In this document: positions 1-64,000 of the stretch, piece after piece
Numbering within the stretch: position 1 is the first letter of the stretch
Layout of the letters: each line of letters begins with the position of its first letter
Origin: Eledone cirrhosa
Taxonomy: Eukaryota
DNA: 64,000 nucleotides
Direction: 5' to 3'
Assembly (NCBI GenBank): GCA_964016885.1
Contig: OZ024740.1
Coordinates: 89,218,001 to 89,282,000, forward strand
Position numbers and translations under genes: made by a program
Notes under the pieces: generated by a model
What the model saw: only the letters and a program-made list of their open reading frames with translations
The model's database searches: none
Told to the model about the DNA's origin: nothing

Positions 1-612
1 ATGTTGTTGGTGATGAGTGACTCTTGATGTAAATAAAATACATGTCGTTTCTTTTCTATTCTCACTTGAGAATCAGTGATGTGAGACAGACAGAGTGGTG
101 ATTCTCGAATGTTACCCTTAAAACGTTATGATGATAATGAATGTAATGACGATAACGATCATGCTAGTCATGGGAATATTATTGAACGTTTTATTGATGA
201 TAATAATAATATCTTTCAAATAATGACATGTGAGCAAGCAAGCAGAAAGATATATAAACAGATACACGTTTGCAATTTCAAATGTGAGAAAGCAGAATAC
301 GCAAAAGAATCATTAACTGGGAAGCAGCAGCGGCACAAAGCTTTTGTCAATGTTACACAATTGCTTAAGTACAGAGAGTTATGTCCCTAAATCAGATATT
401 TAGTTTAACAAGTAGTCATTGAGTCGTGTCTATTCTTGTCTCTGTGTGTATAAACGTGGAAGTTGCAGTGTATTCGACTGTCTACTGTAATGACATGATA
501 CTAAAGCATACATACACCATTTATTTTGTCATTGTTAGTTGAAATATGATATGAGGACGTAGCTAAAACATTGGTTGCTGGCAAATATTTGCACGATTTA
601 TATCAAGACATT

Positions 613-1061
613 TAAAGGGAAAACGATATATTGTCAATGAACGGACAACACATCGTCTTACTTATGTAAAATAATAACTTCAGAAGGGCTTTAACAGTCA
701 AAATAAACAATCCTTTATTAAATGATATGTTTAATAAACTCTATACAAAAGTTAATTCAATCCCTACATACCTTGCGGATTAACAAAAATGGCTTAATTA
801 TTATTTTATGGACAGAATTAAACGAAAGGATATGTGTGTATGCAGGAGACGAGGCGTCACAAAGTCTTTGGTTCCAAACGAAGGCATTCTATAGAGTACA
901 CCCACCAAGTCGGGCCGTCATAATCGGAGAAGAATATTTGTACGTCCGCTTTCCATTGTAGCCAGCGTGGAAGAGAGAGATCAGCTACCTTTTTCACTCA
1001 ATAGCCTCTCCTATATTTTAAATAGTGCCGAAAAAAGGGAAGTAACTCGCTAGTCACTACA
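613..1061 (-). repeat. 3' LTR (449 bp)
   Basis: Direct repeat of 5998-6446 with about 16 substitutions by manual count (~96% identity). Minus-strand termini TGTAGT...CCCTTTA. Preceded on minus strand by purine-rich GGAGGTGA (degenerate PPT). Confidence 0.95.
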
Positions 1062-1514
1062 TCACCTCCGGGCAGATTTTTAGCCGAAAATCGTTAACGA
1101 TGAAGCCAAGGAACCACAAGGTACAGTTTAAAAAATGTGGAAGCATGTTTCAAAACGAAGCATCGGAAAGAGAAATAGTTTCAACCATACAAGCATTAAC
1201 ACAGAAAAATGTACAGCAATAAATGCAAAATGCATTAAAAAAATACCATTCGCAGTAAAGGGGCCCCATATGCGATAAACAAAAAAAGTGTGCTAGGCAA
1301 TGAAAATGCCATATGTAGCAAGGTTACAAAAATGCACTGAACAATGAAATGCATTTAAACTGGCAACAGCCGTAATGTTACGGGATGTAACGAAAAATAA
1401 TATATATTGATACTGCCGTAGGCAGTCAGGAGTCAAAAAGCAACACAATGAAATATACAGCAAAAACAACTGGAAGAAGAAAATAATACAATTCAGTTTA
1501 TATTACTGCATAAC

Positions 1515-4500
1515 TTACGGGGCCAAAGCACCCTTCGCCCAGAACGGGTCGTAGTTCTGTATGTTGATGGGGGGGGGGAGAAATAGGCGTATGTGGCAAA
1601 GAAAAAGAAGGGGCATTTGAGTTTCAAGTGTCATTGTGTCATTGTCCATGTTTGCTCGTTTGAGACGATCAACGGAAACCGTTTCCCTGGAACCCCAAAT
1701 GTCCAGTGTGAAATGTTTGTCTGTGCGAGCAAGCACACGATAGGGTCCAGAGTAAGGCCGTTGAAGAGGGGGTCTCACGGCGTCGTCTCTAACGTACACA
1801 TGTGTCCACAAGCCAATATCCCTTGGGACGGCAGTTTTTACAGTTTGCTTCCTAGTGTCCATCGGTGGTAAATCCTGGAAGTAAGAATGAAGCCGGGACA
1901 CGTAGGAAGCGGGATCCTGCGAAGCAAGATCAACAGGAGCAAGCATTTGCCCCGGTAACGCAAGACTAGTACCATAAATGAATTTGGCCGGGGAGAACCC
2001 AAGGTCCACCTTTATTGTCGACCGAATACCTAACAACACAATAGGTAGGTACTCACTCCAACGTGAAGAGTCCATTGAAGCCCTGAAAGAGGCTTTAAGC
2101 TGTCTGTGAAATCTTTCCACCATTCCGTTTGATGCTGGATGATAAGCCGTGGTTCTTATGCGAGTAGCGCCAATAATTTGTGTTAATTCACGGAAGAGGT
2201 TCGATTCAAATTGACGACCGCGGTCTGTTGTTATTGTGGTTGGTACTCCAAAACGAGCGATCCATGCAGATACGAGAGTACGCGCTGTCGTTTCAGCAGT
2301 GATATCTCTCATAGGAATGGCTTCAGGCCAACGCGAAAAACGGTCAACGATCGTCAAAATATACGAAATACCACGACTAATCGGCCACGGGCCGACGACG
2401 TCCACATAAATGTGACGAAATCTGGCATCAGGACATGTGAAAGTTCCGAGAGGAGTTTTAACGTGCTTATGAACTTTTGACTTTTGGCAAGCGACACAGG
2501 AACGGCACCAAGCAGCAATGTCACGTCTCATATCAGGCCAGAAAAATCTGGCTGTTATGAGTTTTACCGAGGTTGTAGCTCCTGGGTGAGAAATGCCATG
2601 CAAAGCGAGAAATACAGTTCGTCGATGACCAACTGGGACGAGAGGTCGTGGTGAGTCCAACGAGATGTCACAAAGTGTCTGTCCGTCAGCGGTTGATAAA
2701 GGAAGGTATTTCATATTGCAGTTAATGAACTCCGGCGATGTGCAATCCAATGATTCAAGCGAGGGTTGGTCAATGGCCATTTGACGCAAATCTATATCGT
2801 TAGACGACGAGATCGAAGCTATCGGGAGGCGAGACAAGGCGTCTGCCGCAGTGTTCAAAGCACCCGGAATATGTTGAATATCATTGGTGTATTGGGAAAC
2901 AAAATCCAGATGTCTAGTTTCCCTAGGCGAATATTTGTCAGATTTTGATCTTAAAGCGAAAATCAACGGTTTGTGATCTGTGAAAATAGTGAACGCTCTC
3001 CCGTCCAGAACATGGGAGAAATGTTTCACAGATAAATAAATTGCTAAAAGCACACGCCCGAAAGTACTATAACGATTTTCGGCAGGCTTTAGCTTTCTCG
3101 AACAAAAATTCCAGTGGTTGTTGTAAACACCGCACTTCTGTTGCAAGACTGCGCCCACGGCGGTATCCGACGCATCAACACAGAGCGATAGCTCGGCGTT
3201 GGGTACTGGGTGGGCGATCAAAGACACGCTCGCTAACGCCTTTTTCACTTTTAAAAAATCCTCAAGCTGCGTTTTATTTAAGGAAATGTCCATATTCTTA
3301 CACCGGCAATTTTTAAAAATTTCTGTCAACGAGAACATCAAGTTGGAACAATTAGGCACGAATCGCCTATAAAAATTTACAAGGCGTAAGAATTGACGTA
3401 ATTGTCGCAGTGAACTTGGCGGAGGCAAATCCGATACTGCCTTAACCTTCTCAGGAAGAGGTCGAATACCATCGGTGTCAATCAGATGGCCTAAAATTGT
3501 TAGTGAAGTCGAGCCGAAAACACACTTGGAAGCATTAATACGAACATTATATCTCTGTAAACGACGAAATACGAGATCCAGATGCTTTGAATGCTGCTCA
3601 GGAGAAGAACTAGCAATCAACACATCATCGATATACGTGTACACAAAATCCAGGCCCCGAGTAACATCATCCATAAATCGTTGGAAGGTACTAGCCGCAT
3701 TTCTTAGCCCGAAAGGCATAGTAAGGAACTCGAAAGATCCAAAAGGAGTGGCAATAGCAGTCTTCGGAATATCCTCCTTTTTAACCGGAATCTGATTATA
3801 AGCACGAATCAAATCGAGCTTAGAAAAAATTGTGAAACCTTGTAATGAAGAAGCGAAATCCTGCAAATGCGGGATTGGAAAACGGTCCGGCACAGTAATC
3901 GCGTTTAAGCGTCGCTAGTCACCCGTCGGTCTCCAATCACCAGAAGATTTAAGTACCATATGTTGAGGCGATGCCCAAGGACTTGTGGAACGCCGAATTA
4001 TTCCTAATTCCAGCATGTGGTCGAATTCAGACCGTGCAGCTTTCAACTTCTCTTCAGATAATCTTCGAGGACGGGAAAAAACAGGTGAACCTGTAGTGGA
4101 TATAAAGTGTTCAATCACATGATCCGGACTAGCAATTCGTAATCTTCCTTGCGTCAGCTGTGGGAATGATTTTAACAAACTGTGATACTGGTTGCCCACT
4201 TCAGCCAAGAAAAAAGCAGGGCTTACTGTGGCGATCTCCGGCTTTGTACCCTCGAACAATAGGCCTGCATTAGCATAAAAAGTCGTTGTCTGCGGATGTC
4301 AATCGACACGAAAAATGGTGGAGGAAATCCGCTCCCAAGATAGCATATGGTAAGTCGGCGATAGTAAATTTCCACCTAAAATCATGGCGAAGATTTGTAA
4401 ACTTAACAGGAAGCGAAATTTGTCCATAAGTTCGAATCGCGGTATGGTTGACTGCTTGCAAATTCATAGTGGACTCAGGCGGAGTATTATCAAGATAACT

Positions 4501-4640
4501 AACTGGCCAAATAATTAGTGACGCGCCATTGTCGACAAGAAAAAGTTTTTTTGACTGCAGGTCGTACACAAACAGATGACGGTTTGGTCGAGTTTCCCAG
4601 ATTTCACTAGCCGCCTCTAGTGGCTCTGATTGGCGTTTTC
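1515..4640 (-). pseudogene. pol: pol: aspartic protease, RT, RNase H, integrase (disrupted)
   Basis: PR FLVDNGA (4270-4569). RT WASP, MPFGL, YIDD. RNase H DAS...ADALSR. Integrase HHCC, D-D-E (YVDVVGP, TDRGRQF, VERFHR) and GPY. One in-frame TAG at 3915 and a frameshift near 4260. pol is in the -1 frame relative to gag. Confidence 0.95.
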
Positions 4641-5389
4641 GGAACTCCTATAGTTACAAGGCGCCCGACAGCGCTGCGACCGTTTACCAAAGGTTGCATG
4701 ATACCAAAAAGGTTGAGGATTACAACTACCTGTAGTGTAGTGGCGGCTAGGAACAGCAGACGGAGGCGAACGATACCTCAGACGTTGGGATGTCTCTCTG
4801 TTTTTGACAGTCAAAACATCCACTTTCCTGGTCAGCGCTTCGATTGCTTCCAGCAGTTTTTCCTCGGCTAAAGGCGATTTGTGCAGGGGAACGGAAGAAG
4901 AAGAAACACAAGGATTATGCAGGCTGCTCTTTAAATCCAATTCTAGGACTTTATCGGCAGATGCAGCGATCTGATCCAAAGAATCTCTCTCCAAAGTATT
5001 CACTAGAACCATCTGTGCACTCGAGAGAAAAACAACTGTTTAATGAAGGATGTATCAATTCCTTGGGAGTCGCTCAGCTCACGTAGAGGCCGCAAATAGG
5101 AGGTTGGCGTTCTGTCACTCATCTGTGCATCCTCCAATAATTAACGAAACGGCTCTCCACAGACTTAGTATTCCTACGAAGAATTTCTAGTTTTAATGAG
5201 CCATAGGTTACGTCTTTAGCTAAATTCGTTACAACATCCTTTACGGAATATGCCAAAAAACAGGCAGGCCGTTAATAAGCACCCTTAATTTATGCTGTTT
5301 TTTAGTGTGGGTGAAATCGAATAGCACTCGAGCTGCGAAAACCATAGTTTAATATCGCCCGCAAATATCGGCAAATGATGTGATTTCAT
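4617..5389 (-). pseudogene. gag: gag (disrupted)
   Basis: N-terminal LPIFAGDIKLWFSQLE motif from ATG at 5389, then frameshifts/stops. C-terminal ORF 4617-5012 has F-WY-H-x9-C-x3-C, a CHCC motif with the first Cys mutated. Confidence 0.8.
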
Positions 5390-5983
5390 GATGGCCAGAG
5401 ACTCGATGAATTTTTAAAGAACGGAAGTGATTCTCTGCAGCGGCTAAACAGCGAAAAGTTGACACTGGATATCAAAATCTCATTCAGGCGAATTCACTGG
5501 AAACGAGTGCGCCAATCTGTCGCCGGTCAAAATTAACTCGAATAAAACCAGCAAAAAAAAAAAAATGATTGTTCTCCATGAAAGTTAGTCAGTCTTAAAA
5601 TTCGAAGATGGCGTCTAGCTTGTCTTCCTCATTCTAAGCGATTTGATTGGCTGTGTCGTGTCACATGACGCCTTCTTCATCCACAGTTAGTTTCTAAATC
5701 GGCCATCCTGGAACCTTATCTTAAGTTTGCCAGCAAAAGTTAAAATCCGAAGAAATGCTTTCCCTTTGTTATTTTTTTTTTTTTTTAAAGAGAGAGGGAA
5801 GTTGATGCAAGGGGAAGAAAGTAACATTTGATATGCAGCAATATATTATTTTTGTTTGTGTGAAAGAGAGAGGTTGATGCGAGAGGGAAAATATATAAAT
5901 AATATATATATATATTTTTTTTTTTTTGTGTAAGTGTCCTCGCAAGGTAGGCAGGAAGAATATATAAGTTAACGGGGTTCCTG

Positions 5984-5996
5984 GTCGGGTTCACCA
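5984..5996 (-). promoter_or_regulatory. Primer binding site, tRNA-Trp-like
   Basis: Minus strand TGGTGAACCCGAC 1 nt after the 5' LTR; 12/13 match to the tRNA-Trp PBS TGGTGACCCCGAC. Confidence 0.75.
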
Positions 5997-5997
5997 A

Positions 5998-6446
5998 TAA
6001 AGGGAAAACGATATATTGTCAATGAACGGACAACACATCGTCTTACTTATGTAAAATAATATCTTCAGAAGGGCTTTAACAGTCAAAATCAACAATCCTT
6101 TATTAAATGATACATTTAATAAACTCTATACAAAAGTTAATTCAATCCCTACATACCTTGGGGATTAACAGAAATGGCTTAATTATTATTTTATGGACAG
6201 AATTAAACGAAATGATGTGTGTGTATGCAGGAGACGATGTGTAACAAAGTCTTTGGTTCCAAACGAAGGCATTCTATAGAGTACACCCACCAAGTCGGGC
6301 CGTCATAATCGGAGAAGAATATTTGTACGTCCGCTTTTCATTGTAGCCAGCGTGGAAGAGAGAGATCAGCTACCTTTTTCACTCAATAGCCTCTCCTATA
6401 ATTTAGATAGTGCCGATACAAGGGAAGTAACTCGCTAGTCACTACA
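5998..6446 (-). repeat. 5' LTR (449 bp)
   Basis: Direct repeat of 613-1061, followed on the minus strand by the PBS. Confidence 0.95.
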
Positions 6447-7583
6447 CATTTACAGTCGGATAAATACATATATAACTTTAGCCGAAGCTCTCTCCTTGCC
6501 CCTCCCTTTCATTAAATGAAATAAGGAATAATATTCGATGAATTTGAACATATTTTCAAAAGATTACAGAAATATTTGAAATGCTAACTCTGCTCCTTGG
6601 TAAATATTTGGCACTTTCACATACTGCTCACCAAAATGTGCTATCCTCTCCAATCGTCTTTATTGTGATAACTAACAATGTTTATTAATATATTGATATA
6701 TATTCATACAATCCAATGCAGATTTCATAGTTGTTGTGTTCCTGATATGTGTTTCTAAAATATATGGTACATAGTACACTTAATGTTTCATATCCTGCTG
6801 TGGGTAGGTAAGTATTTATTTTACATTTATTTCCTCATTTGGTAATTAATTGTTTATTAAATCATGTGTATTGTAGTGTTAGTATAATTTAGTAGATAAT
6901 TCAAAAAACAAAATGCCAAATACTTTCTTCAGAATTTCAATCGTATATCCAATGTTTGTCATAAAATATATGGCTGCTTCCGCATTGCCATATTCTGATT
7001 TTCTATTGTTTACTATAGGTAGTTTCTATTTACAAATGATACATTGGCTTAAAGAAATACAAATATATATATGTAAATTTATTGGATGGAATATTTTGAA
7101 AACAGTTTATAGGAGAAAAAGACATTCTCTATGTATGTCAGTTATAAGATATGGATTACCTAATATTACCAGATCACCTACTGCGAACGCGTATAAATAG
7201 TATATTTTAACAGTACATAAAGAAATCGTATTTAATTTAGAATAAGTTTGGGGTTTACTAAATATGGTGGAAGCTCTTGCTGTCATGTTAATCTCTCATT
7301 GAAAATAAGCGCCAGTACCGGAATGATTAAATATAGTGGAACAGATGCCGGACTCATTGGATTAATTAAAGGCATAAGGCGAATGTTACATTTTAGGCAA
7401 TTTCCCATTAGTTATTAAATTTGCCAAACTTTTCATATTGCACATTACTTGCAGTGAACTAACGAAACTAAATGTATAGTTCCTTCACACAAATGTAAAT
7501 GATTAAAACATTGTATAACGTTACTATTCATATCTTATACTTGTTGGTAAATAATATGATAAATATATGTTTAATATAGAAGT

Positions 7584-7633
7584 GGCTTCTACAGGACTAG
7601 AACTGTTTCATTCGGGAGAAATCTCAGGAAGCC
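7584..7633 (-). ncRNA. Type I hammerhead ribozyme motif (1-nt core deletion), PLE terminal repeat
   Basis: Minus strand GGCTTC-CTGAGA-TTTC TCCC GAAT-GAAACAG..CTGTA-GAAGCC with 6-bp stem I and 4-bp stem III. The adjacent inverted copy (7635-7652) retains CTGATGA. Confidence 0.7.
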
Positions 7634-7797
7634 CGGCTTCCTGATGATTTCTATATTATATATATATAAGCAATTTCTATATTATTTATTAAATAAAATA
7701 AAAAAATCGCCTAGACATTACAATACAATACAATAGAAGGGAACATAATAATAGTACCACTGATGATGTTGCAGATGTGCAACGAAGGAAATTTGAT

Positions 7798-7852
<55 letters not shown>

Positions 7853-8182
7853 CTGTATTTTTAACCGTTGGTCAATCAATAATAATAATAAAAGTGATGT
7901 TGATCGTGATGATTACTAGAAAATGCTATTTTCATCATTTCTAAAAATAGCAAAACAATTGATGCTTTGGATGGGTAAATCAGTAGTCCTTAGACATGCT
8001 CAACTAACCGTGACGCCTAAACCAATCAGCTTTAGTAGTCCAGTAAAACTACACACCGATTGGTCGAAATACAGTTTGCAAGATTTAGCATTCTGGAGCC
8101 ACTTTTCTCTGTATACAAGGCACACAATTTACCCATCTCATTATAGTTGAAAATTGCAAACTTCAATGTCACCACACAATAT

Positions 8183-8219
8183 GAACCTGAAGATTGCGAA
8201 AGCATGAACGTACTTGTTC
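8183..8219 (+). ncRNA. Degenerate minimal hammerhead motif
   Basis: GAAC-CTGAAGA-T TGC GAAA GCA T-GAAC GTAC TT-GTTC. Stems I and II pair; the GAAA/NUH part is degenerate. Confidence 0.45.
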
Positions 8220-8332
8220 AATTAACACTTAACATTTAATATTCTACCATACTATTTCATTCTAATACCATTATAAATTTTAAAGAATTGTAAATAAAAC
8301 AAGTAAATCAGGCAAAGTTGGAATTCCTTTTA

Positions 8333-8428
<96 letters not shown>

Positions 8429-8535
8429 AACAGTGAGTGTGTTCTGTTATTAATTCTGGCAATATTACACAAATATGACCCTCCCCAAGTATAACAATAT
8501 ATGTATATATATATATATACTTATATATATATATA

Positions 8536-8765
8536 GGGTTTTGAGTTCAATTCTCGGACCGGGTGATGTGTTGTTTCCTTGAGAAAGACACTTTATTTCA
8601 CGTTGATCCAGTTTACTCAGCTGAAAATAAGTACCAGCAATAGCTGGAGGTTTAACCCTGCGCTGGAGTAGCGTCCTGTCCAGGGGGGAGTCTTATACTC
8701 TCAGTCACTTCACGCCATGAAACCGGGATGAGCACCGGCCAAATGAGCCTTCTGGCTTAAGTGGG
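8536..8765 (+). mobile_element. tRNA-derived SINE (5'-truncated) with conserved central-domain-like motifs
   Basis: B-box GAGTTCAATTC, then GTGTTGTTTCCTTGAGAAAGACACTT and CCCTGCGCTGGAGTAGCGTCCTGTCCAGGGG, motifs typical of widespread metazoan SINE bodies. Confidence 0.65.
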
Positions 8766-9939
8766 ATGGCGTCATCTTATGGCTAAAACAGCACGTGCTG
8801 TAACCAGCGGTGCCGATTGGCGCCCAACAGAGTGGTCGGTCAAAGTTATCCAAGTGAAATATATATATATATATATTTATACATTAAGCCCAGACACACA
8901 GGCACAGATACACATGCGTGTTCATGCATGTTTTTGGTATTATATAAATATTATACATATAGTGCGGAACAGGGTTACAATGGAATTTCCTGTTTTTTAT
9001 GCTAACTTAAGTTTTAGTTTATGTAAAGACCTTGTAAATGTATTAGCTAATAAGCCTTTGTGGGTAGCATGAAAGAACATCATAATCAGGTAATATTTTG
9101 CATACCGCAAGTTGTCATTATCTAAATTCTCCCTTACAATCTCTATTCTGTGGGAGGACAAGCTCTTTAACATTGGGCATTGCCTATTTGCATCATTGTC
9201 TATGATAGAAACTGTTTGGCCCTGATTATTTGTATTCACTGATTCTGTATTTTGGTTGTATCTAGAGAACTGCCTGTGATGGACGAAGGTTTTTATGTAC
9301 TTCTATTGAATGAAACATGTGAGACATGTTCTCCCAAAACTTTAAAAGAACTATAGTGTTAACAACTGTATTATCATTAACACCTTTTGATCCATTTTGT
9401 CAGATATTTGGATTACATAAGCATAACACATAAAGCCATATTTCTGTATCTAGATTTCTTAGTCAGTGGTTGGAATGTTGGGTTAGGGAGTTTATATATA
9501 TAGCTTAATTCTCTAACGAATGGAGGTGTCAATTTGCTCGATTCCCTTCATAATGTTAAACCCTATTTCCTGAGTGTCATTATGTTGGGGTTCCCTTAAT
9601 ACTATCATTTTATCTACAACAAAGCGGGAATACATAATCAGGCCCATGGAGGTCTCTACTATTGTATTTTAAAGTTTCCTGTCTCGAAATACAATAAAGA
9701 AATAGAAAGATAGAGAGTGAAAAGAGAATGGAACGCAAAATATTGTTTTTTTAGAAAAGGAATAACAAAACGTGTGTAATCAGTCATCCATTTCAGTGAA
9801 AGGCTGCTTAGAGTTTATCTTAAACATTACAGAGCTTTACAAAGAAATGTATAATTTAAGTGGAAATATGTGTGTATGTGTGTATGTGTGTGGAGTGGTG
9901 GGGGGTTATTCGTTTGGTTGTGCAAATGTTTTAAGGTTG

Positions 9940-11090
9940 GGCGTTGACAGTGACGGGTCAGGATGGAGTGAGAGGGCGAAGTGTGATTATGTGAACAGAC
10001 CAACGTAGGGAGGTATATATCTATGGAACAAAAAATCTGTGAATACATGTATATTTACATATGTAAAGCCTTTGCAAGGGATGGTACAGAAATGGAGGCG
10101 GTCGCGCATATGATGGAAATGATACGGCACCGCCGGATTAGGTTGGAAACGTGGTGAATGAGTTGAAAAGGAGGGAATATGTTAGGGGGGGGGGTCGGCG
10201 AGTAAGTGGCTGTTGTACGGTCAGTATTATGGATGCGTGTATGGTCGTGCTAAGAGGATATCCACGCTGGATAAAGAGAAAAGCCATCCGTTTTGCCTGG
10301 ATCTTGAAGTCACTGTCATTATTGCAGAGCTGACTAAAATGGAGGTATTAAGAGTAGAGTATGTAGAGATTGGTGTATATGGGGAGGATGTAGGATGAGG
10401 TCGACGTAAAAGTATCAGTCTTTGGGTTTGTTGAAGATGAAGATAGAGACAGTGTGGTCACTGCGGTCGATAGAAATTGATGGAATAACGGACCATGATA
10501 TGTCGAAGGTGAGAGCAGGATGAAAAAACTGGACGAAGGAAAGGAGTGGATCTTTTCATGGGGGAGAGAGGTTGTCCGATACAATCGTCGATATAACGAC
10601 GGTATAGCATAGGGTTGGTTTCAGTATACGGGTCTCAAAGTAGACAAAGAAAATGGTGGTGTAGTTCGGGCCCATTCTGGTTCCCATGGCTACCTCAGAG
10701 GCTTGCTGATAGAACTCTCCGGCTCTCTGGAAAATAAAACCCATTGAGTGTATGAACGAGCTCAGCAAAGAGTAGAACAGTGTAAGTGCTAATCTAGAGT
10801 AGGGTGAAAATACAAAATGTGACGGAGAGTGTGGAGGCCATCATCGTGAGGGGTGGTGGTGTAGTGAGAGGTTCTGTCCTGCTTGAAGAGACGTAGAGAT
10901 GGGCCAAGAGACGAGAGAGAAGATGAAGGAATTTAACAGCCGAAGAGCATGATTACTGTCGTGGGTCAGGGAGAGTAGGTCGGTGGCGAAAGGGGAACTG
11001 AAGGTGTAAATGTGTTGATTGATTATTTCAGTAGGGCATTTGAAAGTGGAAACGATAGGATGGCGGATATTATTGAGTTTATGTATATAA
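9940..11090 (-). mobile_element. Decayed Penelope-like element, RT region
   Basis: Minus-strand translations HPIVS..CPTEII, GEFYQQASEVAMGTRMGPNY, RYIDDCIG, TNPKTDT match PLE RT motifs; many stops and frameshifts. Confidence 0.8.
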
Positions 11091-14000
11091 ATATATGGAT
11101 AAGGCGATGAGATCGTAGTTGATGGAATACCATTATTTCCTAATTAGGTATGTAATCTTAACAGCGAAACAACAGAAGTACAGAAATATATTGGCACCGT
11201 AAAGCCTAAACATGTTTTCTTGACATTCATCAGTTTATGAGAAATATTGAGAAGGTATTTTTGCATTATGTCCAAAAATACATATAACGAAGAAATTATT
11301 AAAAGATACATAACTAACATTCTTCGTCTAATAATTGTACTAAGAAATGAACTAGGTGTTCGTTTCTAATGTTTATAGTTTCTAGCTAACAACGATTTCA
11401 TATTTCGCTAAGAAGCATCGGTATTTCAAAGGTTCTTTGATCTTTATTAAGATGTTGATACATTAGGTTAGATTCGCTTTCCATATTACTTGATTGGGAA
11501 AGTAAAATATCGTTGAAACTCGTTTGTTTCGTACAATTAAAAAATGTTTTTATATGCATGAACTAGGGAATTACTGAGAATTCAATTTGAAGATAATACG
11601 GAGTGATATAGTCTTGCAATTTACCGCTGCTCTCCCTCCCTAGAAACCATAGATGCGTTCAGTTCTACACATAATTATGTTAGTTCTGCCGTTTGATCCA
11701 AGATGAACTTTCGTCAAAATCATTATATAGAAAATGATGTCTTATTGTATGTTCGAGGAGATTAACGGCTAAGACTCACAGGTCAAGGGCTCACCATGTG
11801 TTTTAGTTTAATCTAGTTTACCTTCGTTCCTAAGATCCGCCTTTTGGCATTTACCTTCTCGTAAATATATACATGACATTAAGACATTTCCTTCATAATT
11901 GAAAGTTGTCATTGTTCAGTATATCAGTTATGCTGGCGGAGCAAGCTTGCAATTAAATAAACATTAGAATATTAAAATGACATACCTGTTAAAATCAATA
12001 GATTAATGGAGTTGATAAGGTGCTCGAGGAGAAGCTTGCGCAATGAGTTCAGACACTTTAGGCGTATGACTATTGAAATAAAATGAGGAAGTCTAGAGTT
12101 GCTGGCAATTTAGATCCACTTACTATCATTAGTTGTTTTGCGATAATTGGGAGTCTATACTGCGCCGATGCGTCATTATTTGAGTCCTGGAAATTGAAAA
12201 CAGTACACTTTCTTGATTTACTATGGTTGACCACATCATTGAATATATTCGCTCTCTCTCTTTCTTTTTCTCTCTCTCTTTCTCTCTCTATCTCTCGCGC
12301 TCGCGATACCTCTGTGGTTTTGCGTCTCCCGTGCTCTTTATGTGAATAATTTAGTAGTGCAAGATGTCTGCAAAGTACTGCGGAAGTTCTTTGCATGGAA
12401 TCATAAGATCTTGTTATTTTCCGTTCGATGTATGATCCCGCCAGAAACCATTTGGATATTTTCACCAAGTACTTGGGCCTCCGTCTTGCTATTTCTCCTA
12501 TAATGTTGTTTTATAGTCTCTGAGAAATTTACCCTAAATATTGTAAATTTTGCTTCGGTGTAATTGAGTGCTTAATAGCGATTAATTTATTTGGCGATTT
12601 TGTATTAATACACACGGTATGTTATGGGACTTTTCAGGGAATTCTGAGACTTTGGAGGGGATAATTCCTCGGCTGTGATGACCCATCAACTTCCATGAGC
12701 TATATGACTCACTTGTCTGACTGCTCATACTGATGATATTTCTGTCATTTCTATCTGGATATCTGTCATTGCTATTGTGATTCTGACCTTTCTGTCTTTA
12801 TTTGTCGATGCTATTTTGTTTTGTCTATCCATGAGTCTGCAGGGGTGTAACACTCTGACGTTGCGTCTGTGTCTGGTGGGAAATTTTTATGATTCGTTTT
12901 CGTTGTTATTATTGTCGTATATATTGAGGAGATTTCTGCTGTTGTTCTTGTTATTAATGTAGCTTTCTTTGTTGTCATTTGTGTTCTTGTATTTGCTGCT
13001 CGTGTGACTACTGTCATTGTCGCTTCTGTACTTGTTATTCTTTTTTTCTTAATCGTTTTCTAATCTGTAACGTTTTGTTTGGTTTTCTTTTTCTATCTCT
13101 AACATATTTACCTTTTTATGAGTTACGTATTTTGGTGGTAACCTGAGAAGAAATATTTCGTCTCGATCTATTTTTGTTCTGTCATATATATTCGTTAGGC
13201 GATTTGTGTTAAATTTGACTGTCAGTGGGACATCCGCTATATTTATTCCGTTAATGCTATCCGGATATTTCCATTTTTTCGAATACAAATTTCTTGAGTT
13301 TTTGTTGTTTAAATCACAATTTCTTGTTGCAGTGTCAGATGTATTTCTGTTTGATGGATTTCTATGTCTTTTCGTGAATACTGTATTATGTTTCTGTTGA
13401 TGTGCTAAACTTATTTATTTCGTATAGGAAGATACGTGTGCATTATTCCAGTTGGCTTAGTTCTGTTGAGATTGTCTTCTTTTGTTTGTTGCAATTAGTA
13501 TTTTTTCAAGGTTTCTGGATTAGCCTATAGTGTGTTTGGAATTTTTTGCGTCAGAGTTGGCTCTTTGTCATACATTTTTTGTTAGGCAACAGAATATATC
13601 AATGCCTGGTAAACTTCACTAATTTTTCAGTACGAGGTATGTGTATGTATTTTTAAGAATAACGGTGAGAAATTGTATTTAAATTGTGTTTAAAAAGGTA
13701 TTGATATACTTTGGGAGGTCCGTTTTGTTAATAAAAAACACATGCCAGATGTGATTCATTACCTTAATGGGAGAAAGATCCACATACAATGAGGAAGCAT
13801 TTGTTCGAGGACCGCATGAAACCCAGAAAGCGATGACCTTGTAAGAAGGATTATTGCAGAAACTGATAGGGCTAGCATAACACAACATTAAAACGCCATA
13901 AATTGAAGTTCAATGACTAATCATATTCCCAGGAAATGGGGCATCCGTTGAAATCAGCATTTTTTGAAACGCAGCCAATAGATATTTCTATTGCTTGAGC

Positions 14001-14561
14001 GTAAACGTAAAGAAATGTTAGTAGAGAACCCCATAGGCTTGACTATGTAATCCCGCCTTGTTGTTGATAAGTAGTTAAGGGAGCTCATGTTAATACTCAA
14101 GAACTAGAGATAATGAATACGAAGGGAATCGAGCAAATTGACATCTCTATTTGGCAGGAAATTCTGCCTAACACAACATCCCAATCACTGACTAACTCTT
14201 CCAGACACAGAGATATGGCTAGAATATATGAACGCAATAGAACAAATGCACTTTAAGTATTATGCTAAACTTATATACTGAAAGTCTCTGATAAAATGCA
14301 TCGAATGTGTTAGACATAATAGAGGTGTTAACATGAAAATAGTGGTACTCGTAAAACTTACAAAGATCACGTTCTGCAGGTTCAATTCCAAAGAAGTGCA
14401 TACAAACATCAAACATCACATGCAGTTCTCCAGATAAAACCAAAGATACAGGGCAAACGGATACAAAGGAACAAGGATAATATTGTTATCTATAAAGGAG
14501 AACGATGCGAATACTGTATACCGAATGTAAAAGAGCAAATCTTGCAGAAGAATACAGAATA

Positions 14562-14652
14562 AACTTTGCCTTTCATCCTTACGGGGTCGATAAAATAACG
14601 TACCAGTAATATACTGGGTAATTGCTGACATTGTGCCAATAGTAGAAACAAT
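14562..14652 (+). mobile_element. SINE 3' part (same family as 42876-43065)
   Basis: AACTTTGCCTTTCATCCTTACGGGGTCGATAAAATAACGTACCAGT...TTGTGCCAATAGTAGAAAC is shared with 42967-43058. Confidence 0.75.
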
Positions 14653-14799
14653 TATAAATTTAGTATGGTCTGGAACAAATCAAATCTAAAGACTAAGGAA
14701 GTAGAAACAAACAGGAATTTCCATATCATCCCAGTTCGGCAGCATATGTATAATATGTATATAATACTCAAAAACATACATGCATATTCATGTATTTGT

Positions 14800-15470
14800 C
14801 TGTTTGTGTGTATTGGCTTGATGTCTGTTTCCCCAACCACTCTACTCGACACCTCACTCTCCCAGGCCTCATTTTACCATGAATCCACAGCCACTGGCAA
14901 CAGGACCCAGCAGAAATTAATGTTTCACACGGGAATTACTTTTCCGACTGGACTCAAACCCCCACCATATTATAAATAATCCCTATTATCCATGCTTTCA
15001 AACAGAAATGCACGCTCGTACACACACGAGTGACACACATGCCAGAGCTCGAACATAAGTGTGTATGTGCGTTTGTCTCTTTTCTACACGCACACGTGAT
15101 CCTCTGATGCCCAATGCCGAGGCTGTGGATCAATTGGTGTTGAATGTTTCCAACGTTCACCCCGCCCACATGACCTCCACGCAAATAGAGACTTCAAACT
15201 ACGGTGTTCATCTGTTTGCGGCTGTACCATTATATCTTCGTACTCGAAATTAAGCGCCTCTTTTACGACCATATCACGAAATGAAAGATAAAGTACAACG
15301 ATCATATTCAGCACTACCTCTTTTTCTATACCAACACTTACAACTTTACATATGTATATATATACACTCATTCATACTTCGTTCTCTCCAAGCAGCACGT
15401 CTCGTCACGGTCCAACGCCTATTATTTAATTCCTTGCATAATGAACGTAAGAAACGTACACATACACAGA
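14800..15470 (+). mobile_element. Possible highly decayed PLE GIY-YIG region
   Basis: Fragments such as EIKRLFYDHITK resemble the PLE ETKRRLxDRFxEH motif; weak. Confidence 0.3.
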
Positions 15471-15531
15471 TGCATACATACATGCATGTATACACGCACA
15501 CTCTTTCTCTCTGTACCTAACACACACACAT

Positions 15532-15639
<108 letters not shown>

Positions 15640-15640
15640 A

Positions 15641-15771
15641 TTAAAATAACAGATTAAAGTTTAAGCAAAGAATCGTTGCTTTCACTCTGAACGGCATCTT
15701 CTGACTTTCAGAAGATCCCGTTAAGGGTGAAAGCATCGATTCTTTGCTTAAACTTTAATCTGTTATTTTAA
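15641..15771. repeat. Fold-back inverted repeat of a PLE-type terminal repeat (other copies 19278-19345 +, 52166-52223 -)
   Basis: ~64-bp arms around a 3-nt loop at 15705-15707; contains CAGAAGA-T CCC GTTAA GGG T-GAAAGC. Confidence 0.9.
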
Positions 15772-16066
15772 TAAATATTTGCTCTACGATTCTTATATAT
15801 TTGATATATATTTATCCTTATCGAGCCCTCTTTGGATTTTAGACTTCACATTTATTATTATTACTATATATATATATATATATATGTATAGATAGATAGA
15901 TAGATAGCAGAGAAATGCCTTCTGACGCTAATCTCCTTCTCAATGAAAAACCCACCTGGATTATCTGTTGGTTTGGGATTTGAAACCGCGGTAAAGGCAC
16001 ATATAGTAAGTACAGTGAATCTTTTAAGGTTTATTCAAAACATTTTTCTTTATTTGCTTTCCCTTG

Positions 16067-16231
<165 letters not shown>

Positions 16232-16307
16232 CTAAGGAAATGTGGTAAGGAACCAGGTGGACCATAACGCACCAAAGTACTCAATACTTGAGGTAGTAGA
16301 GTGGGTA

Positions 16308-16423
16308 ATAGGAACCAGTAAGACCCCGACAGCTGAGCTCAAGCCGTTTCGACGGCTAATTCTGTCCAGAATTAGCCGTCGAAACGGCTTGAGCTCAGCT
16401 GTCGGGGTCTTACTGGTTCCTAT
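16308..16423. repeat. Perfect fold-back palindrome containing a hammerhead 3' half
   Basis: ~57-bp arms. Right arm reads GAAACGGCT TGAGCTC AGCTGTC (stem III plus GUC) and abuts (TA)n. Confidence 0.9.
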
Positions 16424-18809
16424 ATATATATATATATATATACGTATATATATATATATATATGAGTGTGTGTCTATGTATATTCATATTACATATTTTA
16501 GGAAGTGGGCTATAATTGGAGGAGACCTAGCTGTTTTGTGAAATCATGCACACTATGTAACTTTCCCAATAGATAGAGATGGTGGCAGTAGGGGAAAATA
16601 CCAAAGTGGACCACGTCAATGCGTGCTAGTTGTCGATCTGCAGTTACAATGGTAACTGTTGCTATTCATTTAGGTTTTTCAATGAGTGCGTGTTTCACTA
16701 TGTTTTGCAAGAACTGTATATGCATGTAAACGTATTTTATAATGTATATTTGAATTACAAATATAATTTTGAGTGTACTTATTGTATGAATAATGTATTT
16801 TTATCAATGCTCATTCAAATTTACACATTTCAAGCAAATGCATGTATATTGATTATATTTAAAACCATGAAGAATGTGCGATACTTGTCTCAATACAAAT
16901 ATATCTAATGTCAAGTTTAGTGATGCCCAATTCTTCTTTTATACTTTAGATGATATATGTCAGTTCTTCCTTATTTTTATACAATATGTGTAAAGCTTCT
17001 ATGTTTCATTTCATTAAACGCAGTGCACATCTGTACTTTGTACGTGAGATCACATACACACCGTTTCGATGAGTAACCTCTCTTGATATAAGGCCGATAA
17101 TAAAACAAATTTAGCACAGGCTTTTTAATTTTGGTTATACCTTGTAAGAATTACACCTTCATAATTTTTAGAGCTTTTTAAAATAACAAATGTACTCTAT
17201 TATAAGCATCCATGCAGTTGCATGTTTCTTTGCAGAGATAATCTGTTTGCTGAAGTGATAACAAGGATTCACGTTATTCATTATGCCTAATTTATTATTT
17301 TGGTGGAAGCGATTGGGCCATTTAACTAATGTTCATGTAAGAGCCACTTTGTATAGAGCAGCGATGCTATATGTTATCAGTACAGGAAATGCGATAATGA
17401 ACAATCTTTTTTAAGATGCATAACGTTCGAAAATCTTCAAACGCTCGAATATACTAACTTAATTGTTCTTGCCAGATATGTAATTATTCGTTAAATGATA
17501 CGTTTCTGCTGTCCAGTGAGGAATCATTACAGTGTTGCACAATATGCAATGTGGTATTTGTTCATACATTTATATTCTATGTTTAAAATCTACTCGGTAA
17601 TATATTGGTGCACACAGAGTAGTTTTCGAGCTGAAGATTTAATAGCTGCCCAATTGTGTTTCTTTGAAAAATGAGCTGAGAGGTTCCAAAATTCGTCAAC
17701 TGATTTGTAGGAGTACTGCTATTTGTTCTGCTAGTGGTATCAGTATCACTATGAAATGCAATCTTAATTTATATAGTCGTGATGTATTGCTGGTAATCGA
17801 CTGTGCCTTGAATATGACAATCTCCCTTTGATTTAATCAAACATCAGTCCCTTGACTAGTAGACATGTTATGCTAGGAATTAAAGCTTGCATTCCAGAGA
17901 CACACAATGCTCTGTCGGAAGTAATAGGTTTAGGCGCATATGCGCAACCCTTTAGAAGATCAGATCATTTGAGGCCGGGATATCTAGCAGACGTGCCAAC
18001 CTCTTAAAACCAAAATGGGGAGTACCATGAAAGATAGTGCCCTAAAACGGGGAGAGAGGAGGTAGAAGGTTCTGAAGTGTTATATGCAGAAGTTTAAAAC
18101 AGAATTCCTTTGTAATGAATGTTTTCAAATATTTATTTATGTCCCTTTGACCAAATAAGTGTGAAATGAGAATCTGTTTATATTCGAAGCTACTCCCATG
18201 ATAAGATGACACCTACATTAGTAAAACGAAATGACATTCGCATGAAAAATAAAGAAGCTAAAACAGCTGTTACATTAGCTGAAATGCTGAATGTTATAAA
18301 TGTTTTTCTAATGTGTAATATAATTTGAATGAAGGTAATCTATTTTAGATCTTTTTAAATATTAATGAATAAAGTTATCTTATAACAACTTCTGTGCTGA
18401 TTCACACTGTGTATGAGATAAACATTATTTCAGTTATTACTTTCGAAAAACCATCCATCAGTTATTTTCAATATCGTATACCTAAACAAAATAACTTATA
18501 TACGTTATTCGTTAATAAATGTAAAGGCATAATATTAGTGCAATCCCCAGGTCTATCTTCATTATAAACATTTGACTATCGGTATATAGATAAGCTTGAA
18601 AATGTTACATATTTCTAAACTATTTAAAAGTATTAGTCATATAATATTTGTTTGCAAAGCGAACATTAAATAATTGGACAGAAGAAAGTTGTACCTAGCT
18701 GAAAAAATATATCGAATGTCGTTTCTGGTCATTTGGGCAGCGGTTTCAATATATATACACGGGAAATGACACATTTTCGGCATTCATATATTTTAAAATA
18801 TAGTAAAAG

Positions 18810-18860
18810 TGAAATTCTTCATACAAATTATTTCCTCTCAGTTTTCAGATGTTGTCTATA

Positions 18861-18928
<68 letters not shown>

Positions 18929-19095
18929 ATATTTATAGTTGAAGTTGTTTATGATAGGATAGTGAGTAATTGGAGTTATATGCACAGTTGGGCATTTTAG
19001 TTGGTGTTGTATTTTGAGAGTTTATTAGAGGGTCTATATTATTTATATATTTTAATTGTATAAGGTAAGAGATCAAACAGGGTTTATTGACTGTA

Positions 19096-19100
<5 letters not shown>
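18810..19100 (-). repeat. Dispersed repeat fragment (homologous to 21380-21435 and 23540-23700)
   Basis: 18935-19095 is the reverse complement of 23542-23700. 18815-18866 is the reverse complement of 21381-21433. Confidence 0.8.
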
Positions 19101-19129
<29 letters not shown>

Positions 19130-19452
19130 GTAATAATAATACATTTGAAGACTAAAATCCAAAGATCTTTTCCCGTTCTTTGCCACGAACCAAAGAAAGT
19201 ATCGTCTTCCTGTCTTCCTCTGGTTGCAACGTTTTTTGAAATATTCACTTCTGCGTCCACAGATTGACTTTGTTAGTTTCAGAAGGTCCCGTTAAGGGTG
19301 AAAGCAGCGATTCTTTGCTTAAACTTTAATCTGTTATTTTAATAAATTAAAAAAAAAATATATATATAAGCTTTCACCGTATTTTCGACTAAAGAAATTT
19401 CTAGCCTGATAGTGGGTTTATAACAATCGGAGAAATGGAAAAAGATGAGTGT

Positions 19453-19523
19453 TGCCGTACATGGGAGTCGAACCCACATTTTTGGTTATCCAGACCACTG
19501 TGCTACCATTACACCAATACACA
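19453..19523 (-). ncRNA. tRNA-like cloverleaf (not a canonical tRNA gene)
   Basis: A-box TGGTGTAATGG, D stem GTGT/GCAC, arm TGGT-CTGGATA-ACCA, T arm GTGGG-TTCGACT-CCCAT, imperfect acceptor stem, TTTTT downstream. Confidence 0.75.
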
Positions 19524-19813
19524 TCCCATCTCCTTGCATTCGAATTGGAAGCTATGAACTTAGCAAGTGAATGATAAACAAGCAAATTATAAACGTAAAC
19601 ATGTAAGTATGTTTTTGAAACGGTGCACGAGTTTGAAATTAGAAATTAGAAATTATAAGCTTTCACCGTATTTTATTTAAGCTATCAGTGTTACCAGGTG
19701 TAACTCTGACAGAAATGTTCATTCATAATGAAGAATGTAATCTACAAGAATTTGCTTGTTTATCATTCACTTGCTAAGTTCATAGCTTGTAATTCGAATG
19801 GAAGGAGATGGGA

Positions 19814-19883
19814 TGTGTATTGGTGTAATGGTAGCACAGTGGTCTGGATAACCAAATATGTGGTTCGACTCCCATGTACGGCA
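19814..19883 (+). ncRNA. tRNA-like cloverleaf, tandem copy 1
   Basis: Same structure; 1-nt deletion at the T stem. Confidence 0.7.
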
Positions 19884-20102
19884 ACAATCATCTTTTTCCA
19901 TTTCTCCGAGGGTTATAAACCCCACTATCATCCTAGAAATGTATTTAGTCTAAAATACGGTGAAACCTCATCATTTCTAATTTCTAATTTCAAACTCGCG
20001 CATCGTTTCAAAAACATACTTACATGTTTACGTTTATAATTTGCTTGTTTATCATTCACTTGCTAAGTTCATAGCTTCTAATTCGAATGGAAGGAGATGG
20101 GA

Positions 20103-20173
20103 TGTGTATTGGTGTAATGGTAGCACAGTGGTCTGAATAACCAAAGATTTGGGTTCGACTCCCATGTTCGGCA
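20103..20173 (+). ncRNA. tRNA-like cloverleaf, tandem copy 2
   Basis: Same structure; loop CTGAATA; intact B-box GGTTCGACTCC. Confidence 0.75.
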
Positions 20174-20338
20174 ACACTCATCTTTTTCCATTTCTCCGAG
20201 GGTTATAAACCCCACTATCAGGCTAGACATTTCTTTAGTCTAAAATACGGTGAAAGCTTATAATTTCTAATTTCTAATTTCAAACTCGCGCACCGTTTCA
20301 AAAACATACTTACATGTTTACGTTTATAATTTGCTTGT

Positions 20339-20384
<46 letters not shown>

Positions 20385-21250
20385 CACCACACACATATTG
20401 GGTCGGCAATGAACTAGGAATATTGGATCCTCCGTCAATGTCTGGGTGAGCAAAAATAGATTTCTATCTGCATTGAAATTTACGAACTTGTGCATCTGCT
20501 GTGGTGTCAAACACAAACGCACACGACCGCACAGATGAGCAATGGACTATGCCACGTGGTTTGAACTTGCAAGTGAATTGAAGGATGTGTAACTCTGATA
20601 TACAGATTATTTATTATTAAGATGTATAAACTTGACATAACTACTATCATCTTATATTCTCTCAACTAATCACATTTGATTATATTTCTCTATCCCGTTT
20701 TCTCTCCCCCATATTAATAATATTTTTATTTGACAAAATCGGTTTTTTTACATTGTATTTTTCCATTTCTAATACTTGCTTATATTTTTTTTATATATTC
20801 TCTATATATTTTTATATATATTTTTTATCTTTATTCTTATTTTCACTTTTATCCTCCTATATATTTTAACTTATTCTTACTTTTATACCTTATTATAGTG
20901 TAATCTTCCCCATGTCTTATTATACATTATTAATTATAGATTATTATTATTACTCTTATTCCATTTCTAATTACCTCATGTACTTTCTCCTCCGTTATAT
21001 ATATATTGTATGTCCTTTGTGTGTGTGTAGCCTCTGCACCCTACTATCGACGCCACCCCATCTATGGCTCCACTAAGCACTCGACTCCCGGGAATGAATA
21101 TGACCACAGCTAGTAAACAAGGACCCACACCCCACCCTCCCGCTCCAAAATTAGACTTATCGTCCCCTGCTTTTGCTCTTTACTCTCTTTACTCTTTTTT
21201 CTTGAATGTTTGGTTGCTAGAGTCCATAACACCAATCAAACCCCGTTTAT

Positions 21251-21297
21251 AGCTCTGAAGAATCCTACGGTTACGTAAGGAAGAAACATTGTAACCC
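21251..21297 (+). ncRNA. Type I hammerhead motif in a PLE-type terminal repeat
   Basis: CTGAAGA-ATCCTACG GTTA CGTAAGGAA-GAAAC ATT GTA followed by AATAAA; stem I imperfect. Confidence 0.65.
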
Positions 21298-21337
21298 AAT
21301 AAAATTATGTTGATGTTGTAGATGCTCTTGTGTTCTT

Positions 21338-21380
<43 letters not shown>

Positions 21381-21432
21381 TATTGACTATAGACAAGATC
21401 TGAAAACTGAGGGGAAAAATTTGTAAATTTTG

Positions 21433-21515
<83 letters not shown>

Positions 21516-22734
21516 CTTTCGTGTGACTGTCTATATATATGACAGAGACAAAAACACACATATATGTATGTGAATAAATGAATCTAAGGGATTCAAATTG
21601 TTTTGGTATAAAATATACAATTCAAAATAGCTATATTCAATTCACAATCGAATGAATAAATATATTATAGCCTAAAGTGAAAAATATGGAACAGAAAAGA
21701 ACATTGTTATATTAAAAACAGAGGTCAATAAAAAGCAAATCTAAATACGAAGTGCTAAGTACTACATATAGAAAGCAAACAACAACAGCGTGTGCCAGTG
21801 TGTGTCTATACGACCCTTTATGAAAATATTATTGCAATAAATAAAAAAAATAAATAAGCAAAATGAATAAGCAAAATATATAATGAGAGAAAGAAAATAA
21901 AATATTTCATTCATATCGATATTCTGATAACAGAGTATTGCTGCAAAATGTCCAGCAGAAATATATTTCGTTGGGTATACAATCGCAGATACAAACACAC
22001 GTACACACGTATCTGAATGTATGTTTCTTGAAAACTGATCATGAGCCAATAAATTATTCATGATCTAAATAATTGAGCTAGACATCTACCGGGGAGAACT
22101 GTTGCAAATTTAACACTCAAAGCATTGCGATCCTATCTATTGATGCCTCTTCATTCAAAGTGTTTAAATATCTGTGGAATCTAAAGCATTGAAACAAATT
22201 AGGTAGGGAAAAACATCCACCTGGAAACAGGTTAATCTGTAAAATCATTCAAATAATAGTTTATTGTATTGTAAAAGTAGGGAATAATACTGTCAAATAT
22301 TTATGAATATATACATGTAACAATATGTACCAATATTTATAGGTATAAATCATTCTTTTTTTCCTTTTTAACATATGAGATGATATTCTGGAATGGTATT
22401 GGTTAAGTTTATTTATCTATGTGGGAATGACGGACTTTAACAAATGGTAAACAACATAACCAAAACAACTAAATTTCATTCTCTTAGGTGGAAATGTGTT
22501 AGGGTTTACGGCAGTGTGCTTATGCACATCATGAATGACTAACCTAGAATGGTGCGACGCTGATGCGTCCTGTTACTTCCTAAAATTAAAAAAAATATTT
22601 TGTGGTTTGATGTGAGAAATGTATATATATATATAGAGAGAGAGAGATATATGTATGTATGTAAATAACAACACAATCGGTACAGTATATGGAAGGGATA
22701 TATTAGGTAAACGCTTGATAAAGCAGGTGGCGGG

Positions 22735-22770
22735 TCTCAACGTTTCGGACGCTAATCCTTCTTCAGAAGA
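22735..22770 (-). ncRNA. Minimal type I hammerhead motif
   Basis: Minus strand TCTT-CTGAAGA-AGGA TTAGCG TCC-GAAACGTT-GAGA with palindromic minimal stem III, the classic PLE form. Confidence 0.8.
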
Positions 22771-23145
22771 AAGATTGAGAAATAAGATAGATTGAGGGGT
22801 CTGACAGATTGGAATTGGAAAACATGACTTTAGATAAAAATAACAGGTCTATTCATGTTGACATCTCTTGCAAAACTGTTGGTGCTGGCGTTTTGTGTAT
22901 GATTTATTTTTTAGAAAAGTGGATGATGGAGCGCGTCTACCTGAAATGGAAAGAAAACCGTTTTGTAAAAAGAGCCATACATGTGCACGTGCGTAAGCAT
23001 GTGTGTGTGTGTTATTATACGTCCGGACGAAGCTAAGAATAAATGGTGTACATATGTAAGTAAATGAGTGTGTGTGCATGTAAGTAGGAAGCTATGAGCA
23101 AACTTATGTTAATATAAGGGTGTGTATGTGTGTATAGAGACCACT

Positions 23146-23412
23146 GAATCCCTAAACTTAGCAACGCAAACTCACTATATACATACATACACTCATTAAA
23201 ATCAAGTAACATACCATACACCTTAAAATGGGAAGTGATAGCTAAGACCCCTTCATATAAACCACCTAACACATTTTGTAACCTATGCATTCTTGAGTCT
23301 AAAAATATTATTCACTCTAACCTTAGTCTACTAAATAGGAAATCAGAGATCTTCTACACGTGTCCCCATTACCATAGATTCTCGTTCCACTACTTCAAAC
23401 CTAGTAAGTAAT
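23146..23412 (+). mobile_element. PLE (Naiad-like) GIY-YIG C-terminal fragment
   Basis: Reads ...YTYIHSLKSSNIPYTLKWEVIAKTPSYKPPNTFCNLCILESKNII..LLNRKSEIFYTCPH, with KWEI/CNLC/LNxRSE/CxH motifs. Confidence 0.8.
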
Positions 23413-23717
23413 AATAATAATAATACAAATAAAAACAAAGACCAATGTCGGAGATAACACCAGACCACCACCTTTTAATTTATCCAACTAGACCTTCACG
23501 AATATAGGACTACACCTTAATTAAAAGACCACACTGACCTACATACAGTCAATAAACCCTGTCAATAACACTTATACAATTAAAAGATATAAATAATATA
23601 GACACTCTGTTAAACTATCAAAATACAACACCAACTAAAAAGCAAAACTGTGCATATAACTCCAATTACTAACTATCATATCATAAAAAACTTCAACTAT
23701 CTCTACACAATCTGTAT

Positions 23718-24790
<1,073 letters not shown>

Positions 24791-24883
24791 GTATGTATAT
24801 ATATGTGAAAATGTATATACATAAGTAAATATATATATATGTTTGATGCGTATAGTTAGATGTATGTGTATTCATGTATTAAA

Positions 24884-24929
<46 letters not shown>

Positions 24930-25467
24930 TAGACAGGAGTATGTATGTATATATGTGTGTGCCTATACGTGTGTATATGAAGGTAAGTTGAGTATGAAAA
25001 TGTATATACATGAATGCGTGTGTATGTACATATATGTATATATATATGTATATATATATAATTGCAGGTATATATGTATGTATGTATGAGCATGTAAGTA
25101 CGTGTATGTGAGTGTATGTATTTTGTAGAGGTGTGCATTTATGTTTCTGTGTGAATGTGTGGGCGAACGGATACGTACACTTGAATGAACAATTTAAGTC
25201 TGTATGTTAATTAAGTGCAAACACAAAACCAACCATGCATATCTTTACTATCTCTAATCCTTCTATAGGTTTAGAAAAGTAACCAACGCCAAATAATGTA
25301 TTCTATAAAAATGTCAAAACAACAGATGGGAATCTAATTACTCACTGCTACCATAAATTCTCACTGCTATCAAACAAATCTCCATCCACTCCCTTAACTA
25401 TTCTTCTAACAACTTCACCCCTCCCTCTTAATATTCTCTATAAAAACCAAACAGGTTCTCAATAAAA

Positions 25468-25588
25468 TTATTCTGATGAAACGACAGTTGATAATAACAT
25501 TGAAATATTGAATGTCTGCATAATTAATACTTTGTAGATAGCAGCTGTTTTCAGGTTATGTAACTGTTATTGAAACACGTGTCAATAA
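25468..25588 (+). ncRNA. Intact type I hammerhead motif with long stem II insertion
   Basis: TTATT-CTGATGA-AACGACAGTT...AACTGTTATT-GAAAC ACGT GTC-AATAA. Lies about 250 bp downstream of a KCKHK motif resembling a Naiad ORF end. Confidence 0.8.
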
Positions 25589-25625
25589 ATTCCTATTAAC
25601 TGAACTGTATCCATTTAAATCCTTC

Positions 25626-25700
<75 letters not shown>

Positions 25701-25702
<2 letters not shown>

Positions 25703-26991
25703 GAAAAATGTAAAATACGAAAATTATAGTAATTAGCTTACTTACTTATATTCCTCTCCAAATAATTAGTTTCTGAAAGGGAATATACATAGTCTCCAAA
25801 TGGAGACCATGGAGAAAAATGTTCGTCATCAGAGAGTTATTCTCAGCTAAGATACCTGGCGATGCGCGGACACAGGGAACTTATACAAAAATATTCAGTG
25901 GATGGAAAGTAGCAAGCGGGGCTAAATTCCAAGACACTGTAAAAATTACTGCATTCTTGTTCGGTGGCAAATTCAAAAGAATCAATCACGTGACATCGAG
26001 GTTAATCAGTGAGGAGTGGGTGTTAAAAAGACAGTAGCCAGGCTGTTACTATGAACTATAGTAGTAATTTTGTCAAATTTTTGCTCAACAAAATAATTTG
26101 GAGATAATTATAAAGAATTAGTATATCTACCAACATATATATATATACAGATGTATACCTATGCAAGCAAATATATAGGTTTTGTCTTAGTAACCTTGTG
26201 GTTCAATGCAAGGGGATGCAGGACAATTATATGAAAAACGTAAAATAAGAAAATTAAAGTAATTAGCTTACTTACTTAAATTTCACTCCAACCAATTCGC
26301 TTCTGAAAGGGAATATACATAGTCTCCAAATGGAGATGATGGAGAAACCTTTTCGTCATTAGAGAGTCATTCTCAGCTAAGATACCTGGCGATACGGGGA
26401 CACAGTGAACTTATACAAACATATTCAGTGGATGGAAAAGTATATGTTGGTAGATATACTAATTCTTTATAATTACCTCCAAATTATTTTGTTGAGCAAA
26501 ATTTTGCCAAAATTACTACTATAGTTCATAGTAACAGCTTGGCTACTGTCTTTTTAACACCCCACTCCTCACTGATTAACCTCGATGTCACGTGATTGAT
26601 TCCCTTGAATTTGCCACCGAACAAGAAGGCAGTGGTTTTTTCAGTGTCTTTGAATTTAGTTCTCGCTTGCACTTTTCCATCCACTGAATATTTTTGTATA
26701 TGGTCCCTGTGTCCGCCTATCGCCAAGTATCTTAGCTGAGAATGACTCCCTTATGACGAAAAGGTTTCTCCATGATCTCCATTTGGAGACTATGTATATT
26801 CCCTTTCAGAAACTAATTGGTTGGAGTGAAATTTAAGTGAGTAAGCTAATTACTATAATTTTCTTATTTTACGATTTTCATATAATTGTTCTGCATCCCC
26901 TTGCATTGAACCACAAAGTTACTAAGACAAAACCTATATATTTGCTTGCATAGGCATACATCTGCATATATATGTTGGTAAATATACTAAT

Positions 26992-26992
<1 letters not shown>
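25701..26992. mobile_element. 530-bp hammerhead-containing unit: 1.4 tandem copies plus an inverted permuted copy (retrozyme-like / non-autonomous PLE)
   Basis: Unit starts at 25701 and 26231. Inverted copy 26441-26992 has 24-bp terminal redundancy. Hammerheads at 25756-25836 (-), ~26285-26366 (-) and 26745-26827 (+). (TA)n on both flanks. Confidence 0.85.
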
Positions 26993-27066
<74 letters not shown>

Positions 27067-27068
<2 letters not shown>

Positions 27069-27635
27069 AAACTACTCCAGAGAACCATATACTAAAATAT
27101 ATACAGTATATCCTCTCCCAATCAGCATAATCAACTACACAAACAATCAATTAAACAAGGCTATAAGATTAAAAGGCACCTATGAAGAAATAATATATAA
27201 ATAAATGATAGCTATTTATCCGTGATCAACAGCCACAAAATATTTACCCAGTATTTCTAATAGCTCGTGGAAATCGATTAGATATATCGCCAACCATACA
27301 CAAGTAGGTACAAAATCAAAGTTAAAAGAAAAAAAAGAAACATAATTTTGGTATGCTTATATACATTTTTTCTTCTAACTTTGATTTTGTACATAATTGT
27401 GTATGGTTGGCGATATATCTAATCGATTTCCACGAGCTATTAGAAATAGGGGGTAAATATTATGTGGCTGTTGCTCGCGGATAAATAGCTATTGTTCATT
27501 TATCTATTATTTCTTCATAGGTGCCTTTTAATCTTATAGCCTTGTTTAATTGATTTTTTGTGTGGTTGATTATGCTGATTGGGAGAGGAAATACTATATA
27601 TATTTTATCAAATGATTCTATGACGTACTTTCTTG
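27067..27635. repeat. Inverted repeat, ~270-bp arms with ~28-bp spacer
   Basis: 27067-27337 is the reverse complement of 27366-27635, with scattered substitutions. Confidence 0.9.
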
Positions 27636-27749
27636 CATATTGCTCTGATTGTTGACTATTTAAATAAATAATTCGTCATTGAGCCACATGATGGTTGCCA
27701 AAAACACATATATATATATATCTATGGCTCTGTCTAGTTTATGTATATG

Positions 27750-27821
<72 letters not shown>

Positions 27822-27944
27822 GGATGTGAGTTTTATTGTAGTACAATAAAGCAATGCAGATATCGGATAAGAAGCACTCTACAATTTGTAGGACTGGAGT
27901 ATACATAATATATAAGATCTAAAGATGGTTAAATGAGTTCCATG

Positions 27945-28015
27945 TATTTTATTATGCGCATTTCAAAAACAAATATCATCATGCAATAACATTTGTGTTT
28001 TCATCAGATAAAATA
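27945..28015 (-). ncRNA. Intact type I hammerhead motif
   Basis: Minus strand TATTTTAT-CTGATGA-[long stem II]-GAAAT GCGC ATA-ATAAAATA; 8-bp stem I, palindromic ATGCGCAT stem III. Confidence 0.85.
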
Positions 28016-29375
28016 GGACATGATATGAAGGTTAAAAACACTTGTGGATAGTGCAGTTTTAAATCAACATATGAAAAGTATTTTTAGATTGATGTGTGAT
28101 ATTGGGTAAAAAAAAATGGTTGAGGGGGGGGGAGATGAAAAAGAGGAGGATATGAGAGTAAAAGGTGGAGGGGGAGGAGTATAATGAGGAAGGATGAGAT
28201 AGGAGGAGAGATGGCTGATAGAGAGAGGGAGATAGTTTTTATAACTGAGAAAAATATATTGTTTTACATAGAGAGGTTGAAAAACCGTTGGAAGATAATG
28301 TATAAATTAAAATAATTTGAAAATTAACGAAGAGAAAAATAATGTAAAGTTAAGGTTTGTATATTGAAGGGTTTAATAATATGTGCCATGAAAAGAAATT
28401 GTTAATATGTATTAAGAATAATATTTAAGGGTTTAATAATATCTGCGATGGAAAGAAAATGTTAATATGTATTAAGAATAATTTTAAGGGTTTAATAATA
28501 TGTGCGATGGAAAGAAAATGTTGATATCTATTATTAAAAAAACAGAAGTAATGTAAGTAAGGATATATTGTGAGATGAGCATGAATAAGTTAGATGAAAG
28601 GGAGAAAAAAATAATGAATAGAGGATGAATAATCTACCGTCAAAAAAATGTTTATGTTTACGAAGGATTTATTCAAGGTGATATAAAGTAAGAATATAGT
28701 GTATTGTGTAATAATTGTGTAATAATTATTACACAATACACTATATTCTTACTTTATATCACCTTGAAAAAATCCTTCGTAAACATAAACATATTTTTTG
28801 ACGTTAGATTATTCATCCTCTATTCATTATTTTTTCTCACTTTCATCTAACTTATTCATGCTCATCTCACAATATATCCTTACTTACATTACTTCTGTTT
28901 TTTTAATAATACATATCAACATTTTCTTTCCCTCGCACATATTATTAAACCCTTAAATATTATTCTTAATACATATTAACAATTTCTTTTCATCGCACAT
29001 ATTATTAAACCCTTCAATATACAAACCTTATCTTTACGTTATTTTTCTCTTCGTTAATTTTCAAATTATTTTAATTTATACATTATCTTCCAACGGTTTT
29101 TCAACCTCTCTATGTAAAACAATATATTTTTCTCAGTTATAAAAGCTATCTCTCTCTCTCTATCAGCCATCTCTCCTCCTATCTCATCCTTCCTCATTAT
29201 ACTCCTCCCCCTCCACTTTTTACTCTCATCTCCTCCTCTTTTTCATCCTTTCCACCCACCCCCCTCAACAATTTTTTTCTCCCCAATATCACACATCAAT
29301 CTAAAACTACTTTTCATATGTTGATTTAAAACTGCACTATCCACAAGTGTTTTTAACTTTCATATCATGTCCTCC

Positions 29376-29446
29376 TATTTTATCTGATGAAAACACAAAT
29401 GTTATTGCATGATGATATTTGTTTTTGAAATGCACATAATAAAATA
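29376..29446 (+). ncRNA. Type I hammerhead motif (mirror copy)
   Basis: Same as 27945-28015 but loop III is GCAC. Confidence 0.8.
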
Positions 29447-29476
29447 CATGGAACTCATTTAACCATCTTTTGATCT

Positions 29477-29545
<69 letters not shown>

Positions 29546-29876
29546 GATAAATCTACCAAGAGTTTACGGTAGTGTCCAATCCGTATGAAGAACTCAATGT
29601 ATTCCGGATATCATGGAAAGAAGAGATGTAATGAAAATCCAATTTCGGTGAAAGATGAACGGTATACAGAGTCAAGATAATTATTTCTGAAGACGGCGTA
29701 TATATGAGTTAGGTATGTATATTTAATCTTGATAATTTGTATAATTTTGTATAATTTTGTACATAGATCTGTTAAATATGCATACCAATTATAACACATA
29801 TATACCCTAGAAACGATCGTTAAATAGTGAACTTTTTTTGTTTAATATAAGGAATTGTTTGTTCATTATTTGTTTA

Positions 29877-29923
<47 letters not shown>

Positions 29924-29940
29924 GCGTGTGTGTGGGTATG

Positions 29941-29976
<36 letters not shown>

Positions 29977-30985
29977 CATTCTCACACATATGTATATACC
30001 TCATATTATATATACCTACACTAACTATGTAAAAACTATCTAGTTATAATAAACTAATTAAAATAAAGTGTTTTAAACCCTCCGCACAAGTTTAAAAGAT
30101 AACAATTATATAACCAATAATATTGTATATTTTATATACACTATAAATATTATTTTATAACACTACCACAATATTAAAACAACCCTTAATTTATCAACAA
30201 CCTTAATTACCTCCCTTTGTTATTAACCCCTTCACAACTTCCTGTGTAAACTTATAAAATTAAAACAACATAACGGTTCACCAACAGCTTAATAACGGAT
30301 AACACAAACCCTAGAAAGATAATTTGTAGATAAAAAATGCATAAAATAATACACCTAAAATAACAACATGGCCAGTAATACGGCGGAATTTACATTTAAC
30401 AAACAAACATCTATTGACTATAAACGACTTAAAATAATCCCATGGTTAATAGCTGTGAGTAACAAACAGCATACACACATAAATACGAACTACAACAAAA
30501 ACACTTAAATGAAAATCACGTACCTAACTCTATCATGTGCTTTGCATTACATGTTACATAATAAATACCTATATTATCACCACATGCCTCACTAACAAAT
30601 TGCACACCATATTAAACATTTATAACAATTATAACATGCTTTAACTCCACACAAAATATGTTTATTTAAACTGCATTATAACTCTTTCCTCATACATGCA
30701 TTATTGACTGTATAAACACCTATATTGTACATCAATTTTCCTTGCTTATAATTTGTTGCCTGTTTTTTTAGCTTGTTGCTTTTTTGGCTTGTGATTTTTT
30801 GGCTTGTGCTTTTTACTTATACCTATTACACTTCCAACCAGTGCTGCCTGTAATTGTGTTCTTTCAAACAGAACATCTTTTTAACTCCTGACTCTCCACA
30901 AGATCCATTTGACACTAATAACAATTATGCACCATAAATGTTCGAAATGACTGGGATTTTAGTTACATGTTTCGACATTCCTTAT

Positions 30986-31032
30986 GCTCCGATGATTCCA
31001 GACTTCCCTCTGGAAGAAACAATTCGCAGCTA
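30986..31032 (+). ncRNA. Degenerate hammerhead motif
   Basis: CCGATGA-TTCCAGA CTTCCC TCTGGAA-GAAAC...; core U>C change; AATAAA follows. Confidence 0.5.
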
Positions 31033-31624
31033 ATAAATGTTCTAAACTAAAATTTGATCGTTTTAACACTTTGCATCTCGGCTCTGTAAAACACTTAAAC
31101 ATTTGCATTGAGCCTTTTGTCATACCGGTAACCGGCTGGTACTTAGTACTACCCTATATATATATATATATTAGCCATATTCTCCATGTGTGTTTATTTT
31201 CATAATTCCACACGAGGTGTACTAGCCTGCTTTTAAATTCCCTTTCTGGCATATTTTAGCAGTGATTTGGTTATCGTGTTTGAGCTCTACTAATGAACGA
31301 TTCCAAGCGTGACTAACCCCACTGAAAAGTTTCGTGAAATAGTTTTTTAAGACTATATAGAGCATTTATAGTTTTTCCAAATTGAACGATGAGTATTTAA
31401 CCTTAATTTTATTCTGAGTTAAGACACTATTGATTTTTTCCATGGATTTCACAAAATCTGTGGATACAATATCTGTCTTGACATTTTTTTAATTGAGTTT
31501 GAATTATTTTCCCATATCTTACGTTAAATATTTTCCATCTTGACGCTATAGTCACTTATATATTATGAAATACTGTTGGCTTCTTGCTCACATTAATTTC
31601 TCTATTTTCATTTATATATATATA

Positions 31625-32236
31625 TATATATAAAGTTGCAGTTCCTGTATCTTTGTTTGTTTGTTTGTTCACGAACTCCTATAGATTGGGAGATATACCT
31701 CTATAACCATATATATTTATTTGAATCAAGGGTTCTCCGGGGGCACAAACCCCCGCTGAAAACTCCCACTGACATCCTTTTCCCTTCGATTTATATAAAA
31801 TTTAAATCATAGGTAAATGGGAAGATATGATGCCTATTAACAACATTTCAGCAAATTTCAATAATATTAAGACACCCCGATGGGGTTTAAACCCCCAACT
31901 AGGGTTCCCCCGGGGCACAAACCCCGCTAAAAATATTTCCCATCGATTCATATGAAATTTAAACCATAAGTAAATGACAAGATATAATTCACAAAAGTTT
32001 TGAATTGATTTTTTGAAAAAAATGATTTACAATAAACAACATACGAATAAGATTTAATAATTTAATTTGGATTTGACATATTACAAAAAAATAATGTCTT
32101 CCAATTGTTCATGCATTACATTTTACATTGAGTGATATTGAAGTGAAGAGTTTTTCTCCATAAATTATATCACTGATTTAAAATCAATCATCATTCCCCC
32201 CTCCCCCCCAAAAAATGTGTGAAACGCAGAAAGGCT

Positions 32237-32239
<3 letters not shown>
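31625..32239 (+). mobile_element. Possible non-autonomous Helitron
   Basis: TATATAAAG start with (TGTT)n near the 5' end, internal GGGGCACAAACCCC hairpin duplicated, CTTGT end resembling CTAG|T. Confidence 0.35.
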
Positions 32240-32286
<47 letters not shown>

Positions 32287-32403
32287 TAAATGGAAAAGAA
32301 AATGCTGACAAATTGTTCACAGTGAAAAATAGTTTAATTAGGAATAAATGAGAATTAGTAATAATATTGGTTAGTATTCAGTTTTGGTTTTAAGCTTTAC
32401 CGG

Positions 32404-32531
32404 TTGCGCATTTCTAATGCTTTTCAAAAGTAATTTTGAGATAGAGCGTCCGTGATGTTTGCTCTGATCAGAGCAAATATCACGGACGCTCTATCTCAAA
32501 ATTATTTTTGAAAAGCATTAGAAATGCGCAA
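32404..32531. repeat. Fold-back palindrome, 64-bp arms, no spacer
   Basis: Centre GCTCTGA|TCAGAGC at 32467/32468; very few mismatches. Confidence 0.9.
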
Positions 32532-33282
32532 TATATATCTATATATAATAGTAGAACACTGGTGGGTTATATCCGTAGTAGTAGAGCATATATATATATA
32601 TATAATAGTAGAACACTGGTGGATTATATCCGTAGTAGTAGCGCAATCAGTCCGTAGGACGGGTTTGGTAGAAGTAGTAGCACAACAGTTAGTTCAACAT
32701 AGCGAATTTGTTCGGATCCTCAGCTCGGTCTACATGGAGTTGTACGGAAAAGGAAAAACAACTGTACGAATACGCATGTGTAGAAACAGTCACCTCTCCT
32801 GGGGGAGATAAACCCACAATCGATCGATGTGCAGGAGATAACTGTGGATTCTCGGAATAAATTATTCATGTTATTCAGAATATTAAGGATTGTTGATGTT
32901 AGTCAATAATTTCATTACCAGCTGCCTAATTTTAGAATAATTTCCATGTGATCTATACGTCGTGTATTCTTATGTTTTCCATCTTTTAATTATCCATAGG
33001 TCACCCTAGTACATGTACTTTTATTATTATCATAACAGTGTTTCACGTCTGCCTCTTTTCCCCCCTCAAAAATTGCCTAGCTTGTTTAGATGCGCTCTGC
33101 CTAGTACGCATGAATGTAACAGCTCTTTCTTCTTCCTATCTAAATGGACCATGAATCAATAAAAACCTGAATCGTTTATGCCTGTGTCATGTAATTGTTG
33201 GGTAGATATCCTTCGGTTATAGTCCATAAAAGCAGCAAATGTCGGAGGTTTTAAGTCTGATAGTTTTTGTTGTCATTTTCAG

Positions 33283-33353
33283 GATATTGGTTGCCTTCTA
33301 TTTTTGCCCCGTCAAACGTGGTTTCTGACACTTTTGTTAGATTTCCACCAGTC
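33283..33353 (+). CDS. Candidate host coding exon (product unknown)
   Basis: Strong acceptor TTTTTGTTGTCATTTTCAG, donor GTC|GTAAGA, open frame (G)YWLPSIFAPSNVVSDTFVRFPPV. Confidence 0.35.
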
Positions 33354-33534
33354 GTAAGAGGAACACCTAAATATCTGAAAATGGAAGAGAAGGATATCGA
33401 GGGAGATATAATGGAAGGAGCTAAACTGGAAAAAAGGGTATATAAAGTAAAGGGAAAGAGAATTTCAGCAACTCATTGAGAAGAGCGAGAAGACATATAT
33501 GAAGATGAAGGTAAAGGAGTATATATATATATAC

Positions 33535-33569
<35 letters not shown>

Positions 33570-35951
33570 TTGATAGATAGATATAGAGAGAAAGAGGGTG
33601 CCGTGTGTGTATGTGTGCTTATATTAGTACGTGATTCTATATAGGTATTTGTCTTCGTTTGTAATCACATGGCTTGTAACCTAAAGCAAACGAAGTAAAC
33701 ATTCAATTTCACATATCGGTTAAGTGTTATTATATTGCAAATAGCAATGCAGTGTAGAAATGAATATGGAATTCACAACACATTGCAATTATTGCCGTTT
33801 TAGGTATTTAGATAAAAAGTCAGTTATGTGAACCGGCAAAATATTATAATTTCCTTCCATGCAAATGGAAGTTGTAATAAAAGCAGGAAAATCAATAAGG
33901 TGCAATTTTAGTTAAATCTGATTCTGGAACATCATCTATAGAAGTAATAAACGTAAAGCTATACACTTAGGCCATCTCTTAGATGTAAGCGATTATACAG
34001 CTTCCTAATTTCCCTGTTTATTTTCTGAAGGTAAAATCAGAAATAGATTTTATAGCATTCAACTGAATATGAAGTGATGAATTTAGAAGAGTAAATTTTT
34101 TTCTTGTTTTTGGTTGTAACTTAGATTTTATTGAAGTAGAGAATTCTTTAGTATTTGATAACATCTATTTCCAAAACTGTTATAACCTGTTTTAAATAAT
34201 TAACTCTTTTCCAATATAAGATTGTAGTAAAAGTTGAAGTGTCGTGAACATATTTTAGTATTGTTTTTATAACCAAACAGATTCTTTCAGAGTTTAAATT
34301 TTATATACAATACATAGTTGTCTACGGTTTCTCTACTTCGAAAGGCGATTGAACATTTGTGGACATTATCTTATACTTTTAAATAGTTTACAACATATCA
34401 GCAACTGATATCAATATCAAATTTAGTAATCTATTATTATTTTATGGTATTCAAACACTTTTCTGAAATTAAGTCACACATATACGTTTAAACGACATTT
34501 ATGCCCAAAATAAATCAACAAACAAAAAAAAGCCACGTAATAAATAATGGCAAGGCGATAAAAATACAATAAATGTGAAGTCAAAAACAATTCGTTTGGA
34601 GTATTGAGTTTATGACTGTAATTTTTTTCAATTTACTTTTATCTAAATAATAGAGATTAGCATCATGTTTTATTGTACATTCTAATACACAAGAAACCAA
34701 ATATTTAAAGTTACTTTTAAAATTTCTGACAGTTTGCAAATTAATAAGATGGCAGGAATACTGAACGAAATTGTGTAAATAGAAAACCAATCTACATTGG
34801 CACCGGTCAAAATATAATTTGATGGATTTCTATTTTTATATGCGGGAGACAGACATCAAATAACAACATATATGGCTAGATACCAGAAGTCTCGTTATTA
34901 TCATAGCGTAGATAACTGACGTATCTTTCTATATACACTTTCGATTGTTATTTGTGCATTCTTATCATTTCTTTGAGAATTGAAAGTAAAATATTATAGT
35001 GTTCTTTTATTTGGCAAACTGGATTGAAAATTTTCTCAAACCAATATTAGCTTTCTCTAATAATGTAAAACTAAAATCAGTCCGAATTTAAATAGACTAT
35101 ATTATTAACCAAGATCAAGCTTCACATTTTCATCTTGCATAAGTGCAATCGCAAAACTTTTATTAATAATTCTTTATTCAAAAGTATGATAATATACTAC
35201 TGAAAAATGTTATTTATATGAGAGGTAATGTAACGTATTTATTATAAAGAGAAAATATTTAAGTTTACGCTACGTGTGACCTGAGGTATTCTCTAGTCAA
35301 CAAATAAAAACACTCAATAATCAGATACACGTGACACCTATGATGAAGTACTCAGTGCAAAAACATTAATATATAAAAAAAATAGTAGTTTGGCCTGTGG
35401 AGTTATATTTTCTTCCAGTTCTGCATTAAACTTTCGAATTGGAATTCTTATAATATTAGAAAAAGGAGAAACCCTTTTGAAAAAAATCCAGTAATACACT
35501 CTGATTACTTTTATAAATAATTACTATCGCTGAGATGTGTATTTTTTTGCATTCTATTTTGTGTTTAGATATGGAGTGGATTGATTGGATCCTGTATTAT
35601 ATCTGGGCCATCAAACCTCATTGGTGGGAGAAATAAAGATATCCTCAAAACAGTGACATGCTCTAAATCGTGGCAAAGGAAAATACTTAATTATATGGTC
35701 AAGTCCTGGTATTAAAGAAGACGAACGGCGCCGTCCAGTGAATGGAAAATAAAACAAAACAAGATTAGTTTTATTACTTTTTCAGTCTTCCATTCCCTCC
35801 TTTTTCCGGTACTATCGTTCTCACATCTTCCTTTATTTTTTCGTTAGGCTGTCATTGTAGTCTTAATCGATTAAAACCAGCTACAAGATGGTCTTTACAC
35901 GGCACATGATACGCGTGATTTCGAATAACATGTTAAACCATTATTATAAAC

Positions 35952-36578
35952 ACTAGCAGAAAAACCAGCCTTCGGTTTGTTTTCTGCTAGCATGTGCAGT
36001 GTGCATCTTGATAGGCAAGTATATATGCATGAAGATATGATACATCAAATAAAATCGTAATTGACAATATACACCGAAATTGAACGAAGGCTGCGTTACA
36101 CTGTCTTATGTAATCAGTAATGTAATCCATGATATATTTAAAAAAGACGATATTATATAGAAACTGCATTAGGAGAAAATTAGTGACGGAAATATATGAA
36201 TGTTCATTTAAGTGATCGCTAACCGGACGTGTTGACATTTGAAAATGTTAAAGAAGCGAATCTTAAAATAACCAACAACATTATTTATATTTAATCAAGA
36301 ATAACGAAATTTAGTAGATACATTATGTAATATTCATTCATTATTTATTCAAAGTAATCCAACTTATTTTACAAACAGAATAACAAAATATATTCTGGAC
36401 GCAGTGCCGCATTCCTTACATTATTATAATTTAGATGCTGCATATTACGCCAAAAATAAACTCATGTCTGTTTTAATACAAACCGTTCACATTGAATATC
36501 CGATTCGCGTAAAAACTTACATACACAGGTACACCACAATGATAATATTTTTTTCTAAACGGATGGCTTTATATATAT
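35952..36578 (-). mobile_element. Possible non-autonomous Helitron
   Basis: Minus-strand 3' end CTAGT with a subterminal hairpin; other end TATATATAAAGCC. Confidence 0.35.
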
Positions 36579-36779
36579 ATGTATATATATATATATGTAT
36601 GTATGCATATATATATATGACTGCATATGTACATGTATACATACATACGTACATATATAAACATCCATCCATCCATACATACATTGAGGCAGCAAACTCT
36701 GCTAAGGGTATTGTAATCGCTTGTCATATTACAGAAAATGTTGCACTTTATGGTACATCCAGCCACACGAACCTGTAAC

Positions 36780-37190
36780 AGATCCTGAACAAGCAATGCC
36801 TGAGCTTTGGAGGTTTTTTTAAGTGGGGAAACGCCTTGCACTCGACCAATCCCACTCTCTGAGCATCGAAAACACTACCCGAATAGAAGATCTTGTCAAC
36901 ATCATCGGATGCTTCCGAAGCCGTAGATTTTTTTCAGAGTTTCCCTCTCGTAGAAAGGTGTTGTGACAACAGGAGGTCTTTCACTCCCAGGCGGAAAAAA
37001 AGTACTTATTTGGATGGCCATTTTAAACCTCCGCCCTTTGACGGGTCTTTTATTTCATCCTGCAGGCTGTCCAAATATCACCCACCTCATCAACCAAGCT
37101 TGGTCGTGTTGCCAGTTTAGCCGATGATCCGACAATGAGACAGGTTGTGACTGGGTTACATGTTACCAGTAGCACTTGAGAGTGACCTGT
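36780..37190 (-). mobile_element. GC-richer insert resembling a LINE (RTE-type) 5' region
   Basis: Compositional break and GAGAGGGAAACTCTGA motif; no ORF; recognised by resemblance only. Confidence 0.3.
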
Positions 37191-37545
37191 CATACATACA
37201 TGCATATATTGTGCTATAAATGTATTACTAATCACTTTATTAACAATTATTTCTGTCTTTAGTTCAACTAAACAACGTTTCGCCTGTATTACTTTTCTAA
37301 TAAAAGTATTCTATTCTATTATCCAAATAAACAGTAGTATCGGTATGAGTAACAATCGAAATACAATTAATCTTGTTTCGTTTTATTATTTAATCAATGG
37401 ACGGCGCCGTTCGCCATCTTTAAATATAGGACTTCACCTTTCGAAGATTATAATTAAGCCTTTCTCTTTTCTCTATATTTTTAGACTTGAGAGTACAGTT
37501 TCAAATGTATTCGAGTAGATGCTAAGTTTGGACCTATTCTATATA

Positions 37546-37646
37546 CAGGGTGTCGCGAAATAATGCATACGCACTTTCATTACCTGTAGAGGCAATATTT
37601 ATTAGAATGCTTTTGAAGTGTGTATAAATATTTTAGGGACATCTTG
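37546..37646. mobile_element. Tc1/mariner-type MITE (101 bp)
   Basis: TA|CAGGGTGTC...GACATCTTG|TA; ~30-bp imperfect TIRs and TA TSD. Confidence 0.7.
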
Positions 37647-40600
37647 TATATGATGAACATTTAAACCAGTCTATTTAAACTTTGATGAGTAATTTTCTGT
37701 TACTCAGATTGTTATATCACCTCTATAAATTCATATTGTTTTCTTTCACTTTTCCCGCCTAGAATGTGTTGACTAGTCACACGTACAACTACAGTACTTC
37801 CAAAACTCGAGTATTTTTTATTCTATTGGGATACAAATTACCCAGAGCTACATTTCCATATATTTCCTATTTATTTCATGCTGGCCGAATGTAATTTGAC
37901 TGACATATTTAGCTCTTAATTCGAGCTGTCCAAAATACCATGTAGAGGTTCTTTCTTTAGCGAACACACTGCTGATAATTAGTTCATTTTAATTATGAAT
38001 CTATAAACTATCATCGAAGTATACAGTAAACGCTTGACACAGTTATTTCTAATATCATTAGATATCGTTGTAAACAGATATGCTAAACGACCGTCAGCGA
38101 TACATTCCTCGGCGGTTAAAAGAGGAATAAAACCGAAATCCTGTACATTGGAGAACATAAAGCCGCAAAATAATTCAAACATGTTACATGTAATGACATA
38201 TTTCTTTCATAAATAATCAACATCATTATGCAAATGATTTATGAATTATACGTTTTTATAGAACAATTTACAGGAACATTAGCAGTTGCCAATATTCTAT
38301 ACCATATTAGAAAATGAATAAAAAAAAGTGTTTCATTGTAAATAAGATATTTTGTTTTATCTTCAATGAAAAGCAAAGAATTACATTGAAAACACTTTTA
38401 TAGTCGGCTGGAAAAATAATCATGTTGCTCTCCGCATCCAGCTGTTGAGATAAGTAATATTTATCGACTTTGCAAACGTTTGTTTCGTCTATTGATTTCT
38501 CTCTTGTAACCCTTATAATTCATCCCGGATAAAAGCACCAAAACATTCATTCAAATATTTTTCTTATTACTGTTCTACACACACATACATTCTCATAGAC
38601 ATATCCAGTGAAACACATGCACAGTGTGAACACACACACCTATATGCGCACTTACATTATAGTATAGGAACTGTAGAACAGTCTTATGCGCCAAGTAGCT
38701 TAGAAATCACGTACTTTCAGTAGCTATTGATCTTCCTTAAGAGGGAAATTGATTTCATTATATATATGGAGTATTTTGCTGAAGTATGATGCCATTTCTG
38801 TCAGGTTTATACCTCACAATATCATGAGAATATTCATATATAAATAGTTCGATATACATTGTTAAATTATAAAAATAATTTTCAGCCTCAAAGGATGTAT
38901 ACACATTATCTGTATGTGATAGATATCTCAAAAGTAACTTTCATTCCTAATTATCAATTCCCGCACTAAATATTGTCAGATGTAATGTATAGGTGTCATA
39001 CAGTTACATATTACACGGAATTGTTACCTCATCAACTACTTCAACAATATGATACTACAATATATAAATATAAATTGTCTAACAACGAGCTAAGGATTTG
39101 TTGAACTGTATTAGATTCACATGTCATGACTTGTGCATTTTGATTCCGCTAACTAATTGTGCAGCTGCAACGGTATAGTCTGCAGCGACATGTTCAGTCA
39201 ACAAACATTATTGTCTCCCACTGGTATGCGTGCAAATCTATAGTACGAAGTAGAAACCCTCGTATTTAACTTTCTTCTACATATTATTTTCTTAGCGTTA
39301 TATTGATGTTTCAGCTCATTGAAATATTATCATTAGATGTGTATACAGAACATATTGAGAAGGAAATGAAAACCTTAATCACTACCTTGTTTGTAATTGT
39401 AGGAACTACCTAGCACCTGCAAGAACATTGAAAACGTCAATAGAAATGGACAAGGGAATCTACTAAAGAATACTCGTATCTAATTTAAGGAAACATGGTT
39501 ATGACGATCAACACCTTTATTTCTATTATAATCGGTTCATAGTTCCTGAAGAAATAATGGAGGTGTACCTGAGAAAATATGCATGCAAAGTATAACAAAT
39601 TTCGTGTGCATACCATACTTATAGGTAGAGAGTGTAGCAAATCTATTTTATTTACACATTTCCTACATCTATCATTACACATATGAAAACATCGTCTTCG
39701 CAAAATTAGATATTTATAATTCTTTGAATCAATTACAACTGGGAATATATATTTCATTAACTGCTGAAATACTCTATAACACATCGCCTAAGAACACATG
39801 TTTTAGTCATGTTATTGCTGTGTCACTTTTATTAACTAATGTTCGTTTCATACTAAACAATAATATCAAGCTTATATGTTTTATTATATGTCGATGCACA
39901 ACATTTTCACAGAATGTTCGTATGAAGATATTTTAAGGCGACTGAAATATATTTTAGTAAGTTGAATTATGGTGAACAAAATAATTTGAACTGCTTTCCA
40001 GAGCAAGTGTAATCTTTCGACAAAGTGTATAGTTACTCAACCAATCAAGGTTTATGATATCCGTAGTTTTGTGTGTGATATGAAATTATATTTTCCCTCC
40101 CACCACACAAAAAAGCAATTAATACTCTCAAAATGGAACTCATAATTACGTGCTTTCAAGGTAATGACGAAGAACAATCGAAGTACGGGCAAAGAGAGGT
40201 CTCCATAATGGCCTGATTCAATGAAGCAACAGAAGTGACAAAATAAAATATACAATAACAATGTTTGTCTACAAGTTTTAGCGAAGGAAATATTTATGAT
40301 TTACAAAATACAGATGTTCAATTCAATGTTTCTTCAACAAACAAACCTGTTGACTTTATTGGACCCAGATATCTTCTACAATTTGATGTGTATAATTGTC
40401 GTATATGTTACATTTTGGTGGGTTTATTACATACTATAGGATGTTAGAACTGGTACAAAATAGAGAGCAAATAGCTTTCTTATCGCGAGTATACCTTCTA
40501 GAACAAGTATGTTCAAGACGTGAAGTAAAAGTTAAAAATGAAGGGAATCGTATTTATTTTGGGGGGATTGAGCCTTTTATTGTAAATTTGAATTAAAATA

Positions 40601-40959
40601 ATATTGCTTGTCATTTTGCATTGTTATTGCATTATTGGTTTTGTTTTATTTTCTTTTTGTGTTTTGCTAAGGTAGGTTATTGACATTTGAGGATCTACTT
40701 ATAAATTCATGAGCCGTTGCCAAACCGTTGTTTTAATTCTATGTTTAAAAAAGTCACTATATGATCAACCACATTTAGTAGTAGATTATATGGTGATTCT
40801 CATATTGTTCTGCTGCAGATTATCATCTTCATGAGAAATCGTTTTTTTTTTTGTTTCAATGTGCATGTTGTGATATTTAGTTGTGCTATTTAGTTTTGGT
40901 TTATGTTTTAGTGTTTACTATAAATCGTTTTCCATCCATTAATGCTTTGAGTATATTAC

Positions 40960-42195
40960 TGGGGTAGTTGTCATCAAAAGAGAATTCTTCGCATTGAAAA
41001 GGGTGATTAGAATAGCGTACATTAGATTTAGTAAGGCTTTATCAACATAGAACAAATAGCGTAGAATGGGTACTGCTTAGAAAATTAAACGAGGTACTTT
41101 TTAAAGGCATTGCGATCAACGTGCTTGCGGTGAGACTGGCCCTCGACCAATTCCTCAACGCAAAACACGATGGCTGCGAGGTAAGAGATACGGCGCGTAC
41201 TCTCATACACGAGGGGAACAAAGCCGTTAGATGGGACCAAGTGGAGGAGGCGCGACGTGACAACAAAGCCATGTTCCGGTCTTTGGAGGAACACGACGGG
41301 TAGATGTAACTCGATCCTGGGCAAATATGTGCGGCTTTTCAGCGGCACTTCGCTCAGATGTTCTGACGTAGCCGCGGGCCGGATCGCGTGTTGGACATTA
41401 GTGCCTACCTCGACGGTCTGTTGCAGCTTTTTAACACTGAGACGGAAGATGTGAAAAGCCAATAACTGCCGCTGAAATATTAGAGGCAATTATTAGCTGC
41501 ATGATGGGTAGGTTGTCTGGTTTGGATGGTTTGACCTACGATGGTTTGACCTACGAGCTTTACCTGGATATGCCAGACTTGTTCAGCGACATCTTGCCGG
41601 TCATCTGCTGCTACTGGCAGCAGAACGGCAGAATCCCCAGCTCTGTGATCCGAGGACTGTTGGTGCTGCTGAGAAAGGACCTCAACAAGGGGGATAACAG
41701 AGATATGTTCAAGCCCCCAAAACGGTAGAACGCAGAGTTAGACATTCTGCCCAAGGTTTTAGCAATGAGGTTGGCGCTCATCGTCGGGAATCTGGTGGGA
41801 GAGGTGCTTGCTTGCTCCATTAAAGACAGAACCATCCATGACAACCTCCACATCATGCGATTCATCATATAGAATGTAGGAAAGGAAACTGGCTTGGATA
41901 GGCCCATGATCAATTTATATCAGTCGAATGTTTTCGATAGCGTCGACCATTGGTTTTCTAGCGGTGTTCCTGATTGCGGGTGGTATTGCGACCGTTTTCA
42001 GAGACTGGTTCGCTGCTATGCACAGGGACAACTTGGATATTTACCTTTCGAAATCGTTCAACATCATGCTCCCTGTCATCCAAGGATGTCCCCTCTCATC
42101 ATTGTTGTATGTTTTGACACTCGAGCAATTGTAGTTCAAACTGGAAATGTTGCCGGGCGTTCCGCACGAAATGGAATGCAGGAGAACCGTGCCAC
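40960..42195 (+). mobile_element. Decayed Tx1/L1-clade ORF2 fragment
   Basis: Colinear with ~60630-61865 (LALDQFLNAKHDGC, GLDGLTYELY, QGCPLSSLLYVLTLE); many stops. Confidence 0.92.
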
Positions 42196-42875
42196 TTTAT
42201 GGCAACGTTGTTCATCCAGTAAAAATACATCCATGCCTTATAACAATGGTGGGAGTATTACTGGAGCGGTGGTGTTTCCTCGTAGCATTTCCTTGATGGC
42301 TACTTGGTCGATCCGTATATGGTAACGTGTGGTTGAATGGGACACAAAATAATGAACTGTGTACACTATATTTAGTAAAACACACATTGTAGTAGAAAAA
42401 AGTAAACGGTTATGTTTTAACCTCGTGCGACGAAATAAAATAGAGCTTGTACTGCTGTTGTAATAAAACACAACAAAGAAACCTGCCGTAGTCTAAGAAA
42501 TAGGTAGATATGGCTGAATGCCTAGACCAAACATTAGGTTTCCAAAGGACCGGATGTTATTATTAAAATCTTATTAAAGGAGAAAAATAATAAACAACGG
42601 CTTACAATACCTTAGTGGAGCACATATTTCAGTAGGGACACGAATATAAAAAAAAAAGGAATATAAAGGGAAGATGTTAAATAAGGTTATGTGTTTACGT
42701 CGTGCGATGAGAGTGAGAATAGAGTGGATTCTACTGTTCATAATAAACAACAACAATGAAACGTTCCGCAGAAAAAGAGATAAGAGAAGTGGCTGAATGC
42801 CTTGAGCAAAGACTGGACTTCTAACGTAATATGGTAATATTAAGATCTTAGAAAAATAGAATATCATATTATTGT

Positions 42876-43065
42876 GGATTGGCAGTATCGATAGAGGGTC
42901 GGACGCCAAGCTTAGCAGCATAGAGCTACGGCCCTTCACGGTCTGAGTTCAAATCCCGCCGAGGTTAACTTTGCCTTTCATCCTTACGGGGTTGATAAAA
43001 CAAAGCACCAGTAATAAACTGGCATAATTGCTGGCCTTGTGCCAAAGGTAGAAACAATTATTTTT
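42876..43065 (+). mobile_element. tRNA-derived SINE with Nin/Deu-like domain
   Basis: A-box-like TGGCAGTATCG, B-box GAGTTCAAATCC, GCCTTTCATCCTTACGGGGTTGATAAA, AT-rich tail. Confidence 0.75.
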
Positions 43066-43083
43066 ATTGTTAATTTTCTCGGG

Positions 43084-44299
43084 GTCTCAGTCATTGATGT
43101 TATTTAACTGGAAAGTTTGTTCAAATGAACATAAAGCCGCTACCTGAGCCTCAGATATTCTGGACATATCGGAGGGTTCTTGCTGTTCCCAGCTAGCATG
43201 CCCTTTGAAGTGTTCCCCCAAAAAGGTGTGTGTGTGTGTGGGGGGGGACTAATGTTCTTTAACCCTACTTGAAAACTCTTTGAGATAATACCCAGTGCTC
43301 CGATGATAATCGGGTTATCCTTGATCTCATGACAATCCCAAAGGATTTGGGATTGTCCTGAGATCAAGGTATAATTCACAATTTAAATCCTAGTACCGGT
43401 TAATTTTTTTCTCCTGTTATTGCACACTTGTGTCAAAGGAGGAGGCTACATCTACCAACAGGCACGATCGTTTTCCTTGTCAAACCCACCATGCCATGCC
43501 TAATGTGTTCTAATTTCTCGTCTGTATGTATCATGAAATCCCATATCGTCTTCACTCGAACGTTTTATATCACCGTCTCTGGCTTATCTCATACCACTTT
43601 TCAGATCGTGGTAAATTATTTAGTTTGCATAAATGCCAAGGAATCACCTTTCCTATTATATAGTGCCTCCGATCTTTATAGTGAGTCTGCGGTAGATGTT
43701 TACCCGGGGATAAGATGTGAGCCACAGTTGCCTCTCTCCCTCTATAGATGCTACAGAGTGGGCTACCCTCCTCATTGTGAATATGGTGTTTCAACCACTT
43801 CGTTCTGAGGCCTTGCTTCTTTGCAGCCAGTAGCTTTGCCTCTGTAGCTTTTGTTAGGGCTCCTTGTTTTAACCAGCTCCATGTCTGTGGATTTCTGAAA
43901 TCCGTTTTCTTATAAAAGGTGCTATAAAGGTTTTTTTTCGTGAAGGTTTCTCTTCTTCTTTGTTGTTACTTCCTTCTTGGATATCCCCTGGTCTATTGTC
44001 TGCTCCTTCAATACAACTTTGACCATCGCCTCCTTATTCTCAGACACATATTTGTGTATACCGCTCCTCTCCATCTGAACACAATCCTCTACGCTGATAA
44101 CACCTCCTTCCCATTCAGATCTTTTTAAGTAGAGTCTATCAACATCATTCCTCTTGTGAAACATGTTGTCGGTAGTCATTAGCTTCCTAGTCTTTCTAGC
44201 TGTTTTTTTTATTCAGTAACATTCCATTTGAGAATTCTCGCAGTGTACCTAATAATAGACACAGCTCGGGAGTTTACTTCACTTATGACATTTCTAACA
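43084..44299 (-). mobile_element. Decayed Dong/R4-clade non-LTR element, 3' part
   Basis: Colinear with ~52884-54070 (DVDRLYLKRSE.GG, PIIIGALG). Its 3' end abuts the ATT-like tail of the SINE. Confidence 0.88.
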
Positions 44300-47027
44300 G
44301 TCTTTTATATACTGCTTCTCTCCATTGAAGAAGTGAAGCCCTTTTGTACACTTAGATAAGGTATGTGTGCATTTGATTTACTAATGACAACTCTCATGAT
44401 ACAAATCTTGTGTCAGACAGGATTCATATCATTTGTTTCCTTTGTTCCTAAGATACTACTAACTGTAATACTAACAGATTGTCGAACTTTAAATATAGAT
44501 AGAACGTCAGGTTTCATATTTAGAAATTAGAAGTAAATTTCAGAAATAAGCATACTTGCGTAAACGCATAAGAGAGGATTGTAAATGAATTAAGCAATAT
44601 ATTTACGGACAGAAAATGTATAATATTTAAATTTCTCTCATCCGATTTCAAGATTGTTTGGTAAAATTTAATCTCCTCAGGAAACACCGGATTAAAGTTC
44701 GTCACTCGACTATCCATCTAGTAATACTGAAAGCCTTTTTTTAAAAATAAATACTACATGTAGTCAACCGCTCTCGGGGCCTGGTTGGATTGAGTTAGTT
44801 ATCGAAACACCAACGTCTCTATTATGATTGATAAATATGTTGATATTATTATCCGTACATTTATGTGTATATTCCATGTATAATGAATTATCATGTATAT
44901 AGAAATACTTATAAACTTTGTTGAGTAGAATGATAAAGCACACAATAGAAAAAAAATTAATGAGAACGAATTTAGATAATTATAAAAGATAGGATTAGAT
45001 TTAATATCGAACGAGTAGGAAGACAATACAAAATAGATAAGCTCCTGTTATTACTGAAGAAGATGACATTGTTAAAATAACAGACAAAATCGACCAGCAC
45101 ATTTTATTGTTTGAATTTAGCAAGAAACAATATTGGGAGGAAAAAATGTGATAATACCACGAGAGAGACATTGAGACAGGAAAGTAATACAGCTTGGAGA
45201 TCTAGTGATAATGTGAGATAGAGAGAATGAGACAATAGTGACCATGAAAGAGAATATTATATTAAAGAAGTTAAATACGGTGATACAGATTAGAAGCTAG
45301 GAAAACAAAACTAGATTAATATATAATAAACAATAATAGACGGAAGAGTGTAGTCAGTATTAACATAGAGGAAATGAGAGTAAGAATGAACATGTGTGAG
45401 GGATATAGGGGAAAATAGCGAGGAGATATAGCCAGAGTGAGAGAGGATGTGGGAGGGTGTGGGAGGATGAAATTGAGGTTGAAATAACCTCAAATATTTT
45501 TATGCCAAGAATAACTGTGGAGAATTATGAAAGCAGAGTAAAATAATGTCTTCATTGATAACATTCCAATCTGTAATTAAATGACAACAACATCCTTCTC
45601 GCTGTTACTGGGAAGTAGTGATATTGAAATTTATTTGCATTTTCAGATCGATAACTTAATTTATTACACTTGTACAAAAATAATTATAGTCTATTATTTT
45701 TCAGCTCATTTACTGGTTGTTATTACAGAGAAGATATATGGCTAAGATATCAGCATCCTGATAGAAATTTATTGGGATCGTACCCCGTATATTGAGATAT
45801 GAAATATACATCTCACGAGAACATTCCGGGTCATTTATCTGGAATCAATCGTAATTGTAAAGGAAAGAAAATTATATTTTCAAACACATATGTTTTGAGT
45901 AAGCGAAAGATCTATAAAGAGATAGCTTATGAATGGAAATTGTATTTTGGAAACTGATTCATTTTTGGTGAGGTGTATACATAGACTTGCATGATTACAT
46001 TTGATGGGAGAAATTCAAAATGCATGCCGGATGTATAGAAACTATTATATATATATATACATTGTTAGATTTATAGTTTTAGATTACGTATATATAAAGA
46101 ATGTATAAGTGGTGGATTACTGATAATACATGCTCTAAATAATAACTACTTCTTGAATTGGAGTTAAATATCTAATGATAGGCTAACGGGGTGTGAGTAA
46201 ATCAATGTTCCGAAATTGGTCAGGTGTGGAAAATGAAAACATATGAACTAATCAATAAATATGTTTACAGGTTCCGTGCAGCTTATTGAGGGTGCAATAA
46301 TTCATGTGACATTAAACGTACCTGATTCTATACATACAGGCGAGAAAAGTTTGTATTCAAATTCTGGGCAACTAATGCATTGTATACTAGAAATTCAAGA
46401 CGAGTTTAACTTTCCTTATTATGTGGATTTGTATTTTAGTTATAGATAACAATATGTTTCAAATAAGATGATTATAGAATAAAGAGGCTTGGTGCAATAC
46501 TTTTTCTTTAGTCTCCCGAAGTGTTTTTTTCTTTCACCTTGCTGAATGGTCATCAATAGTGAAGAAGCAAGGATTTGTTGCCAGATATTTGTCTGCCATG
46601 AAATGTATCAGTATCGAAAAGAAACGATTGTTCATTGCATTTATATTATTACGTTATTAGTTGAAATGATGTAAAGAATCCGTAAAATATGTTATCCATA
46701 ATGTGTATTCAGATGACTATATAAAAAAATGACGAACACATTACATGTTCTATTTTGAATCGGCATAAGCTGGTAACATTTGTGAAACGTAATTTCTCAA
46801 ATAATTTACCAATTTATAAATGAAATCATTCAGTACTTTCCTTAAAGAGAAAATGTTGCTTTTATCAAGTTGCTCAGACACTAGAAGACATTGCCATTAT
46901 ATTTGTCTTATCAAAAATAAAACACTTGATATGTCACAATGGGTTGATCTTTAGTTTGATATGGTATATTCCCTTAATTCTCAATGGAGTCGTAGAAACA
47001 CCTTATTAACACATGGCATAAATGAAT

Positions 47028-47126
47028 AGCAAAATTAACCTCGGCGAGATTTGAACTCGCAGAGAAGAAACGGCTATCACAAATAACGATAACCGGCGGG
47101 CTAATTACTCTCCCACTTCGCCGCCT
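47028..47126 (-). mobile_element. SINE head fragment
   Basis: Minus strand AGGCGGCGAAGTGG...GAGTTCAAATCTCGCCGAGGTTAA. Confidence 0.6.
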
Positions 47127-47699
47127 ATGTACATCGAGTAAATATACAATATGCTTTATCTTTCCTTTTCGTTGATAACAAGTCTTTTGTGATTAGAATC
47201 ACTTACAATATATTTTTCGTGTAATGTATATAAGCTATTCCTCGTATATTTTATTAAATAAATAAAAATAAAAACTAAAACGAAACAATGATACAGGCAC
47301 ATCCAGGTTTAATTCTGAGATGTAGATGCAAACGTTATTTGTCTTTTATATTTTGATCATTGAATTAGAGTATTTTACGCGTTAAATATCAAGATTTCTT
47401 AGAACAAAAATTAAGAGGCAAACTATATAGGAATAACAAAGCTATAAACCTATGCATACACTATATGGAAATTTCGATAATTATAAATATGAAAATAAGC
47501 GTGTTTTCCGATACTTATTGAACACCTTAATAAGCTTTGTAAAGATTTAGTGTGTATTTAATTGCGAATAACCTATGTTCAACATACAAATTATAGCTGG
47601 TCCATTTATAATTTATAATTGGAAACGTGGTAAACACATAACATAGGCGTGTATGCAAACACATAGACACAATATGTACATACATATACACACACGCAC

Positions 47700-47759
<60 letters not shown>

Positions 47760-50047
47760 GCACACACACACACACACACATCACATACACACACACACAT
47801 ACATATATGTATGTATGTATATGTATTTATATACAATTAAATTTTCTTGGATTAGCGCTTGTGTTCGGCTAACTTTCAAATGTGTGAGGTCAGTTCCTAT
47901 GGACGATTGTCCTTCAGGAAGTTACTTTATTTCAATTTCCCCATGCTCACTCACTTGGAAAAATCAGTTTTGGCTGAATTGAAGTGGTTCGTTATGACAT
48001 AAATATTCAGACTTAATCTTTCTGAGAACTATGATAGGTTTGCACGTATCTACAAACAATGCACAGTCACTTGCAGTTTAATCCCATGACAAGCTATAAT
48101 ATTGATCGTATCATTATTATATGGAATACAACACGATTGCTGCTCAACTTAATGCTTGCATCAGGCGAATCGTGACAATTGCATAATACATTTTTCCTGT
48201 ACGTTATCACAGGGGCAATAATTGATTTGGGAGTAGACTTAGGGTTCATTTTCAAAGGGATTTTAACACTATTCACGAAGATATCTATGGCATTGACGGC
48301 GATTTCAATTACACTAGAAATAAATTCTATAGCAGGAAGATATTACTTCGCATCAAAAATATATCAACAAAGTTGCTGTAGATCAATATCAATATAGTGA
48401 AAGCACAGGTCTGGGTGCATGCACATAACTGAGCAATGATCTTGTCTTTTGCATATACTACCTAAATTATAGCCCACATTTGCCTCATGGAAGTGATTGA
48501 TACGATGTTGGTCACTTCTTGAAATGCATAGCACTAATGTGGACGGAATTGTTTACAATAGTCTGGGAAGGTTATTCTTTTGAAGAAATGAAATCGGAGA
48601 GAATGTATAATGTACTTAAATGGTGGCACTCTGTCGCTGTGTGGTATGACTCAATAGATACGTTTTCTATATTTTTGAGTAGCTATTACGTTTACATTGA
48701 AACAAAAGAGAACGAGTTGTTTTCATTAAGGTCATGGGTAGTGCGCCTAATAATTTATAACCTTAGAGAAACGAGTGGAAACAGCAATGTTTGGCAAACT
48801 AATTAAATCGATAGGTATGATGCAGACGGGGGTGTTTGTGAAGCCAAAAATATCGGGTTTCTTGATGGGGCTGGAAACATAAATGATGGGGCTGCAGTGG
48901 ATTTGTGGAGTGCATGCTTGTTCAATTTAGTGTCAAAGAGAGTAACTGGGGTAGACGTGAAATGTTCGTTCAATGTTTCAAAGTCCTGAAATATGTCATC
49001 GTTTCTAAATTCGTTCCTCTGACACAATGCTACCCACAGCCTAATGCAACATCATTTACTTCTCTGAAATCTACAAACAAATCTATTTCAGATCGACACT
49101 ATCTGTTCCATAAATGCCATCAGAATGTAACTAGGTACATTTCCTTTCAGTCCCTTTTCCACTATAATGTCACAAAACACAGCAATATTATCAGGTCGTT
49201 GTGTTTCACCATGAACCTCCAACCATCCACTCCTTTGTGTATTTATTGATTTTTCTCGGTCATCCTCTGGCTAACATCTGAGAAACCTTCAAATTTAACT
49301 AGACCACTAGTACCTACATATCGTACAGAACACTACGTCCCGCATTTTCATAAGGTAATTCATTGTTCGTATCACCTTTATGCATGAATGTTTTTACAAT
49401 TTCAGCATGACATTTTGAGTACTATGATATATGTTAGTTTGTAAACTTTCTTTTATAAAGTACACTGGAGTCACAGTTACATGATTGGTTAATTTAATGG
49501 CGTACTCTTTCCAAACTACAAAACAAGTATATTAACAATTTCTGCACTTATCTTGAATTTACCTTTTCTATGTCAGTTCATCTAGATCTAGGTTGGATAA
49601 ATATAGATAGATAGATAAATTCGTAATATTTAAAAACACTTTTCCTAAGTTCAAATTCGTGCCGTGTCCGAAAACGCTTTTTATACTTTCACCCTCAACA
49701 AATTAGTACCATTTCAATTTACTTGTCGAAACACGAACATAACATTCTTTTAAAATTGATTATTAGAATCCTGATTTTCTTACTCTCATATGAATCTGAA
49801 AGAGCAAACAAACAACATTAGTCATGAATCAACAGTTGATAACAGAACAGTCGTAAATATGTTTAGTTTTTTTTAATATTTTTTTGTGAAGTAGAAATAA
49901 TCTCATTAAAATATCAAATCTAAATGCGTTTCTTTTCACAATATATCGCCATCGTCAAATAAGCCACGCACTTCATGATCTAATTTATGAAATCATGGTG
50001 TCTGACGTTATACCGATACTGCTAATACAACGCCCTACTAATATATA

Positions 50048-50236
50048 GTTGTTTCTACTTTTGGCACAAGGTAAAACATTATCACAGTGTATTACTGGTG
50101 TTTTATTTAATCGAAAACGTAAGGGTGAAAGGCAAAGTTAACCTCGGCGAGATTTGAACTCAAAAAGTAAAGGGCCATACATCTATGCTGCAAAGAATGG
50201 TGTCTGACGCTCTACCGATACTACCAATCCTCTGCC
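50048..50236 (-). mobile_element. SINE (same family as 42876-43065)
   Basis: Minus strand GAGTTCAAATCTCGCCGAGGTTAACTTTGCCTTTCACCCTTACG...TTGTGCCAAAAGTAGAAAC. Confidence 0.75.
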
Positions 50237-50904
50237 CAAATATTATGTAATACGCTTGGGTATTTGTCCGTCTCAAACTAGAAATGGGGTGATGACGAAC
50301 TGAGGAAGGGAGGAGTGATAAAGCCGACTGAGGAAGCTGGGGGATAATGTTTGACTGAGGAAGGAAGAGGTGATAACGTCGATTACGAAGGAAGGGTGAC
50401 GTCGTCCAATATTCGTTACACATGTGTGTGTCTATCCTTATAGCAAATTGGCTACACACATTGGCTGTTATGATTATGTGTATGTTTGTGTATGTGTATG
50501 TTTTTGTGTAAATTATAATTATATATAATATGTTTGTGAGTGTATATGTGTTTGTGCGTTTTTATTTAGAAAAATACATAGGCAATATAATTACAAATAC
50601 ACACGATCCTACATATACATATATATAAACAGACTGTTAAAAAAAATAATTATTACATACACACACATCTATGTGATGATTGAGGAAGGACACTATGAGA
50701 AACTATAGGAGTCCATCTTTCTAAGATTCATCACAGTTATGTGCGTAGGTGTGGCTATTTGGCTACACATATTGACTGTGTTTCGCATGTTTGTATTACC
50801 AGGGTGAGTAAGGGCTAAGGAACCAACCAGCCAACAATCAAACATCACTTCTTTTTATATTACGTATACTCATTACAAATATACGCCATTTTTGACGATA
50901 TGAG

Positions 50905-51820
50905 GCCAGCAAATGGTACTTGAAAATAAAAACCAGTTGTTGGCAATTGAGAAAAGTGTCTGACCTAAGCCCTTTCAACCTCGTCCACCATACAACCTCT
51001 TTCGCCATAGCTATCACACAGAGGAAAACCGCCTCTCCTTCGTTTTTGAAGTGGGGAAGCGGTTTGCTCGTGACAATGTCCGCGGTGGTCAACCGGATTG
51101 GTCCCACCCGCGACAGTAGTCGTTCCACATAGCCACACAGGTCAGCAACGCCAGGGCAGTGTACGAATGCCTGTGCGACGGTTTCCTCGTCACGCTCGCA
51201 TCTCGGACAGATCTTCTTCGAGGGGTCCCTACCCGGGCGGCCGTGGGTGTAGAGTTTGTCCCGAAAGGGTAGAGCTCCTCGGTAGCACTGCCAAGCCAGG
51301 GACTTTTGGAAGTTGTCTATCGGTCCAGGGCCAAACGTCTAACCGAACAGACTGGCTAGCTCGTCTTCCTCCATGCCCAGAGCCTCTCCGAGAGCGTCGT
51401 CGCACTTGCTGCCCAGCAACCCTCTATATAATGTTGAAGTTGAGTCCCCACTGATTGCCGGATCCGCTTGCCTGATGACCGTGAGCCCCTGAGCACATAC
51501 AATGTGTCAGTCGCCCACTTTTCACGGTCTTTGCTTGACCCAGGATTGCAGCTCGGTGAGTGAGACGAGTCTCGGAAAAGCTCGCCTCACAAGAGGGGCC
51601 CACACGGGCTGACCGGTTGGGAATACCTGGAGGTGCCGTAGCCTTAATGCGTGCCTACGTATCGTAAGACACGGCATCCCCAGCCCTCAGTTCGAAGGGT
51701 GTTGACAGCAGATGGATCTTCTCCCCAAAGGGGCCCGCAGCTTCCAAAAAGGAATCAGAAGAGCGCGCGCTCCTTTTTGACGAGCGTTTTCGCTAGGCAA
51801 GGCACGACGGTCAAGCGGTA
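50905..51820 (-). mobile_element. Decayed Tx1/L1-clade ORF2 3' fragment, older subfamily
   Basis: EGEAVFLCVIAMAKEVVWWTRLKGL is homologous to the ORF2 C-terminus; colinear with ~62225-63120. Confidence 0.88.
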
Positions 51821-51901
51821 GATAGAGAGAGAAAAGGGAACCCTGTGTGTTTTCGAGGTGAGAGAAACAAGGTGACGTCGCTCTTATCTAATATACGTAT
51901 G

Positions 51902-52023
<122 letters not shown>

Positions 52024-52121
52024 CATATATATACACACATATATATACATATATATGTATATACATATGTATATGTATATATACATACATATGTATATAT
52101 ATGAATATATATATATATACG

Positions 52122-52171
<50 letters not shown>

Positions 52172-52221
52172 TAACAGATTAACGTTTAAGCAAAGAATCG
52201 CTACTTTCACCCTTAACGGGA

Positions 52222-52225
<4 letters not shown>

Positions 52226-52295
<70 letters not shown>

Positions 52296-52331
52296 TTATT
52301 ATTATTATTATTATTCTTCTTCTTCTTCTTC

Positions 52332-52394
<63 letters not shown>
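52226..52394. repeat. Compound (CTT)n/(ATT)n microsatellite
   Basis: Directly visible. Confidence 0.97.
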
Positions 52395-52396
<2 letters not shown>

Positions 52397-52810
52397 CAGC
52401 CGAAATTCATGACGCCCTTGTCGGCTGCATTAGTGCCTATGTTTTTTAGTGTCCCATTCAATAGTGACTCAAGCTTTCCTATGTCATTTCTCATTTCCCC
52501 GATTTGCCCACTCAGTCGCTTCTTCCACCACGGCTCTGCTCTTTCTTGTCTGTTGTTTCCTCTCGCTTTTATACCGAGTAGTTTCCTCACCGTATTTGCT
52601 GTTGCTTTGAGGATATTGTTGCACTGGTGAAGGCTCCTCGCCTCAAGGTATGGGATGACTTTGTTTACCTTAGCTGTTGTTTCTTTTAACTTTTTCCTGT
52701 CTACAAATCTTAGGTTCATAGGTCTCCCACTATCATTGTTCAATTCATCTACCACTAAATTTAGGATGTCAACCGAATCTTGTCCTAGCTCGTCAGCATT
52801 CATCTCCTAT
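52395..52810 (-). mobile_element. Probable Dong/R4 N-terminal ORF fragment between (AAT)n tracts
   Basis: LRFVDRKKLKETTAKVNKVI...EPWWKKRLSGQIGEMRNDIGKLE resembles the region upstream of RT in R4/Dong ORFs. Confidence 0.7.
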
Positions 52811-52813
52811 TTA

Positions 52814-52875
<62 letters not shown>

Positions 52876-52876
<1 letters not shown>

Positions 52877-54103
52877 TCTTTTAGTCTCAGTCATTGATGT
52901 TAGTTAACTGGAAAGTGTGTTGAGATGAATATCAAGCCACTACCTGCAGCCTCAGATATTGAGGACGTATCGGAGAGTTCTTGCTGTTCCCAGCAAGCAT
53001 GCCTTTTGAAGCGTTCCATAAAGCGTGAAGGGGCCAATTTTCTTTAACCATCTCTGGAAACTTTTTGAGATAGTCCCTAGGGCGTCTATGACAATCGGGA
53101 TCACTTTGACTTCATTGCAGTTCCAAATCCTTTTTACCTCCCACTTTAAGTACTGGTATCGGTTAATTTTCTCCCTCTCCTTCACTTGCACTCTCGTGTC
53201 AAATGGGCAGGCGACATCCACAATCAGGCACGATCTTTTTTCTTTGTCCAAAACCACCAGGTCAGGTCTATTGTGTTCCAGTTTCTTGTCCGTCTGTATC
53301 CTAAAATCCCACAGCACCTTCACCTGATCGTTTTCTATCATCGCCTCTGGCTTATGCTCATACCACTTCTCAGATTGTGGTAAATTTTTTACTTTGCACA
53401 GGTGCCAGTGGATCACCCTGCCCATCACATCATGTCTCCAGCCCTTATAGTGAGTCTGGGCTAGGTGTTTACACTCGGATACAATGTGATCCACAGTCTC
53501 CTCTCTCTCTTCACAGATCCTGCACAGTGGGCTAGCCTCCTCCTTGTAAATGTGGTGTTTCAACCACTTCGTTTTGAGGGCCTGCTCCTGCGCAGCCATT
53601 AACATTCCTTCTGTATCCTTTTTAAGGTCTCCTCTTTTCAACCAGTTCCATGTTTGTGGATCTCTAAATTCAGTTTTCTCAAAGAAGGTACTATGAAGGG
53701 ATTTTTCCTGAAGGCTGCTCTTTCTCCTTGATGTTATTTACTCCTTGGACATCCCCTGGCTTATTGTCCCCTCTTTCAGTGCAGCTCTGAGCATTGGCTC
53801 CTTGCTATCAGTCACGTATTTGTGTAGGTTGTTTTTCTCCATCTGAACACAGTCATCTATGCTGATAAGACCTCTTCCACCCTCAGATCTCCTTAAGTAG
53901 AGTCTATCGACATCACTCCTCTTGTGGAACATATTGTAGATAGTCAATAGCTCCCTAGCCTTCCTATCCATTTCTTTTTGTTCAGCGACATTCCATCTCA
54001 GAATTTCCGCACTATACCTAATAATAGACACAGCTCGGGAATTTACTGCACTTATGGCATTCCTACTGTTCAGATGTGACTTTAATACGCTCCTTACTCT
54101 TAC
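52876..54103 (-). mobile_element. 5'-truncated Dong/R4-clade non-LTR retrotransposon (copy A)
   Basis: Post-RT domain plus CCHC (CRIC..HIVSEC), RHD and PD..D..K restriction-like endonuclease. Single nonsense codon at 53738. (AAT)n on both sides (52815-52875, 54104-54184). Confidence 0.92.
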
Positions 54104-54184
<81 letters not shown>

Positions 54185-54185
<1 letters not shown>

Positions 54186-54240
54186 GTCTCAGTCATTGAT
54201 GTTATTTAACTATAAAGTTTGTTGAAATGAATATCAAGCC
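54185..54240 (-). mobile_element. Dong/R4 3' terminal fragment (copy B, left part)
   Basis: Matches 52883-52938. Confidence 0.85.
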
Positions 54241-54738
54241 GGGAAGGGCAGGCAGTTTTTATCTGTCTGGTGGCCATGGCGAAAGAGATAGTATGCTGGA
54301 CACGTTTGAAAGGGCTGAAGACGAGCACTGACCTTTTCGGTGATGCCTTGATTAACTTTTTCAAATTTCATTTGTCAAGGAAAATCAGAGTAGAGAGGGA
54401 AGTGCTCTTTTCCCAGCATTTTGTTGAAAGATGGGTGAGAGAAGCAAGTATGGCCCGAGTGAATGGGTCTACTCTGAGTATTTGTCTGTAAATTAAAGGT
54501 GGAAAACTGGGAGAGGGCACTGGCCCTGGTGCTCAGGGTCACTGTGGCCTTTTAATGGGCTTTCGCCACAAATGTTCCTCGGAAGTCTCCCCCCTATTGA
54601 GGAATTTTTCGTTGTTATTTTTTATTACATCCTCTGTTTTTTTTTACACGCAGAAATACCCATTTGTACCGTCCTGTATTGTCCTGTACTGTCCTTAATG
54701 TCTACTTTATGTAAACCCCATGTGGTTAATAAAGAAAA

Positions 54739-54739
<1 letters not shown>
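54237..54739 (+). mobile_element. Tx1 3' fragment (ORF2 end plus 3'UTR)
   Basis: Colinear with 62982-63500; ends AATAAAGAAAAC then (ATT)n 54740-54781. Confidence 0.95.
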
Positions 54740-54781
<42 letters not shown>

Positions 54782-56933
54782 GGCGACCTACGTAGTAAAT
54801 CGTATCATCGTGAGCTCCGCAAATGTTTGTTATTTCCGTTTGTTAAATATTGCCATTTATGGAAAATTGTATTGTTAACTGTTTATAAGCACACATACAT
54901 AGTTTTCCGAAAAGGACACCCAAAAAGTTGGGGCCTTGTGCCCAAAATTTTAACTTTTATTATTACCAAAAAATTTCTTTGAAAAAAAAATGGCTAATTC
55001 ACCTCTGCAACAAGCAGCTGAAAGCCTTCCTCACAAATTAACACCTCACACCGACACCACCATTGTAAATGTTACTACGTTTGCCAACACAAAAAAAAAT
55101 ATAAGCAGTAGCAATATTTTAAATTTGTCTCAGGCAGACATTCATTTCTCGCCATTACCAATAACTGCAGGTGTTAAAGCCTCCACCACCACCGCCACCA
55201 CCGCGACAATCACCACCGCCACCACCACCGCGACAACAAAAACAAAAGAAGAAAAAAATAAATTAACTCGTGATGTCGAAATGAAATCAAGCAAAATGGA
55301 CTCCTCCGCACCAAAGACGACTGACGTCACCACAACCACAACTGAAACTTAAATTAATATTAACACAAATAACGATAGCAACAACAACAACAATGACATT
55401 ATAAAACCGACCCTCAGTTTCGCCATAGTAGCAAAACAGTTCGAAGCATTCACGGTAACTCAGGAGGATTTAGAAAATGCCAAACAAATGGAAAAGAAAG
55501 ATGTGTACAGGGTCAGCCTCACCCCCCACCTAATAAAATGGAGCATCGGCGCCTATGCACCGTGTCGTATAGAACAATAAATGTAAAATCGCACCGAGTG
55601 GAACGGGCATCCGAGTCCCAAATCCAAAAAGCTTTGGGACATGTGTGGGCAAGAAAAACCCACATCAGACGTGGGCAAAAGTATGGAACCGTGGATGTGT
55701 TCTTTGAAACACCAGAGGAGGCTAGAGAACACTCCATGGCCCCATTAAAAAGTGACGACTTCACACTCGTCCCAAGCTATTGTGGCCAGAGACTCGTAAA
55801 GATCAGGGTGACCCACTTTCCACCGGCCATCGAAATTCCCTGGCTAATAGCGGCTGTCCTCGCCGGCATCGAAGCCAACACGAAAATAATAGCAATAGCA
55901 AAAGAAAAGCAGGAAAACTGGTCCGGATCTGGGATGGAGCTCCTGATCCAAGCGGACCAAAAAAGCATTGAGGAGATCCCAGAGGTAATAGACCTCACTG
56001 ACGGCAGCCACCTCACGGTATTTGTCGAGGGCAGAAGACCTAGGTGTGTCGTTTGGGTGAAGGAACCCACCTAAGGGCTTTCTGCCCTCAGGCTAAAAGC
56101 TTGAGGCCACCTCTCCTACCCACCCCAGTGACACAACCATCAACACCACCAGTAGCAGAGATGGCAACAACAACTGTAGCAGCAACAACAGAAGCAACTA
56201 TAACAGCAACAACCCCAGCAACAGTAGCAAAACCAACACCACTACCATCACCAGCTAAACCAACACCACCACCACCCAACGCTTCAGAAGTAGCACCAGC
56301 GCCTACACCATCCACCACACCACAACCAAAACTAACGGCTGTGGAGGATTTTCCACTCCCCGGCCTATCACCACTGGAGACAGATTGTGACGACGAGTAG
56401 TGGGAAACGATATCCGGAAAAATAAAAATAAACCAAAAAAGAAAAAAATTCTCTTCCTTCCCCCTCCAAAAACAAAATACAGAGGGAAACAAATAAATTA
56501 AGAAACAAAAAAGTTAGGACAGATATGCCACCATCCACACATACAAATCACTCGCATCACACAGAAAACGTACATGACACTAAAACAAAAATTCCCCAAA
56601 GACATCGGAGACTTCCGACAAGCACTCTCAAGGAGGATTTATAAGGACATCCTTTCTGATGAGGCCACAAGCAGTGAAAAGGATGGAAAAACCGTCATTC
56701 CCCTACGAGAAGTAAGGTAAGTGGTCTTTCCCATCTTTTCCACTCCTTTTCAACATGACCTCACTCAGAATAGGCAGCATAAATGCGCGTGGCTTGGGGT
56801 CGTCATGGAAGCAGGGCCACCTGCTCAACGACCTCAAATCACTAAAGATAGATGTAGTGGCCATCAGCGAGACCAGAATCTCCGAAGCACAGGCTTTCGC
56901 ACCAATCTTCGGCGGCTACGATGTGTACGCATC
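54782..56933 (+). mobile_element. Tx1 5' part: 5'UTR, disrupted variant ORF1, start of ORF2
   Basis: CTVSYRTINVKSHRVERASESQIQKALG..LVPSYCGQ is homologous to ORF1 at 57685. ORF2 start MTSLRIGSINARG at 56755. Truncated at 56933. Confidence 0.92.
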
Positions 56934-57444
56934 ATGTCATGTCTCCAGCCCTTATAGTGAGTCTGGGCTAGGTGTTTACACTCGGATACAATGTGAGCCA
57001 CAGTCTCCTCTCTCTCCCCACAGATCCTGCATATTGGGCTAAACTCCTCCTTGTAAATATGGTGTTTCAGCCACTTCGTTTTGAGGGCCTGGTCTTGCGC
57101 AGCCATTAGCATTCCTTCTGTAGCCTTTTTAATGTCTCCTCTTCTCAACAAGTTCCATGTCTGTGGATCTCTGAATTCCGTTTTCTCAAATGAAGACTTT
57201 TTCATGAAGGTTGCTCTTTCTCCTTGTTGTTATTTCCTCCTTGGACATCCCCTGGTCTATTGTCCTCTCCTTCAGTACAATTCTGAGCATTGGCCCCCTA
57301 CTCTCCGTCACGTATTTGTGTAGGTTGTTTTTCTCCATCTAAACACAGTCCTCTATGCTGATAAGACCTCTTCCAGGTTCAGATCTCCTTAAGTAGAGTC
57401 TATCGACATCACTCCTTCTGTGGAACATGTTGTAGATAGTCAAT
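56930..57444 (-). mobile_element. Dong/R4 internal fragment (copy B, right part)
   Basis: Colinear with 53423-53948; its 5' end abuts (AAT)n 57445-57471. Confidence 0.9.
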
Positions 57445-57684
57445 ATTATTATTATTATTATTATTATTATTGAATGCCATGGTTGACGGAGGCTCGGCTC
57501 TGTAAGGTATAGTAATTTTTAACCGTTAAAACAATTGTAAATTGTTTAAAACTTGAACCAAATTGTTGATAAAGACACCCTCCTCCTCGTGAGAGGGGTC
57601 TTTCTGTCCGTTATTTGGCCCTTCGGGGTTAAATAACCAGTTATTGGGGTTTTGTACCCAAAATTTCATTTTAAACAAAAAAAC

Positions 57685-59781
57685 ATGGCTACGAAAAAGA
57701 AATTTCATACGTCACTCCCACTCATTCCGTCTTCTTCTTCCTCAATCATCACTACAGCAGAGAGAAGATTGTCTCTCTCCCTCCCTTCTTTAAATGTGTC
57801 TCTCTCCCTCCCTTCTCTTTCGCAAGCGACGAAAGAAAAGAAAAGTCTCGTGCAAAGCGTGCAAGGTTTCTCCACGACGACGACGACAGCGACGAAACAG
57901 GTGTGCGGGAAATACGAAAACCCAGTTCATTCGTCTGATGTCAGGAATAATAGCAGTAGCAGCCGTAATAACAACAGCAACAGTGACAATGAAAACAACA
58001 GTAGCAGCCGCAACAGCATCACCAGCAGCATAAACAACAACAGCATTAGCAGCAGCAACACCAACAACAACCACAGCAACAGCGGCGGAGGCAGTAGTCG
58101 TAGTACCTGCAGCAACAACAAAAGTACCAGCAGCTCTGACGACAACAACAACAGCAGAGAAAAACCAATCTCATTTGCAGGTATTGCGAAAAACTTGGAA
58201 ACAATCCTCATAAAAAATGAGGAATTAGAGGAAGCGAAGAAGATGGTGACAAAGAACGGACACCGAGCAATCTGCAAGGCAGCGAAAAATTTTTTCGAAA
58301 CCCAAGAGCACTGTACGGTCACGTACCGTACAGTAAGTACAAAATCCCGTAGGGTGGAAAGAGCCACAGAGGCCCAAATACAAAAAGCCTTGGGGTCTGT
58401 GTGGCAGCGGAAAACGCACATCACCCGAGGCAAAAAATACGCCACCGTAGACGTACTTTTTGCCACACCCCAGGAGGCAAAGGCCCAATCAGTAGTGACC
58501 CTAAGGAGCGAGGAAATGGTGTTGGTGCCCTCCTACTGCGGGCAAAAAATTGTGAGGGTCAAACTGACACACGTCCCCCCCGGAATGACCCCTTCTTGGC
58601 TGGCCGCGTCTGTCCTCGTCGGAATCGAGGACAAAACAACTGTACTGCAAGTACAGAAAAAAGTAAGAGAAGATTGGGTCGGCTCCTCCATTGAGATGCT
58701 AATCCAAACCAACCAGGAGTGCATCGAAGCTATCCCGGATGTGATAGACTTCGATAACGGCACTCAACTGCCCATAAGTGTTGAGGGCAAACGCCCGAAA
58801 TGCTTTCGCTGTGGATCGAAGACTCACCTCATGGCCTTCTGCAACGAGAAGACCCTGAGAAAGGAGAAAACCCCCCTCCTTCCGAATCCGGCTCCACGGC
58901 TACCAGCAACAGGACAAGCGGCAACCAGGAACGATAGGTCCGTGGCACCCATACCCACTCCACGGAAATCAAAGACAGCAGCAGCAGTGGAAATATTAAC
59001 AACAACAACAGCAATACCAAATGCAGCTGCAACAGAGACTCCAGTGCAAACATCACCAACAACAACAAGTGAACGAGTGGAGCTGGTACCCCTCCCCGAC
59101 CTTACAGAATCAGACATGGAGTGTGAGGTGGGAGAGGGATGGCAAAAGGTCGCAAGAAGGCACAAACGCAGAAGCAGCGCATCGTCGCCTTTGAAAAGGG
59201 AGGAAAGAAATGAGAAAAGGGTAAAGTCTACTGCAAAGAGACCCACAGCAGCAACACCACCAACACCATCACCACCCACACCAGCACCACCATCACCACC
59301 GGCGACAACCCCACCGCCAACAACACCTTCAACAACACCACCACAAGCACCAACATCGCAAACACAACAACAAAACACACACACCCAGCAACAACGACAA
59401 GAAAATAGCAGAACCACACCCCACCCCCAGAAAAACAAATGCACGGCAATAAACACACACAACAAGAAACTAATGACTTACATAATTGAACACACAGACA
59501 TTTTACAACAGGACTACATAATACCAGCACCAATCAAAACGCCAACTAACATAAGACTGCTAAAAATAGCACAGAAACAATACACAAACATTAAAACGAA
59601 ATTCCCCAACGCAGTTGGTGATTTCAGGGACCTAGGAGGAACCATTAATCGAAGAGTATATTCAGACATTCTCTTAGAAGAGCCGACGACCAGCCGAAGG
59701 GACGATTCAACGGTCCCTTCACCAGACGATCAAGTGAAAAGGGATGTAAAAACCATCCCTCCTCTACCAAAAGTACGGTAA
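57685..59781 (+). CDS. ORF1p: nucleic-acid-binding protein with CCHC zinc knuckle
   Basis: Open frame, first ATG at 57685. S/N-rich N-terminus, RRM-like central region, CFRCGSKTHLMAFC (Cx2Cx4Hx4C), P/T-rich linker. Confidence 0.9.
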   Translation: MATKKKFHTSLPLIPSSSSSIITTAERRLSLSLPSLNVSLSLPSLSQATKEKKSLVQSVQGFSTTTTTATKQVCGKYENPVHSSDVRNNSSSSRNNNSNSDNENNSSSRNSITSSINNNSISSSNTNNNHSNSGGGSSRSTCSNNKSTSSSDDNNNSREKPISFAGIAKNLETILIKNEELEEAKKMVTKNGHRAICKAAKNFFETQEHCTVTYRTVSTKSRRVERATEAQIQKALGSVWQRKTHITRGKKYATVDVLFATPQEAKAQSVVTLRSEEMVLVPSYCGQKIVRVKLTHVPPGMTPSWLAASVLVGIEDKTTVLQVQKKVREDWVGSSIEMLIQTNQECIEAIPDVIDFDNGTQLPISVEGKRPKCFRCGSKTHLMAFCNEKTLRKEKTPLLPNPAPRLPATGQAATRNDRSVAPIPTPRKSKTAAAVEILTTTTAIPNAAATETPVQTSPTTTSERVELVPLPDLTESDMECEVGEGWQKVARRHKRRSSASSPLKREERNEKRVKSTAKRPTAATPPTPSPPTPAPPSPPATTPPPTTPSTTPPQAPTSQTQQQNTHTQQQRQENSRTTPHPQKNKCTAINTHNKKLMTYIIEHTDILQQDYIIPAPIKTPTNIRLLKIAQKQYTNIKTKFPNAVGDFRDLGGTINRRVYSDILLEEPTTSRRDDSTVPSPDDQVKRDVKTIPPLPKVR

Positions 59782-59816
59782 GTGGTCTTTCCCATCTTTT
59801 CCACTCTATTTTAAAC

Positions 59817-62800
59817 ATGACCTCACTCAGAATAGGCAGCATAAATGCGCGTGGCTTGGGGTCGTCATGGAAGCAGGGTCACCTGCTCAACGACCTCAGG
59901 TCACTAAACAGAGATGTAGTGGCCATCAGCGAGACCAGAATCTCCGAAGCACGGGCCTTCGCACCGATCTTCGGCGGCTACGATGTGTACGCATCTCCCA
60001 GCCGTCCTGGATCGGGTGGAGGAGTTGCTGTGCTTTTTCGGAGAGGTTTGGATCTCGCCATACGGGCCATCTTCCTGGACCCAGAGGGTAAGCTGGTGGT
60101 GCTGGACGTGACCAGCGGAGACGGGCAAGCTTTCAGGCTAGTGGCCGTCTATGCCCCGACAGGAGCAGGGCGGCCTGATTTCTTCCGGCGTCTGGAGACC
60201 TTTCTTGGAACGTCCCGCTCTTTAGTGTTAGTGGGCGACTGGAACGGGATCTTAGATGCACGCTGGGACTGTGTGGGATTAGCGGATAGGGGTGGAGGGT
60301 GCAAGAGCCTCACCAACCTGCTCAGGCGTTTTGAACTGTCTGACAGGTACCGATTGGATTTCCCGAATGTGCCAATGTGGACTTGGACAAACCGCATAGG
60401 GTCATCCAGATCATATCTAGATAGAGTATTTTGTAGGGAAATAGATAGGTCTAGCATAGGCTGTCCACAATTCAAGATAGTCAGCTACACGGACCACAAA
60501 TTCGTGACCTGTGTGCTTGACTTAGATAGGCTTCATAGACGAGGACCCAGCTACTGGAAGCTAAACGCGTCCTTACCAGCTCGCAAGGCCTACAGAGACC
60601 GGATTAGCGAACTAGTTAAGCGGGCGTTGACGGGGGCCATCGTCAACAACAAGTGGTGGTTTGCTCTGAAAAGAGCGATTAGAATAGAATCGATTAGGTT
60701 TAGTAAGGCTTTAGCAATAGAGAAAAATAGAGTAGAGGGAGAACTAGTTAGAAAATTAGACGAGGCGCTTAGCAAAGGCATTGCGACCGACGTGCTTGCG
60801 GCGAAATTGGCCCTTGACCAATTCTTCAATGCAAAGCACGAAGGCTGCGTTGTCAGAGCTAGGGTGCGTGCTCTCAGACACGAGGGGACGAAAGCCGTTC
60901 AATGGGCCCGAGTGGCGGAGGCGCGTCGTGGCAACAAAGCCACGATCCGGTCTTTGGTGGACCACGACGGGCGCATGCTACTCGATCCCGGGCAAATGTG
61001 TGAAGCTTTTCAGCGACACTTCGCTCAGCTGTTCGGGGGCAGCGGGGGGCCGGGTAGAGGGATGGACTTTAGTGTCTACCTCGACGGACTGCCGCGGCTC
61101 TCGGCCACTGAGGCGAAGTGTTGCGAAAAGCCGATAACAGCCGCTGAAGTACGGGAGGCAATGACTGGCTGCACAAGGGGTAAATCGCCTGGTTTGGATG
61201 GTCTGCCCTATGAACTTTACGTACAGATGCCAGACTTGTTCGGAGGCCTCTTGGCGGACGTCTACTGCAACTGGCAACAGAACGGGAGAATTCCCAGTTC
61301 TGTGAGCCGAGGAGCGGTGGCACTGCTGAGAAAGGATCCGAACAAGGGGGATAACATAGACAATTTCCGGCCCATAACTCTGCTAAACACAGAGTTTAAG
61401 ATTTTGGCCAAGGTGCTAGCAAAGAGGTTGGCGCTTGTCGTTGGTGGTCTGGTGGGAGAGGCGCAGACATGCGCCATTCCCGACAGATCCATCCACGACA
61501 ACCTCCACCTCATGCGATACATCGTAGAGAGGGTAGCTAGGGAACCTGGCACGGGTGGGTCCTTGATCAATTTAGATCAGTCGAAAGCTTTCGATAGGGT
61601 CGACCATCGTTACCTAGCGGCAGTCCTGAGGGCGGCTGGCTTTGGGCCCGTCTTCAGAGGCTGGATCGCTGCCATGCACAGCGACATCTGCTCTGTGGTG
61701 AGAGTGAACGGTCACCTGTCGGAACCGTTCAACATCATGCGCTCGGTCCGCCAAGGATGTCCCCTCTCGTCCCTCTTGTACGTATTGACTCTCGAGCCAT
61801 TACTGCACAAACTGGAGACGTTGAGGGGAGTCCCGCGCGAACTAGGATGCGGAAGATCCGTGTCAGCATATGCGGACGATGTCACCGTAGTGGTGTCGAA
61901 CGCCAAACACATCGAGGCGATCGGCACTACACTAAGAGAATACGAAGCGGTGACAGGAGCAATGATCAACCAGGAAAAGTCAGTGGGCCTGCAGCTCGGC
62001 ACCTGGAGAGGCAGGTCCATGCCGTCCAACAGCGTCGTCGGGCGCTGGACGGACGGACCGGTTAAATTGCTAGGGGTCTGTTTCGGTCCGGACCTCCAGA
62101 CGGACAAAAACTGGGACGAGGTGACGAGCAGGGTGGCTTCTCTCACCCAGAAATGGGCGGAGAGGAAGCTATCCCTGAAAGGTCGAGCGGAGGTGGCTAA
62201 CGCGTACATCGCGTCTGTCATCTGCTACCGCCTAACCGTCGTACCTTGTCCTAAGCCTCGCCTGACTGCGCTGGAGCGTTTGCTCTTTCGCTTTTTGTGG
62301 AAGGGACGTGCTCCGATGGTCAGGCGGTCCATCTGTTGTCAACACCCGCTACGTGGAGGGCTGGGCATGCCGTGGCTGATGATGCGCAGGCACGCGCTCA
62401 GGCTACGACATCTCCACCTCTTCCTCGACGGTGATCAGGTGTGGTCGCCGTTTGCTAGACGCGTTTTTCCCCAGCTCGTTTCCTTGACGGAGCTGCAGTC
62501 CTGGGTCAAGCGAAGACCGAGAGGGAGCGCCTGGAGACTGGAATGTCTTCAGGCGCTCACAGCCCTCGACCAATCGGGCAATGTGATCGGTGGAAACTCC
62601 ACCTCGGCGTTCTATAGAGGATTAGTGGAGGGGAAGAGCGACGACGTACTTGGGGAAACTCTAGGCGTCGACGAAAATCAACTAGCCAATCTCTTCGGAA
62701 GAACTTTCGGGCCAGGGCCTATGGACAACTTCCAGAAATCTCTGGCCTGGCAGTGCTACCGAGGAGCCTTGCCAGTTCGGGATAAACTCTACAGGCATGG

Positions 62801-63236
62801 AGGTGCCGTCAGCCGGGCATGTCCGAGATGCGCGCAGGGCGACGAAACCGTCCTGCACGCACTCGTCCAGTGTCCGAAAATTGCTGACTTGTGGGTTTAT
62901 GTCGAACACCTGCTGTCGCGTTTAGGACGGATCCAGCTATCATCTGAGTCTATCGTGAGGATTGCCCCGCCCTCCTCCTTTAGCCGGGAAGGGCAGGCAG
63001 TTTTTATCTGTCTGGTGGCCATGGCGAAAGAGATAGTATGGTGGACACGTTTGAAAGGGCTGAAGACGAGCACTTACCTCTTCGGTGATGCTCTGATTGA
63101 CTTTTTCAAATTTCATTTGAAAAGGAAAATCAGAGTAGAGAAGGAAGTGCTCTCTTCCCAGCATTTTGTTGAAAGATGGGTGAGAGAAGCAAGAATGGCC
63201 CGAGTGAATGGGCCGACTCTGAGTATATATCTGTAA
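59817..63236 (+). CDS. ORF2p: APE endonuclease, reverse transcriptase, C-terminal Cys/His domain (1139 aa)
   Basis: SINARG, ISET, VYAP, GDWN, YLDR, TDH (APE). PGLDGL, FRPITLLN, DQSKAFDRV, QGCPLS, YADD (RT). CPRC..ETVLHALVQC. Confidence 0.97.
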   Translation: MTSLRIGSINARGLGSSWKQGHLLNDLRSLNRDVVAISETRISEARAFAPIFGGYDVYASPSRPGSGGGVAVLFRRGLDLAIRAIFLDPEGKLVVLDVTSGDGQAFRLVAVYAPTGAGRPDFFRRLETFLGTSRSLVLVGDWNGILDARWDCVGLADRGGGCKSLTNLLRRFELSDRYRLDFPNVPMWTWTNRIGSSRSYLDRVFCREIDRSSIGCPQFKIVSYTDHKFVTCVLDLDRLHRRGPSYWKLNASLPARKAYRDRISELVKRALTGAIVNNKWWFALKRAIRIESIRFSKALAIEKNRVEGELVRKLDEALSKGIATDVLAAKLALDQFFNAKHEGCVVRARVRALRHEGTKAVQWARVAEARRGNKATIRSLVDHDGRMLLDPGQMCEAFQRHFAQLFGGSGGPGRGMDFSVYLDGLPRLSATEAKCCEKPITAAEVREAMTGCTRGKSPGLDGLPYELYVQMPDLFGGLLADVYCNWQQNGRIPSSVSRGAVALLRKDPNKGDNIDNFRPITLLNTEFKILAKVLAKRLALVVGGLVGEAQTCAIPDRSIHDNLHLMRYIVERVAREPGTGGSLINLDQSKAFDRVDHRYLAAVLRAAGFGPVFRGWIAAMHSDICSVVRVNGHLSEPFNIMRSVRQGCPLSSLLYVLTLEPLLHKLETLRGVPRELGCGRSVSAYADDVTVVVSNAKHIEAIGTTLREYEAVTGAMINQEKSVGLQLGTWRGRSMPSNSVVGRWTDGPVKLLGVCFGPDLQTDKNWDEVTSRVASLTQKWAERKLSLKGRAEVANAYIASVICYRLTVVPCPKPRLTALERLLFRFLWKGRAPMVRRSICCQHPLRGGLGMPWLMMRRHALRLRHLHLFLDGDQVWSPFARRVFPQLVSLTELQSWVKRRPRGSAWRLECLQALTALDQSGNVIGGNSTSAFYRGLVEGKSDDVLGETLGVDENQLANLFGRTFGPGPMDNFQKSLAWQCYRGALPVRDKLYRHGGAVSRACPRCAQGDETVLHALVQCPKIADLWVYVEHLLSRLGRIQLSSESIVRIAPPSSFSREGQAVFICLVAMAKEIVWWTRLKGLKTSTYLFGDALIDFFKFHLKRKIRVEKEVLSSQHFVERWVREARMARVNGPTLSIYL

Positions 63237-63498
63237 ACTAAAGGTGGAAAACTGGGAGAGGGCACTTGCCTTGGTGGTCAGGGTCATTGTGGCTTTTTAC
63301 TGGGCTTTCTCCACAAATGTCCCTCCGAAGTCTCCCCCCTATTGGGGAATTTTTTCATTGTTATTTTCATTGTTATTTTTGTTACATCCTCTGTTTTTGT
63401 TTTTTTTACACGCAGAAATGCCCATTTGTACCGTCCTGCATTGTCCTGCACTGTCCTTAATGTCTACTTTATGTAAACCCTTGTGGTTAATAAAGAAA

Positions 63499-63550
<52 letters not shown>

Positions 63551-64000
63551 ATATATATATGTGTGTGTATATATATTTATTTAGGTTTTTGGGGATCACC
63601 ACTGGATAGAATTGGTCATTTAGTATGGTCAATCTTGATGTAATATTATGGAGAGTACTCAACGTAGTGCAGTTCACCGGTCTTCGTTTGTGTAGTTGGT
63701 GGTGCTAATACGGAGTTAATTATTATAAATAAAATAACATGAGGCTTGACTGGTGTAAATCCTTGAAAAGTTTATTATACTATGATCATTTCAATGAGCG
63801 TGTTCCGTATGAATCCGGTGATATCCTCAGGTATTCGAAAAATAACAAAGGAATATATAAATCCATGTGTCCGAAATCAGAGACAGAGAGGATGACTGAC
63901 CAACTAGCTGCTTTCACCTCGGTCAGTCGCCCTCAAGTGATTGCAACTCCGTCTACTAATGACCATCTGGTGACTGGGTGAATGCTTATAATGTACTATG

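Follow-up and report, generated by a model that had tools for sequence, protein, structure and literature searches.

A predicted long-range RNA helix, supported by covariation, pairs the inter-ORF spacer of a Tx1-like LINE with its 3′UTR and may mask the splice sites of ORF2

In bicistronic LINEs, the amounts of ORF1p and ORF2p and the translation of ORF2 have been called an open question (PMC3894237; PMC5381506), and the available text on vertebrate L1s states that a shared spacer structure was not found (PMC5381506). In the Arabidopsis Ty1/Copia element EVD, a U1-type donor is located close to where the structural ORF ends, and splicing yields a short gag RNA, as far as the accessible part of the source describes it (PMC5580714). 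The PRTE-DRTE interaction of tombusviruses is a pairing over ~3.5 kb between RNA following the stop of the first ORF and the 3′ end, and is described in the available text as controlling polymerase expression (PMC3234231). Here we analyze a molluscan LINE whose inter-ORF spacer is complementary to the start of its own 3′UTR, and we compare the predicted helix with these systems.

The LINE in the window and its relatives

The window, a 64,000-nt stretch of Eledone cirrhosa DNA, contains a full-length LINE (Table 1), which we take to be of the Tx1 type. As in the L1/Tx1 group, the element has two ORFs, and its ORF2 encodes an APE endonuclease, a reverse transcriptase and a C-terminal zinc-binding region; the closest solved relative of ORF2 is L1 ORF2p (E 6e-53). 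A CCHC knuckle in ORF1 is a feature of the Tx1 clade, to which Kibi and Koshi belong, and the ORF1 translation of the window element contains CX2CX4HX4C; no Pfam family matched the 698-aa ORF1. The insertion target is a specific repeat in the window copy and in the copy representing family D1, each with (ATT)n on either side. The targets of families A and D are (ATT)n, and (ATCT)n-like tails end C1, F, G and H. A1, the family of the window copy, is abundant in the 3-Gb source genome: a first look gave 26,133 candidates for its ORF2 N-terminus, and its ORF1-end motif recurs exactly 1,234 times. A1 is also young: the 61 complete copies among 69 compared have a median identity of 99.2% to the window copy.

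Table 1. Features of the Tx1-like LINE and of related copies in the window
Feature	Position	Strand	Basis and remarks
Full-length Tx1-like LINE, family A1	57472..63500	+	Sequence, ORFs; flanked by (ATT)n runs
ORF1	57685..59781	+	698 aa; CX2CX4HX4C knuckle read from translation
ORF2	59817..63236	+	1139 aa; endonuclease, reverse transcriptase, zf-RVT
Putative 5′ splice-donor motif	59775..59783	+	Cut after 59777; overlaps ORF1 stop at 59779–59781
Core helix, 5′ arm (donor and spacer)	59777..59805	+	Duplex and fold predictions
Core helix, 3′ arm (start of 3′UTR)	63243..63270	+	Duplex and fold predictions
Predicted outer extension, last ORF1 codons	59764..59770	+	Folds; pairs with 63271–63277
Outer-extension partner	63271..63277	+	Folds
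Predicted inner extension over ORF2 AUG and first codons	59815..59831	+	Two-strand fold; pairs with 63218–63234
Inner-extension partner, last ORF2 codons	63218..63234	+	Two-strand fold; stop of the window copy is TAA
Candidate replacement acceptor, family A	63390..63415	+	T-run, then CAG; exon from 63416
AATAAA and 3′ end	63489..63500	+	(ATT)n adjoins downstream
Degenerate A2-type copy	54782..56933	+	ORF1 diverged, spacer shared; sequence stops early in ORF2
Separate 5′-truncated family-A 3′ fragment	54237..54740	+	Sequence comparison

Further families were found by following diverged fragments in the window and loci within the same genome. Ten representatives carry the spacer and the 3′ end in cis: A1 (window), A2 (L051), C1 (L036), C2 (L045), D1 (L056), D2 (L210), E (L167), F (L201), G (L192) and H (L205), of which D2 and H are supported by one copy each and F by two. 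The ORF2 of D1 is 75% and that of C2 69% identical to A1, the lowest amino-acid identity among the nine further subfamilies being ~60%. The 61-nt windows used for the pairing analysis are 48–76% identical between unrelated families.

Pairing between the spacer and the 3′UTR

The preliminary description of this locus had reported that the spacer at 59781–59804 is complementary to 63244–63266. These coordinates are correct, and the two stretches pair at −28.8 kcal/mol. The core duplex is longer than first claimed, comprising 26 pairs at −40.7 kcal/mol, and begins on G|GTAAGT, the motif in which the ORF1 stop lies. Against shuffled controls the pairing held: none of 300 dinucleotide-shuffled spacers matched the duplex energy on the 3′UTR and none of 1000 shuffled UTRs did so, while 4/300 shuffled spacers equalled it somewhere when the whole element was offered as target. 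Both strands had also been reported as identical in a second subfamily, at 56720–56743 and 54499–54521. The identity is as claimed, but the two stretches belong to different insertions: the 3′ fragment lies upstream of the A2-type copy whose spacer was cited, and that copy ends before reaching its own 3′UTR, at 56933. Since the two insertions are in this part 90–95% identical to the full element anyway, with values of 90% and 92% for the regions compared, an identity of 24 nt is weak evidence. Position 54522 of the copy at 54499 moreover breaks a pair of the extended helix.

In the comparison with sister families, suggested in the same description, all ten spacers pair best with their own ORF2-end/3′UTR. 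The 61-nt spacer window against its own ORF2-end/UTR window gave z-scores of −3.4 to −6.6, with 0/300 shuffles as good in every family, and in every family this window outpaired each of the 171–178 other downstream windows. In each of two six-family sets, the cognate assignment ranks first among 720 permutations, and for nine families its score is reached by 3/362,880 permutations; the families are related, which inflates these counts, and they are therefore not independent-event probabilities. The cognate partner is at the top of its row for only 6/10 families because close sisters cross-pair.

Changes on the two strands are matched. In the nine-family alignments, 11 of the 30 column pairs common to at least four folds show two-sided change, in agreement with the covariation that the preliminary description had proposed to look for, and the paired fraction was reached by 3/20,000 row permutations, a count subject to the same inflation. 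Some of these changes fall in coding bases: in D2, a synonymous change in the last ORF2 codon is matched at −1 of the AUG, and in H, a change in the second codon is matched near the stop. Spacer letters of E and F that were predicted in advance agreed in part, those of E by half; the F spacer has neither a C4 run nor GC where predicted, yet its pairing is strong (z −6.6).

Pyrimidine-rich spacers and purine-rich UTRs might pair by composition with no functional helix being present, and non-cognate pairs do reach −22 to −57 kcal/mol. The shuffles above keep composition and never reach the observed energy in any family, however, and 11–17 purines on the spacer side are paired per family, with family-specific purines matched by family-specific pyrimidines. 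D1 and D2 swap whole purine-containing stems on both arms, an exchange for which composition is no explanation. This reading is largely refuted, and we regard it as very improbable. These results indicate that the predicted long-range helix is supported by covariation and is, with high probability, a selected feature.

In the two-strand folds, the helix takes the shape of an irregular rod. One side comprises the final codons of ORF1, the spacer, the AUG and the initial codons of ORF2, and the opposite side is formed by the last ORF2 codons and the first 35–95 nt of the 3′UTR. The predicted structure thus juxtaposes the ORF1 stop, the ORF2 start and the ORF2 stop, as had been claimed. When the whole 3.8-kb region was folded, the rod persisted with 47 pairs in A1 and 82 in G but was lost in D1, where 3 pairs remained; the inner extension is absent from this fold of A1 and present in its two-strand fold. 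The outer part of the rod faces competition from local hairpins in the UTR.

In 9/9 aligned families, the final codon of ORF2 is the pairing partner of the A in the ORF2 AUG, a register that stays fixed despite changing spacer length. This would be expected if the helix mainly controlled ORF2 translation, burying the AUG until ribosomes finishing ORF1 open it (coupling) and keeping the ORF2 stop close to the ORF2 start so that ribosomes recycle or translation shuts off after a single round, and both ORF2 reinitiation and downstream structure are known in SART1 according to the available text (PMC5972666). The same register follows equally well from masking of an acceptor at the ORF2 end, and control of translation leaves unexplained the two-phase donor motif and the phase-matched stops after the ORF2 TAG that are described below; we consider it unlikely as the main function. 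Reinitiation or recycling by the helix, which the preliminary description had listed among its functions, is conceivable.

Within A1, neither the 5′ arm nor the core 3′ arm carries shared variants, which elsewhere number ~0.02–0.03 per site; these counts are too few for significance, and the search pattern itself held part of the 5′ arm constant. Among 61 young copies, the arms bear no editing footprint in the form of an A-to-G excess (0/1,342 and 0/1,098 A sites). No Rfam family matched at the gathering score, and two weak miRNA matches were far below threshold. A distant set was drawn from 80 metagenome loci with a best-segment identity of 22–53%, of which 17 were hand-picked because they have a long ORF2 preceded by another ORF; one was dropped for its short UTR. 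Comparable spacer/3′UTR pairing was not seen in the remaining 16 L1/Tx1-like elements, one of them borderline: the lowest z-scores were −3.2 (L081, 2/200 shuffles) and −2.1 (L097), and the others were null. The predicted pairing is therefore shown for the LINE clade of the source genome only. Protein relatives at 39–44% identity exist.

Splice signals and possible functions of the helix

The motif G|GT(A/G)(A/G)(G/A)T is found at the ORF1 end in all ten family representatives; as in copia-type elements, a donor motif is conserved at the end of the structural ORF. Relative to this motif, the ORF1 stop lies at +2 in A1, A2, C1, C2, F and H and at +6 in D1, E and G; the phase of D2, a single copy with a shifted frame, is uncertain. 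Because the motif survives this phase shift and is partly unpaired in five families (C2, D1, D2, G and H), it is conserved independently of both the stop codon and the pairing.

In the eight non-A families, the ORF2 stop is TAG, which can be read as a candidate acceptor; its context is weak and it lies within coding sequence. The two-strand folds pair the donor bases, the bases preceding TAG and the G of TAG. When the donor is joined to the ORF2 TAG in the true phase, an in-frame stop follows after 0–1 codons in C1, C2, D1, E, G and H, and in the wrong phases the joined frame of these families runs for 3–80 codons. F breaks the rule with a stop after 27 codons, so that the joined ORF1 ends within one codon in 6/7 families of known phase; in D2 it stops after 0 or 2 codons, whichever the phase. 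C2 is in phase 2 and its sister G in phase 1, and the two differ by a single base after TAG that matches this shift.

In family A, the ORF2 stop is TAA, and a T-run followed by CAG lies ~160–180 nt downstream in 79/85 of the 3′ ends with TAA. At the same place, the sister family E has CAC in 15/19 ends with TAG (4 were not matched), and one intermediate 3′ end carries both TAG and CAG. Joined to this site, ORF1 of family A would stop at 63474–63476. These sequences suggest that family A has lost the putative acceptor AG of the ORF2 stop and has a new candidate acceptor downstream. The switch between A and E is one evolutionary event, but in the predicted direction.

We would give an even chance to the explanation that ORF2 is a facultative intron and that the helix masks its splice sites. 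Of the five functions proposed earlier, masking of splice signals has support at the sequence level, from the donor motif and the phase-matched stops. The donor would be transcribed 3.4 kb ahead of its pairing partner, so that U1 could bind first. As the end of ORF2 emerges, commitment of the spliceosome would race with zipping of the helix, since the rod would be able to close only once the 3′UTR is made. Spliced molecules would become short ORF1-only messages; zipped molecules, in which the rod masks donor and acceptor, would for that reason stay full length and be exported, serving as ORF2 message and as retrotransposition template. Because the helix covers the ORF2 AUG, it would probably damp ORF2 translation as well. 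More tentatively, the whole reverse transcriptase gene may lie in a facultative intron bounded by two stops, in which a covarying RNA rod of 60–100 bp, closed only after transcription of the 3′UTR, would determine how much ORF1-only RNA is made relative to full-length RNA and would gate the ORF2 start. If true, RNA structure would explain how a LINE produces ORF1p in large and ORF2p in small amounts.

The opposite effect on splicing is conceivable, in that the helix might promote the removal of ORF2 as an RNA bridge that brings a donor and an acceptor 3.4 kb apart to within ~40 base pairs. The geometry of the two-strand folds fits such a bridge, and in family A both arms would lie inside the candidate intron. 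However, the donor bases are themselves part of the helix (all of them in A1, E and F in the two-strand folds), and the TAG families have most of the 3′ arm in the downstream exon, and we find a bridge improbable.

A search for spliced genomic copies of A1 with two patterns that cover most but not all junctions gave 0 matches beside the 1,234 intact motifs; the patterns returned 2 variants, which are small local mutations unrelated to splicing. None of the 69 genomic copies compared has a junction at the donor. A sequencing run that is presumably RNA extends over neither arm, and the 15 joints listed out of more than 1,000 include none at the donor. Trans-mobilization may be too rare for missing spliced retrocopies to count. 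The donor motif might alternatively serve to dock U1 without being spliced. U1 would then shield the nascent transcript against early polyadenylation along ORF2 until the 3′ arm displaces it and allows 3′ end formation and export. A conserved donor, a weak acceptor and spliced copies that are not found agree with this; in the available parts of the sources, U1 has such a role in EVD (PMC5580714), and intact 5′ splice-site motifs lead to retention in the nucleus (PMC11629677). Docking predicts neither the phase-matched stops nor the replacement acceptor of family A, and as the sole function of the motif it seems a poor candidate. It can operate alongside masking of the splice sites, and translation control, the bridge and U1 docking are not mutually exclusive.

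Other arrangements of the two ORFs were considered and rejected. The gaps between the ORF1 stop and the AUG are 35, 34, 43, 42, 29, 32, 33 and 33 nt. As every frame occurs among them, neither readthrough nor a fixed frameshift can apply. Fusion of ORF1 to ORF2 via a mini-intron of 36–53 nt would be in frame in A1 and C2 and out of frame in D1, E and G. A candidate acceptor late in the 3′UTR is not shared among the families: family A alone has one, and D2 has TAG at +176.

Comparison with known systems

Pairing between a spacer and a 3′UTR in LINEs was not found in the literature searched, which comprised main texts and few subscription papers. The L1 and SART1 elements are alike in their bicistronic RNA, short spacer and termination-reinitiation of ORF2; in the available text, the structures described for them are local, and spacer-to-3′UTR pairing is not among them (PMC5972666; PMC3894237; PMC5381506). 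Kibi and Koshi are likewise APE-type LINEs within simple repeats, and the elements studied here differ from the accessible description of them (PMC3812793) in their (ATT)n targets (A and D) and (ATCT)n-like tails (C1, F, G and H). The clade of the source genome is very active and provides, in the window LINE, a defined element for which compensatory variants occur naturally, so that the ORF1p/ORF2p question can be tested directly.

The likeness to EVD (PMC5580714) lies in the conserved donor, a message for the structural protein only, and an unspliced RNA that is the full-length template, splicing being predicted in the LINE. In contrast, EVD is an LTR element with a short intron coupled to early termination (PMC5580714), whereas the predicted LINE intron is the whole second ORF and would use the normal 3′ end. 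A long-range helix is not among the features of EVD in the available description (PMC5580714). With PRTE-DRTE, as far as the accessible text describes it, the LINE helix shares kilobase-range pairing and a competing local structure; PRTE-DRTE drives stop-codon readthrough (PMC3234231), whereas the LINE families have gaps of 29–43 nt that fall in all three frames. The helix and its candidate intron are thus a member of neither the copia-type nor the tombusvirus-type system. If our reading is true, this LINE would use both copia-type subgenomic splicing and the kilobase-range pairing of plant RNA viruses, strategies so far known from those systems.

Apparently composite ORF1 terminus and 3′UTR hairpin

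Comparison with L167 and L051, the representatives of families E and A2, indicated that the ORF1 end (59700-59777 in the window) of A1, the full-length Tx1-like element, is E-like until ~59734 and then continues into an A2-like 43 nt terminus. The sequence thus looks like a chimera of E-like and A2-like sequence, and this composite structure shifts the phase of the putative splice donor relative to family E.

Predicted folds of L036 (C1), L045 (C2), L192 (G) and L205 (H) contain a local hairpin within the first 60 nt of the 3′UTR, the stem of which covaries between families C (L036/L045) and G (L192). In these four elements, formation of the hairpin is predicted to be incompatible with pairing in the outer portion of the long-range helix, and alternation between the two might constitute a switch. 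A G|GTGAGT motif is also located 5′ of ORF2 in two distant elements, L082 (~1925-1935) and L104 (~3030); no pairing between the spacer and the 3′UTR was detectable in either.

Genomic arrangement and tails

The 3′ tails are (ATCT)n-like in families C1, F, G and H (L036, L201, L192 and L205), in contrast to (ATT)n in A and D. These elements are frequently stacked in tandem at a single site. At G000:C1:423371158-423418280 (C1 denoting a contig), D1 family elements are arrayed head to tail and repeat every ~5,840 bases; all 40 copies scored are 100% identical across 451 bases.

Other features of the window

One piece of another LINE-like family truncates the A2 copy at 56933.

Additional features in the window
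Feature	Position	Strand	Remarks
ORF, 734 aa	1515-3719	-	ORF scan
Long inverted repeats, nested	25698-29491 and 19414-20342		arms 115-348 nt, 89-98% complementarity
Older fragment of related family	40955-42272	+	sequence comparison
Older fragment of related family (C)	50910-51773	-	sequence comparison
Pieces of another LINE-like family	52213-54196 and 56934-57445	-	interleaved with Tx1-like copies

The product of the 734-aa ORF presumably resembles the RT-RNase H-integrase portion of an LTR retrotransposon.
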